The notes beneath the pieces are model-generated. The model had not been told where the DNA came from, made no database searches, and saw only the letters and a program-made list of their open reading frames with translations. A DNA stretch of 64,000 bases, taken from NCBI RefSeq assembly GCF_000315625.1, contig NW_005434471.1, positions 8,669 to 72,668 of the forward strand. Reading direction: 5' to 3'. Positions within the stretch are counted from its first letter, which is position 1, and every line of letters starts with the position of its first letter. The position numbers and the translations under genes are program-made. Below, piece after piece: positions 1 to 64,000 of this stretch. Origin of the DNA: Guillardia theta CCMP2712 (Eukaryota > Protista > Cryptophyta).

Positions 1-229
1 TCTTTCTACCTCTTCACGCATGCGCTCAAGTATTGGCCTCTCAGCATCGCCTACGCTATCTGGTCAGGTGTCGGGACAACGGCGACGGCAGCAATCGGCA
101 TCATGATCTTCGGTGAGGCGCTGAGAGCAAAGCATTTCTTCGGACTCATCCTAATCATCCTTGGGGTAAGCGATGAAAGAACATGCGTACAAACTGATTT
201 GATACTAGGTTGTTTCGATGAATTTGTAA
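1..229 (+). CDS. Small multidrug resistance (SMR/EmrE-QacE family) transporter, 3' part; intron 166-208
   Basis: Frame 1 reads SFYLFTHALKYWPLSIAYAIWSGVGTTATAAIGIMIFGEALRAKHFFGLILIILG, then a GTAAG...TAG intron (43 nt), then VVSMNL*. IAYAIWSGVG matches the EmrE TM3 signature. Confidence 0.85.
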
Positions 230-318
230 ACTACTCCTGTGCAACTTTGCATGCCGTTACTCGTCAGTAAGAAAACTATTCCCGCAATGGAAAATTTAGA
301 AATTCTATTTCAAGATGT

Positions 319-3241
319 CTAGAAGATATGAGGATCGACTGGCTGACTTCTATGCGTTTTCGTCAGAATGATGCTTGTCTGCCAAAAAATAATCAGAAAA
401 CACGCATAAATCAAGCAGAAATTACCTGCTTCGTGTAACTCTGCCGGCAGATCGTCTGTGAACGACACGATTAGCACACAAAAATCAGAACATGTCTTGC
501 AAAAATTGACCTGAAGACACGACCCTGAAGGAATGTAAGCAATAACGCAGACGAATTCCAAAAACATAGTTACCCTTCTGTTTCAGTAGAGGCAGCATGA
601 CGATTTTCTTCATCCCCATTCTTTTCATGATGTTCATGTTTTGAATCTTCTGCGTCTTCAGCTTTATCCTCCTGATTTTTCTCGCTTGTCCCTCGAATGG
701 CCTCTTCTGCTCGTCGACGCGCCTCGGCAATCTGTGATGGATTTTAGCAAAGTAACTCCAAGCTACAACTACCTCCTCCTCAGCTTTCTGCCTTGCAAGA
801 GCCGCCGCCTCCTCCTGCTTCTTTCTCATCTCCTCCTCCTGAAAGAATAGATCAGATTGAAACCAGAACCTTCGACTTATAATTCAACCTCAGCTTGACG
901 CTTAGCAAGCAGTCTTGCAGCCTGGAAATAGCGAGAATAAGAAGGGAAGACTGCATTCAGTCTGACCTCTCGCTCGGCCTCCTCTTCGATCTCGATCAAG
1001 TCCTGAAGTGGCCGCGTAATGCTGTGAACATCCATCCTCTGCATAGCGTTCAGAACACAATCCAGGTTGCTGCGACAGGCTTACTTCTAGCTGCTCTCGG
1101 ATGCCAAAGAGATACTGCACGCAGTTAAGGATGAAAGGAACGAGAGTGCCACTCATGGTCTTGATCTTCATCCAAGGTCAACGATCTGCGCAGCGGAAGA
1201 TACAACACAATCTATGATACCAGGTCGACCATGTGTTTGCGATCCCCCTTGGACAAAGAAGACTCAATCTCAGCAAAGTTCGCTGCTGTCTGTTCTGCAC
1301 AGCAGCAAAGAACTTCAACTATCATGCCTGTTGCCCTGGTACCACGAGAAACCAATGGTCAGAACCAAAGTTGTTTGACATTCAGAACAAGAAACCTCTG
1401 CCTGCATGTTATCATTGCACATTCTCGAAGCTCATTCAAAGAGTCCATCAGCTGTCAAACAGCAAAGTCAAAGTAAACAAAAGTATTGATCCAAACCTTG
1501 TTGCAAAGAAGTGCCAAAGGAATAAAATTCAAGAAGATTGACGGCGGACTCATAACTCCTGTTGCATTCTCTTCGTAGCTAACCAGATTGGGTCAATCCA
1601 CAGATGGCCGTGACACTGAATAAGGTGAATTACCGAGTCTTGACAGCCTCAGGCATTGAGTTGAGCTTTTGTGCAGCCAAGGATTGTTCATATGCGTCTC
1701 GTGCTGTGATCCATCTATCAGTCCTTGCATACAGGATCTTGCAAACGATATACCGTTCGAAAGAGAGAGCTGTATAATCTCAAGCATTCTCATCTCAAAG
1801 ATTTCACCAACTGCAAAAGCATCAATGGACAAGAACAGGTGCAGAATGATGCAACAAGGCTTTGATACCTGCCGATCTAAAATCAAGTCCTTCCCTACCC
1901 AAATACGCGCCACAGTACATCACCTATTTAAAAACGTGTCAAGTTGTTTATCAACATGCATTCTTATGCTCACCTTGTCCAGCAGACTCGATATCTGACT
2001 GCACTCTTTGATTCGCGGTAGGCCCTTGTAGCTAACGATCAGGGAAAGATTACATTGTATAGCACAACCTGATTGAGGACTGAAATGAAGTTTGTGATCC
2101 TCCTGCTCGCCCATGCATAGAGAAGCCCTCCATCTGCTGATCCTTCCATCTCCTGATCAAAATAAAAGTATCCCTTGTTACTTGAAGGCTATTGAGATTG
2201 AAGCAGAGAACTCGCCTGGGATGAGGAGAAATCCAAGAAAATAGCTCGATATTGTGTGACGATCTCAAAGATATGAACCCTTACCAAGTCTTTTGACCCA
2301 TGAAAGTCGTCAGACATCCAAAAAGCAGCCATCAGTATCTCTACCTGTAATTTTGCTAAGTGATTGATAAACTGGTCCAGACTTCTCAGCTTCGTCAAAT
2401 GCTGACTGTAAGACTTATCAAACATTCAAGCAGCTTTTGAGATGTTTTCAAGACCTGAAGCCACAAGTCTCTACATTCCAAGAAAATAAAGCGAAGATCT
2501 TCTTCGCTGTGCCTACCAAGTCGTCGGAGGACACCAATCACATGCAGGCAGACTGGCAGTTGGATATGACTCTGAGATTTGACGTCATAAGCTCAAACGA
2601 TTCATTCAGACACTCTGCACCTGAAGTTTTTGCAGGAGTTGATAGAGCATGTTGTTCTCACTGCGTTCGACGGCTTGAAATAGAGATTCAATTAGGGTAT
2701 TCTCTTGATGCCGCGCTCGCAAGCGTCGGGCAAAGGCTGCCAGTTCAAGCGCTTCCTCATAATACTCATTTCTCACAGCCGTATCCATGAGCTGCGGAAC
2801 TTCCAGTACTTCAAGGAGCTGAGCATGCATCTTCCAGGTTGTTTGGGTCTGTTTTCGCAGCAAATCCACCGCCTTCGCATGTTCCTCTACTTCCTCGCAA
2901 GCTCGCTGCAGCGATGGGACATCAGCCGCCAACTCATGGAGCAGTCGCCCACTTAGTTCCAGCTCCTCCCTTACACTCCGAACGCAGACTGCTGACTGAA
3001 GAAAAGCACTGTAATTACTTACTGCGTGTGTTTCAGTGTCCTTCTTGACCGCATGGCACTCGTTTGCCAGCCGTTCTGGTTCTGCAGCCACTCTATCTAG
3101 ACCGAGAGAGAGTAGTGACAGCAGAAATCGCTCTTGCTCGTCTCTCGAGATCCAGCCTTTCCCTGATCCTCCTCCTCCCCCCGACGATGCGTCCCACGAC
3201 CCATCCAGCATGTCCATCAGCTGTGCCGTTCCGTCCGCCAT
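319..3241 (-). CDS. COG8: Conserved oligomeric Golgi complex subunit 8 (Dor1-like), multi-exon; 3' end approximate
   Basis: Exons give LLEVLEVPQLMDTAVRNEYYEEALELAAFARRL, IQLPVCLHVIGVLRRL...LRFIFLECRDLWL and HIFEIVTQYRAIF, all hallmark COG8 segments. Acidic coiled-coil tail. Confidence 0.9.
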
Positions 3242-3497
3242 GTTCTGCTGGCACCTTACTCAGGTACTACCCCCTCACCCCCCTACCCCCTCAAAATTAG
3301 CATCGTGACAACTGCACTTCGAGAGGATCACCATAGTGAGGCAGGCCTGCAACTTGCATGTCTGTGGAACCTTCCAAGCATACAGTCGGTGACATTCTCA
3401 AGTACTGAAGGTGCCGGGGTGCCCCTCATTACCTAGTAAACCGATATGTAAATCCCTGCAGTTCATGGGTATCCCACTCTCCTTGACCCGTGCCATC

Positions 3498-6450
3498 ATG
3501 GCGAGACGACGGTGCATCGTTCTCGCCATGACCGTGGCGATGGCGGTGGCGATGGCCGGTGAATCCACCACCACCAGGGAGCAGGACGAGATCAAGGACA
3601 GGCAACTTCAGCGGAACAGAGAGAGTCATATCATTTCCAGACTTGGAGGGCCCAAGTATCAGCTTGGGTCCGAAGAGCTCGACGGAGTTTGCACTTCCTT
3701 GGACGGGCCTCGTTGCGATCCAGATGAAAAGGCAAGACACCTGGCTCAGGAGCGAGCAAGAATTGCAGGCACCAACTCACGTCCAGATGGAAGCAGAAGC
3801 ACAACAGGCACGCGAGTGAAGACAGTTCAAGAGTTCAAATTCGAAAATGGGAAAGAAGTGCGCAAATCCGTGGAGAAAACTCTACACTCCGACGACTCTG
3901 AGCCATTGGTAACCATTGTGTTTTTGTCATGAACAATGTTCCCAACTTTCCTCTCGTTGCTCTCACAAGTGCTCGCATTGCACACTCATGAACTGTCGAA
4001 TCACGTCCCGTTGACCGCAGGTGATATTCAAGACCATCTCTGCTGGTGAAGACCTGAATAAAGTGATAAGCCAAGTTCAAGCAGAGATAAGTGATGCTCT
4101 CAAAGGTATCTGTGACGTGCTCTAACTCCCATTGACCCAAATGCTCAGAATTGGATGGAGACACGGCGGGGCGTGAGTCTAAAACATCGAAATCGAAAGT
4201 TCAGAATGAGCATCAGCACCAAACGCAAGAGAAATCTGTGAGCAAGCAAACAGATCAAAAGGATCAGAGAGATCTAGACACAGTGCGAGAATGTGGCCAA
4301 CACAAGACTTTGGCGGAGAGCTCGCTGAACCATGCAACCGAGGAACACATCAACATTTGCAAGCACAACAGAAAGCTTTATCGATGCACCAAGACCGATG
4401 GGAATGCTCTGGCGAATGATAGAATTGGTCTTCTCAAGGAATCGTGTCTGGACCCTACCTTCAGTGCGAAAGAATGTGACGAAGGTGATCTGAATGCTTC
4501 TTCGTGCACTAGTTGAACGTTTTTGCAGGAGAGAGGCTTTGTGAGCTTACGTCTCCTTCTTCGTTTTCTCAATTCTCTTCACCAGAGCGTGAGCAATGGT
4601 ATGATGTTTCCTCTTGTTCCTCAAGTATGCTGCAGCTTGCACGTTCGAGTACAAGCAAGGATTTGTTCCCGATGACCCCCGACAAGATATTTTCATAGCA
4701 GGTAGTACGGAAAATGATGGTGCAGCCATTGCCTTATACTATTGCAAGCTAAATGGTAAATTGCAGAGATGACTTGGGAGCAAGCAAGAGACTGGTGTAA
4801 TCGACATGATCTTTGCGCGGCTTTTACATTCGGTAGCAACATTCAACTAAAGCTCGTACTGAACGCTTGATCAGCAAACAAGCTATCCACCCCCTCAACT
4901 CCAGTTACAGTGTGGTTCAAGAAGATAACCTACACTGATCCTGTAAGAATGCTACCCGCTACCGAGATGTTGACCTCAAGTTTGTTTTAGAGAGGAAGAG
5001 GCTGGCACACATTTGTGAAGAAATGTCCCGATCCGACGGCGCGAAGATTTGACTACCTGAAGACTCTGAAGCCCCAGGCGTTGGCGTGGCTCAGACATGA
5101 GCTACTTGATCAGGTTGAAAACTTACATTCGTACTTTGCCTTCGAGTGAATTCTGTGTGCAAAAAAGATTGCGTTTGTAGACAGATTGCTTGAAGCGACC
5201 CCTTACCGGAACGGAAATGATCATGAAAAAACGCGGCAGAGATTGGAGAAAGATTTTGCACTTTCAAGAATAAAGGCGAAGCATCGGCAAATTGTAGATA
5301 AAGCACAGGTACAAACTCAATTTCCTACTTAACGATAAATTGATTGTTTCTTGTGACAGCTCTCAAACAGTGAAGATACTGATGAGGTGGAAATAGTTCT
5401 ATTCATTTCAGATCTTGTTACATTCGTTTGGTTTAGGACAAAATGTACGGAATAATTTCTCTGGATGCTGATGACGTAGAATTTTGTTGGTGGTCAACTA
5501 TGTATGATGCTTTCATGGGTTCAGATTGCCAGTTGGGAAGACGCTTACAACTTGATCAAAGATGTCCTTGCGAAGAAAGGTTTATTTCCTGAAGGAAAAC
5601 AGATTATTCTGGACGTTTGATTGCTGATTGCTCCCGATAGGAATTGGAAAGTCTGACAAAGAGATCAAAACTCTTGCAACCCATCTTTGGCAATCTATTT
5701 CTAGGTGATTTATTCCCGGTCTGAGGATTTTGATGTTGATACAAATTTCAAGCCTTGAAGGCAACGAATTTGAAGACGATGCAGCATCGTTTCAAGTTGG
5801 CCAATCGTAAGCTTCGACTTGTTCAATGCTGTTTCACATACCTAAACCGGTTTGTAGTGTAACGGCACGATGGAAAGGAGGTGATTGGTTTCCGGGCAAA
5901 ATTGAGCGAGTGAATGAAGATGGAAAGACTTACGGTACGAATCAAATTACTGTTGAGCTGCATGAAATGCTTTAGAGTTTCTACCTGTTTGAATTGCTTT
6001 CAACAGCTATTCAATTCAACGATGGAGACTTTGATGAATCCGTGCCAGTTCAAGACATCAAAGTCGCAGGTGCCACTAGCACCAGGCGGCATGGAGATGA
6101 TTGTTTCTCATCAGCGACACAGGAGGTGGTAAGAAGTCAAACCCTGACGGCGAAAAGGATCGGGGGGGAGGCAGATCAGTCGACAAGAAAGAAATGAAGC
6201 TGACCACAAGTGCTGATGCGAGATCGATGATCAAAGCGTAAGCGTTTGGTTCAAGTAGTCTCAGATTGACTTTCTAGAAGCTTGCAGAACCTGAACCCTA
6301 CAGGAGGCGTGAAACGGATTCTTCAAGGTGAAAATGCTGTTGCTGCTCTTGCTGCTTGTGTCAGGTGCTGACGATAGTTTGTAGCCCTGGAAGCCTCACT
6401 CAACGCGACGTACACGAGCAAACCGAAATGACCTGGCTGATGGGACTACA
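3498..6450 (+). CDS. Multi-exon uncharacterised protein: signal peptide, PAN/apple-like Cys domain, C-terminal Tudor-like domain (could be two genes)
   Basis: MARRRCIVLAMTVAMAVAMAG signal peptide. Spliced CTFEYKQGFV...MTWEQARDWCNRHDLCAAFTF...VWFKK...GWHTFVKKC and FQVGQSVTARWKGGDWFPGKIERVNEDGKTYAIQFNDGDFDESV. Confidence 0.6.
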
Positions 6451-6740
6451 TTATTGTTTTTATTGATTTGGAGCAGAGCACGACACTGGAAGTCAAGTCG
6501 CAACAGACCGATTGCATGAAAATTTTGGCAATAAGTCTAGTTTGGGAAGTGCACTTTGTACATAAACCAACAATATGAAATAGATTGTCAATCATAGAAA
6601 TGAAATGTCTTTTGGGCTATATTCCCTCTGTGCTCAAAACATGAGCACATCATGAATCGTATGTACAAGTTATTCATTCAATTACAAGCTGGTCATTACA
6701 CCAGAATTTACAAAATATCTAGGCTTCTAGGTTATCACTA

Positions 6741-7139
6741 TCATTTGAAAAAGGAGAGATTCAACGATGGCAGTTTTATCCTGTAAGAGTTGCTTTTGGC
6801 TACGTAACCCATCCCTTCTTCTGAGCGCTGGTAGTAATTGAAATAATAGTAAATATCCTTCTTGGCACAGCAGGTAAAAACAGTGTTCGAATTAGACAAG
6901 CATCGTTGCATCTTCAGTCCCACTTCGTCGTAAAGGCTTTGTTTCTTGACTCTCTTCGGATCCAGAAGACTTCCAGAGCCAGATCGTTTCAATGGAACTT
7001 TCCTTGAACCCCTCATGCTCCATGAGAACAATGAGTCAGGATTGCTGATTTGATTGTTATCCCTTTCCGACTCGTCTTTGGGGCTTTCAGCTGGCGAGGA
7101 GGTTCGTGATCTAGATTTGAAGCTGATCAATCGTGTCAT
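6741..7139 (-). CDS. Intronless 132 aa Ser/Lys-rich hypothetical protein
   Basis: Clean ATG-to-stop ORF (AGCATGA context) followed by an AT-rich 3' region. No recognisable domain. Confidence 0.5.
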   Translation of the reverse strand: MTRLISFKSRSRTSSPAESPKDESERDNNQISNPDSLFSWSMRGSRKVPLKRSGSGSLLDPKRVKKQSLYDEVGLKMQRCLSNSNTVFTCCAKKDIYYYFNYYQRSEEGMGYVAKSNSYRIKLPSLNLSFFK

Positions 7140-7439
7140 GCTTGAGCTAGATGAAAGTGGTCAATGTTTCTTCGATGAATGGATCTTCTGCTGTTGCCCG
7201 CGCACAATTGTTCCGCTCCTGTTTTGCGGTCGTCTCGCCCTTCTTCTTTACCCCGGGAGACTTCTAGTACCACCCGCTTTCCGATGGCCACCCTACCCCC
7301 CAGAGATGCTTTGCCTGGATGAGCATGAAGAAGCTGTGGTGGAAGAGGAGAAAAGTATCGAATAAGAGACTAAGATAAAACACCAAGGTTTCATGTCTAC
7401 CATATTCGTACAAAGCCAGTGAATTTTCAAAACATGTAA

Positions 7440-8290
7440 GGGGGTCCTTGGTAATGTTTGGACCAGGGTTCACTACTGGCCCCAGGTCACCAGTAATAAT
7501 ACACTTTACTACAGGACTGTTGACCGACCCCTTCCCTCAGCCCAATCTAGTACCACGGGGGGGTTTCACAAGGGGTCGGGAATAGACTTTCAATGCCGGT
7601 GGTGGCCCCACCCCTGCAAATGACCGCAACAGTAGTAGAGGAGTAAACTTTCGATCATGACCCGTCATATCATGTCAACTTTCATAGCTGTGAGGGGGGT
7701 GGCTAGTATACAATCATGGGGGTAGTACCGTTGCCGTATCACCCGGCGGCCATGCACCTTGTCTAGTTTGTCCTACTAGGCCCCGAGGATCAAACTGACG
7801 CGACCGAGTCTCGGTACCTCTCTATCGGCCGATTGCCGGCGGCAGCCGTCCCGGTGCTCCGATACTACTGGCCATGACGAAATGACTTCTGTGAAGATAT
7901 CAAAAAAAGTCATCAGGCGTTGACAAAAAGAATTTCAAGTTGAGTCCAGCGAGCGGAAAGTCCGTGGCATTCTTTTTTTGGTTTTTTTTTGCGGGGCCCG
8001 GACTCCGAATGGAGCTTCGGGCCAGGCTCGTGAAGGGCCGGGCCCAGGCCCGCAGGCTCGCCGTACCGGTACGATCGGCGGGCTGTGACCGTACGGTCAC
8101 GTTCCCAGTGATCGCCGGACCGTCCGATCCGGACAGTGCTAGGGTCGGTGAACTGAAAGTTCAACCGGGCCAGTCACGGCAAAGCCGCCTCCCACAGGCA
8201 GTGGGCCAACTTGCCAACTTGGCTTGCCAAGTCCTCCTCGAACTCTCGGCCGGCGGCCCCCGGACGGAGCCTAGTCCGACGATTGAACTA
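7440..8290. repeat. Degenerate intergenic repeat sequence (GGGGTA/TACCCC-rich segment then CCGG/GGCC-rich segment)
   Basis: No coherent coding signal. Same sequence texture recurs in other intergenic regions of the window. Confidence 0.5.
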
Positions 8291-8302
8291 CGCTCACCCA
8301 TT

Positions 8303-8886
8303 GTTATCATCTTCATGAGGCATGCTTATATGCTTATCGTCTCCATTCATGAGGCATGCTTGAGACTTTACTCAAAGTTAAGTTAGAAATCAGTACGAGG
8401 ACAATCCGATCAGGAGTCGGAGAGTCGAGGAGGCTTGACCCTCGGACACTGTCGCACAGGCCAAACGGCGAGAAGAGAAAAGACAGCGAGAACCAAACCC
8501 AATCCTGCCGACTGCTGTCCGGCTTAGTATCATCTTCACAAGTCACTGAGTCACGAGGCATGCTTATCATCTTCATGAGGCATGCTTATATGCTTATCAT
8601 CTTCATGAGGCATGCGGCTTATATGCTTATCATCTTCATGAGGCATGCTTATATGCTTATCATCTTCATGAGGCATGCTTATATGCTTATCATCTTCATG
8701 AGGCATGCTTATATGCTTATCATCTTCATGAGGCATGCTTATATGCTTATCATCTTCATGAGGCATGCTTATATGCTTATCATCTTCATGATGCATGCTT
8801 ATATGCTTATCATCTTCATGAGGCATGCTTATCATCTTCATGAGGCATGCTTATATGCTTATCATCTTCATGAGGCATGCTTATCA
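8303..8886. repeat. 30-bp minisatellite (ATGCTTATCATCTTCATGAGGCATGCTTAT)n, about 11 units at 8560-8886 plus about 2 at 8303-8360
   Basis: Directly visible tandem units; translates as repeated MLIIFMRHAY. Confidence 0.95.
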
Positions 8887-9038
8887 TGTCCATGCCGGAT
8901 CATTCTCTTGTGTCTTTTATCTTCCCTTGATTGATCGCACAAAGTTCTTTAAAAAAAAAATTCAAAAAAAATAAAAGTCATCCGTTACAGTCATGATGAT
9001 GTTTTTGACTGATGTTTTTTAGAGAGAGTCTCGGTGAC

Positions 9039-10403
9039 ATGCTCCCGAGGCGGCGGCCCACAGCGGGGGCCTCAAGACCAGGATGGGGAGAGAGTGGAAG
9101 ACGAAAAGGTGGATCGACAGGCTCTTTGAGTCCACAGGAGAGAAGAATGAAGGCACCGGATGAGGACAGAGAAAGCAGCTTCTCAGATAGAAAATATGGC
9201 GATGAACAGTTGAGACCCTCTTCACCGTACAACGAAGATGAAGACATGAGACTATCGTCGTTCAAGTCCCTCAGACCTTTCTCAAACTTCTTGGATGGAC
9301 AGATGAGTGATAGGTACATCCCTAATGGAATTGAAAGAGATACAAAGCAACCTCTGCTGGCAGGCAGCTCCCGCTTCAAGGAGCTGGACGAACTCTTGAT
9401 GCACAAGGATCGTGAGCTAGAGGCGAAGGACCAGAAGATTCGTAGCCTGCAAGCAGAGATCAGAGAGTACAAAGAAGAGATTCGAGCTCTTGAGCAGCAG
9501 AAAGGATCGTATCCTCGTTTCATGGACCTTCCTTCCAACATTCGCCCTGAAGATGTAGAGGATGCATTCCGGCTACGGGCGACAGCTGAGCAAGCAGCAT
9601 CTGAGGGAGCCGACATGTTGGAAAAGGCGCTTGAGAGTGAGTGAGATGAGTGTAGGTATGAACTTTCTAAGCCTGCTCCCATCAGAATTGACGATTGAAA
9701 AGTCGCGACGGCGAGAAGCAGAGGCGAGGTAGTGAGATATCGTGATGTTCGACTTGAAAGAGAGTTTCCATTGATTCAGGTTGATGAGCATGAGTGAGAG
9801 TCCCCAAGCTTCTGAGCTGCGAGCATCATACGAGCGGCTGTCGATGGAAAACAGATTTTTGAAGGAGAAGAACGACGAGCTGATGGCCCGGTCGATGAAG
9901 GCAGAGGAAGCGAACAAGTAAGCTCTTGCGTGCAAGATGAAGGTCTCTATGTCACTGAGCCATAGGAGCTCCGCCTCGACAAGTGACGAGATGTCGTCAA
10001 GCTTGGTTGACCTGCAGTGGGCGAGACGAGAGGTGTCAGAGCTAAGAGGCGTCGGGCAAGTTTTACAGCTCCAGGTATGACAACTGGGATGGAGTGAAGA
10101 CAATCAGCTGATTCTCTTCCACAGCTGGAAGAGCTCAGGTCGGCCCTGTCTGAGCAGTGCAACCACACACAGAACGCGAGACTTGAAGTCGCAAGGCTGC
10201 AGGCAGAAAACGAAATTCTCAGGAAGGAGCAAATTTCTCGGAGCATCAACTCCTTCCTTACCGTCACTCCGCATCGGACTCCTCTTTCCGCCGCTTCACA
10301 TGCGGATAGATCGTTAGAGACCAGGTCTCCTCTGAGGACCTTCTCTCCGATGGCACAAGTCGGCATCAACCGAACACGCTCAGCGATGGGCTCATTTTCA
10401 TAG
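9039..10403 (+). CDS. Multi-exon coiled-coil protein of unknown function
   Basis: ELDELLMHKDRELEAKDQKIRSLQAEIREYKEEIRALEQQ and further heptad-rich exons separated by short introns; stop TAG at 10401-10403. Confidence 0.7.
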
Positions 10404-10460
10404 ATTTCTGATTCTTTCATTTCATTACATGGATGTTAATTTTTCTTTGTTCATCTTGTT

Positions 10461-12671
10461 CTAATCTGTTATTCTCAGTGTTATTCTTGGTGTGTTAGCA
10501 ACCTTAGGTGCTTCAAGGTCTGTAGGGTCGGCATAAGCGTCGACGAACATCCAATGGACGAGGGAGCGCATGAGAGCGAAGATGGGCCATCGCTTTGCGA
10601 CAGCAGATCGAGCCTTGTTCTGTCTCTCCTTGTACATGACTCTGCTTTCAGCCGTCGACAGCTCCTGCTCCAGGTGGAACACTTCGAGCGGCTTGATTAC
10701 AATCATGATCGGAACTCCCCACCATCTGACCATCACCACGAGGCCCCGCCAGCCGTTGGCTCGCTCCTCATCTCGCTCCAAGGGAGCTTTCCTCACGGAT
10801 TCCATCGCATAGTCAAGATGGTCCTGCACCTCCAAGATCTCCAATCGTTCCGTGCACTCCCCTTGTTCTCGACCGAGGAAGGGGATGTCGGCATCATGAA
10901 GCACGGCAGGCGTGAATCTCGTTGCTCGTAAGCGGTCAAGCAGTTTTCTCCCCTGGTTCGCACTCTCAACAACAATCCGAACCGACAGGATGTTCCTGAT
11001 GTACTGCGAGTCGCTGTACCTCCCACGCGTTGTCGACGACCCTATGAAGGCGTCGAGGTTGCAAAGCTTGTCGGCCACCATGTCAAAAACTTCGTCGTCG
11101 CTCTTTTTGTATCCCGAGAATCTCAGGATTCCTCCCGATCGATCGACATCAAGGGAAGTGAGGGCTTCGTACATCACCGAGTGCGATATCAGCTTGGGCT
11201 TCTGCCAGTCGTCGGAGTGAACAAACTCCTTCTGCTTCAGCCCAACACGCTCCAAAAATGCTGAACGACCGTGAAGAGCGCGATTGAGCGATTGCATAGG
11301 CAGCACCTGCATAGATGACAGCAGGGTAGAGCCGAGCTCCTGACCCGGCATGAGCGCCCATAGTGTCTCGTCAGGCAGTGGCTCCATGATGGTAAATCTT
11401 TCCCTGCGCTGCGCTCTTCTCGTTTCACCTGTCACCACTGAGCTCCTGCTAAACTTTGAATCTCCATAGATGGTCCTTGCAAGCACTTCACAGAAGCGCA
11501 TCAGACGCGTTTCTCCTCGCACCATCGCACGACGGAAACCTTGTCGCACCTCAATGAGTTCCTGTCAAACTGTCAGCATCTTCAACACAACTTACTGCAT
11601 AACAATGCTCACGTGTTTTGAAAACTCAATACTGTGAGCTTGGAAGGGCAATTGCATTAGAAGTTTTCGCTTTTGCTCTAATCGCAACAAGATCTTTTCG
11701 ATCGAAGGCTCCAGATCTTGAGTAAACATCTTGAGAGCAGAACCATCTTGTCTCTCCCCGTAATGGACCCACTCTAAAAGCTCGTCCTCGTCGTTGCTCG
11801 AGCTTTCTCGCCTTCCTTGCAGCATCTTGTGTAACTCAGTCTCGAGTCCACCGTTACATCCGCCCACGGGAAAGATACAAGGGATGCGAAAGAACTCCTC
11901 CTTGTCGACCGCTGCAGCATCATGAGATGCAGCAGCCGAGACCTTCACTTTGCCGCACAGCAGTCTGTTCTTGCACCTCCGTATCGAGATTAGCGTCCCT
12001 TGAACTAGCATCCCGTCCTCCCTCTGACCATAAACGATCTGACCCGGACGGAAACGAATCGATGGATGGTTACGAAGCAGATTGACCTCTTCCAGCTTGT
12101 CACGAAACCACCTTGCCTGCTTGGCCATGGTCTCTCTTGTTCCAGGATGGCTATAAGCCTCTTGTCTCAGAGTTCCCTTGAACCTCTCTACCCGCAATTC
12201 TCCTTCCTGGCGAATCTTTCCGTCGCTCAGCGACCCCTCCCTGAACTTTGTACCAGAGACTGAGGAGCAAACAGACCCAGCAGCAGATTGACGTTTCTCT
12301 TGCACCTTTGACTGCCGACCAAACCCCTTTCTATGAGCGATCAGCCCAGAGACTTCCATCTCCTCGTTCGGTTGCTGTACATCACTGAGCTCCACATATT
12401 TGCATGCGCATCTCAGCCCCCCAAGGATTTTTTGCCGTTGTTTTCTCTGCAAACTATCTGATTGCTTGTGGTATGTGAGAGAGCACAGCTTCTCTCGTGT
12501 TTCCCCTGCCTGCTTCCCCAGCCTCGCCCCCCACGCCGTGTATGGACGTCGTGTGGCGCCCCCCAGAACAGGAGGGGCAGGACGAAAGGCTTGTGAGCAT
12601 TTGGAGAGGCAGAGGCACAGCAACAAGATCCATTTAAAAACATTGCTAGCGTCCCTCTTGATGCATCCCAT
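10461..12671 (-). CDS. Plastid-targeted protein with degenerate RelA/SpoT synthetase-like domain (2 exons, intron near 11.57-11.61 kb)
   Basis: Signal peptide ending CSQA-F then a Pro/Arg-rich transit-like segment. C-terminal motifs IRNILSVRIVVE, VQDHL, ANGWRGLVVMV, PIMIVIKP, ESRVMYKE occur in RelA SYNTH order. Confidence 0.7.
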
Positions 12672-13490
12672 GGCGACAGCCGCTCAGCTGCTCCCCTAGT
12701 AAAGTCTGCAGTCAGACCGGTTTTGTCGAATGGTCAGCTGTCTTGGGGAAAATCGATTTCACGAGGACTGTGTTCACACACTAAGGTAAATAGCCCCCAG
12801 GTTTCAAGATACAAGACTCCAATCTCACTTCTTCAATCTGCTCTTGCTCGTGCCTGGTCAAACTCATCCAATTCCTGCCTGCTTGCCACGTCGATCATTC
12901 TTGATTGATCCAGAAAAAGGTTTGTGAGTTCACAATACATCAACTCTGTCTCGTGCTGTCTTGTTTGTTGCCGTCTCCGTCAAAATCTCTGCTCTCGCGC
13001 CCTTGCTTCGCCGTTCCTGCTGCCCTCCTATTGGTGTACCTCGCCCCTCCCCTTCATTCCTCCATTTTCAAAAAAATTCATGTAGTTTTAAAAACATTGG
13101 AAGCAATACCCTTCGTAACTTCGTTGTACCGTCAGTGTTTTATAAATGTTTTATAAATGTATGAGATTTATAAATACAGAAGGCTATAGATCTGAAGATA
13201 AGTTTACAACACTAATTTAAAGTGAATCGTTGTTTCTTTTGTGAAGGTCCCCGGTATAAATGTCCTTTAAACGTTGCCTTTTTAGATCGTTTGAGATCCC
13301 GGCCCCCACACGTCCCCCACCGGGTCCGTCACACCGGGCCGGGCTGACCGGGATGGCACTGGCGCCATGGCACTTGCCCGGCACAGGAACACTAGGAACT
13401 CTGATGAGTAAAACTTTCGTCCCGAGCCCGCAAGATGCCGGCAAGCCCCGGGGAAACTTGTCTCACAGACCTCGTTCTCAAGGGTATCAG

Positions 13491-16018
13491 CCATGCCGGG
13501 GCTGATGTGGCAGGCGATGCCATGGCGGGGGCTCGAGAGGCAGCAGGTGAAGGTCTCGCAACTCTCAGAGTCCACCACCGTGACGACCGTCCAATGGCCC
13601 GTCTGCTTGCGGGAAGAAGCAGCGCTCTTAGGAAGCTTCTGCGTCGCTCCAACTACCAACAACTTACCAGGGGTGCGTACTAAACTTCGCTCCATGCGAT
13701 CGAACGTTCGAGGAAGTGACCTGCTGCTAGAACCAGGACGATCAGCTTCCTCGCCTCTCATTTCAGGTCTGCCATGATGGCTTTCGATCTTCTCTTCCTG
13801 AAGCTTCACAGGTCGAACCGCAGATACCCTCCCACGCCACTGTGTTCCTCCTCAGCGATGAGAACGATGCCTTTCAGCGTCTGTTCCTTTGGTAGCACTC
13901 ATCGACGTGCTGATGGATGCTCACTGAGCTGCCAGGGGAGGCAGAGGGAATGTTAGTGCGGGTTGCGAGCACTTGATGGAAGCAAGCAAGGTCAGTTCCG
14001 CCCGCATGGAAGTTCCTCATACCGCTGGCAGGCAACCGTCTTTGCAGATGCGACGAGTGGTGCGAGGGTGTTCGATGATGTGGGCTCTAGTGACTCCGAT
14101 CTGCAGGACATGTCAATGGAGCTCGATCTCTGACTGGAAGCCGCTACCATCAATGGTTCCCTGCTGGGCTTCCTCGGTCTCAGTTCCGGCTGAGACGATT
14201 GACAGGTATGCCATCGCGGTCGATTGCTCGAGGCCAAGACCCTCATGCCCCAACATCACCATGGTGCTGCATGTGTTGACTCTGCTCGGTCTGACCGTAC
14301 CTTCTCCTCTCGTACTGGATGGCTTCAGGCCCAAATCTCCTACTTCCATCCCAACTCCGATGGGTCCATGGACGTAGCTCTTCAACTGGCACTGCGCATG
14401 CTCTGTTGATTTCTCTTTCGCTGCAGATGTGTAGGAATCTTGCGATGGGCAGTGCAGGTATAGCAGCGATACTCAAGGAAACGTTTCATGTACTCTCAGT
14501 CTGTCTGGGTGTAGAAGTAAGACTTCCATTCAGAAAACGCTTGAGCATTTGGGAGTTTCCAACCCTCTTCACGTCGTCGGTCTCTCTCCCTTCAGCATCG
14601 TCATCCTCTATACTTGCGCTCTGGTGGAGACTCGCAGTGAAGGAAAGGATGGAGTCTCACGGCTGCGTGCAGGCGATGGTTCTGTGCGCCATTTTGCTAG
14701 GAAGCATGTCGCGAATAGAGCAGGACCAGGGGAAGAAGCTGGTTTACCTACGAAGCTGCTTTGCTCTTTTGGTGGCTGGCTTCAGCTACCTCTGCATGTC
14801 GACTGGAAACGGGATTTCCTTCCTCAAGCCCATAGGTCTTCGACATGTTTCAAGTGCTGCCCGATCTGACAGACTCCTCCTACAGGAGGAACCGGCCCCG
14901 CTACATCATGGGCATTCAGGTGATACAGGGAGTAAGAACTCGAAAGACTGATCAGAAGTCAGCTCGACCAGACTTGAAGTTGCAGAAGAAGGAATGCAAG
15001 TTGCCTCCTACCCTCTCTTCTACGTCAGGTGACCGAGCCATTGACCAACTGTTGCTGACACCTCCGACTAGATACCTCAGCATGATGGTCTCGACTTCGT
15101 GCATACTATACAACCTGTGTGTGATTGCAGCCGTCAATGCCCCAGTTAAGAAGGTCCGTCATCTTCTTTCATGACCACCTCTCATGAACTCACAGCTCCT
15201 TCTGTTCGTCAATGCAAGCATGTGGGCTCTCTTTCTCTCAGGCGCTGTCATCTTCTCACCTCTGAAATGGGTCTGATCTTCTCTGCCTTGTGCTGTTCTT
15301 GTCATGTGATACTGCGGATGGTGCCTTCAAGGTCCTGTGGTTGTTTGCTTCCCTTTCCTGCTGGGCGTGCTCCTGGACAATCAGGAAGGACTTATGGGAT
15401 GCAAGCAGCATGTAAGTACACCCCAGACGAGTGGTCAGAGTGACGAGACTGCAGGAGGGATCGGCCAACTCGTCGGCTCTTCCACAAGGTATCAGACAAT
15501 CTCCTTGTCCTGCTGAGAGGTTTCATCGTTTCATTCTTAGTCCTCGCAGAAGATGACGTGCCTTAGTGTCCCCCGCACATACACACTCCTCTCGCCCTTT
15601 TCCTAGCTGACGAATCGGTTTTCTCAGCTGGCTGCCATCGTTCTTCTATCATGGACGGTCTACCCGATCTTCTGGCTGATCAGCGACGGAACGAGGTTGC
15701 TGGGATAGCCTATGACTGAGGCATGTCACGTGGGTTACAGGACTCTTCCAAGTGACGTCGTGATCATGGCGCATGGAGCGGTGGATATTCTTGCGCTGGT
15801 GAGGGACGTGATAGGAGCTGCTCTTTCTCTGACGTGGCGATTTTGTTTCTCGCAGTGTATTTTTGGCCTGTTACTGTTGCGGAATGTTCCCAGGTTGAGC
15901 ACCCTTCTCCCCAAGGCAAGGCAGTGAACAACCTTCACGTCTCTCGCGTCCTCTCCACCTGCTGATGTGCATCCAGGGCATGGATGGCGAAACAGAGCTG
16001 CTCAACAGTGAGAGTTAA
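13491..16018 (+). CDS. Microbial (type 1) opsin-like 7TM protein lacking the Schiff-base lysine, with long N-terminal extension; start approximate
   Basis: Helix B KKLVYLRSCFALLVAGFSYLCMSTGNG; helix C RYLSMMVSTSCILYNL; helix F WTVYPIFWLISDGT; helix G AHGAVDILAL|CIFGLLLL (intron 15799-15855). Confidence 0.8.
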
Positions 16019-16479
16019 CACTCAGTGTGACCGGGAGGGCACCGTCCGTGGTCTGAACTTCGGAACTCGCGAGTCGGCGGAATCGGCGGCGACTGTACTG
16101 GCGTTAAGTTGAACGGCTGCCGGGAGGATCGTGCAAGTTCCGAGTCACACAGTTCACACCTCACACAGTTCGCACCGCTGGCGGGCCGCTGCGGCCTCTG
16201 GCTGTGGTCCCGCGCTTGCGTGAGGCTGTCCGGTCATACCTCAGTGTAAAGAGTGTAATCTGAACTTAGTAAGAGTCCCGCTGGGCCGCCGGGCCCGTCG
16301 GGCGCCGGGCCGGGCCGGGCCGGGGCGGTTAGAAGTTTAGGTTTCCAGTTGTGAAACGAGTTGTCAAAACGAGGCATGAGAAGGAAGACAAGCGTGCGAG
16401 ACGAGGAGAGAGGCAGAGCTTGAGACTTGCTGTCTGTGATTGTAGTCGGATCCAATCGCACGGCAAGGGATCGTCTCAT

Positions 16480-18240
16480 GATGGAAGACGTGGCGTGGGT
16501 GTGTGAAGTCTGTCAAGAACAGATCGAGGGGATCATATGGCAATGCATGCGAGGTCATCTCTTCTGCGGCGACTGTTGCACTCTGATGCTATCCGAGACT
16601 GGTCAGCAAAAATGCAGGGCATGTGGGGCGACGATGGATGGATACCGGAACAGAGCCTTAGAGCGATTGAGAGAAAAGGCGGCGAGCAAAGAAAGTCACG
16701 ACAGTGAAGGTGTGATGCGAAGGCGGAAGGCAGGGGAGGAGGTGTATGCGATGTGGAGCAAGTTCATCAAGAGGGTAGACAACAAGAGAGTCCAAGACCC
16801 TCCTGTCCAATGCAAAGAGGATGAAAAGGGGAAGGGCCAACAGAAGCTTGATAGGAGGCTTGAGTGGCTCACGTGGGTTGTGTTTGCACTCATTGGCTTG
16901 TGCGGCATCTTGATCTTAACGCTCTCATTCCTTATCGTCACACACGCTCTCAGCGGCCTCGGGTCAAGTTTGATTCCTCCGGCCTCGTCGTCTCACAGAG
17001 TGAATGTCTCTCATCCCGGGTCCTTGCACAACATCGGCGGTGTTGTACACAACCACTCCAGCGCGGATGAGGCCGGAGACGAGGAGCTTGAGGACGAGCA
17101 TGAACTTTTCGACAATATGACTGCCGCAAGGAGCGAGAACGAGCTCAACTGGGCTTACATTCCTGTTCCTCGCCCGCTCCCAAAATGCAACTTTAGAGAA
17201 GGCGACGTCGTCGTCATCGAATGGACTTGGGTCATCATGGCTGACTCCATGGGTAGCTTCTGTGTACTTGCTACTCTTCTCTCGCTACTCTTCTCTCGCT
17301 ACTCTTCTCTTTTTCCACTCCCTCCTCCTACTGTGACTACTTGCCGCTTCTTCCGTCTCTTGTCTGTTGTATCCGCCCTGACCTTAGACAGGTTTTGCCT
17401 TCCAAGACTCCCTGAGAGGCGTCGATAAATTTGACCATCACGGCAACCATGACCTCGAGTACGGGGTCTGGGTCTGTTTGATTCCTGAAGCCATCGTGCG
17501 GCAGCCTTGTGTCAACTATCTCCCCAACGGAGAATCGGATCTTGCGTGCTTCAAGTTCCATGAACACAAGCGCGAGTTTCACTTCTGGCGGTGGAACTTC
17601 GGGCCTGAGAAAGGATACACGCCTGTGTCATGGAAGGAAGTGCAGGACGGCAGGCCTGTTCAGTGCGACTTCAAACCAGGGCAGAGAATCACTATCACAA
17701 CCAGCGAGATCGAGCACATGTGGAGGACGCATCATGCATTCAACGGCTCGCTTCCCCCATCGGCCGTGGAGGGAAACAAGAAGCGCTGGTGGTGCATAGG
17801 ACCTCACCTGATGGCTGTCATCCGCACGAGGATAAGTCCAACTAAGGACTGGCTGACAAAGGAGTATCTAGAGCAAGACACCTCCCTCAACAGACCATGG
17901 TGCTCTACCTCGCCTTGTGCCCCGACCCTTGTTTTGATGCTTGTGCTCACAGCTTGAAGTGGTCTTCTGATCTTGGAAGCTACTATGACTACTTTGCTTT
18001 TGACCTTGCGTGCATGCGATTTGACGAGGTAGGGGGCCGACAGTCTGCCTTCGACTTGCTCACAAAGACTGCAGGTGAACAAGAACTTCTACTTCTGGGA
18101 TTGGAACTCAAAGAGGACTGACCCCGGTAAGATCGTTTATAGCGTCGCCTATCGGGCAGTGCGAAGACGAGGACCTTTGGTGATGTGAACTCCACATTCC
18201 GCCATGCAAGTTGTGGTGTAGGAAACTCAATTATGTAAAA
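16480..18240 (+). CDS. SINA-like C3HC4 RING finger protein with one transmembrane helix and a C-terminal Cys/Trp-rich region (putative membrane E3 ligase)
   Basis: CEVC...QCMRGHLFCGDC...CRAC...RNRALERL resembles the SINA RING and the following RNxAxE motif. TM segment WVVFALIGLCGILILTLSFLIV. Confidence 0.7.
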
Positions 18241-18275
18241 TGAATATTGCTATGATCACTTGGCAGCCTCAGCAG

Positions 18276-19711
18276 AGACTTCACGGATCTTTGACATTAG
18301 CTCTCGCAGAAATTCAGCTTGCACGCGTTGGCCATAACTGAGAATCGATTAGATCACCCATGTCCAAGGAATTATGACACTCCTCATCATCATCGCTATC
18401 CCAATCATCATCAATCCATCATTATTTCCAACACCACCACTACAACAATTAGCATCTCCACCGCCAGCATCATCACCACCACCACCATCAGCTCATCCTC
18501 ATCCACATCCTCATCCTCATCCTCATCCTCATCCTCATCCTCATCCTCATCATCACCATCACCACCACCATTAGCAGCAACAGCAACAGCAACAGCAACA
18601 GCTCATCACCTTCCGCTCGCTTTCTGCAGGACAACCTTCTCAACGCAGCTCTGCACGGAGGCCGAGAGCGTGTCCTTGTCAGTCTGAGGGGCTTCACCCT
18701 TGAGCACCTAAGGGACGAGCCCTCACAACCCGCCTCAGCCTCTATCGTTCTCACCTCCTCCAGTAAAGACCCCCACTGGTCAGCGTCGGCTCGGAGAATC
18801 CGACCGAGAACTTCGTCGCTCGTGCCTGCAGCCAGAAGTTCTTCCGCCGCCCACATCTGCAGGAGCTTCTGACAGATCACGACCATCCCGTCAAGGCGAT
18901 CTTCGCTGGCCTTCTTCATGTAGGCAAACACAGTGGCGAGGACCCCCTCGTCCCCCAGGTTCTGCTTCTTCTCCGAGACTTTCTTCCTCATGGTGTTGAT
19001 CTTGTCTGCCTTCAACGGAACGATGAACTCGCCGTTGGGCTCAGCCGCAGAGCTGAGGATCCCCTGGATCAGCTCAGCGGCATCGTCAAGCTTCTCTTCA
19101 GTTCTCTGAACAACTACTTCCAGCGTTGCCACAAGGTTGTCTGCGAGCGCTGAGAGCTGCTGCTTCCTGGTCTCGTCTTGTGACTCGTCGCTCATGGAAG
19201 CGATGCGCAGGAAGAACTTGGGGCTTGAGATCTCCTTGAGGTTCTGAAAGGATGTGAGGCAAGACGAGAAGGGCAAGGCAAGAAGAACCTGACTCGCGAT
19301 GTTGGGGAGCTCGTATGGAGCTGCTTCCGCCATCTTGAGGATGAGGTCGTCCATGAGTTGTTCCTGCGAGGACTTGTCCGACATTCTTAGCAGCAGCATC
19401 CCTCGCTTGCCTATCAAAGAGATCATTCTAGTCACTTTAAAAGAAGTGATGATGTGAGAATAAGCTCGGGCATGCAAGCTTCACCCCTCACCTTGCTTTT
19501 GAGACACCTTTGACGTGCTCAAGGTCACTCGTGGAGATGCTGGTCGACGTAAGCTCGCACTCGCAGAGGCGACGGGTGATGAGCAGTAGGCACGAGGAGC
19601 GAGAGGAGCGAGAGGAGCGTAAGAGAACGCCATGCTAGGATGGATCATCGACAGGCTCACGGCCACTGCCCCCATCACCCTCCGTCTCGTCGTCATGCTC
19701 TCCATTGCCAT
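18276..19711 (-). CDS. Plastid-targeted helical protein of unknown function, multi-exon; 3' end approximate
   Basis: Signal peptide ending SMA-F, Ser/Ala/Pro/Arg-rich transit-like segment, then a strongly coding-biased helical domain (KFFLRIA...VFAYMKKASEDRLDGMVVICQKLLQMWAA). Confidence 0.75.
18494..18602. repeat. Compound intronic microsatellite (TCATCC)n/(CCA)n/(CAACAG)n
   Basis: Directly visible. Confidence 0.9.
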
Positions 19712-19779
19712 CCCGGCCTCCGTGCTGTCACGTTATAAAGGGTCTGCCCCGATAATATTTGCAAGGACAGCATAGTAAT

Positions 19780-21110
19780 GTATATGAAGAAGATGACGCT
19801 ATTGCTCGAAGGATTTTTCTTTCGCTTAATTAGGAGCTGCGGCGGGCTCGTATTCTACCTGCAAGGAGAGTCCCATCAGGGTGCAGGTCAAGGCGCTTGA
19901 ACCTCAACGAAGCAGGAGAGAGAGGAGAACCATGAAGGAGGAAGGGAAGACGCTTCTATCTCAGATGAGCATTCATGGTGCGTCTCTGTGCCTTGAAGTT
20001 ATATGAGCATGAGGCTTGCTTATGAAATGGTCGACTCATGTATACCCATGTCGTATTCGAACGAGAGTCTGTTTTGTTCGTGCGTCAAACGACATGAGAG
20101 AAGTTTTACATGTCATTCAAAAGTCGGCAATGTGAAGTTACTCAGATCTCGGCTTGGTATTCCAAGTGTCTCATCACGGCATTTCAGTGGATTTTTCTTC
20201 CATCCTGCAACCAGTTTGTCGGGTTGTTTCAGCGAGGGAGTTTACGACGACAGCAGTACGGTTTTTTTTGGCGGCATGCCGATGGTAATGAACGAATTCC
20301 ACTTCTAGATTTGAAATGCCGACAACACTGGTATCATTACGTCATTGCCAGTGAGATCAAGCACAAGAATGTAGGCGGTCAACGATGTGATACGTCGGTC
20401 AGGCGAGTCAAGATGAAGTAAATGAGCGGACGGCTCCGATGATAATCTCGGTCGCACTGAGCAAGCATGTCTCGTCAACTGCAGCGAACTCTTGCTGCTG
20501 TTACGACACTCCTGTTTCTCTTTTCTCGATGGCTGTCTGCTGCCCAACCCATACCTCTGCGGCTGATATTCGTGCGACATGTTCAGGAGGCATATCTTTG
20601 GTGCATGTTATATCTCTATTTCCTTATGTCACATGTTTGGACCACTTTTGCCTCCCTTACACACATTCAGGTCCAGCAGCTGCTTATGCGTACAGAGACT
20701 TGGTGTAGGTAGCAGCTGCCATCTCCGTCATCGTGAGCTCTGTGCATAAGGTAGACACGTACCAGCGGCCACGTACGCGTCACGAGCTGCTTCATAGGGG
20801 CCGGTAGCCATCTTCACAGCCTGTGCTGCCTGCATGCCAACATCAGAGCTCGAGATTGATCAGTCTCGCCTTGACCTCGAGGTAGGCGCTCCTCGCCTGC
20901 TCGTACTGGCTCGCGTAATCCTGGAGAGCTTCAAGAAAGTTTCAGTCTCATGGCTAGTCTCCCATATCAGCCTCACAGAAGCTGGTGGACTGAAGCTCCT
21001 CGAAGATGGGAGATGAGGGATCTTGACATATCGGTCAGACTGAGGGACCATGACAACGCAAGAGCACCATGAAAACTCTCAAAGAGCTCCTGAGTTTCTC
21101 GAATAGTCTT
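19780..21110 (+). CDS. Probable multi-exon gene, reading frame not resolved
   Basis: Succession of GT...AG intron-like segments and exon-like composition, divergent from the previous gene. No recognisable domain. Confidence 0.35.
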
Positions 21111-21599
21111 GAACATGTCTGTTTCAAAAGCTATCAGTAAGTGTTTGAGAACATGCAGACATGTTTGTAAATGCGCTTTAACTTGCGAAGCAGTCTTGTG
21201 TTATTGCAGCAATACAAACAAAAGAAACATATCCATATGAACCCTTAGTTATTCACTTCCAACGTCTGTTGCAACACGGCCAGAACAACTAGTCAAAAGG
21301 TTTCATGTCAGCTCTTTCTCACTGAACGAATCTACTGAAGCTGTAGACGTAGCTCAGTGTTTCTTCAGCTCAAGCGGCTGGTGATGCTCTTGAAGCATGA
21401 AACATCAAACAAAAGTGATATGATGTCACTGTCTTGTTCTGCAAAGGCAGCTAAGCCTGATGATAATTCAACGGTGCTATTAGCAGCTGTACTGCAGCTG
21501 CCATCGAACTGCGCTCTGCAACTATGCCCTGTCCGCAGTTGCCGAAATGGCCACTCGGACCTTCACAGGAGTCCCGGAAATAGACTCGGACCGTTAAAA

Positions 21600-22440
21600 G
21601 GCATGAAACGGACAGTAAACTTTCAAGGCCTCGGCCGGGCCTACTAGGCTTCAAGGCCTCGGCCGCCCTCTCATCAGGCCCGGCTCAGTAATAAACTTGA
21701 AAAAAAAATCAGTCGTTTACTCAAAGTTAAGTTAAAGCATCGGCGACCGTCCGCCCGGCCCCGGGGGACTCCCGGGCTCCCGGAGTGATCGGCGGAAACT
21801 TGAAATCACAAGTTCACCAGGCGGCCCGGCCCAGGCCACCGGGTGGCCCCCCGGCGTTGCCACCAGTTAACTCGTCCGAGTCGGAGTCCGATACGACGCC
21901 GGTTCGCCGAGCCCCCCCGGTCAGCCCACGAGGCTGGATCACATGACACTCAGTGGCTAGGCTGAGTGAGGCCATTTGTTCAACGAGTCAAAAACCATCC
22001 GGGCGGCGTGTGATTCAACGCCGGGTTGGGTCTGGCGCTGTAACTTGAAGCCACACTCGCGGGAGGCCCGCACTCACGGTCCGGCGGAACCCAAGTTGGA
22101 ACCGTGATAGTAGCCGCCGCTCGCCCCCCCGACAGTGGCAGTGCCAAGTACCAGCCTAGTAGGCTTCACGGGCCCAGTGACGGTGAATATCCCGATCATC
22201 TTAAACGACAACTGGATGCAACGAGGCGACGCCAAGAGGTTTTACTTCACATAGAGAGTCAAGGACTGAGATGATCCGATCGGAAGAGCAGGCCGCCGCC
22301 GGGCCCGGGGAGTTGGCTCCCTCCCGACTCCGGCGGGACCCTCAAAGCTGACTGGCTGGTAAATTACACGAGCAGGCTACGACCTCAGCCTAGCAGTTGG
22401 CGATCTGATAGTCCCGCCCTTGCCCCTGCTCACTGGCCAG
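21600..22440. repeat. GC-rich CCGG/GGCC intergenic repeat island including one copy of the TTTACTCAAAGTTAAGTTAAA motif (21716-21736)
   Basis: Direct repeat TTCAAGGCCTCGGCCG twice near 21622-21665; motif shared with 8367 and 53477. Confidence 0.6.
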
Positions 22441-22441
22441 G

Positions 22442-25400
22442 TCAAGGGTACAACGATAAGATCAGTGGAGATGCGAAACTCACTGGCGGAGGAACAGGTT
22501 CAGGAGGAAGCTCGCGAGACATCTCGCGCTGAATACCAATGGAGCGATTCTCTGTGAAAGACAACCAGTGAGGAAGTGAGAGGGAGGAGGAAGGGAAAGA
22601 GGTAGACCGAGATAGAGAAAGAGGGCGAGAAGGTGATCGAGAGGAAGGGAACGGGGCAGAGCGAAGGAGGGTACCTCTTCTTTCCTTCTCCTCTCTCTGC
22701 CTTCTTTCTCGTAGCTCAAGAAATTTGGATCTTGACTCACCCATCAACATCCATGAGCCTCCTCTCACGCTCTCACCTGACGCCCATCTGTGCGATGCGT
22801 TGCAGGACTGCCGCTGCTGACGGCCGCTGCTCGGGATCCATATGCCAGCAGTCTCTGCGAGCCACTGAGGATGCGAGTCACTCGACCCTCCAGCACAGAC
22901 CTGAGCAAGTCCGCCAACTGTAGAGGCGTGTCTGCTGGGATGGGAGGTCGCTCCCCCAGGTGAGCCACTGCCTGCCTCACGTCTTGAAAGTTTGAGCCGT
23001 CCCACGGCAGCTGCATGATGAATATTGCATGGTCAGTGAGAGAAGCAGCGTGGTTCAGTGAGCGAGGAGGAGGCAACAGGCAGCGGGTGAAGTGAGGGAT
23101 ACGAGGAGATATATGTGTACACACCTTGGACGTGAGCATCTCCCACATCATCATTGACAAGGAGTAAATGTCAATCTTCTCTGTGCACTTCTCGTCCCTG
23201 CTCAAAATAGCGTCGTCAAAGAGAAGGTCGTCCCGACGTCAACGCTCAGCGTTCCTGTACGACTCTGGTGCCATGTAGCGAGGGGTTCCTGCCAAGTTGC
23301 TTCTTGTCTGCAAGAAACCTCAGCAAGGTTCACGGCCAAGAGACAGCAAGGCTACCTGAATGTACTTCCCTTTCTTTTCACACGCTAGACCGAAGTCTGC
23401 CAACTTGAGCAGTCCTGCTAACATTATGAGCGAGAGATCCTTCAACTTACCCTCTCACCTTTGGAGTCAATGAGCAAATTCTCAGGCTTGATGTCTCGAT
23501 GGACTACGTTGCAGAGGTGCAGGTACCGCAGGATGTCCGCAACCTACGGGGAGAACTTGAGGACGAGCAAGGGAGGGTCTGAAAGGCACCTGGGCGGAAT
23601 ATTCTAACACTTCCATGTGCTGCCAAAATTGTGCATGTCAAGGCTCGGTGAGGATTAGAGATTCAGCAGCGCAACCTTCATCGGCTTGTATGGAGCATTG
23701 TGGATAACATTGTGCAGTGACCCGCCGCTCACGATCTCAGTCACAAGCAGGAAATCTACTTTACAGAAGCTGAAAACTGCACATCACGGCATGCACGGAA
23801 AGTTAATGTGATGTCTCACCCAAAGACTCGGAGCACCCCTGGGTGCAGCAACGAGCGCAGCAGATATGCTTCTCGCTGAAACTTCTGCACTTCATATCTA
23901 TCAAAAAGTGTCAGGAGGGCGTCAGAGGCTCTTCACTGGTGACCTGTTGTTCCGTACGCTGTCTTTCAGTCTCTTCACTGCACATGGAAGCTGCCAAGTT
24001 GCACTGTGAACCTCAGCAAAAGATCCTGGCACGTGCCTTCACCATGCGCCCCTGGTGAGACAATCAAGAAAAACACCTGATCCGAGCATTCGATTCAAAG
24101 AGATGTCGTTGGATTTGATGGCAAGAACATGCTCGCGAGCCTGATGACATCACGTTTTGTCAGCATACATGCAGCCATCTCGAGCCCTGCTGACAAACCT
24201 CATCTCGCATCGCCCGCAGAGCCTCTTCGACAATCTTGATTCGTTCTTTGAGCTTTTGGATTTCTAGATCACTGTCATTCGAAACGCTGCCATTCCCCGC
24301 GCTGCTTTCAGACGAGATCATCTTTGCTTGCAACCCATTCACATGAACAAGCTTTCGAGATAAGATCTCAATCTTTGCATAGGCCTCTTCGATCTCCTTG
24401 TCTTTCTGCCGCAGTTGACGCTTCAACTCATCAATTACTTGACCTTCCCTTCTCTCATCATAGTCTGAACTGCTTCCGTTTAATCGCCTTGCTGAGGGAG
24501 ACATCACGACCTTGCCGTCTCGGTCGGACGCTTTTGTGTCCGACGACCGATCCGTTCCGCTGCCAACGTCATTCGATCCATATTTCGCTCCGTCGTGGTT
24601 GAAGGAGCTGGATTCTAATTTCTTCAACCTCTGCTCCATCTCACTCATCTCAGCCTTCAGTTTCTTTTCCCTCTCATCTGCCCTCATCAGCTGTTGTTGT
24701 AATGCAGCATTGTCCGAAGCTAACCGGGATGCTCTGCCCTCAGCTTCTTGGTGCACACGATTCAGGCCGGATATCTCCATCTTGAGGGAGCTAATTTGAG
24801 TTTCGACATCATGGATGGATGATTGTCCGTTCCTAGACATGTCCAGAGACGAGCTGAACTTGTCGAAACTCACAGGCACAGCTGGAAGTCGATCGGAGCT
24901 TGACCTGATTGCGTTGGCACTTTTCTCGTCGCTTTGAGTCTGAATGATTGCGGAGTTGAAATCTGACACTCTTGTCGTATTGCGACCACTAGAATAGAGC
25001 GAAGGAGAGGTAGGAGTAGGCTGCAGGTCATGAAGATCGTGAGACTTCACAAAGACGCGTGTCAACAAGATGGTTGAAACCACAAGAGGAGGTTTACCGA
25101 TAATCGCCTCTCCTGGTCGAAAGAGTGAAGCTGACGGTAATTTAGTTGCAACGGAGAGATCTCATTGCAGACCCACCTGCTGACTGACGTGCAGTTGACT
25201 CGGTCCTATACTGTTCTGACGATCCCTGTTTCCGGCTCAATCACTTCCAACATCCGTCTGACAATGTAGAGTTTTACGAACCTGGATGACGATAGTTTGC
25301 CTTGTGAGCTGTAAGATATATGTAGACTTAAAAAACGTCATGATCGAAATCCCAGAACAAACAAAGCAAACCCTACTTGGTCGGTGCTTTTGGTTGGAGG

Positions 25401-25573
25401 GTGTAGGTGGAAATTTGCGGCCTATAGATGTCTTTGGAAACATTCAAATCTCAGCTTCAAGACATAAATTCGCAAAGCAGCTCACCAGAGCTAGAGTGAT
25501 ACATCTGAGGATCTTGTGCACTGTAAGTCGCACGATGCACGGAGTTCACAACGTTGGCACCGCCGGAAGCCAT
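22442..25573 (-). CDS. Tyrosine-kinase-like (Raf/MAP3K-like) Ser/Thr protein kinase with Ser-rich N-terminus and coiled coil
   Basis: Spliced motifs [61 protein letters not shown]...[16 protein letters not shown]. Confidence 0.9.
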
Positions 25574-26058
25574 CGCTGAGGTTGAAGTATGGACTACCAT
25601 TTGAGGCGATGAATGGAACTGCCCCTGCATGGGCGCTTGCAGAGAAGAGATTAGACCGAGCAGGAGCGAAGGTCGGGGGATCTCATCATATCAGATGGAG
25701 GGACATTCAGCAGCTCGCCCTCGATATTGCAAATTGCGGGAGATATACGAACTCAGCGAGTCTGAAGCGAGAGAAAAGAGTCTGTTCCATTTCATACGAA
25801 ACATGGGCATCGTGGCGTACGATAAGAACAATACAGAACAAAATCATGGAAAACAAACTTCGGCTATATCGGTAGATATACAACATTACATCTACTCATG
25901 GCGAACCCCCATATCATCTAAATTGCTTCGACTTGCGCATCCAAATCATCCCAATACAGTTTAAATATGCTTGCACCTATGTTTGCGAAAATGCTTTCTA
26001 GCTTTCCTGCTACTCTTCCTCACCATCTCCTTCTGGTCCTTATCGCGCCAAAAATGAC

Positions 26059-29000
26059 ATGGCAGGGAGGTTGGAGGAGGAGATTCAAAATACCAAGATA
26101 CTAACGAGGAAGGGCATACCCGCATTCATCACGATGATTGAAATGCGAATGCAAGGTAAGAGCAGGAGCAAAGGACACAAGGACACCTAAGACTCTGCAC
26201 CTGACGTAATCACTGAAGTGAGAAGAAGCAGGGAAGGCAAGAAGAGCAAACTAGAAAGAGGAGACGGCAGGAGAGAAGTTGGCACAAGACCAAGGGCAAG
26301 TGAGTACACGAGATCAGGAGGAGGATGTGTACAGGGGTAGAGGCAGCCGAGCAGCACAAGCGAGAGGCGCGGTTATCCCCTACATGAAGAAATAGCGGGC
26401 GCCAGGAGCAGGGGTGGTTTTCGCTGTCCGTGTGGTAGGGATACTGTTAACCATCTGTCAAGTGAGGGTGGGGTAGGCCATACCACGGGTGGTCGACAAT
26501 CATTTGAAATTGATGGGAGGGAGCCACCGGTACCATGTCTTACACCCCACCCTACCCATCAACGCCCCCATCCTCTATTTGAAATCCTATCCAACAGACT
26601 ACCCTACCCACGTTTTGACGAAGCTCAAAAGTTGAACCTACCCCCCCACCCTGCCAGGATTATTACTCCGTACCCACCCCACCCTCTCTATTGGCGAAGG
26701 TCACACTCAAGAGCATTTGAACCTTCCGGCCCGGGCCCGGCCGGGTCTCGTCGAGCGTTACAGTTTTGATGTAACGGTAAAGGGCCATGGCAGCTGAAGG
26801 CGGAGGTAATGGATCCATGGTGGGAGGGGAGGCAGGGGCGACAGATCGCAAGGAGGCAGTGAGGTCAGAGATGATGCTGAGAAGAGAAGAACGATGATGG
26901 GAAAGAGAGGCAATGAACTGAGAGTTGATGACTGGGGGGTGATAGCCGAGAGGAAACAGCAAGGCAACTCACGACAAGCAAAGGAGCGAGAGCGAGAGCA
27001 AAGTCAACTTGAGTAGGATAGAGACAGAGACAGAGACAGAGACAGAGACAGAGACAGAGACAGAGACTGAGAAAGAGATAGAGATAGAGATAGAGATAGA
27101 GATAGAGACAGAGACAGAGACAGAGACAGAGACAGAGACAGAGACTGAGAAAGAGATAGAGATAGAGATAGAGACAGAGATAGAGACAGAGACAGAGACA
27201 GAGACAGAGGAAGAGATAGAGACAGAGATAGAGGAAGAGATAGAGACAGAGATGGAGACAGAGATAGAGACAGAGACAGAGACAGAGACAGAGGAAGAGA
27301 TAGAGACAGAGATAGAGGAAGAGATAGAGATAGAGATGGAGACAGAGATGGAGACAGAGATGGAGACAGAGGAAGAGATAGAGCAAGAGATAGAGCAAGA
27401 GATAGATACTTGGAGAGCAGGAGAAAAGGACAAGAGAGACAGGCATGCACCCGGATAAGAGGACAGTAGCATTCTTCACTTGAGAATCAGGCTGATACTT
27501 AGCGTTCTCTACCTTTGATCTTTTTTGTATGAAGACATCTTACTTGTCGCGTGTTTCAGACCCGGCAGCTGTGGATTTCGAATCTGACCTCCATCAGATT
27601 TGGCGCGACGACAGGCAACTGAGACGGATTGTGATTGAGGGGATATTAACTCGAAAGGAATCAGATGGTTGTCTGAAAACATACTCAATGATGCATCTGC
27701 TTTGGATTATTTCTCTAACTCGCACTGGTAAGCTTGAATCGCGCAAGTGTTAAGTGTTTCCTCTTGCAAGGTCCACCTTTGTTTCACTTCCTTCTCCATG
27801 CTCTCTCCCGCACTCTTGTCGCATACTCTAACTCTACTGGGGGTTCTTCTCTCCTTGTCGCAGGTACGATCCATCCTGTCTCACTGCGCACTTCAACATG
27901 CAGAATCAGCTCTCGGGCGGCAAGATGGACAGGTGAGATAGCATCACTTTGCTTTGCGGATATGTGCAACACGCTGCACAGGCAATACTTGAAACGGATG
28001 GCGGGAATAGACTTCGAGATGGCCCGCCCTGATGTTCAGGTACAAGATAAATGCAGTGACCAAGTTTGGTTTCTGACTTGCTTCTTTGTGCTCTGCTGCT
28101 CTCTCCTGCTTTCCTCATATTGTCGGTGTTGGTATCTTTGCATGTTTTTGTGTTGTTGATAGGGAAAGGGGGTGTACGTCATCGACAAAGTGAAAAGAGT
28201 GAAGGATCCTAATGCCAAGGATGGTATCTCACAGGTGCGTTGGTGTCAATGTTTGTATTTCCTTCATTCTTCCCAAGTAATCTTTGATGTTTGTTCAACT
28301 TGGTTTTCCTTGCCTGGACTCTATGCTTTATCATCTTTGATTTCAATATCTCTCTTTCTTTTTGGATTTTTTATTGTATTCTGATTTCATGACCTTTCAA
28401 CAATTTCAACGCACTGAACAGACACGCCTGGCGTCATACTACGTGACTGCAGATGGGTAAGACTTGTGAAGGTGCATTGTACATCTCTCATTTTCAACCT
28501 AGATGGGTGTACATGTGCCCACCCATACAGAAACTTGTCGATTCAAAGCTTCAGGTGCTCAATCTGCATTAAAAAGATACGACAAATAACACATTTTCAT
28601 CAGATGATTTCCTACTTCTTGAAGAAAGCTCTCGAGCACACTTCTTCACATTATTCGTTCAGGTGAGGAACGAGAGTCTGTTTTCTCACATTTATTGCTC
28701 GGGTTGCCTGGATTTGTTTGCATATTTGTGCATCGCTTGTCTGAATTTCTCCATCAGCCTCACAGCTGGTCACGTGCTGAACAAGCCGAGTGACCAGAAA
28801 TCCGAGGAATGGAAGCCGGTAAAGCTTTTTTCCATTTCATCGCTTGTCTGCATGTTTCCTTCTCCTAGTTTATGCTCTTGATGTGTGCAAAACTCTCTCT
28901 TCTCTGTCTGATGTATCAGGTGCTTGCTGATTATCTTACATCTTCTCAGATCACTTGTTTCGGCGCTTCAGCCTTGAAGCCACAAGGTATTTGTTTTCTT

Positions 29001-29800
29001 GCTTTTCGCCGCGTGCTGAAAGCTTCTTGCAGCAGTAGACAGGGAGCAGGTTGAGGACACGAAGGTGACCGGCGATAAATGGAAGTTTGGACTTGCTGGA
29101 CTGAAGAGACGTGCAGATGGTAGAGAAGATGCTGAAGTCGATTTCAAAACTTTACCCCATCATCATCCCGGTCGGTTGTACCTCTGAATTTTGTTGTTGT
29201 TGACGCGTCTTTGTTGTTTCAGCCGGAGGCTGCAGCTCCGCCAGCAGGTGATGATGCCTCCTTGCTGCTCTCTCCATCTTTCTTTGTCCTCGTTCTTCTT
29301 TCTCTTCCGCTCTTCTGCTTGCCTGACCTCACCCACGGGGTCTCCCACTCCTTCCGCCTTGTCTCGCACGTGCGCCCTAACCGCTCATGTGGGTCGAATA
29401 GATCAAAACAGCCAGCAGCCAGCCCCCGCTGCATCGCAGGTGCTGGAAATCCTCCCCTCCCCTCCCCTTCCTCTTACCGTCCTCACCATTAGGCGGCTGC
29501 TACCTCCTCCATCCCCACACCCACATCGGCTCTACCGGCAACTGGAGCTCTTCCTATGAGCGGCACATCGGCCGGAATGGCAACAGGCGGGGTCGGAACG
29601 ACCAGCGCTGGATTGCAGCCGGGGATGCCGATGAACACGATGCCGACCACTGGGGCGTCGTCCATGGGGGCGATGAACCCGGCGCTTGCAATGCAGGCGG
29701 GGCAGAAAAGGTGAGGGATGCTTGCTGGGCTTCTGCTCGACTCATTGAAAGCACAGGCCGGGGATGATGATGCCGACGTCAATGCCTATGACTAAGAAGT
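26059..29800 (+). CDS. MED6: Mediator complex subunit 6 with Pro/Gly/Met-rich tail; first exon (26059-26155) inferred
   Basis: Spliced IWRDDRWLSENILNDASALDYFSNSHWYDPSC...LKRMAGIDF...VYVIDKVKR...RLASYYV...YMCPPIQKLVDSKL...SHYSFSLTAGH parallels the Med6 domain (WRD, LDYF..S.FYD..C, M.GIEY, IRKQ.R, LA.YYI, YQAP). Confidence 0.8.
27018..27407. repeat. Hexanucleotide microsatellite (GAGACA/GAGATA/GAGGAA)n, about 390 bp
   Basis: Directly visible. Confidence 0.95.
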
Positions 29801-32534
29801 CCAGGAACTAGCGAGACCCTTCCGTCCTCTCGCCTTCTGTCCCCATACCCTTGCCCACTCACCACCCAATCTTACATCTCGACTCTCCCATCTGTTTTCA
29901 TTCCTCCTTTCTTCGTTCGCTTCCTCCTTTCCTTATCACCTACTGGCACTCCTTCCTAGATTTCTCTGCAGGAGGCGCCGCTTTCATTCCATGAGAATAA
30001 AGTTTAAAGCTTTTTGCTCACCTCTCCTCCTCTCCTGTTGTTCTTCTGACTTTCTGCTCTCCTGATCCCTTCTACACCTGTTTCAGCTCCTCATCAGTTG
30101 TTGTGCTCTCCGCTTCCTACATCTAGTTCATCGTTTCGAATCCTATTGGACAAGAGAAGAACAACTTAGAATCAGGTGTCAACGACAACAAAGACGGGCT
30201 AAGGTTGGAGGATAAAGTGTTATCTCTTTTGCAAGGATTTATTAGTTCTCCGACACTTTTCATATATCGCATTTGATTCTTTACCAAACCTACACCAAAC
30301 CTACATGAGAGCCCAAGAACAAATGGACCGCTTCATGCACGCCGCTGACTGTAGTGAGCATTATGAGACCGATAGTATGTGTCAGTACAAAGATCTTGAT
30401 AGCTAATGATCGTATGTTCTGTCAGTACAAAACTCTAATTTGTTCTACCATATCAGAGACTCGCGAGGCCGTTGGTGACATTGGTGCTGGTCCAACCCAC
30501 CTGCTCTCGTCCGACGGGCTCCTTTCGTTGTGGTACGTAACGGAACGCGGTGATTTTCCTGTAGATCTTTGATCGACTTTGTTTTGTGCATTCTGGTCAT
30601 ACAAGCTTCATATTCAATCATCTTGGGTCTTGTCGCTGCTCACGACCCATCACCTCCCCCCTCCGCACTCCCCCCTCCATTCTTTCCCGCCCGCATTTCG
30701 TCTTTTCTGAGAGTCTCGACAAAGAAAGAAAAAATACCACAAACTTTCACCGTTCCCAGATAACGGGTGGGGAGCCCCCCCCTCACCCCTTCTTTTGTGG
30801 GAGAAAGAGGGGTGCTCTTCCATCGACGAGAGCCATTTTTAATGATAATTGAGTGAAATACTTGTATAATAAATAATATATATTTAATAACATCAGTAGA
30901 AACATAAATATATACTTTTCAATAAGATAATATATATATGTTTATGCTACCAATTCATAAATGATATCATCGTATTGGTTTTACATTTGGTGCATATCGA
31001 GATGATAACTAAATATTTTCATTCAAACAAAAACAAACATATATTACATATGCTAAAAATAATAACTTTTTATATGTATATAAAACTTTTATATCTCAAT
31101 AAAAAATGCTAAAAGTCTTGCCTTTACCGCCCTCCAGGCCATTCAGCCACCACCCCCCTTGACCTACGCGAATTGTTGACCCCACCCATGTCATTTCCTC
31201 ACTGCGCAAGATCCACCCACCCCAAATTTGAACATCCTTTTAGCACCTCAACCCATCAGGTTACATTTCAGGTCCTTCCTATGAGATAGACCTTTCTGAC
31301 TTTTAGCATACTTATGGATTTGAGTAGCTTGATGGGCCATGACGAAACTTTTAAGTACCCCCTTGTCGATTACCCCCTCTGTTGACACCCCACCCTACTT
31401 TCCTCAAAAATAACCTAGCCCCTCTTGACCAAGTAGCACACCCCCACCCCTCCTCAAAAGACTAATTCCCGCCCCCGCCATCCCCGCCACTGCCGCTCAA
31501 CATGGCGGTTCCTGTGCTGTTGCAGCGCCTCTTGCCTTGCTCCCCGCCTGAGACAACTTTCTCTTCATCTTCAAATTCTTCTTTGTTCTCTTCCTGCGTG
31601 ATGGCTGCCTCCTTCCGCTCAAAGCTTCTTTCTGTCTGCTTGCCAACTTTGCGAGGGTTCCCTTCAGATCCCGCCCCCTCTCCTCGCTCATATGTGCTGA
31701 CGACCCCGTTCATTTACCCCCTCCTAGCCTTACACATCACAGACCATCACGTTTCCACTCGAAATCTTTCATCCATCCTCCAATCTTCGGCGTGTTTGGT
31801 TGCTCTGCTCATGAATCAGTGCTCTCGCGGATTCTTCCTTCTCGACCCCTCCCCCCACCGCCATACATCCCTTCCGTACTGCGTGCGACCCGCCTAAATA
31901 ATTCTACTTTTTCTTCGAACATTTCTATCTTCATTGTCTGTGCGGTTACCTCCTCTGTTTTCTTTGTCTATGCTCAAATGTTTTCTCGTTCTGCCCGTCC
32001 GTGTCTCGAGCTCGTGCCTGTGTCAGCTAGGCCCTTTCCTCGACTCGATCTGTCACCTTTAAGAGGGTCTTTCCATGTCCTCTTCTTTGCCAGTTGTTGG
32101 TGGCCGGTGTACTCTCCTTGCCTCGTTATGTGCCCTAGTGTGTATGCGATCCTGTTAGGTTCATAGCTCGTGTCATTTCGCGTATTAAGGTCCATAAGGT
32201 GTATACATCCCAGTCATGGTTTTGATTTGATTGCTTGACGGATACACTGCCCTCCTCTATGTATCTGGTATGTGGTAGGTCAATACAGACTAGGATTCCT
32301 GCACTCAGCCTATTGTCTCGAGTCTGCTCAGCCATTGCCTTGGCGCCCTTTCATTCATCCATGTCACCCTACCATCGCATGCTTGTTCTTCGTTCTTCTC
32401 CTTGTTCACTCAAACCCTCTCATCTCTCTCATCACTCTACAGAATGCTTTGTCCTGCTGTGTGGCCCGTTGTGCCGAATCCTCCTTGTGCTGACCTTGGT
32501 TCAACAGTCACAACAGCCGAGGTGAGCGGGGTGG

Positions 32535-34635
32535 ATGCAAGGCGAAGCATCGATGGGCGCCGTGGGAAGCCCGATGGAATTGGAACCGGACGTGGGAGCC
32601 TTCGTGGCAAACCTCCCGCGATTCTCCGTGATTCCTTCCCTGGATCCTTACGGGCAGACTCCATTGAGAGTGACATCTCCCACCAGTGAGTACCCCTCCT
32701 CGTTCCCTCCCTTGCTCCCCCCCTGCCTCTGCTGTCTTTGTGTGCTCATACATGCCTTGCAGGTAGCGTGTATTATAATGACAATTATTGTTTTACCCAT
32801 GTGCCGTCAACGAGGAGGAGCAAACAGTCAGTGGCTGACTCGGCGACGACAGTTGCTGACGCTGCCTCAGGACCTCGCTTGCATATTCGGTCAGGAACAG
32901 GGAATGTGGTGGCCCAAGAATTTGCACACCGAGGTCTATCCTGGAAGGGCTGTGCAGCGACGAGTCCAGCACCTACCAGATGTACGGGAACGAAGATGGC
33001 TCGCCTCCTTTCAGTCTCAAGTTTGGGAAGTCAAAGCGGGCTGCATGTCTGGTAGGACTCGCTCATTGCTTGCAGCAGTAGCTTGCAGTGACCCTTAATG
33101 CAGGTGGTTGCCGATGAAGAAGGAAGTGTATCCATCATCGACTCATCCAAGCCCAAGTCTCAGTCCAACATGTGCTCGTGGCTGTGCCACAGGAATGCAA
33201 TTTTTGACGTCGCCATAGCCGGTGAGCCTCTGCTCAGCCATCGTCTCCGCTGATTGGTCATGGCAGATGGAGACGATTTGCTGGCAACAGCTTCGGGGGA
33301 TCAGACGATCAAGCTTTGGGACCTTTCGTCCCATGAACCTGTGGAAAAGTTGATGCTGAGAGGCCACAAGAGCAGCGTCAAGTCTGTACAGTTTAGGCCG
33401 GGGAGTCAGAACGAGTTGGTGTCGGGGGCGAGGGAGGGATCTATTTTTTTATGGGATGTGAGGGTTAAGAATGATGGCTGCACTACCAGGAGCCAGGGGG
33501 AGGTGAGTCCAGGAGGAGGGTCCCAGCTTGCGTCCGCTGACTCGCACAAGCAGACGGGGAGGCCAACGAAGCAAATCGCTGAAGCGCATGCGAAACGAAA
33601 TTATGCGAACATCACGACATCTCCTCGCAGAAAAAGCAAAGACGCGAAGAACTCAACATCTTGCAGTGTCACAAGCGTGGTCTTCATCAACGACTACATC
33701 TTAGCGTCGGCTGGGGACAACGACGGTAGCGTCAAATTCTGGGATCTAAGGAGAGGATGGACGTCTCGGGTAGGAGGCCTGGTCGTGGTTGTAGCAGGAG
33801 TTGACATCTATTTACAGCATACCTTCAAGCCGACCTCCTTCCTCTCCCGCGAGGCCAGTGCGACAGGCCGGCCAAGGGGGATCACATCTCTCTCAGTGAA
33901 CAACACCAATTCGAAGATCCTGGCGTCAAGCTCTGATCATCATATCTACATGTTCGACTGCCTGGTCCCCGAGCGGGAACCCTCGATCTACAGCGGGCAT
34001 GTTGTCAATTCCTTCTACGTCAAGGCCTCCTTTTCTCCGGACTGCCGCTACATCATCAGTGGGAGCAGCGACTACCACGTGTACATCTGGGACGTCAGCA
34101 ATCCGCTCCTCCCTCCCATGAGGCTTCGGGGCCACACTGGGGAGGTTTCGGACGTGGCCTGGAGCCAGAAAGAGTTCTGGAAGCTGGCCAGCAGCTCCGA
34201 CGACACGACAGTGCGACTGTGGACGATCGACCGCGAGCTCAGCGAGCATTTCTCGGCGGAAGGAGCTCGTGGAGACACTGAGCTTCTCTCCCCGCACAGC
34301 AGCCGCTACAGCGGTGTCAGCGAGGTTCCTCGGGCATGGAGCCATCCTCCCAGCAAAGAGGAGGACCTGCTCACCTGCCACGAGGTTATGATGTTCACCG
34401 ACACCTGCTCTTCTGACGGTAAGGGCGACCTGCTACTCGACCTCCTCCCCACCTGATGAACGTGGCAGATTCTCTGACTCCCCGCAAGATCCGCAAGCTG
34501 AAACCCATCGATAGCATTGGGCTCGTACGACATTCCAACCTGGACAACTCTAGGAGTCAGTCGGGAAGCCCAACGCTATGGAAGCAATCCAAGATCGAAG
34601 ACTTCTACTCCTCCACCCCCATTAGCCGGAAGTGA
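32535..34635 (+). CDS. DTL: Denticleless/CDT2 WD40 protein (CRL4 substrate receptor) with C-terminal PIP box; start approximate
   Basis: VADEEG, WLCHRNAIFDV, TASGDQT, GHKSSVKSV, SGAREG, SAGDNDGSVKFWDLR, SFYVKASFSPD, SGSSD, GHTGEV, SSSDD are Cdt2 hallmarks. Last exon ends QSKIEDFY...SRK*. Confidence 0.92.
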
Positions 34636-34749
34636 CCTGCCATGCGTTGCTTTCCGGGGTCCCGCCATGATAAGTTTTCCCTCAACCTTAAACTTCTTCC
34701 TCTTCTCGCTCGAACTTGGCATTAGTGATCCCGCAAGATGCTCTGAGTG

Positions 34750-36420
34750 AAAGTTACCGTACAGCGGGGCCAGAGGCTTGGCCAGTAGCCGCTAAGGCTG
34801 CCACTGTTGAGACTGGCAGTGGCGACTGCAGTGCCGCGCCACAGCTGGCCAGCAGTGAACGGTTGGTGACTGACTGAGGCGGCCGCTCACTCAGCGGCAG
34901 CCATCCGACCGTCCGGCGGCGACTCGGTCGACGGCCGCGGCGGCGGCCGGGCCCGGCCCCGCCGGGCGGCACTGCTGAGGGGGCCAGCAAGTAGTAGGGC
35001 GGCTGATCCGAGGCTTCACCCCGGGCGGCGCCGGGCCTGCTCGGCCCGGCCCGGCCGCTACTACGGGTGCTAGACTCCGACCCGGGCCGCCGGGCCCGGG
35101 CAGCCTCAGGCTGGCCCTCTCCGCCCGGCGGCGTCCGATCCGGGCCACGGCCGGCCGCACCGTGACGGCGTCAGCGACCGACTCAGCCGCGGCCCGGCGG
35201 CCCTGTTTCAAGTTTCGCTGTCCGACGCCCGGACCGACTCTCATCTTTTCTCTCTGAGTACGGTTTCGCCCGGCCGCCGCCGGGTCACCGTCTCGGGGCG
35301 GCGGCGCCGGGGCCGCCCGGCCGCCGCCCCGGCCCCGGCGGTTGGGTGACTGTGAGCCGCTGACCGTCTCAGTCGCACGCGGCGGCAGCCCGGCCGCCCC
35401 GGGCCGGCGGCGCGGCTGGCCCCCGCCCCCCGCCGCGCCGGGCGGCCCGGGCCCGGGGGCTGCCAATGAGTCACAGTGCCGGCCAGTGTCCGACGCAGTG
35501 CCGGCGGTCACTGCGGATAAACTTCTCGGTGATTTTCAAGTTATATTATTAACTAGTAACGAGGCCCCTGAAAACAACATTTCAATCAACTTGGCAATCT
35601 CGGACATTCATAATTTCGCCGAATTTGAAATCACGGTCAACGGGGCGGCACGGCTTGCAAGTTGCACTCGCCGCAGGAAGATCCACGGAGTCAGTATCCG
35701 AAGTATCCGACAACGGCGGCGTCACGGCGTGGTTCCAAGTACCGCCGTACGCCGGTACAATTTTGAACTTGGAAAGTTCCGACTCTTTTCAGTGCCCGGC
35801 CGGGATTCCGTACCGTAGTACCGACGACGGTAGGCACCGTGGTACGCCGGGTAGTGACGTTTCCTATACATCCGAGTCAAGTTAAGTTGCTTTTGATGCC
35901 GCAGCGTCCTCAAGTTCAAATCTCCGCGGCTTAGGTCGCGCGGCCGGCGGCCGGGCCCGGCGGGCCGGGCGCGGCCGGGCCCGGCCCGATCGGATTGGGA
36001 CTCCGGGACCCGGGCCCGGATCGGACTGGGCCGCCCGACTCCGGGACCCGGCGACCCGGCGGCCCGGCCAGGCCCGGTGACTCCTCGATCGGACCGTGGC
36101 GTGACATGTCACTTCAAGGAACCTGGTGACCAGCCACTTTACCGGTCGAACCACCCCTGATTCCGTGTACCCCCACCTCAAGTCTGCCTTTCTCCCACCC
36201 CCTGTTTTCACTCACTTTTACACCCCCTTTCAGAGAATTTCCCCTCCCCACCCCCATTGTGTAGCCCTTGTTTTCCCTGACATGGTATCTCACGAGAGTA
36301 GGTGAGAAAGGTGGTAGCTGAATTGGGTGGGTGGATCATGGTACAAACAGGGGGTATATACAAAGGGTGGGGTAGTAGAACCGGGGTAGACAGAGGGTGG
36401 GGTAGAGTCCATAAAACTCC
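34750..36420. repeat. Very GC-rich CCGG/GGCC intergenic repeat island followed by GGGGTA/TACCCC-type degenerate repeat
   Basis: Low-complexity palindromic GC runs. ORFs here are Ala/Gly/Arg/Pro compositional artefacts. Confidence 0.6.
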
Positions 36421-36476
36421 CGTGCTTCCCTGCCCTCGCTCTCGTCTCCCTGCTGTCAGTAGCCGTCAACCTTGCC

Positions 36477-37283
36477 ATGTCCTGGACGGACAGCATCGTC
36501 CCCTACCTCCTTGCAACAGGCCCCTGCACCCTCGTCGAGATCGGACAACGAGTCCCCAGGCCTGCGTCAGAGAGTCGGCAGCTGTCTGCTGTAGTCAGAT
36601 CAGATCCTCGGCTTGTGATATCGCCTGAGGGGCTGGTGTCAGTCAGAAGCGTCACGGCAGGGAGAGAAGGAGGGGCGCAGCTGGTACCAGTGGCGACGGC
36701 TATCGGAGGAGGAGGAAGGAGGGGACGAAGCGGTGCTTCGACAGCGGCTTCAAGGCATACTGCCATGTCCTGGACGGACAGCATCGTCCCCTACCTCCTT
36801 GCAACAGGCCCCTGCACCCTTGGCGAGCTTGGCTCTAGAGTCCCCAGGCCTGCGTCAGAGAGTCGGCAGCTGTCTGCTGTAGTCAGATCAGATCCTCGGC
36901 TTGTGATATCGCCTGAGGGGCTGGTGTCAGTCAGAAGCGTCACGGCAGGGAGCGAAGGAGGGGTGCAGCTGGTTCTAGAACAGAATGGCGTAAGCCAACC
37001 AGTGGCGACGGCTATCGGAGGAGGAGGAAGGAGGGGACGAAGCGGTGCTTCGACAACGGCTTCAAGGCATACTGCCATGTCCTGGACGGACAGCATCGTC
37101 CCCTACCTCCTTGCAACAGGCCCCTGCACCCTTGGCGAGCTTGGCTCTAGAGTCCCCAGGCCTGCGTCAGAGAGTCGGCAGCTGTCTGCTGTAGTCAGAT
37201 CAGATCCTCGGCTTGTGATATCGCCTGAGGGGCTGGTGTCAGTCAGAAGCGTCACGGCAGGGAGCGAAGGAGGGGCGCAGCTG
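36477..37283 (+). repeat. Three near-identical in-frame coding repeats (units start 36477, 36765, 37077)
   Basis: [19 protein letters not shown]...[21 protein letters not shown] three times; DNA nearly identical including synonymous sites. Confidence 0.97.
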
Positions 37284-40009
37284 GCTGCAAGAGGAGGAGC
37301 AGCACCGGGACAGAGGGTTAGCAGAGGACAAGGAGCTTCAGGCCCTGGCGCTCCAGGCGTTGATGCAGAGATGAATGACAACGAAGAGGAGTCAGCTGGA
37401 ACTAGAGCTTGGGATGATAAACAGATGCTCGAGGATATGCACGGGGTTTGGATCGACGAGAACGTTTGCCGGCTCCACAAGGACGAGCTGGGAAGACCGA
37501 AGGGATACGCGAAGGAGAAAGTTACGTGCGTGGTGACGATCAAACGCTTGAGTGGAGATCCGGTGCACCTGCTGGGGCTGTCGCTCAAGTCCGACGCGTT
37601 GGAGTTGATGGAGGGCGTCATGGAGCCTCCCCCGGCCCTTGCTCAAGGAGACTGTGTGCAGTTGGACGTGGAATTCCTGCCGCAGGTATGCTGACGCGCG
37701 TCAAGGTGAGGGGAGATGACGGGATGCGAGCAGGTGTACGGGCTTCTTGTTGGGGTCTTGGACTTCAACTTCTCCATCGGCCAGGACGAGAAATTCACCA
37801 TCTCCCGCAACGTGTCCTTGCGCTGCTGCCATGCCGACGAGATGAACCTTTTGGGCAGCCGGTACGAGCCCAAGCCATCCGTGTCCCTTCCTCAAGGAGT
37901 CGTGGCCTACACGGAGTTCCCTCCAAGCTCCTCGCACTTTGTTATTCGCCTAGAGGCTAACGAGAAGGCGATCGTGCGCGAGCTGGAGCAACTGACGAGA
38001 GAGCAGCTGAACGTCGTCTTACTCACCCTCAGGGCCCAGCTGCCAACCACCTACTATGCCTTCTTCTCTCGCCTCGTCACTCTTGAGCACATCGCCAGCT
38101 GCAAGAAGGTCACCAAGGAAGGCTACTTTGCGAACGCGATGCTGCAAGCCGAAGGCAATCTCCATGCTCTCTTCATCGATGGGCTGGCAGAGCGGAGGCC
38201 GTCGATCATGCGAGGAGATAGCGTCCAAGTTTGGCATGACCCCCAGGAGAAGTACAGGGGGTACGTGCAAGCCGTGCGGAGAGACAGCGTGTTGCTCAAG
38301 TTCCCCAAGCAGTTCATGTCGCTGTACAGCAAGAGAGAGAGACTGGACCTCTTCTTCGAGCCCAACACTTACAGCGTTAGGATGCATCTCCAATGCCTCC
38401 GCCTCTCCCACGATTATTGTGAAAACCTCTTTCCTGCTCTTGCCGACAAAGAAAGGGAGGGTGAAGAGTTTGTAGAAGAGTCGTTTCAGCCCTTCAACTC
38501 CAACCTCAACGCCGAACAGACGCATGCAGTGGGTCGTATCTTCCACCATGTTCTTTATTCCGCCTCGGTCTCTCCCTACATCGTCTTCGGACCTCCTGGT
38601 TGTCTTGCCTTGCTTCTCTTGTGTTCTCTGACAGCCCCTTCATGCTCCAGGCACTGGAAAGTCTGTCACGGTCGTGGAAGCCATTCTCCAGCTGTACTTC
38701 AACTCCGACGTCAACATACTTGCTTGCGCACCCTCCAACTCAGCTGCTGATCTTCTCGTCCAGCGTCTGAGCAACTCGCTCGGCACCCAGACGATGTTCC
38801 GACACATGGCTTCTACTCGGCAGGTTGAGGAGATCTCCAGCACGGTTCTCAGCTACAGCAACTACAACGAAGAAAACGAGCGATTTGAGTTCCCTGGCTT
38901 GTCAAACTTCATGGACTATCGCGTCGTCGTCTCGACCTGCAACGCAGCTATGGCGCTGTACAACCATGGCGTGCATAGAAATCACTTTGACGTCGTGTTC
39001 ATGGACGAGGCTGGCACAGCCCATGAGGTGGAGGCTGCTGGCGCTGCTTGTGCTCTCCTGGGCAGGTCAGGCAAGTTGGTGCTGGCAGGAGACCCCAAGC
39101 AGCTGGGGCCTGTCGTCCTCTCTGAGCCCGCCAGTCAGAATGGACTGTCCGTCTCTCTGCTGGAGCGACTCATGGAGCATGATCTGTACCAGCTGAAAAA
39201 CGGAGAGTTCGACCCCAGTCACGTCACTATGCTGCAAAGAAACTATCGATCTCACCCTGCCATCATCAAGTTCCCCAGCGATCGATTCTACCTCGGCAAG
39301 CTCACGGCGCATGGCGATGAGCGGCAGGTGATGTCGTTGGCTGACTGGGAGCACCTGCCGTGCAGGGGCTTCCCCATCATCGTCAAGTGCGTGGAGGGCA
39401 TCAACGAGCAGGAGGAGTCCAGCCCCTCCTGGTTCAACACGACTGAGTGTCTGGAGGTGGTCAACTACATCCAGCTGCTCCTCTCGAGCCGGCCAGACGT
39501 GCTGCCGTCAGACATCGGGGTCATCAGCCCATACGATAGGCAGGTGAAGAAGATACGGCAGCTGATCACCAGTAAGAACATCCCGCAAGGGGAGCTGGGA
39601 ATTAAGGTCAACCGTCGCGTGTTAAGACTGCTGTCCGGTCTGATTCTCAGCTGCAGGTTGGCACTACCGAGCTGTTCCAGGGCCTTGAGAGGCGCGTCAT
39701 TATCATCTCCACCGTCCGCAGCGACCCCTTGCTCCTTCAGTCTGACGACCGCTTCAACCTGGGCTTCGTCAACTCGGCCAAGAGGTAACATGCCAGTGCC
39801 TCTGCCAACGGCCAGCTGAGCCTGAGGGTCGTGACACGTGGGGCAGGTTCAACGTGGCAGTGACGAGGGCGCAGTGCCTGATGATAGTCATCGGAAACCT
39901 CAAGTGCCTGGCCAAGGACAGCTTGTGGAAGGACTTCTTGACCTACTGCAACGACCATGGGGCTCTTATCTCTGATCGCAGCAACCATGACAGATGCTGT
40001 ATCCTGTAG
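36477..40009 (+). CDS. MOV10/SDE3/Armitage-like superfamily 1 RNA helicase with three N-terminal tandem winged-helix-like repeats
   Basis: PYIVFGPPG|[91 protein letters not shown]. Upstream [13 protein letters not shown] is typical of MOV10/SDE3. Confidence 0.92.
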
Positions 40010-40244
40010 AAGCCGAAGTTCGAGAGCTGAGAGATCGAGAGATAAAGCTGGGAAGAGAGCTGAGAGATCGAGAGCTGAGAAGAGAGAGGGTAGAGCATAC
40101 CATCACGTGAGCATGCCGGTATCCTGACTATTACAATTGAACTCACTCTTTTCTCTTTTACTGGAAATAACACAAAGAACAATGCTGGGAGGGCAACCCC
40201 TCCGTACTCTACAATATCCCCCTCATCATCAACAACTTCAGCTC

Positions 40245-43200
40245 TCAAGACGAAGCATTTTCCTCTCCCGATCCCACCTCCGTCCACATAGCCTGTCTGC
40301 AGCTATCACACCCCATCCTCTTGTCTATCTCCACGTCCGCTTGCTCCTTTCCTGCCCATCCGTTCTTCTCCAGCAGAGACACCATGACCTTGGTGCTAGC
40401 TTCAAGCGCAGCTTCTGCCGACCTGCAGCAGGGGGAGGGAGGGACGGGGCAATTGGCGAGGGCAGGGCAAAAGCAAGGAGCGGACCATTCGTATAAAGAC
40501 ACACCAGAGTTCTCACTGCCCAGGGACCTGGTGGAGGCCTCTGACGCCACAGTCATCAAGTCAGCCGCGTCTTTCCCTCCCGTTTGATTGCAGTCCAGTA
40601 GGAAGGGATGCGGAGTCTGCTCGTCAGGGCTTAGAGAATCTCCTTCGCAGCAGCACCTCGTCTTGTTCCCTGACTTGGTTCCCATGGTATCTCCCGTCTC
40701 GTGGTAAAAGGCTCGGCAGCTGGAGGAGGAGCAGTCACTGCTAGGAAGCGCATCTTCGCTGTGGTCTCTCGGCGTGTCATTGTCGCTCTCCTCAGTGATC
40801 AAGGCCTCCTTCCACAGCTTCAGGTTCTCCCCCACCGCCCTGCGATCTCGTTGCCTCCTGCACTTGGCCAGCGCCACCTTGTTCCTCTGCGAGCGCTCGG
40901 CCACGTCCAGCCAGGCGTCGATGAGCTTCTGCTTGAGGTTCCGCGAGTAGAGCAGGTCCACATCATTACTTTGCGGTAATGGACGGTAATTAAGGGCGTT
41001 GAGCATGGCAGGGGGAAGGCCGTAGCTTTCACTGGAGACAACACACGCAGCCATCGCTGGCTCCTGCTGACTTGCCCCTTCCTCCTCCCTCTCTCGTCCG
41101 TGACCATCCCCACCATCGTGAATCTCTAGCCGCAAATTCCGTTTTGCAATCAGCAGCTCCAAGTTAGAATTGCCCTGCTGGCTACTTCTGCTCTGCGGCA
41201 GTGATGCTTCAACAGCTTCTCCCCCCTGCTCCCCACTTGCATGATCCTTGCTTGCACTTCCTTCGCACGCCACCATCTCCTCTTCTGCAGCTCGTACCGA
41301 GCTTTCTCCCACAAAGTTTCTGCTCCCTGCCTCTCTTCCGTGATACTGTCCAAAGTCATTGACAGTGAGCCTGACGCCGCTGTTGCTCAGTTGCTCCACG
41401 TCCAGCTCGTCATCGCTGACCTCACTGAACATTCCTCCGAAGCCGTTGAGCTCCACGTCACTGTAGCGGTTGCTGTCGTGATCAGACGCGTAGCTCGACG
41501 TCACCTCGTGATCGATCTCCGCCTCGCAGTCGATCTCCGCACTCATCTGCTCGGAGGAAGCTCGTCGAGACGAGCGGGAAAATTGCGAGCTGTCACGAGA
41601 GTATGCGCTACTGCGAGAGTGAAAGCTTGCGACACTACATGCATCCGAGTGATGGTCTGCAATGCCATCCTCCTCGAAGTCCGAGGGATCCCAACACTCG
41701 TCGTTGTCATCTGCCCCTGTCTCGCTGTGCTTAAACGAATGTTTCTTGGTGGATGCCGAAGACGATTCGAACGGCAGTTCTTGGAGGGAAGCCTCGCCCT
41801 CCATGCTCTTACTATGGATGGAACCAGGTTTCACCTCCTCCACGTCTGCTGGACTCTCTTCTTGCATGTCTTGGATCCACAGCAGCGAGAGGAGCCGATT
41901 GGCCATGTTTTGCGTATCGGCATGCGCTGAAACGCGCGAGATGCGAGACAGCAGCTCTTTGGTCGCCAGGTCGTAGACCAGTTGACATCGGCAGCAGTCA
42001 TGAGAGCAGAGGGACGACAGGGCAGACAGCGTGAGCTGCAGGAAGCTCTCTTCGTGCTGTGCTGCCCCGCGATGCCTTGGGGTGGTGCAGGTCGAGCTAA
42101 GCGGCGAGCTCTGATTTGATCCCCCAACGGGCATCGGGCTTCGCGGGTTCCCTGAAGGGAACGACTTTTGCAGTTCAAGCTCGAAGGGGGAGGGAGTGGG
42201 GATGAGCTTGAGAGAGAGCGTCTCCACCAGCTGCAGCAGGAGCCTGAGCCCGTTGTCTGCCGCAAACTTGAGCTGGTTTTCTGGGGCGCGCATGGCGACA
42301 TTTCCGATGGCCCGCACAGCTTGGACGGCTGTCCGCTCTGGAGGAGAGCTGGAGATCACACGAAGCAGAACCTCGCAGCCTCCTGCGTTGCCGATCAGCG
42401 ACCTGTTGGTTCGGTTCTTCTTGCAGATGTTCCCGATTGCTGCACAAGCCTGGAGGAGGAGGTCAGAGCAGAAGTAAGCAAAGGGTGCACGAGACCTGCT
42501 CCAAGACACGATCCTGTTCACTCAGTTGACACACTCTGACAAGAACTTCGCATCCTCCCACCTCCCCCACCCGAATGCGATTGGCATCATTCTCAAAGGT
42601 GAAGTTGCAGATGGCTGCGCATACTTGCTCCACTACCGTCCCCTCGGGGTCGATGATTTGCTTCATCAGGACCTTCCTCAGGGTCGAAACGAAAACTTCC
42701 GCCCCGCTCACAGAAGCCACTTGCGTTTGCGCCTTGTGGTTACACATGAAGTTGGACAGGGCACGTGCAGTTTGCTCTGCCATCTTGTTGTGGTTGGCCA
42801 CCCGGAGAAGGTCCATCAGGACGATGTATCCCTCACAGGAAGCAAAGACGTCATGCAGGCTTTCCGATGCCAGAAGGACACAGATAGCGTTTGTCGCCTG
42901 GATGACAAAGGAGAGATCTCTCTCTTCCCTCAGGGTCTTGGTCAACGACTCCATGGCCCCGCAGCTGGAAGATCGAAGCACAAGATCATAGTCGTTCGCA
43001 CAGAGATGGTACAAGGTCGATGTTGCTTCTAGTCTGATGTCCGTGTTGGCCTTTTTGAGCAGCTCCACCAGCACCTGACAACAGTTGAGTCACAGCAGCA
43101 ACTTTCCTTGAGAAGCTCAACCTCAGCCGCATCATCCGAGCTTTCAAAAAGCACCACATTGTCCCAGGTAGGATCATCCCTGCCCATACTCCAAGCCTCG

Positions 43201-43726
43201 ACGAGTGTACGAAGGGCTGAAACAACAGGAAGCACAACCTTGCTGAGCATCAGCGTACAGAACAAAGACAGTAAACCAAGAGATGACTACCTGATTGTTC
43301 CTTGTCCGCCGCAGCAGCGCCAGAAGCGACGAAGGGCCACCCAACTTCACGACGCGCATACAAGCTTCCTTGCTGTTGGCTTGCAGCATTCTGAGAACCT
43401 ATGATCATAAGGCCATTACTGGAAGTAAGAAACAAAAGAAGGCGCTTACAAGAGCTGCACTGGAGACCACTTCATCATTGACTGACATTGAGATGAAGTG
43501 AACCAGCATATCCACACCACCCAGCGCCTGGAGAGGTCACGGATATTAAAACCTGAGCTCTAAAACCATCGACGCGTCTCACCACAAACTTCTTCTGCAG
43601 CATCGGAGTGGCACAGCGCTCCAGCGCATTCTGGGTGAACTGCGAGCAATCCTACGTCAAGATAACGAGGGACTGAAGGGAAGCATAACATACCTTAAGA
43701 GCTGCTGCATCCACAGGATCCAGCAT
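40245..43726 (-). CDS. Armadillo-repeat protein with long acidic/Ser-rich C-terminal region
   Basis: Repeated ARM-type units (QVCAAICNFTFENDANRIRVGEVGGCEVLV; QACAAIGNICKKNRTNRSLIGNAGGCEVLL; QAVRAIGNVAMRAPENQ). Confidence 0.85.
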
Positions 43727-44459
43727 GGCTCCCTCTAAAGTCTACCGTGGATCATTTCGGGATGGCCTGCACAGGCTCATGTCACGGCTGAGGTAGGGAT
43801 GTACAAGATGTTAGCGATGCTTCCATGTTAGTGATGCTTTCTCATCTTAGTCGTGTACAGATATCACGGCATGCAATTAACTATCATCAAATGTTCTGCT
43901 CTCTTGCTCCGAACTTCATTTGACCTGTTGTAAGAAAGCTACCTTTAAACGCTGACGGCGTCCTCCACACTGAAATTGTTGATTTCTGACCTAAGCTTGC
44001 ATTTCAAGGCTTTGATGTATCCGTCATATTCTTTCTAGAAAGGGCTTCCTACACATATTTCTAAAAAACTTTTTCATGAAATCGCTTTCAATGATAGCTT
44101 CTTTTTGTTTGGTTTACGCAACTTCCTCATTCTCAAGCATTCAAACTCACTTCATTGATTGTAAAATCGTTCAACACTGTTTCAAAATGACATATTTCTC
44201 GAAGTCCCACATTGCAGTAAATCTCCTGAGCCTGGTCTCATTTCTGGTGACCCGTTTCAGCGAAAAAGTATTGACCAGTTCAACGAACATTTCCACTAAC
44301 TGCGTCATCCTAGATTATGACATTTGTCTTGAACAACCATACTCCATTGTCTCATGTCCTCTTTTAGTTTTCATCTCTTTTCCCACTGTTATCATCTTTT
44401 TTCTTCCATTTTTCATCCGTCATCCCGTTCTCCTTCTACCACTTCTTGTCTTCATTGCC

Positions 44460-45500
44460 GCGGTTCACTCTCCGACTACCCCTACCCTACCCCCTACAAG
44501 TCATAACCCTACCCCTCAAATATTTCTGAGCATCCGAAAGGAACCCTACCCCACAGAACCACCAGCCATTATAATGCACCCACCATAGATTTGTCCCTAC
44601 ACTTGCTTTTCAAAGGACCCGTGATTCCATGGAAACATACCCTACCCAATCCAATAACATGTACACAACACCCTCCCTTGGTGATGGTAATAACCCACCC
44701 TTCCCCACCCTTCAACCCAAGGACCCACAGTTGAAGCCTTGGTCGGATGGCGGGTTGTGAAGGGGGTAGTTTTGTGTACTTTGTACATTTATGGGTACAA
44801 GCTGTCCTCGGATGGGTGGGGTGGTATGTGGACCCCTTGATTGCTCTGGTAAGAGCAGGGATGTGGGAAAGGCAAGGGTGAACTTTTGGGGTGGGGTACT
44901 TCTGTATCCGCAGAGGGATTTTTGAAAGCGGGGAAGACCATGAGTCTGAAGTAGGGTGGGTGGATACCCCTACCCCCATTTCCTAAAAAGAATCCATATT
45001 CAGAACTTGTGGACCACCCGGTCCTCTCAAAAAAAGTACCCTGGGGTAGTCAAACAACTTATTACATACCCCCTGACCACCCCCATGAATCTCAAATCAA
45101 CAAAACGAACCCACCACCCACCCTTCGTCCGACCACTACCGCTTGAAAATGGCTGACCTCCCATATGCCGAGGTACCACCCCGGGTTAACTTGATAGTAC
45201 ACATGGTGTCTGAGTACCCTACCCCATCTTAATATACACCCCACCTTGAGTTTCCACCCCAAGGTTCGGTACCTTTTGTGTTCGGAAGGGATGCAGTACC
45301 CTACCCCTGTCACTGACGCTACTCCTCTATTATAAATTCACAAGTGTCGGGGTACTCCCCACTGATCCAAAGTTCAGTGCCGCGACCGTACTGAGTACTG
45401 CACTGAGCCTGAGCATCATCGGCGGTCGGAATCCCCGGCGGGCCGGCCCGGCCCAGCCTGCCAGTCGGCGGACTCCGACAGCCTCGCCATCGCCGTCTCT
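44460..45500. repeat. Degenerate GGGGTA/TACCCC-rich intergenic repeat sequence
   Basis: Same texture as 7440-7750, 26380-26700, 31100-31450, 36140-36420 and 57250-57440; non-coding. Confidence 0.5.
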
Positions 45501-46236
45501 GGTTGACGCTGCTACTAGTCTAGAGCAGGCTGATCGAAGTTTGGGAATTGCGTATGTGATCAATTCTCAATCAACAAGCAAGCCTTGAAGACTTACCGTA
45601 CCATCGGCAATTGTGAACAAGTTTCAGTGACACTAACAGGAGTTACCCGGATTTGATTTACTATAAAGTAGGCACTCCGGGAGTATCCACGTATGTCACA
45701 GTGAGATAACACGACTGAGAGTATTATACAATCACTGTAATTGTCTCTGAGTGTCACTTTGGATACACACGTAACTTAATGTTCATCCCCGTGTTGTGCA
45801 TTACCCACGGCGAGAGTACTTGAAACGTAGAGATTGGATAGGGAAAAAGGCAGCCCGATTGGTACGGTAACTTGGTTTCTTTTTAGGGACCAAACTGGTA
45901 TTCGGAAGAAACTTTCAAGTTCCGAACGGTTCAGAGTTCCAATCATCAATACCAAGACCCTTTCCAGTCCCCGAGTCAGCAGCCTTTACAGTGGTACTGT
46001 CAGTGATTGCTGATGTACTCGCTGTAGTCACTGGATGATCATCAGATGGCATATGGTACGAGCATTAAAACTCCCCATATCGGACTTTTACAGCATCACT
46101 GGTCTGTGATCATGCGACCGAGACCGTCCGTCGGTCCACCCGGCCGCTGCGGGCCGTGCGGCCGGTCGGATCCTGGCAGCAAGGCAAGTTCGCGCCGCCC
46201 GCCGCTCGGGGGCTCGGTCCTGGCACCGCCGGTCCT

Positions 46237-47084
46237 CCCACATGACCAGCGCCCCGCCACGCCGTGGTCGCCACTCCAAGCGACGGCAAGGCCGCGGCAC
46301 TTCTCAGCAGCCTGCACGCGGCTCGCAGCAAAGCAGCGACGGCAGCGACGGGAACTTCGGAAGGGGGCGGGGTCGGGGAGCTCGTGAGGGAGGGGGTTTG
46401 CGCGTGCGCTTGTAGAGTGTAAGATAAGAGGGGGCGAGGGAGGATGTGAAGTATGAATCAACTTGGGGAAGTAAGCTAATGCGCAGCCCGACAATGGAAA
46501 AACACTGTAGGGAAGCAGACATGCTAGATCTTGACAAGTTACGCGGTCAGAGAGCTTTATGACTCGCGTTGATACTCTTGAAGTACTCATGGTATGACAG
46601 AGCAGGAAGTTTTCGATCGTCGCAGTGCTTGGTTCTGCTATGAAAAGCCTCCTGGTACATGAGGCTCTTATTCGAGGAAAGAATCATCCTGTGTGGGTCT
46701 CAGGCAGGCAAAAAGTGTCAAGTCATGGCGAAGCTCCGCAATTTCATCTTAGAGGAGACCAGAGACGTGACGACTCTAGAGCTGTTCACTGACGACTGCC
46801 TAGTCCCAGTTCAGGCAAACTAAGCGTCCCAACACGAATTACATCATTGTACTTTCATTCATACTTCACACCCTCCCTCTGTGCCCCCTCTTATCTTACA
46901 CTCTACAAGCGCACGCGCAAACCCCCCTCCCTCACGAGCTCCCTGACCCCGCCCCCTTTCCCGTCGCTGCCGTCGCTGCCGTCGCTGCCGTCGCTGCTTT
47001 GCTGCAAGCCGCGTGCAGGCTGCTGAGCAGCGCCTTGCCGTCGTTTGGAGTGGCGACCCGTGTGGCGGGGTGCTGGTCATGTGG
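46237..47084. mobile_element. Foldback-like element: ~220 bp inverted arms (46237-46458, 46857-47084) around a ~400 bp spacer
   Basis: Left ...GCGCGTGCGCTTGTAGAGTGTAAGATAAGAGGGGGC...GTGAAGTATGAAT is the reverse complement of right ATTCATACTTCAC...GCCCCCTCTTATCTTACACTCTACAAGCGCACGCGC... Confidence 0.75.
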
Positions 47085-47634
47085 AAGGAGGAGAAGAGGG
47101 CTGGAGGGAGCGGACCAGCGTATGCTGGTGAGGCGGATGGAGCGGGAGAGGAGGGCCGGGGGGGAGGAGGTCAGGACCATGGATTACGAGGAGCGGAGGG
47201 TTTCAAGTTTTGAAGGTAGAGGAGGTGGTGGGATGTCAGGGATGCTGGGGCTGGTTGTGCTGCGGTGGTGTTGGGACTGACATGCTATCGGAGGACGGGG
47301 GAGCGGAGGGGCTTGGTGTCAGCAACCAGTAGGGCAGTAGCGAAACTAGGTCGCTTCGTATCATTTCAGGCTGGTTTATTTTTATCTTTAACCCAATAAT
47401 GACCGGCTGAGGGGATGTAGATGCGACCTCTTGAGCCATCACAGTCTTAACTTGTGAAACCACTCGTGTTCGTTTCAACTAACCAGAAAAAAACATTTTT
47501 TTTCGATGATCGAGCAATTCTTCGGACGTGATGAGTCAAGTCGACTTAATTTCTTACTCATCACTATGAGTGAATGTTAGTACTCGCCCGTGCCGTGGCA
47601 ATCAGCAGCCGGCCCGTTCAGAATCGTGGCAGGA

Positions 47635-52936
<5,302 letters not shown>

Positions 52937-53255
52937 CCTGATATCTTAGCTCTCAGAGGCTGCAACAATAAAGCGTGTCTTGGGGTTCGGATGTGTTATT
53001 TTCTGTCCGCTTCTCCCAGTCACCGCGGGCTGTTTGTGTGCATTTCCTGATTCCAAGTCAGCGGCCTGAGTCAACATCTTTTTAGATCCATCATCTCTCT
53101 TCTGCCACTCCTCTCATATCATGTACGTCATGCTCGTGTTGTTTTGTTTGCACTGTCGTATGACACTTTCACCTTCCCCTCTTCCCTTTGAGCCCAACAT
53201 CGTCCAGAACTCGCTACGGTATTAGAAATGTCCTTGCTTCTCCCTCATGATTAAG

Positions 53256-53345
53256 CTCCCTCCTCCCTCCTCCCTCCTCCCTCCTCCCTCCTCCCTCCTC
53301 CCTCCTCCCTCCTCCCTCCTCCCTCCTCCCTCCTCCCTCCTCCCT
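53256..53345. repeat. (CTCCCTC)n heptamer tandem repeat
   Basis: Directly visible; a similar repeat lies on the opposite strand near 60545-60580. Confidence 0.85.
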
Positions 53346-53476
53346 TCTCCGCACCATGACGGCGTTGCGACTATTCACCATGAGGATATTCACAGGGTGA
53401 GCGGCGCGGGCCCGGGCCGGCCGGCCCCACCCCAGGGGTCCCGGTGCCAGTTACTGGCGCGAAGATCGGGCGAGTG

Positions 53477-53563
53477 ACTCAAAGTTAAGTTAAAATTCAG
53501 TACTAGTACGAGCGCCATGACGACATCCGGCTCGTACTGATTTTAGCTTAACTTTGAGTAAAA
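53477..53563. mobile_element. Miniature inverted-repeat element (~30 bp arms, 16 bp loop), member of a dispersed family
   Basis: ACTCAAAGTTAAGTTAAAATTCAGTACTAGTACGAGC ... GCTCGTACTGATTTTAGCTTAACTTTGAGT; solo arms at 8367 and 21716. Confidence 0.7.
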
Positions 53564-53934
53564 GCTGCGGCCCGTTGCCACAGTTTGACTTTTATTGACA
53601 GCTGGCCGGCTGATCTTTTTCAGAGTTGCGCCGGCTGACTGCAAGTGACCCCCGGGAGTCCGAGGAGACGCCTCAGTGATTTAGTGGAGATAAAAGTCAT
53701 AATAAAAGGATTAAAATGATATTAAGTTATCATCAAGTTGCTTCTTTACTACCAGATTACCCTCTTGAGCCTGTTATCCGCCCTTCAACCAATCAGGCCC
53801 TCACCAGGTTCCTTCGCCCCCCCGCCCCCTTCCTCCCCGCTCTTCATCGCCCCTTCATCACCTCAGCCTCCTCCTCTCCTCATGGTGTTTCGTCGACTCT
53901 TGTCTGTACCCCGTGATTGATCAAGTTCTCTGCC

Positions 53935-54162
53935 ATGACGTCCTTCTCCCCCCCACCCCCTCCTTCCATTCGGTTTCAAAGCATTTGCTGGGGCCCTGTC
54001 GTCCTTGCACACTCCGTTCACCAGCACAGGGCTGTCGTCAACTTGACGGTGAAGAGCGATGGACGGGAGCTTCTCGACATCGTCTTCTTAGCTTGCATGA
54101 AGGCATCGGCAAGAAAGGCAGAGGCGAGAGGAGCTTACGAGTCCCACAACGACTGTGAGTAG
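53935..54162 (+). CDS. Small intronless protein, paralog 1 of 3 (75 aa)
   Basis: MTSFSPPPPPSIRFQSICW...SDGRELLDIVFLACMK; GCCATG start; shares motifs with 55387 and 56500. Confidence 0.65.
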   Translation: MTSFSPPPPPSIRFQSICWGPVVLAHSVHQHRAVVNLTVKSDGRELLDIVFLACMKASARKAEARGAYESHNDCE

Positions 54163-55386
54163 CCATGAGACTCTTGGAAGCTGCCCAGTTTCATATTGCT
54201 CGGTTCCTTATCGTCACTTGCACAGTGATACTCTCTACGCACTCATTTTTCATCTCCTTGATAAAGCTTCTTCTTTGCTCTTTTGTGTCTGGACTGCAGA
54301 CGGACTAGGGGACAGGGGGAGCGCTGCGTGCTGCGTGCGAGCAAGAAAGGAGCTCGCTTTATGCAATGCAAGAGAGCTCTGCCCTTTATGATCCTCGCGG
54401 TACTTGTCCTTCACTACCACATCCCCTTGCTCGATCATTTGTTTTATCATCCCTCCTCACCTGGCTGGATCTTACTCGGTCATCCATCTTCCGAATGACC
54501 TAAACCCTTGCAAACCGAGAACAACTCGAAGTAAGGGACAGCACTCAAAACGAGGCCTACCCTTGCTCGTCAACAAAGTCAGACCAAGGACTCAGAGGAC
54601 TAGAAGCAAGTAGCAACTAGACGTGCTCGACATGGCGGCGAGAGCTTCTTCTCAAGTAAGATTTGTAGATTCCCTCAGCCTTCGTAAGGATCAGTGTCTT
54701 CAACCAGAAAGGTCTTTTCTCTCCTCATGCTGTATGCCCCACTGTGTGATCCAGGGGAGATGCTTTGAGCATACTCTGTAGACGCCTACAACTCTGCTGC
54801 AGGCAGAATCCTCAGTACCAGTCTGAGTCGCGCGGCGAGGCGCATCGAACGTTTGACTCGGAGGACTAGGTGCCAAGTATCTTGCTCTACCACCAGAGCC
54901 ATGAGATGGAGTCCGATCAAATGCATGTCGGCGTTCAGCATGAGGCTGCCGCCTACTGAGTCAGACGATGGAAGGAGAAGACTGAACAACAACTCTGGCA
55001 GAGCGGAGCCGTTTCAAAGAAACTTGAGCACAAACAAGTTGAACTGGTCAAGTCCCGGTCCTCCGAGTGATCGTATTGTCACGGTCTTCGAGCAGTGAAA
55101 CCAGCGGGAATCTGACGGCAGTTATAGAGGTTTTTACCACGAGAATTACCAGCTGCTGAGCTTTACTACACGAGCAGGAGTCATACCACCACCCGTTGTG
55201 GGTCTTTCGGGTATCAATGACCCCCTGGTGCTACAGCATTACTACAGCAGGGAGATTCCGCCCTTCACCTTTAAACACCCTGCCTTGACCTGCTCTCCTC
55301 CAGTCTCCCTCCGTCCTCCCTTGCCGCCGTGCTGTGCTTTCGCCATCTCCTGTGCTACTGTTTCGTCGTCACAGTCACTGACGCAC

Positions 55387-55638
55387 ATGGCTCCCTGCAA
55401 TCCCTCACCCCTCATAACTTCCACCCCTCCTGCTGTCCTCTCCTCTTCAGGCTCGATACGACTGGATGCCTTGTGCTGGAGTTCGTCGTCTTCGAAACCC
55501 TTGACCACGAATCATCTCCATCTCCCAGGCAAAAAGCTCGTCGCAGTTGCAAGTGACGGTCAGACGCTCCTTCGCAACGTATTCGCAGCTCGAGACAAAG
55601 TGGCAGAGAAAGAGCGCCCCTGTCATCTGAAATCCTAG
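55387..55638 (+). CDS. Small intronless protein, paralog 2 of 3 (83 aa)
   Basis: ...TPP...SIRLDALCW...SDGQTLLRNVFAARDKVAEKERP. Confidence 0.75.
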   Translation: MAPCNPSPLITSTPPAVLSSSGSIRLDALCWSSSSSKPLTTNHLHLPGKKLVAVASDGQTLLRNVFAARDKVAEKERPCHLKS

Positions 55639-56499
55639 AGAAGAAGCTAATGGCGAATTGGATTGGTAGGAAGATTTGTATCATATGTGCGATAGTTGGA
55701 TTTGTTTGAATGAAGAAATGCTAAAAACGACTTCAGTGTGGATGCGTGTCAGTGTGAAAGTTGGATGTGTTTGAATCAAGGAATGATAAAAATGACTTGG
55801 GACACTTTCCCGAAGTGCTTGTGTAGACCCGTCACGACTCGCATTGCTGCTTGACAACTGTGTGGATTTGCTCCAACGTCAAATCAAAGAGTAAGATGCA
55901 AAATGGTACTACGGAAGAGTGGCCGCAAGCTGCGATCAGAAGCATCTGTGTGATTCAGTAGAAGATCCTCAAGGATGATTAATGCTTTATCACCGATGAA
56001 GCATTCAGATGGCTTTGATGTCGATGACAGACTCAAACAATGTCATAACGTGTAGTCAAACCCAACTGGCCATGACAGCAAGACCCATAAGAAACTTCAC
56101 TTTTGATCACCCTTTACTATCGTTCACATGCTCCACACCATGCAACTAGCTAGAAGCTCTTGGCTGACATGACCATCAAAACCATGACCCCTCCTTTCTA
56201 CTGCAAGTACCCCTACCACACAGATGAGGCTATTTGATCGGCTACGTACGACTACTACTACGTCCCACTTCTCATGATCGGAAGCTACCCCCACCCCCTC
56301 AATACCCTCTCTTACCACCCCCCGTTTTCGACTAGTCATGGACACCTGATAAAGCCTGAAAAAAGCCGCCTGCTCCGTCTCCTCGCCTCCTCCCCTCGCG
56401 CTCTCTCTCAGCTCTTGGACGCTTAGCACTTGAGTTACCTCCGTCCCTCCTGATCCCTCGAATGATTCTTGGCTGCAGTTCGAGCAAACTTGAAACTAT

Positions 56500-56721
56500 A
56501 TGACGTCCCCTCCTCCTGCCCCCCTCCATCGTTCCATCCGGTTCAAGGAATTGCGCTGGAATCACTCTCCCTCTACAAACTCGCATGTTGTTCTCCGCAC
56601 GCCTTGCAATCAAAACGCATCAGCAACAAGTGACGGTCAGACGCTTCTCAAGAATGTGCAAGCTGTTCGAAGCAAACTGGTGGACAATGAGCGCCCACGT
56701 CAACAGAAGTTGTCTTCTTGA
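56500..56721 (+). CDS. Small intronless protein, paralog 3 of 3 (73 aa)
   Basis: MTSPPP...SIRFKELRW...SDGQTLLKNVQAVRSKLVDNERP. Confidence 0.75.
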   Translation: MTSPPPAPLHRSIRFKELRWNHSPSTNSHVVLRTPCNQNASATSDGQTLLKNVQAVRSKLVDNERPRQQKLSS

Positions 56722-58026
56722 CAGACCGAGAATGGGGGACAGGGACTCAGTATTAGTAGTATTTTGACTCATTAAAAAACCCGAAACTTACATTCTCCAG
56801 TGATTGGTACCCGATTGTATCAGAGTATCCAAATCTTGAGAGTATGCAGGTAATTGATTGGATTCACTTCCAGATACGTGTCTGCCAACTGAAATATGTC
56901 ATTTCGAGGCTTGTAACAGATTTTGCAATCGGTCAATTTTGTTTTTTTTTGGATGGATCAATAATGTCTTTGCATCATGATAAATGATACTGAGTCTAGA
57001 CAGACAACTCTATTTCACATCTTCGAATCAATCCTGCAGTTGACAGTGTTGGTACAAGTGTACAACGGTGATGCTGGCCTTCCTGTTGTGTAGCCAACTT
57101 GTTTCGCTCTTTGAGTAAAAGTTTCGCTCTCAATCGTCTACTTGTTCTCTTGTCACTGAGTGCCCTTCCCTCCTACCCCCGGCCCCGGCCCCGGGTTTCT
57201 CCCCCGACCCCAGGGGGCCGGCGTGAGTAAAAAAAAACATCAAAGATGTACCCCTCCGGCGCTCCGAATGTTTTCTTGTTCCTTGATAGCCATAGCTTCT
57301 GTCTCAAAGGGTGGGGTATATTGCTGGAATTTCCATGGTGGGGGGTGGTAGCCGTGTGGGAGTCGAAAGGTGCTCGCATGGCATTGCAGGGTCGCTACGT
57401 ACTATCATTTTAACTTAATGGTTTTTACCGAGGGGTGGATGGTACTGGCAGGTGCTCATCTTTATCGAAAACGAGTTTTTTCCAACTCAGCCCCTTGGCA
57501 TCTGACGTGATCAGTGATGTCTCAAACGTTTAAATATATTATATTATCATACAATGATTTAAAATTGCTACATATCATTTTTAGGAGGTATCTCGGATTG
57601 TTAAAACATTGTAGCTGTTGGCTTCCTGCAACTGACGATGACGAAAGGGCGGCAAGTCAGAGAGGAGGGAGCGAGAGAAGGAAAGAGGAAATGAAGGAAA
57701 GAGTGAGGGGAGCAGAGGAATCATTATGCGATATGTGGGGCTCTGAAGCCTGTATTCGGGTACCAAGCATGGAAGATCTGTTGAGAGTGCAGAGCATACA
57801 CACAAGCATCTTGAGTCATAATGCTTTAGTCGAGTTGGAGGCTACGTCATCATTGGGAGGATGGGCTGAAGGTGACAAAAAGTAGCAAGCAAGAGGGAAG
57901 TGAATGAATTGGATAGAATATTTCAAGACATTTCCGTGTGTGGTTGTGATATCGACTGACAGTACTTGCGCAGGAACGTCGTTGTTTCCACGCAATCAAG
58001 AGACTTGCTGTTTAAGATTCATCGGC

Positions 58027-58731
58027 ATGCTTTCATCCTATTCCATGAGCGCCAGTACCAACCAAGATCAGACTCAATCCCTTGGCAGGAGTCAAATGCA
58101 AAACTTTGCCAGAATGCGGTCCATGCCGGCGCTTGACGCCTTGCAAGCGAGCAACCAGGTATCCTGCGGGGTCCTTCATCGTATTGATGCAGAGGACATG
58201 AGACTGCAAGCTGCTCGATCGCACCAGATAAGCTCTTTCCGGGAGAAACGTCGAGTGCATTATGAGCTGGACAACTTTCAGCGAAGAACCGTTTCAATGC
58301 CTGCGATGAAGACGAGCAACGTGTTCAATGAAGAGACCATGGAGACTCGAGACTCCATCCTCGATCTCCTGCATGAGCTGAGCGAGAATCATCCAGATGC
58401 CTTTCAGGCGTTGTTGAGCAAGAATCTAAAGGTGAGCCAGAGCCCTTACTCTTTGTTTGTTCCTGTTCTGACCCGCGATGCTCCGCAAGGTGCTATGCGA
58501 AGACCTTGGAGTCAAGCATGCGTATGAGGAGACAAGACACAATTTTGAGAGTCATTGCAAGGATCTGAAGGTATCAAACTGTGTTCTTGTATCCGCTCTT
58601 TCATGATTCTTGGAAATTGATCGCAATTTGACATGTTGGAGGCTCGAGACTGAGATTTGTTTGGACAGGTTGTGGAAGAAGCTGAGGAAGAGTACACCAT
58701 CGATGAGATGAAACAAGACATGTATAGCTAA
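58027..58731 (+). CDS. Small multi-exon uncharacterised protein with two RxxSMP motifs and a helical C-terminus
   Basis: Exons joined by plausible GT-AG introns; RMRSMP and RTVSMP; ends ...EMKQDMYS*. Confidence 0.6.
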
Positions 58732-58892
58732 GATGAAACCAAGTCCTAATAGTATAGTTGGATCTTTTGTTTGTTGTAAATAGTTGTTCATCCATTCCTT
58801 CATATTCTCAAAAGAATGTGCATCACGTTTACAACGAAGCCGCATTTGCCAAATGCGTTTCTCGAATCCAATCAAACAACCCTTTCTTGCAC

Positions 58893-60496
58893 CTAAAATG
58901 CAAGATCGGCTCCATACTTGTTCCTCTTGTAGTAGATGTTCTTGGGATTTCTATCTCTGACACGAGCGCCAAAGCATGTTCTGTCCTGGGGGTCGAGGAA
59001 TGCTTCCTACCCACGGCATGTCAAGACAACCTCTTAGCGATGTCGTGCAAGAACCTGAAAGCGTTTCCCCATCTTTCGGTCTTCAGAGAGGGGCTGGTAG
59101 GTGATGTTTGTCTTCAAGATGTTCAGTCCAGCCTCTGCACAAGTTCAAGTCAACGAAAGTGAGATGAGACATTTCATCCTGGGCAGGAGCATTGCTATCA
59201 CAAGGCGTGCAAGAGGGAGAGAACGAGCAAGGGGAGGTGAGGGACTATCGCGAGTGTAAGCAAACACCGAGAGGAAAGTGAAGGAGAGGAGAGGAACCGC
59301 AGAGTTGGCGCTATCAAGATGAAATTGTCATTTCCGCTACCTCTCATCTTGCGATCGTACTTCAAGTACTTCCCCGACAAGGGCATCTCCTCTACGTTGA
59401 AATGGTACTTCAAGTCTGCCTTGGGCTTGAACTTGTCCAGGTCCTGACCAGCAGTCTCCGTCTCCGTCTTGGCGCCCTCAGCTGGTTGCGCGTCAAGGTC
59501 CTTGAGGGCCATCCGAGCCATGGAGGAGCGAGCGACTACCCGAAACCTCATTTCCTCGAGCTTCAGCTGCTTCAGCTCCTCCTGCATCCGGTGCATGTAC
59601 TCCTTGGACCACCTCCTGGCCTCGGGCTGCAGCATCAGCTGCTCGAGGCTCGTCAGCTGTTTGTAGTTCTCAGCTCTCTGCCTCTCAAGGGAGCCCTCGT
59701 CCTCCCGGTTCCTCCTCGTCCTCATCCTCTGAATGGCCTTGTTGACGTTCATCTCCACCTTGACCAGGTGGTGGAACTGTTGTACATTTCTCTGAAACCA
59801 GGATACTTCTTCCATCAGGTGATCTTCCTTCTTCTCAAGATGGTCAATCTTCGTTCTCACCTCGGCAAGCTCTCTCTGTATCATCGTCTTGTAATCCGAG
59901 TCGCCTTCCATGTACTTGTTCCTCGCGGTGCTCTCGATCAGCTGCAGTTGCGTCTCAAGCTCTCCCTTCATGTTCAACAAGGGTTTCAGGTCGACCCGCA
60001 CTTGCTGCCAGTCAGCCTGCAGCTTCTTGACGTTGTTCTTTTGCACACACGCGTTGATCTCCGTCATGAGCACAGAGTTGACGTGGTTGTTCGCCAGGGT
60101 GAGCTTGGTGAGAGAGGTGTTGTGCCGTCTGAGCACATGCAGAAACTCGTTGGCTCCCTCGTCTCCGATGTTGTTCATGTCCAGATTCAGCGACATCAGC
60201 GTGCTGTTCGTCTCGAGCGACCGCGCAAGGGAGGACGCGCCTTGTGGGCCGATGTCGTTGTGGTACAGGTCGAGCTCCCGTAAGATCACATTCACCTTGA
60301 GCGCATGCGCCAGGAGGTCAGCCCCAAAGTCTCCGCACTCGATCCAGCTGAGGCTCAGGTCGGCCAGCCGCGGGTCGTTCCTGTTCAGCCTCCTCAGCAC
60401 CACGTCCAGCTCGCTCTTCTTCTGCGATGTCATGGCGAAGTCGCTGGCGCAGTTGACGTACCACTTGGCGTTGGAGGGCCCGATGAGCCGAACCAT
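58893..60496 (-). CDS. RNI-like leucine-rich repeat protein with C-terminal coiled coil
   Basis: LRELDLYHNDIGPQGASSLARSLETNSTLMSLNLDMNNIGDEGA repeats followed by long heptad regions; last exons inferred. Confidence 0.85.
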
Positions 60497-61074
60497 CTCG
60501 AGCAGCTGAGCGGCGACGAAGGGGGGCGGAAGGAGGTAGAGGGGAAGGAGGGAGGAGGGAGGAGGGAGGAGGGAGGAGGTAAGAAAGGAGGGAGTCGACT
60601 TTAAGCCCACGGAACAGTTGCGCCGGGCAGCACACGATCTGAGCGTTTGAACTTCATCTCATCAGTTGCCATATGCTTGAGTCAGCGCTGCCATGGTGGT
60701 ACGGTAGCCTCATCATAATCGCGCATCCGATATTTGACCAGCACATCAGCAGTGTTGTCATACATGAATCAAGGGAAAGTTTCATTTTGCCACCTTCCTT
60801 GTCAAGCACACTTGATAGTCGACCACCAGCCACTAACGATCCTAGAGACAGTCTCTGGCTCTCAAAGCACGACAATCAAACAGTGAAGTCAGTCAACGAC
60901 CTCAGTGAGTCTCAGCAGCCTTGAAGGTTCGCATGCTCAGATGCGCATACACATGTCCGAGGGGAACCAGGGCTGGCAGTAAGATGCTGTCTGTCTGCAT
61001 GCACTGCCGCGCATCTCATAGAGCATAGCGGCGGGAGCAACGGCCATCAGTTGCCGGTCCTACACAGACCGGGG

Positions 61075-61116
61075 AACTTTCTGCCTTGAAGTTCTCGAAC
61101 TTCAAGGCAGAAAGTT
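61075..61116. promoter_or_regulatory. Perfect 20-bp inverted repeat with 2-nt loop in the region between divergent LRR and MSH3 genes
   Basis: AACTTTCTGCCTTGAAGTTC-TC-GAACTTCAAGGCAGAAAGTT. The structure is certain; a regulatory role is inference. Confidence 0.5.
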
Positions 61117-61624
61117 TAAACTCAAAGTTTCCAAAGTTTGTTGATCCGATAGAGTAGTGATGCCCTTCGTAATGGCGGGAGATAGGCGACGACAAGGAGG
61201 AGGAGAAGGGAGAGGAGAGGAAGCAAGGAGAAGGCGAGAAGAGAAGAAGACGGAAGAAGGGTGAGGGCAAGCAGCAGCAGCAGAGCAGCAGGTGGTCGAG
61301 TGAAAGGGCGCGAGAGTGAAGCAGCGAAAGAAAGCTTGTCGATCCTTTGCCGAAGGAAAGGGAGAGATGTCGAACATCTGAAGTTTTGAATGAATCAGGG
61401 CATGTGGGACTGGAAGCCAAGATGAGATAAAGGGGGAAGGAGGAGGAGCGGAGACGGCAGGGCAGGGAGGAGGAGGAGGAGGAGGAGGAGGAGGAGGAGG
61501 ATTCTCTTTTGAGGCGCTGTGAATCCGGCAACCTTCTTGCTCGCTTGTGCTGCTCTCATGACGTTGACGGGTGCATGGTAGGAGCGACGTCTGTGTGGGG
61601 ACTTGAGCTCAAGCTCAGCTGGAG

Positions 61625-64000
61625 ATGAAGTCAGCCAAGAAGTCCTCGCAGACCCAGTCGAAGTTGAGCCACTTCTTCAAGGTAGCCAACAATGCAGGAG
61701 CCGACAAGGAGGAGGGGCAGGAGAGGAGAACCCTGTTCTCGCATGCAGGCAAGCATCAAAGTCAAGATGCTCCTGCCAAGCAGAGATGCGAGGAGGAGAA
61801 GGAGATCGGCGATCCGAGTGGCGGAGACGGGAGGGACGTTGCGCTTCCAGCAAGCGGGAGGAAGAGAGAGCACGAGCAGGCCGAGAGAGGCAGCGGGGGG
61901 AGGAGCCTCCGCCGGAGGGTGAGGAGGAGTCTGAAAGAATCCTCAGAGGAGGAGGAGGAGGAGGAGGAGGAGGAGCGGATTGTGTCTCATGTGGTTGCAA
62001 GTGACTCGGACAGCGACGAGGGAAAGAAGAGCAGCTCCCATACCACCCCTGCCAAGTGCGAGATGAACGTGGACGTGTTTGACTGCACGCCAGCGATGAA
62101 GAAGAAGGAAGAGGAGGAGGAGGAGGAGGAGAAGAAGAAGGAAAGGAAGGGAGCAAAGGGGAAGGGGGAGAAGGGGGAGAGGAGGGGTTTCACGCCTTTC
62201 AAGAGGAAGTTGGAGAGTGTTGTAGAGGAGGATAAGGTGGAGGTAAAGACAGCAGCGAGCCTGACGGACAAGGAGGCTAAGAAGAGGCACGAGCAGTTTG
62301 TGAAGAAAGTCAGCCTGTTCAAGGAGCGGCTGGATCGGGAAGAAAAGAAGGAAGTGACAGACAGTCAGAGCTCGTTCCAGAGTGTCGATCTTGTCCCGAC
62401 CGACCTCACGTAATGACTTCTCACCTCGTGTGGCTGTGATGTATGTGAGGGGCGTCGAGATATGCTGATGATGAGTATGAATTGATGCGATGAGGGAGAG
62501 GGAGGAGGAGGAGGAGGAGGAGGAGGAGGAGGAGGAGGAGGAGGAGGAGGAGGAGTGGGAGTGGGCTAACCTTCGACCAGGTATCCTAAAGGGGCCAAGC
62601 TGACCCCGTTCGAAGAGCAAGTTGTTGAGATAAAGAAGAAGCATCCTGATGTAGTTCTACTAGTTGAGTGCGGGTAAGTTCTCTCCCTGCCGCTTCCATC
62701 ACGTTCTCCTCCTCCTCAACTTCCCCCTCCCCCCCTTCCCTCTTCCTCGTTTTCCCTTTCCGCCTCCGTCTCCTCCGTCTCCTCCGGTGTCTGCTCCCAT
62801 CTTTCTTTGTCCTTTCTTATTCCTGCTCTGTACCCCGCCCCGCTCAACTCGTCTGCCGCCCTGAGGAGGGAGGTGTTCAGTCGGTGACCTGATACTCAGG
62901 TACAAGTTTCGCTTTTTGGGACGGGATGCAGAGATTGCGTCAAAAGTTCTTCACATCTTTCATCACATTGACCACAACTTCCTGACTGCTTCCATCCCAA
63001 CTTTCCGACTACAAGTACACCTCGTCTGCTTTCTTCAGCTCTCTCTACCCAACGGCACCTGTTGGAGCAGCAGCTCTCCCCTCTTCCCTCTTCCCTCTCC
63101 CCTCTCCCCTCTCCTCTCTCGTCTCTTCTTCTCTCTTCTCCTCTCATCGAGGTCTTCCTGACCTCGCCATGGCAGGTTCACATTCGACGTCTAGTGGAGG
63201 CAGGGTACAAGGTCGGGGTGGTGCGGCAGATGGAGACGGCAGCGATCAAGGCTGCCGACGCGAAGCGGAGGAACTCAAACTTTCGACGCGAGCTGTGCGA
63301 GCTGTTTACCAAGTCGACGATGATGGTGGAGGACGTGGAGATTGTTGGGCACTCGTTCTCCCCCTCCTCTTCCTCCTCCTCCTCGGTCTACCTGATGTGC
63401 GTCTACGAGCAAGAAGGAGGAGGGGAGGAGGAGGCGGATGTTGGGATCGTTTGCATCGACACTTCGTCGGGGGACATTGTTTACGACAGTTTCAAGGACG
63501 ACAGGACGCGATCAGAGTTGGAAAGTAGACTGTGTCACCTGCAGCCCAAGGAGATGGTGTGTTGATGGGGAGGAGGAGGAGGAAGAGGAGGACGAGGACG
63601 AGGAGGACGGGGGGAGGGGAGGAGGACGAGGACGAGGACGAGGAGGAGGAATTTTTTTTGGTGGGGGGATGAAGGACGAGGAGGACGAGGAGGACGAGGA
63701 GGATCGTTCGACTTGACATCATTGTCAGGTACTCCCGGAGAATCTGTCAGTAAATAGCATGAAGTTGATCAAACGGCATGTTGGGGGGAGGCAGAAAAGT
63801 TCGACGAGAGTTGAAATTATCTCTCCCAACTTGTTCAAGCAAGCTGCCGCTCACCGTGCAATCTCTTCGTTCTTTGACAAGAATGATGGGGATGAAGGAA
63901 GGAGCGACGACGATGGTGAGAGATTGCGAGCACTTGAGAAACATCCTGATTAAGAGAGAACATGCGAGTCAGCAAGATCAGGAAGCAACACAACAGAGAG
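61625..64000 (+). CDS. MSH3: DNA mismatch repair protein MSH3, 5' part (runs off the window)
   Basis: N-terminal PIP box QSKLSHFF; [42 protein letters not shown]...[44 protein letters not shown](F/Y)RF is MSH3-specific. Confidence 0.95.

Follow-up and report, generated by a model that had tools for sequence, protein, structure and literature searches.

Plastids use RSH enzymes and (p)ppGpp, and this signalling is known from the long RSHs of plants, green algae, and diatoms. A literature search returned no work on (p)ppGpp signalling in cryptophyte plastids, nor any free-standing catalytically dead alarmone-synthetase fold or stand-alone pseudo-alarmone-synthetase regulator. The gene examined here, which lies in a 64,000-nucleotide window (the whole stretch of DNA analysed) of the cryptophyte Guillardia theta, raises the question of whether an alarmone-synthetase domain has been retained in such a plastid after the loss of its catalytic residues, and of what it may then do. 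A first-pass annotation made from the sequence had proposed a plastid-targeted RelA/SpoT-like pseudo-synthetase acting as a nucleotide sensor or RSH regulator, or a divergent family of bacterial derivation with new chemistry. We consider it probable that the product is a conserved plastid pseudo-synthetase which is non-catalytic and acts by binding.

Gene structure and predicted destination

The gene is encoded on the minus strand (12671..10461) and comprises two exons and one intron, with a product of 719 aa (Table 1). The two minus-strand ORFs in the same frame, 11592-12671 (359 aa) and 10461-11549 (362 aa), were recovered exactly as first annotated, and the orthologues start with the same Met and signal peptide as exon 1. 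A closely related contig carries the intron too, with one substitution, and the cryptophyte orthologues span the junction (FSKH|ELIEV), which yields a length equal to theirs. The polypeptide ends about 25 residues past the SYNTH-like domain.

Table 1. Features of the gene in window coordinates, with motif residues in ORF-2 numbering.
Feature	Coordinates	Strand	Details
Exon 1	11613..12671	(-)	353 codons; ATG 12671..12669; donor CAC|GTGAGC; translation checked
Signal peptide, residues 1-28	12588..12671	(-)	predicted cleavage after S-Q-A
Transit-peptide-like region, residues 29 to ~88	12408..12587	(-)	Phe first; end approximate
Helix and small Tudor/SH3-like beta-barrel, residues ~176-290	11802..12146	(-)	invariant GGCNGG loop
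Intron (predicted)	11562..11612	(-)	51 nt, GT..AG, phase 0; in-frame TAA and TGA
Exon 2	10461..11561	(-)	366 codons and stop TAG 10463..10461; predicted divergent RelA/SpoT-type synthetase-fold domain
Motif 1 equivalent (RxK...N)	11076..11114	(-)	R replaced by Y147, K149 kept, N replaced by D156
Motif 2 equivalent (DxxG-x-[KR]-I-V strand)	10965..11000	(-)	Mg-binding Asp replaced by N186, Gly by S189
Motif 3a equivalent (KDY)	10815..10829	(-)	K replaced by Q242, D243 kept, Y replaced by H244
Motif 3b equivalent (G-[YW]-x-x-x-[HK])	10728..10760	(-)	G266 and W267 kept; K/H replaced by V271
Motif 4 equivalent (E-I-Q-I-[RQ])	10689..10712	(-)	E replaced by M282, Q by V284, Q/R by K286
Motif 5 equivalent (S-H-x-x-[FY]-K)	10626..10649	(-)	S302 and K307 kept; H replaced by R303

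The bipartite targeting peptide with an SQA-F junction that had been read at the N-terminus was borne out. The Kyte-Doolittle maximum falls at residues 10-23 and a helix is predicted by AF2 at residues 9-24, followed by a c-region with small residues at -3 and -1 and then by Phe; the transit-peptide-like region carries 13 Lys and Arg against 3 Asp and Glu and is disordered in the AF2 model. The bipartite presequence predicted from these features (core 10-22, S-Q-A|F, basic stretch) is of the type carried by cryptophyte stromal proteins. The (A/G)|F junction is common to six orthologues (P0002, P0006, P0022, P0043, and P0061 among them), and a signal peptide followed by an aromatic residue is also present in three paralogues. 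An aromatic residue at +1 is the stromal discriminator (ASAFAP-type rule) of red-lineage complex plastids. The signal peptide would thus take this nucleus-encoded protein into the ER and, since the transit peptide starts with Phe, onward passage into the four-membrane plastid is most likely, with the stroma as the most likely final location. It is unlikely that the domain reading is right and the destination instead the ER/secretory pathway or the periplastidial compartment: the destination is predicted from sequence, and the long disordered stretch at residues 29-175 is odd for a simple transit peptide, but the aromatic residue directly after the signal peptide is kept across orthologues and paralogues alike, the 60 residues after the junction are basic with few acidic residues, and the +1 position fits the stromal rule.

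No HD hydrolase had been seen in the first-pass annotation, and none was detected in exon 1, which has no Pfam domain and whose model consists of disorder and a small beta-barrel rather than an all-alpha fold. Overall pLDDT of the exon-1 AF2 model is 52, reaching 70-87 only at residues ~176-290. The usable part of the barrel (~205-270) gave a best VIA-wide Z of 6.9, with weak matches to PWWP, Tudor, and chromo barrels; as a Z of up to 6.9 is the level of a common arrangement, no Tudor or PWWP identity is claimed. This Tudor/SH3-like barrel would offer a second interaction surface.

Fold of the exon-2 domain

Family and homology searches were run exon by exon. Scans of both exons with Pfam and NCBIfam returned nothing meaningful, Pfam being empty even at E 1, and the same was true of phmmer searches with the exons against PDB sequences. 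The PF04607 gathering threshold (27 bits) was not reached, a whole-genome PF04607 scan missed the locus, and a word-indexed protein search recovered only the protein itself. As there is no direct Pfam match, the family placement rests on transitive homology and predicted structure. A phmmer search over 1.84 billion representatives identified 56 relatives, with bacterial-type members at E 2.6e-25 to 1e-5; PF04607 was matched by 13 of the 29 aligned homologues at 15-27 bits, just below the cut-off of 27, and those relatives match no other nucleotidyltransferase family. Alignment by hhalign of the family profile to E. coli RelA residues 200-400 (NC_000913) gave a probability of 78% and an E-value of 1.8e-5 with the five motifs in register. 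A mixed-family profile searched against PDB sequences returned no more than marginal matches to RelP and RelQ (E 0.017-0.19), which were used for motif register and not as stand-alone evidence; these HMM alignments agree with the hhalign register.

The AF2 model of exon 2 (pLDDT 83.7, pTM 0.84) was compared with known structures, the check that had been suggested for this domain, and the top structural matches were all alarmone synthetases. The best 47 Foldseek matches were RSH synthetases throughout, at marginal E (1.6e-3). The best VIA match was B. subtilis SAS1 (5ded; Z 11.5, rmsd 3.4 over 148 residues), and the top Atlas match was the ywaC family (TM 0.62), in which PF04607 is present in 100% of members. 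A feature search gave 0.94 to RelA_SpoT-bearing clusters. By AF2, VIA, and Atlas, exon 2 is thus predicted to adopt the RelA/SpoT SYNTH alpha/beta nucleotidyltransferase fold, and a RelA/SpoT synthetase fold is supported by these models together with transitive homology, Foldseek, and hhalign. The marginal Foldseek E-values, and the presence of other nucleotidyltransferases (GLD-2, TdT, OAS1, MenT1) and of RsfS at Z 5-6 in the VIA comparison, could suggest that the likeness is to the generic polymerase-beta-type nucleotidyltransferase fold and not to RelA/SpoT in particular. This is very improbable, given that VIA matches 1-28 are exclusively RSH synthetases (Z 6.8-11.5) before a drop to Z 6.0 at the first non-RSH fold, that the relatives match PF04607 and no other nucleotidyltransferase family, and that the five motifs run in RSH order against RelP, RelQ, and E. 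coli RelA. The step from Z 11.5 to 6.0 and the PF04607 matches of the homologues argue for an RSH likeness beyond chance.

Among the known systems nearest to the domain are SAS1/RelQ and SAS2/RelP (5ded, 6fgk, 6ewz; PF04607), with which it shares the core fold (Z 10.4-11.5, rmsd ~3 A over ~150 residues), the order of the five motifs, and the lack of HD, TGS, and ACT domains. Unlike them, it has no Pfam match, and the Mg-binding Asp, the E-I-Q Glu and Gln, and several basic residues are replaced; it carries a ~90-residue insertion (beta-hairpin and helices, exon-2 residues 30-118) after the first helix and is preceded by a presequence and a barrel domain in a eukaryotic, nucleus-encoded protein. 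The long RSHs (Rel/RelA/SpoT, plant RSH1-3, CRSH) have HD before SYNTH and TGS/ACT or EF-hand after it, an arrangement which is not found here. The toxSAS (FaRel2, CapRel) and Tas1 have a divergent RSH fold (Z 6.9-8.0 to the exon-2 model), and their cleft can take ATP or the 3' end of a tRNA in place of GDP/GTP; they are active toxins with the Asp and Tyr intact, whereas the G. theta protein lacks the Asp and any toxin-antitoxin context.

Residue losses and the proposed role of the protein

The five motifs, quoted by the first-pass annotation in RelA SYNTH order, lie at ORF-2 residues 184-195, 241-245, 264-274, 280-287, and 301-308. All are present and align in that order, the E. coli RelA strings given for comparison were correct, and the hhalign profile alignment gives identical pairs. 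The substitutions read from them (D to N, E to M, Q to V, H to V, and H to R) are real and affect all six cryptophyte orthologues at positions where bacterial-type relatives are canonical. Across nine positions that are catalytic or bind phosphate, the canonical residue occurs in none of the six cryptophyte orthologues and in 19-20 of 20 bacterial-type members. Replaced in the clade are the Mg-binding Asp (N in 6/6, against D in 20/20 bacterial-type members), the neighbouring Gly, the E-I-Q strand's Glu (now M/S; E in 20/20 bacterial-type members) and Gln (now V/L; Q in 19/20), three basic residues, and the His. The Mg-binding role of the motif-2 Asp follows from FaRel2, in which D90G at the same Asp abolishes activity (10.1101/2021.04.30.441581). 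N186, D156, and W267 are each found in 6/6 members of the cryptophyte clade, and the invariance of N186 could mean that the active site is altered rather than absent. In active synthetases the aromatic residue of the G-Y motif stacks on the acceptor base; at this position the whole family has Trp (W267), which is aromatic but a different residue, in place of Tyr.

Since the residues tested for Mg2+ and triphosphate handling are all replaced, the domain would almost certainly be unable to transfer pyrophosphate, 'dead' being judged here against a bacterial-type family known by sequence and itself off the canonical RSH. Precedents for RSH-superfamily domains retained after loss of catalysis are the pseudo-HD of RelA and the synthetase domain of plant RSH1, the latter held to be inactivated by a Gly-to-Ser change (PMC5633626) comparable to the S189 that replaces the motif-2 Gly here. 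Each of these dead domains shares its polypeptide with an adjacent active one, whereas the G. theta domain is the sole enzyme-like one, and the single-residue change of plant RSH1 contrasts with a loss across the whole active site.

Purifying selection on the gene is strong, and different cryptophyte genera have conserved it. Orthologues, which are full-length in other cryptophytes and include one from a Proteomonas sulcata transcriptome (MMETSP), show 40-49% identity, and comparison with the 98%-identical contig of a relative revealed 26 synonymous and 3 non-synonymous differences (pN/pS ~0.04). The loss of all catalytic motifs and a very long branch might be taken as the marks of a decaying or non-functional copy in which the motifs have merely eroded, but this is extremely improbable: the frame is open across both exons, the full-length orthologues include a transcribed one, and the substitutions common to the whole clade point to an ancient loss with the gene retained since. 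The excess of synonymous differences and the low pN/pS show that the gene is not decaying, and the pseudogene reading was rejected on those counts.

Strong selection and conservation despite these losses argue for a pseudoenzyme acting by binding, which most likely would serve the plastid as a regulator or adaptor without catalysis. The old cleft, of which W267, K149, R191, D243, S302, and K307 remain, would hold a ligand (a nucleotide or an RNA 3' end) or a partner, the candidate partners being the paralogue with intact motifs or a canonical RSH. As four basic residues expected to hold the triphosphate are gone, the nucleotide-sensor idea of the first-pass annotation is weakened. Its alternative of new chemistry, in which the protein is still an enzyme whose remodelled cleft performs a different, possibly metal-independent, reaction on nucleotides or RNA ends, is disfavoured and in our view quite unlikely. 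The invariant N186, D156, and W267, together with a clade-specific SSxxRG loop, could set the cleft for such a reaction, selection is strong, and the RSH fold has diversified in substrate, as in ppApp synthesis and tRNA CCA pyrophosphorylation. However, the two-carboxylate metal site has lost its two acidic residues, along with R147, K242, K271, and H303; in FaRel2, losing the Asp is by itself enough to abolish activity (10.1101/2021.04.30.441581). The remaining replacement residues differ from one orthologue to another (M/S, V/L, Y/S/H, V/T/A), which would be unexpected for a new catalytic set.

Parent family and cryptophyte paralogues

The bacterial-type relatives belong to a widespread, unnamed family of RSH-like proteins of 350-400 aa in Acidobacteriota, Myxococcota, Bdellovibrionota, Chloroflexota, Melainabacteria, and others, with at least 114 loci confirmed in representative bacterial genomes. 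Homology extends over all of exon 2, with the helix-hairpin insertion and C-terminal tail both covered, at 24-30% identity and E down to 2.6e-25; phmmer matches at E 2.6e-25 to 1e-12 cover query residues ~109-345, and the alignment reaches the N-terminal helix. At the nine motif positions, the bacterial family and one G. theta paralogue (contig C7) still have R, K, D, G, K, K, E, Q, and H. Unlike the G. theta protein, the bacterial members have neither presequence nor N-terminal barrel, and they depart from canonical RSHs in having W for Y, K for H, and Q for R. The gene neighbourhoods of three bacterial members (FemAB-like gene, Ser/Thr kinase, ApbE) showed nothing conserved and no toxin-antitoxin-like pairing, bar one small overlapping ORF. 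Sequence comparison indicates that this family, which keeps all synthetase motifs, is the true parent family from which the exon-2 domain descends, and both the confirmed loci and the tree uphold the proposal of a divergent family of bacterial derivation.

The G. theta genome also contains canonical RSH genes (contigs C47 and C24) and, besides the intact C7 paralogue, two further degenerate ones (the C95 pair). In the tree, a very long stem (3.78 substitutions/site) leads to the degenerate clade; the two degenerate clades, which may have arisen from the intact cryptophyte copy, group at SH-aLRT 94, a union of long branches that could be artefactual. The tree gives no support for a cyanobacterial or plastid origin and points to no particular donor.

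It is conceivable, if doubtful, that cryptophyte plastids hold a module for nucleotide signalling that came from bacteria other than cyanobacteria, in which C7 would be an active RSH-like enzyme while the present gene and the C95 pair would be dead receptors for its product or inhibitory or adaptor subunits. The pairing of an intact with a dead paralogue offers a means of finding out which product the parent family makes, and of studying the regulation of organellar nucleotide second-messenger systems by pseudoenzymes. A second branch of the RSH superfamily, which lacks annotation and is widespread among bacteria of soil and fresh water, appears to have entered cryptophytes, where it gave rise to one intact paralogue and to three or more degenerate ones, all predicted to be plastid-directed and all maintained by selection.

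Gene structure and predicted targeting

The gene consists of two same-frame minus-strand ORFs (11592-12671, 359 aa; 10461-11549, 362 aa) around a 51-nt spacer, which carries the donor CAC/GTGAGC and the acceptor GACAG/GAA, is in phase 0 on both sides and contains in-frame TAA and TGA codons. Joining 353 and 366 codons gives a protein of 719 aa. The exon junction is gap-free in the full-length relatives spanning it (P0002, 777 aa; P0061, 708 aa, from the Proteomonas sulcata transcriptome MMETSP1049; P0005, P0006, P0022, P0034 and P0043), the spliced FSKH/ELIEV being exactly their length at that point, and among named orthologues the closest comes from a cryptophyte. The splice is predicted solely from this collinearity with orthologues and from canonical splice sites. 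Just downstream of the 3' end, several long overlapping ORFs occupy both strands at 8978-10420, among them a 210-aa ORF with many charged residues at 9012-9644 (+).

Coordinates of the gene and of its paralogues in G. theta (G000)
Feature	Location	Strand	Details
Exon 1	window 12671..11613	-	353 codons
Intron	window 11612..11562	-	51 nt, phase 0
Exon 2	window 11561..10464	-	366 codons
Stop codon	window 10463..10461	-	ends exon 2
C7 paralogue (L002)	G000:C7:87742-90942	-	multi-exon, every synthetase motif intact
C95 paralogue 1	L003 1474-2832	-	pair at G000:C95 ~248-254 kb, divergent, 5 kb apart
C95 paralogue 2	L004 409-1752	+	

The bipartite targeting peptide with an SQA-F junction proposed in the first-pass annotation was borne out: residues 1-28 form a predicted signal peptide with a basic n-region, a hydrophobic core (approximately residues 10-22) and a c-region ending in S-Q-A, residue 29 is Phe, and the 60 residues after position 28 contain 13 K+R versus 3 D+E. 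In the AlphaFold2 model of the N-terminus, only residues 9-24 are helical, followed by disorder up to approximately residue 175. A junction of a small residue and Phe also occurs in five orthologues and in the SP+Phe presequences of the paralogue pair on contig C95 (G/F and A/F), and the signal peptide of P0014, a close orthologue of the paralogue on contig C7, is followed by Tyr (G/Tyr). In red-lineage complex plastids, stromal proteins are marked by a transit peptide that begins with an aromatic residue (ASAFAP-type motif). We infer that the 719-aa protein is imported into the plastid, where it is probably located in the stroma.

Fold and bacterial relatives

The two exons were used as separate queries in homology searches. 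Exon 2 by itself gave no match in Pfam, NCBIfam or PDB sequences, and a word-indexed protein search returned only the self-match. A phmmer search run exhaustively over 1.84 billion representatives recovered 56 relatives, comprising cryptophyte proteins (40-49% identity) and a large set of 350-400 aa proteins (24-34% identity, E 2.6e-25 to 1e-5) whose alignment covers the whole of exon 2; Pfam RelA_SpoT (PF04607) is matched by 13 of the 29 aligned members, with scores of 15-27 bits where the cut-off is 27. The AlphaFold and Foldseek check suggested at first pass agreed with a RelA/SpoT-like fold: with the family alignment as input, the exon-2 model was confident (pLDDT 83.7, pTM 0.84), and the first 47 Foldseek rows against the PDB were alarmone synthetases only (SAS1/RelQ, SAS2/RelP, CapRel, SpoT, Rel, RelA and FaRel2), with marginal E-values from 1.6e-3. 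VIA-align placed B. subtilis SAS1 best (Z 11.5, rmsd 3.4 A, 148 residues), rows 1-28 being RSH synthetases only and the first other folds, RsfS and GLD-2, appearing at Z 6.0. The top of an ESM-Atlas shape search was a ywaC cluster, all members of which carry PF04607, and a language-model feature search returned RelA_SpoT-bearing clusters (0.94). At the level of homology, sequence makes membership in the unnamed bacterial RSH-like family clear along the full length of exon 2, in keeping with the divergent bacterial-derived family first envisaged.

This parent family is widespread: with one genome scanned per species, at least 114 loci were confirmed, among them loci in Acidobacteriota, Myxococcota, Bdellovibrionota, Chloroflexota, Vulcanimicrobiota, Melainabacteria, Bacteroidota/Ignavibacteriota and others. 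It is unannotated, and its members (L016-L095, from bacterial contigs) score just below the Pfam cut-off. Three invariant residues set them apart from canonical RSHs, namely W at the position of the acceptor-stacking Tyr, K where motif 3 has His, and Q instead of the Arg in E-I-Q-I-R; owing to these replacements the product may be other than ppGpp. No conserved neighbours or operon were found across three gene neighbourhoods. In one of these, a 92-aa ORF (L014 7104-7382) follows the family member P0009, overlapping its stop by 4 nt, a layout that recalls toxin-antitoxin pairs and is absent from the other two contexts.

The N-terminal half contains no Pfam domain. Its exon-1 model is weak overall (pLDDT 52), with residues ~176-290 at 70-87 forming a helix and then a five-stranded barrel bearing an invariant GGCNGG loop. 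An exhaustive structural search matched Tudor, PWWP, chromo and KOW barrels only, at Z 5-6.9, values to be expected of a common arrangement. Neither an all-alpha HD hydrolase domain, no motif of which had been visible at first pass, nor a TGS or ACT region was found in the protein.

Active-site losses and their age

Residues 200-400 of E. coli RelA (relA from NC_000913) were aligned to the family profile with hhalign (probability 78%, E 1.8e-5), and HMM alignments to RelP (6fgk) and RelQ (2be3) gave the same motif register. It is identical to the five-motif pairing of the first-pass annotation, whose RelA strings were correct and whose five substitutions correspond to N186, V271, M282, V284 and R303. 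Nine motif positions were tabulated for 20 bacterial-type members, six cryptophyte orthologues and three members of a second degenerate clade; the canonical residue is present in 19-20 of the 20 bacterial-type members at every one.

Motif positions (exon-2 ORF numbering; spliced-protein numbers are 357 higher)
Motif	Canonical residue	Gene	Six cryptophyte orthologues
1	R	Y147	Y/S/H
1	K	K149 (retained)	K in 5, R in 1
2	D	N186	N in 6
2	G	S189	S/Q/V
3	K (of KDY)	Q242	Q/H
3	K at canonical His	V271	V/T/A
4	E	M282	M/S
4	Q	V284	V/L
5	H	R303	R/Y

R191, D243, G266, W267, S302 and K307 are also retained. The motif-2 Asp is the Mg2+ ligand, and its substitution in FaRel2 (D90G) abolished activity (10.1101/2021.04.30.441581); in the plant RSH1 synthetase, a Gly-to-Ser change is held to be inactivating (PMC5633626). 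On the basis of the motif losses and these two precedents, the exon-2 domain is judged incapable of transferring pyrophosphate.

A 1792-nt Logan contig (SRR23967302; L097), ~98% identical to window positions 10404-12196, spans part of exon 1, the intron and exon 2. Against it, exon 1 shows 10 synonymous and 0 non-synonymous differences and exon 2 shows 16 and 3, respectively (overall pN/pS ~0.04). This ratio speaks strongly against a decaying gene. Substitutions common to several genera show the loss to be ancient, with the protein retained ever since. In the tree, the stem of the clade containing this gene, at 3.78 substitutions per site, fits a burst of change after catalysis was lost, followed by renewed constraint. 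Retention of the 51-nt intron marks the contig as genomic or unspliced, and its sequence implies that public reads include a second Guillardia strain or species closely related to this one.

Proposed role and related genes

It is likely that the gene encodes a conserved plastid-directed pseudo-synthetase of RSH fold. Conserved proteins built on a non-catalytic enzyme fold usually act by binding, and the most economical reading would be a non-catalytic regulator or adaptor. Either a ligand would sit in what remains of the cleft, or the protein would form a pair with an active relative, be it the C7 paralogue or a long RSH; the N-terminal barrel would offer a second docking surface. The loss of four basic residues disfavours tight triphosphate binding, so that a protein-partner or RNA-end role is ranked above a classical nucleotide sensor; the choice of any particular partner or ligand is doubtful. 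Small alarmone synthetases share the fold, whereas this protein falls short of PF04607 by score and lacks the catalytic residues of active synthetases. Dead domains are known inside long RSHs, namely the pseudo-HD of RelA and the synthetase domain of RSH1, whereas here the presumably dead synthetase fold is free-standing. Neither a dead synthetase fold that stands alone nor any cryptophyte RSH-like protein was described in the literature searched.

Three further members of the family occur in G. theta. The C7 paralogue, with the motifs SRIKAEEEIWNKV, KDVFGLKIVV, EVKDYL, SGWRALKSVV, IEIQIQ and ESHSEFK, is a candidate for an active enzyme that would work in the plastid or the periplastid space. 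The C95 paralogues are intronless, encode 452 and 447 aa, are 70% identical to each other and differ from the gene under study in their degeneration (D to N, G to H, E to A, with Q retained); with P0045 they form the second long-branch clade. Canonical PF04607 genes lie on contigs C47 and C24. Weak PF04607 matches (21 bits) were also observed at G000:C1:836179-836475, C1:842629-842925 and C214:10682-10954, within very long open frames (1019 and 695 aa).

What the first reader, a model, noticed from the sequence alone, without database searches (positions are those of the whole stretch)
36477..40009. MOV10/SDE3-like silencing helicase with a freshly triplicated LOTUS-like winged-helix + RG module
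Seen: three near-identical ~60 aa units ([56 protein letters not shown]) linked by [10 protein letters not shown] spacers, ahead of an intact MOV10-type helicase. Unit 1 differs mainly at VEIGQR versus GELGSR. The helix-helix-helix-hairpin pattern resembles OST-HTH/LOTUS winged helices (inference). Known: MOV10L1/Armitage/SDE3 act in piRNA/RNAi and retroelement restriction, LOTUS proteins (TDRD5/7, Tejas, Oskar) work in the animal germline RNA pathway as separate polypeptides, and RG motifs recruit Tudor domains. Inference: a single-chain RNA-silencing or antiviral factor in an alga whose recognition module is amplifying, possibly under conflict. This is the best candidate here for an undescribed system.
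Basis: partly seen in the sequence, partly recalled or inferred. Interest (0 to 1): 0.8.

Follow-up and report, generated by a model that had tools for sequence, protein, structure and literature searches.

The report
MOV10 helicase with repeated winged-helix array
A Guillardia theta gene encodes a MOV10/SDE3-type RNA helicase that starts with about three near-identical copies of a small winged-helix domain from a family no database names; it is a modest new variant of a known helicase, and its link to LOTUS domains or to RNA silencing is not shown.

Summary
A five-exon gene (36477-40009, + strand, 1106 aa) begins with three units of about 58 aa separated by linkers containing [10 protein letters not shown]. 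An intact MOV10-type SF1B helicase follows. RNA contigs from two studies confirm all four short GT..AG introns. The public model GUITHDRAFT_158951 covers only the last 315 aa.

The unit folds confidently as a minimal winged helix (pLDDT 89). It belongs to a domain family absent from Pfam. Unnamed proteins from metagenomes and run assemblies carry 2-5 tandem copies, joined to CCCH zinc fingers, U-box or PB1. G. theta has one more copy, joined to a 2H phosphoesterase. These partners parallel those published for OST-HTH/LOTUS.

The array is recent and its length is unsettled. The reference has three units, a DNA contig shows one, and RNA contigs carry a linker variant absent from the reference.

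No Piwi, RdRP or Dicer-dimer domain was found in the genome, so the silencing reading is unsupported.

First readers noted this stretch twice before (s1-437041, s1-430751), without follow-up.

The parts
36477..37685 (+). Exon 1 (aa 1-403): three winged-helix units, two RG-rich linkers, a Gly/Ala/Arg-rich and acidic tail, and the start of the helicase N-terminal region
   Evidence: ORF. Splice donor at 37686 confirmed by RNA contigs in runs X2 and X4. Gene model.
36477..36650 (+). Winged-helix unit 1 (aa 1-58), the VEIGQR variant; starts at the first ATG
   Evidence: Matches the family profile at E 9e-16.
36705..36734 (+). [10 protein letters not shown] core of linker 1 (linker 36681-36764, 84 nt)
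   Evidence: Sequence reading.
36765..36938 (+). Winged-helix unit 2 (aa 97-154), the GELGSR variant
   Evidence: The AF2 model of this unit has pLDDT 89.1 with H3-14, a short strand at 17-18, H19-25, H36-42, E46-48 and E53-56.
37017..37046 (+). [10 protein letters not shown] core of linker 2 (linker 36969-37076, 108 nt, with a 24-nt insertion relative to linker 1). RNA contigs carry 9 extra bases after 37039.
   Evidence: The 9-nt variant is absent from the assembly.
37077..37250 (+). Winged-helix unit 3 (aa 201-258); differs from unit 2 at 1 of 204 nt
   Evidence: The spliced 2689-nt RNA contig starts inside its last residues, at 37246.
37686..37733 (+). Intron 1, 48 nt, GT..AG
   Evidence: Skipped in RNA contigs of X2 and X4.
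37734..38598 (+). Exon 2 (aa 404-692): MOV10-type N-terminal domains, with the MOV-10 beta-barrel at 38145-38348, and the first half of Walker A
   Evidence: Pfam PF21634 E 1.2e-15. Six-frame hit at E 1.2e-14.
38599..38650 (+). Intron 2, 52 nt, GT..AG; splits the Walker A codon GPPG|TGKS
   Evidence: (RNA joint).
38651..39606 (+). Exon 3: helicase core, with Walker A, DEAG at 39004-39015, and motifs III-V
   Evidence: Pfam AAA_11 1.9e-21 and AAA_12 1.4e-25. PDB relatives IGHMBP2 6e-26 and UPF1 3e-18. Named relatives MOV-10, Mov10l1 and SDE3.
39607..39656 (+). Intron 3, 50 nt, GT..AG
39657..39784 (+). Exon 4: helicase motif V region
   Evidence: Pfam AAA_12. Agrees with public protein P0036.
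39785..39846 (+). Intron 4, 62 nt, GT..AG
39847..40009 (+). Exon 5: motif VI (VAVTRAQ), C-terminus and TAG stop

Best explanation
This is an expressed Guillardia theta gene for a MOV10/SDE3-family 5'-3' SF1B RNA helicase. Its N-terminus carries a tandem array of a roughly 58-aa winged-helix domain on flexible RG-rich linkers.

The domain belongs to a family that Pfam does not hold. Its consensus is W-R-x-x-I...G...L-x-x-L-G-x-x-V-P-R-P...K-L-x-x-V-L-x-x-D-x-R-F. In unnamed proteins from metagenomes and run assemblies (organisms not determined) it nearly always occurs as 2-5 tandem copies. It is joined there to RNA-binding or ubiquitin-system modules.

The most likely role (inferred, not shown) is a multivalent RNA or RNP recognition module that brings the helicase to its substrates. 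LOTUS arrays are thought to work this way in MARF1 and TDRD5/7. Whether the domain is a divergent LOTUS or an independent winged-helix family is open.

The array arose by very recent in-frame tandem duplication of a 288-321-nt unit that includes the original start codon. Its copy number and linker make-up differ between public data sets.
For: Shown:
- Gene model of 1106 aa with four GT..AG introns, each seen as a joint in RNA contigs of two studies.
- Pfam MOV-10 beta-barrel, AAA_11 and AAA_12. The closest named proteins are MOV-10, Mov10l1 and SDE3 at 38-47% identity.
- AF2 model of the unit with pLDDT 89.1 and pTM 0.70, topology H-b-H-H-b-b. Structural neighbours are all winged helices.
- A profile search of 1.84 billion proteins gave 29 hits at E <= 1e-3. 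One of them (P0023, fibronectin type III repeats) is a false positive. The other 28, plus the two G. theta proteins, hold 76 domain copies, 1-5 per protein.
- Partner domains are zf-CCCH, U-box and PB1. In G. theta a single copy sits in front of an AKAP7-type 2H phosphoesterase, joined by a canonical in-frame intron.
- No Pfam family fits any of the 68 aligned copies.
- Copies are 99.5% identical outside one 17-nt patch.
- RNA contigs show a unit flanked by linker on both sides. Their depth is 3.7 and 2.2 times that of the helicase body.

Inferred:
- The RNA/RNP-binding role rests on the partner domains, which match the three architectural themes published for OST-HTH (PMC2848206).
Against: There is no direct evidence for nucleic-acid binding.
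- The unit is close to charge-neutral.
- Winged helices also mediate protein contacts, as the cullin WHB domain does.
- No other family member found carries a helicase, so the fusion has no comparative support.
- The transcription start and the number of units in the mRNA are not determined. RNA contigs do not reach unit 1 or the 5' flank.
- One DNA contig carries a single unit.
Confidence: 0.6

Rival explanations
1. The unit is a true, highly divergent member of the OST-HTH/LOTUS superfamily. On this reading the protein is a single-chain LOTUS-plus-helicase factor, and the units bind G-rich RNA or regulate a helicase as known LOTUS domains do.
For: - hhalign against a 57-sequence LOTUS profile gives score 16.6, P 0.0048, over 45 columns in the structurally correct register. 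That is above 20 column-shuffled controls (maximum 11.0), the reversed profile (9.5), MarR (13.8) and HARE-HTH (10.6).
- Tandem arrays and fusions to CCCH, U-box and ubiquitin-like folds mirror published OST-HTH architectures (PMC2848206; AtC3H18, PMC9335048).
Against: - PF12872 hits none of the 68 members at E <= 10. In the six-frame genome scan it finds a genuine LOTUS elsewhere (C22) but not these units.
- hhalign probability is only 7%, and LOTUS against MarR already gives P 0.03, so background between winged-helix families is close.
- Foldseek ranks Oskar LOTUS 47th with TM 0.39.
- MarR and Z-alpha tie or beat LOTUS in Z.
- My LOTUS profile was mostly bacterial.
Confidence: 0.35
2. The units are protein-protein interaction or self-association modules. 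Examples would be partner docking, oligomerisation or granule scaffolding. On this reading they are not nucleic-acid binders.
For: - Cullin and APC2 WHB domains are among the structural neighbours.
- Family partners include U-box and PB1, which are protein-interaction or ubiquitin modules.
- The unit has near-neutral charge (sequence).
- eLOTUS domains bind Vasa protein (PMC5458760, abstract).
Against: The enzyme partners in G. theta (helicase, 2H phosphoesterase) and the CCCH fingers elsewhere point to RNA substrates.
Confidence: 0.2
3. The three-unit array is an assembly artefact, and the real gene has one unit.
For: - A 9426-nt contig of DNA run X1 joins 36472 to 37073 and skips exactly 600 nt (288 + 312). 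No separate linker contig was laid from that run.
- RNA contigs carry a linker variant that the reference lacks, so the reference is not exact.
Against: - In two studies a 351-nt RNA contig runs from the end of one unit through a linker into a whole unit. It begins and ends with the same 30-mer, so it is a 321-nt cycle at k = 31. Its depth is 3.7 and 2.2 times that of the body, so more than one unit exists in those cultures.
- The reference holds two different linkers (84 and 108 nt) and a distinct unit-1 patch, which a single-unit locus cannot yield.
- De Bruijn contigs can drop loops.
Confidence: 0.12
4. The unit is a Z-alpha-like domain that senses Z-RNA or Z-DNA, which would make the protein an antiviral sensor-helicase.
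Confidence: 0.03

Closest known systems
MOV10 / MOV10L1 / Armitage / SDE3 helicases (UPF1-like SF1B)
   Same: MOV-10 beta-barrel domain followed by an AAA_11/AAA_12 core with all motifs intact. The closest named proteins are MOV-10, Mov10l1 and SDE3 at 38-47% identity.
   Different: The N-terminus carries a tandem winged-helix array on RG-rich linkers, which no other hit shows. No Piwi/Argonaute, RdRP or Dicer-dimer domain was detected in this genome, so the usual silencing partners may be missing.
LOTUS/OST-HTH array proteins (MARF1/Limkain b1, TDRD5, TDRD7, Oskar, Tejas)
   Same: A small winged helix of the same topology. It is used in tandem arrays and shares the same kinds of partner domains: CCCH, U-box and ubiquitin-like folds.
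   Different: There is no PF12872 match and only a weak profile-profile signal. The conserved VPRP loop and the D-x-R-F wing motif are not those of the LOTUS profile. LOTUS proteins act on helicases in trans, whereas here the domain and helicase are one chain. No helicase or 2H fusion is mentioned in the OST-HTH survey text.
LOTUS-CCCH proteins such as Arabidopsis AtC3H18
   Same: Family members P0005, P0008, P0009 and P0011 combine two units with CCCH zinc fingers. AtC3H18 similarly combines LOTUS with CCCH and RRM (PMC9335048).
   Different: The units are not recognised as LOTUS by Pfam. Those relatives come from unnamed metagenome or run-assembly proteins.
Z-alpha domains (ADAR1, ZBP1, PKZ, E3L)
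   Different: The contact residues that define Z-alpha (from my own knowledge) are not conserved in alignment A2.

Membership tests
MOV10/SDE3/Armitage helicase family | UPF1-like SF1B core with intact motifs I, II (DEAG), III, IV, V and VI | tested here: met
   Pfam AAA_11 1.9e-21 and AAA_12 1.4e-25. PDB relatives IGHMBP2 and UPF1. Motifs read in the spliced product.
MOV10/SDE3/Armitage helicase family | MOV-10-type beta-barrel domain N-terminal to the core | tested here: met
   PF21634 E 1.2e-15, 57 bits against a cut-off of 23.6; 59.8 bits in the genome scan.
MOV10/SDE3/Armitage helicase family | Closest relatives are MOV10-type rather than UPF1, SETX or IGHMBP2 | tested here: met
   Named hits are helicase MOV-10, Mov10l1, mov-10-B.2 and SDE3. 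Only candidates of 175-556 aa were seen, and no tree was built.
MOV10/SDE3/Armitage helicase family | Works with Argonaute/PIWI in small-RNA silencing | tested here: inconclusive
   Piwi, RdRP and Dicer_dimer gave no match in the six-frame scan of the genome. One weak PAZ-like match sits in an 883-aa ORF that is not Argonaute-like by PDB sequence. Absence is not proven in an intron-bearing genome.
OST-HTH/LOTUS (PF12872) | Match to the family profile | tested here: not met
   No PF12872 hit for the unit, for any of 68 family copies at E <= 10, or at this locus in the genome scan, which did find a true LOTUS on contig C22.
OST-HTH/LOTUS (PF12872) | Winged-helix fold a1-b1-a2-a3-b2-b3 superposable on solved LOTUS domains | tested here: inconclusive
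OST-HTH/LOTUS (PF12872) | Profile-profile homology | tested here: inconclusive
   hhalign score 16.6, P 0.0048, probability 7%. It is the best of three winged-helix families and above 21 controls, but LOTUS against MarR already gives P 0.03.
Z-alpha | Conserved Asn/Tyr in helix 3 and Pro-Pro-x-Trp in the wing (from my own knowledge) | tested here: not met
   Alignment A2 conserves W3, VPRP, KL, D43 and R45-F instead.
RGG/RG box | Clustered RGG or RG repeats | tested here: not met
   Each linker holds one [10 protein letters not shown] with one or two RG dipeptides and no RGG triplet. It is RG-rich, not a classical RGG box. Arginine methylation and Tudor binding were not tested.

The most novel reading that the evidence does not exclude
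The unit would define an undescribed eukaryotic branch of LOTUS-like RNA/RNP-binding winged helices. This gene would then be the first helicase with such an array built in. That would fuse into one chain the LOTUS-helicase partnership known in trans from animal germ granules. The number of units would change quickly between cultures and so tune binding valency.
Probability: 0.25. Interest if true: 0.7.

Novelty: new variant of a known kind. Interest (0 to 1): 0.45.

Why it matters
- It corrects a public gene model. GUITHDRAFT_158951 holds 315 of 1106 residues and lacks even the Walker A motif.
- It defines a small winged-helix domain family that Pfam lacks. The family recurs as tandem arrays, next to RNA-binding and ubiquitin modules, in unnamed proteins from metagenomes and run assemblies.
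- If the domain proves to be LOTUS-related, it would extend the LOTUS-helicase connection beyond animals and into a single polypeptide.
- The young, length-variable array offers a natural series for testing how valency of a recognition module affects a helicase.
- The apparent lack of Argonaute in this genome raises the question of what a MOV10-type helicase does without it.

Tried and rejected
- Word search of the unit within the 403-aa exon-1 product: no hit at E <= 10 among proteins of 222-705 aa.
- ESM Atlas by features: only weak leads (0.88) to small unnamed bacterial proteins and an RNase R winged helix. For exon 2 the result was not decisive.
- A profile of the family against PDB sequences gave only chance hits such as antibody chains.
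- L005, a fifth 'copy' at E 0.6, is low-complexity sequence and was rejected.
- hhalign against the single G. theta LOTUS and against a 12-row LOTUS alignment was uninformative. The word search that was meant to collect LOTUS relatives returned only the query itself.
- The search for related loci gave nothing. Alignment A2 was too variable for genome contigs. The helicase and alignment A1 found no relatives in metagenome contigs.
- Exact look-ups of the one-unit (205 aa) and three-unit (405 aa) ORF products found nothing on record.
- The RNase R winged-helix control family was not found in the sampled genomes. HARE-HTH gave only three sequences.
- Paper searches for Argonaute in Guillardia found nothing usable.
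- No complex prediction was run, because I do not claim that the unit binds the helicase core.
Full report
**Observation**

The ORF at 36477-37694 encodes the unit [19 protein letters not shown]...GLVSV three times, at aa 1-58, 97-154 and 201-258.
- Between the units are linkers of 84 and 108 nt that contain [10 protein letters not shown].
- At DNA level there are three copies spaced 288 and 312 nt. Tandem Repeats Finder scores 1184 at 99% matches, far beyond chance.
- U2 and U3 differ at 1 of 204 nt.
- U1 differs at 10-11 nt, nine of them packed into 36533-36549. These change seven consecutive codons, three of them synonymously, and give VEIGQR against GELGSR.
- Such a cluster looks like a replaced patch rather than gradual divergence. 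Outside the patch the copies are about 99.5% identical.

**Gene model and expression**

I read five exons: 36477-37685, 37734-38598, 38651-39606, 39657-39784 and 39847-40009.
- The four GT..AG introns are 48, 52, 50 and 62 nt, and the product is 1106 aa.
- RNA contigs of two studies (runs X2 and X4) show all four joints on a single 2689-nt contig. It starts at 37246, inside the end of unit 3, and runs past the stop.
- The repeats and the first roughly 110 residues of the helicase N-terminal region share one exon.
- A word search found the public protein GUITHDRAFT_158951 of Guillardia theta CCMP2712. It has 315 aa and equals residues 792-1106 of my model, with the same exon 3-4-5 joins.
- That hit confirms the organism, which earlier notes of this scan had named. 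It also shows that the public model lacks 791 residues, including Walker A and the whole array.

**The helicase**

- Pfam finds MOV-10_beta-barrel (E 1.2e-15), AAA_11 and AAA_12.
- The solved relatives by sequence are IGHMBP2, UPF1 and Sen1.
- The closest named proteins are helicase MOV-10, Mov10l1, mov-10-B.2 and SDE3 at 38-47% identity. A Hanusia phi fragment reaches 69%.
- Motifs I to VI read intact.
- I accept membership of the MOV10/SDE3 family. No tree was built.

**The unit**

- No Pfam family fits it.
- The genome holds only four copies: the three here and one on contig C146 at 46-50% identity. The C146 copy lies in an ORF joined to an AKAP7-type 2H phosphoesterase (PF10469, E 1.1e-25) by a canonical in-frame intron of about 60 nt.
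- A profile of these four copies, searched against 1.84 billion representative proteins, gave 29 hits at E <= 1e-3. None contains a helicase, and one (P0023, fibronectin type III repeats) is a false positive.
- Local iteration found 76 domain copies in 30 proteins, the 28 true hits plus the two G. theta proteins. Most carry 2-5 tandem copies.
- The consensus is xxWRxxIxxxLxxxGxxxxLxxLGxxVPRPxxxxxxxKLxxVLxxDxRF.
- Partner domains are zf-CCCH (P0005, P0008, P0009, P0011), U-box (P0013) and PB1 (P0018).
- The ten hits I looked up all come from metagenomes or run assemblies, with no informative name.
- None of the 68 aligned copies matches any Pfam family convincingly, and none matches PF12872.

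**Fold**

- AlphaFold2 with the 68-row alignment gives pLDDT 89.1 and pTM 0.70. The elements are H3-14, a short strand at 17-18, H19-25, H36-42, E46-48 and E53-56, which is a minimal winged helix.
- Foldseek finds only winged helices at E >= 0.14. Oskar LOTUS is at rank 47.
- The exhaustive aligner gives a plateau of ties:

|---|---|---|---|
| MarR family | 7.6 | 2.3 | 56 |
| TDRD5 LOTUS | 7.2 | 1.8 | 58 |
| Egalitarian | 6.9 | 2.0 | 59 |
| Tejas LOTUS | 6.5 | 2.4 | 58 |

- The best ESM Atlas match is a domain in chlorophyte nucleoplasmin-like proteins, with TM 0.80 and rmsd 1.3.
- The one genuine Pfam LOTUS in G. theta appears to be the last exon of a nucleoplasmin-like acidic protein. I did not follow this coincidence up.

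**LOTUS test**

- I built a LOTUS profile from 56 bacterial PF12872 matches in three phyla plus the G. theta LOTUS.
- hhalign of the new family against it gives score 16.6, P 0.0048 and probability 7%. The 45 aligned columns are in the structurally right register.
- Twenty column-shuffled controls reach at most 11.0, and the reversed profile reaches 9.5.
- MarR gives 13.8 over 15 columns and HARE-HTH gives 10.6. LOTUS against MarR already gives 13.6.
- LOTUS is therefore the best of the families I could test, by a small margin that does not establish homology.
- The architectural parallel is stronger. The OST-HTH survey reports tandem repeats and fusions to CCCH and other RNA-binding domains, and to U-box, RING and ubiquitin-like domains (PMC2848206). 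In that paper's text, helicase is mentioned only for Vasa, and the architecture section lists no helicase or 2H fusion.
- I put LOTUS kinship at about one in three.
- Z-alpha is unlikely. The residues that define it (from my own knowledge) are not among the family's conserved positions.

**Is the array real?**

- In both RNA studies a 351-nt contig covers 36934-37275. It runs from the end of a unit through linker 2 into a whole unit, and it begins and ends with the same 30-mer.
- That is what a 321-nt cycle looks like at k = 31. Its depth is 3.7 times (X2) and 2.2 times (X4) that of the helicase body. These cultures therefore transcribe more than one unit.
- The contig also carries nine extra bases (AGGAGAGCA) after 37039. 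This turns [10 protein letters not shown] into [13 protein letters not shown], and the variant is absent from the whole reference assembly.
- By contrast, a 9426-nt contig of DNA run X1 joins 36472 to 37073 and skips exactly 600 nt (288 + 312). The result is one unit of the GELGSR type, and no linker contig was laid from that run.
- De Bruijn contigs can lose loops, so this is not proof. Still, three data types give three different states.
- The reference cannot be a simple artefact of a one-unit locus, because it has two different linkers and a distinct unit-1 patch.
- My reading is that the array exists, is very young, and is either length-variable between cultures or imperfectly assembled. 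The exact number three is not secure.
- RNA contigs do not reach unit 1 or the 5' flank, so the start of the mRNA is unknown.

**Silencing context**

- Six-frame scans of the genome found no Piwi, RdRP or Dicer-dimer domain.
- They found one RNase III domain.
- They found one sub-threshold PAZ-like match, in an 883-aa ORF that does not resemble Argonaute by PDB sequence.
- Exon-by-exon matching can miss divergent genes, so absence is not proven. Nothing here supports an Argonaute-based pathway.
- Nothing indicates diversifying selection either, because the copies are almost identical.

**Mechanism**

Shown:
- A spliced, transcribed MOV10-type helicase gene.
- A confidently predicted winged-helix unit present in several copies.
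- A domain family with RNA-related and ubiquitin-related partners.

Inferred:
- The array is a multivalent recognition module for RNA or RNP partners, and it delivers the 5'-3' helicase to its substrates.
- The RG-rich linkers add flexible, possibly RNA-contacting spacers.

Main alternatives:
- A pure protein-docking role for the units.
- A one-unit gene.

**Verdict**

The helicase assignment and the winged-helix prediction hold. The LOTUS label is a reasonable but unproven resemblance, and the silencing and conflict readings are unsupported. This is a new variant of a known helicase kind, carrying a domain family that current libraries do not name.

Noticed in passing
window 38964-40009: The public protein GUITHDRAFT_158951 (315 aa) starts at an internal Met (aa 792 of the 1106-aa product). 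It lacks Walker A, the MOV-10 barrel and the whole array, so the gene model is badly truncated.
   Followed up: yes
L004 (G000:C146:7612-10761), minus strand, ORFs 1042-2019 and 229-981: The only other copy of the winged-helix unit in this genome is a single copy. It sits in a gene whose second exon encodes an AKAP7-type 2H phosphoesterase (2',5' RNA ligase-like). The exons are joined by a GTGAGT..TTCAG intron of about 60 nt, in frame.
   Followed up: partly
L012 (G000:C22:525210-528419), minus strand, 1483-2673: The one Pfam-grade LOTUS domain of G. theta seems to be the last exon of a protein with a nucleoplasmin-like N-terminus and long acidic and basic runs. The best ESM Atlas structural match of the new unit is also a nucleoplasmin-like protein, from Chlorophyta.
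   Followed up: no
G000 whole genome; L015 (G000:C54:417500-423500), ORF 1458-4109: No Piwi, RdRP or Dicer-dimer domain was found by six-frame scan. The only PAZ-like signal (E 1e-4, below the cut-off) lies in an 883-aa ORF with no Piwi match. Its only PDB hit is a weak one to RQC2.
   Followed up: partly
G000:C43:178602-178841, minus strand: A second, weaker MOV-10 beta-barrel match (E 9.4e-5) lies in a 1964-aa open frame. It may be another MOV10- or HELZ-like helicase.
   Followed up: no
L014 (ENA metagenome scaffold, 8471 nt held): Family member P0002 (two units plus a long coiled Ala/Glu-rich tail) lies in a row of four tightly packed same-strand genes, none with a Pfam hit. The layout is unusual for a eukaryote and might be a giant virus or a compact genome.
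   Followed up: no
window 36533-36549: Nine substitutions fall within 17 nt between unit 1 and units 2 and 3, changing seven consecutive codons (three synonymously). This looks like a conversion tract from a copy that is no longer present.
   Followed up: partly
P0053 (Hanusia phi, EukProt): The closest orthologue fragment (69% identity) reads through what corresponds to intron 3 and then goes out of frame. It probably derives from an unspliced transcript.
   Followed up: no
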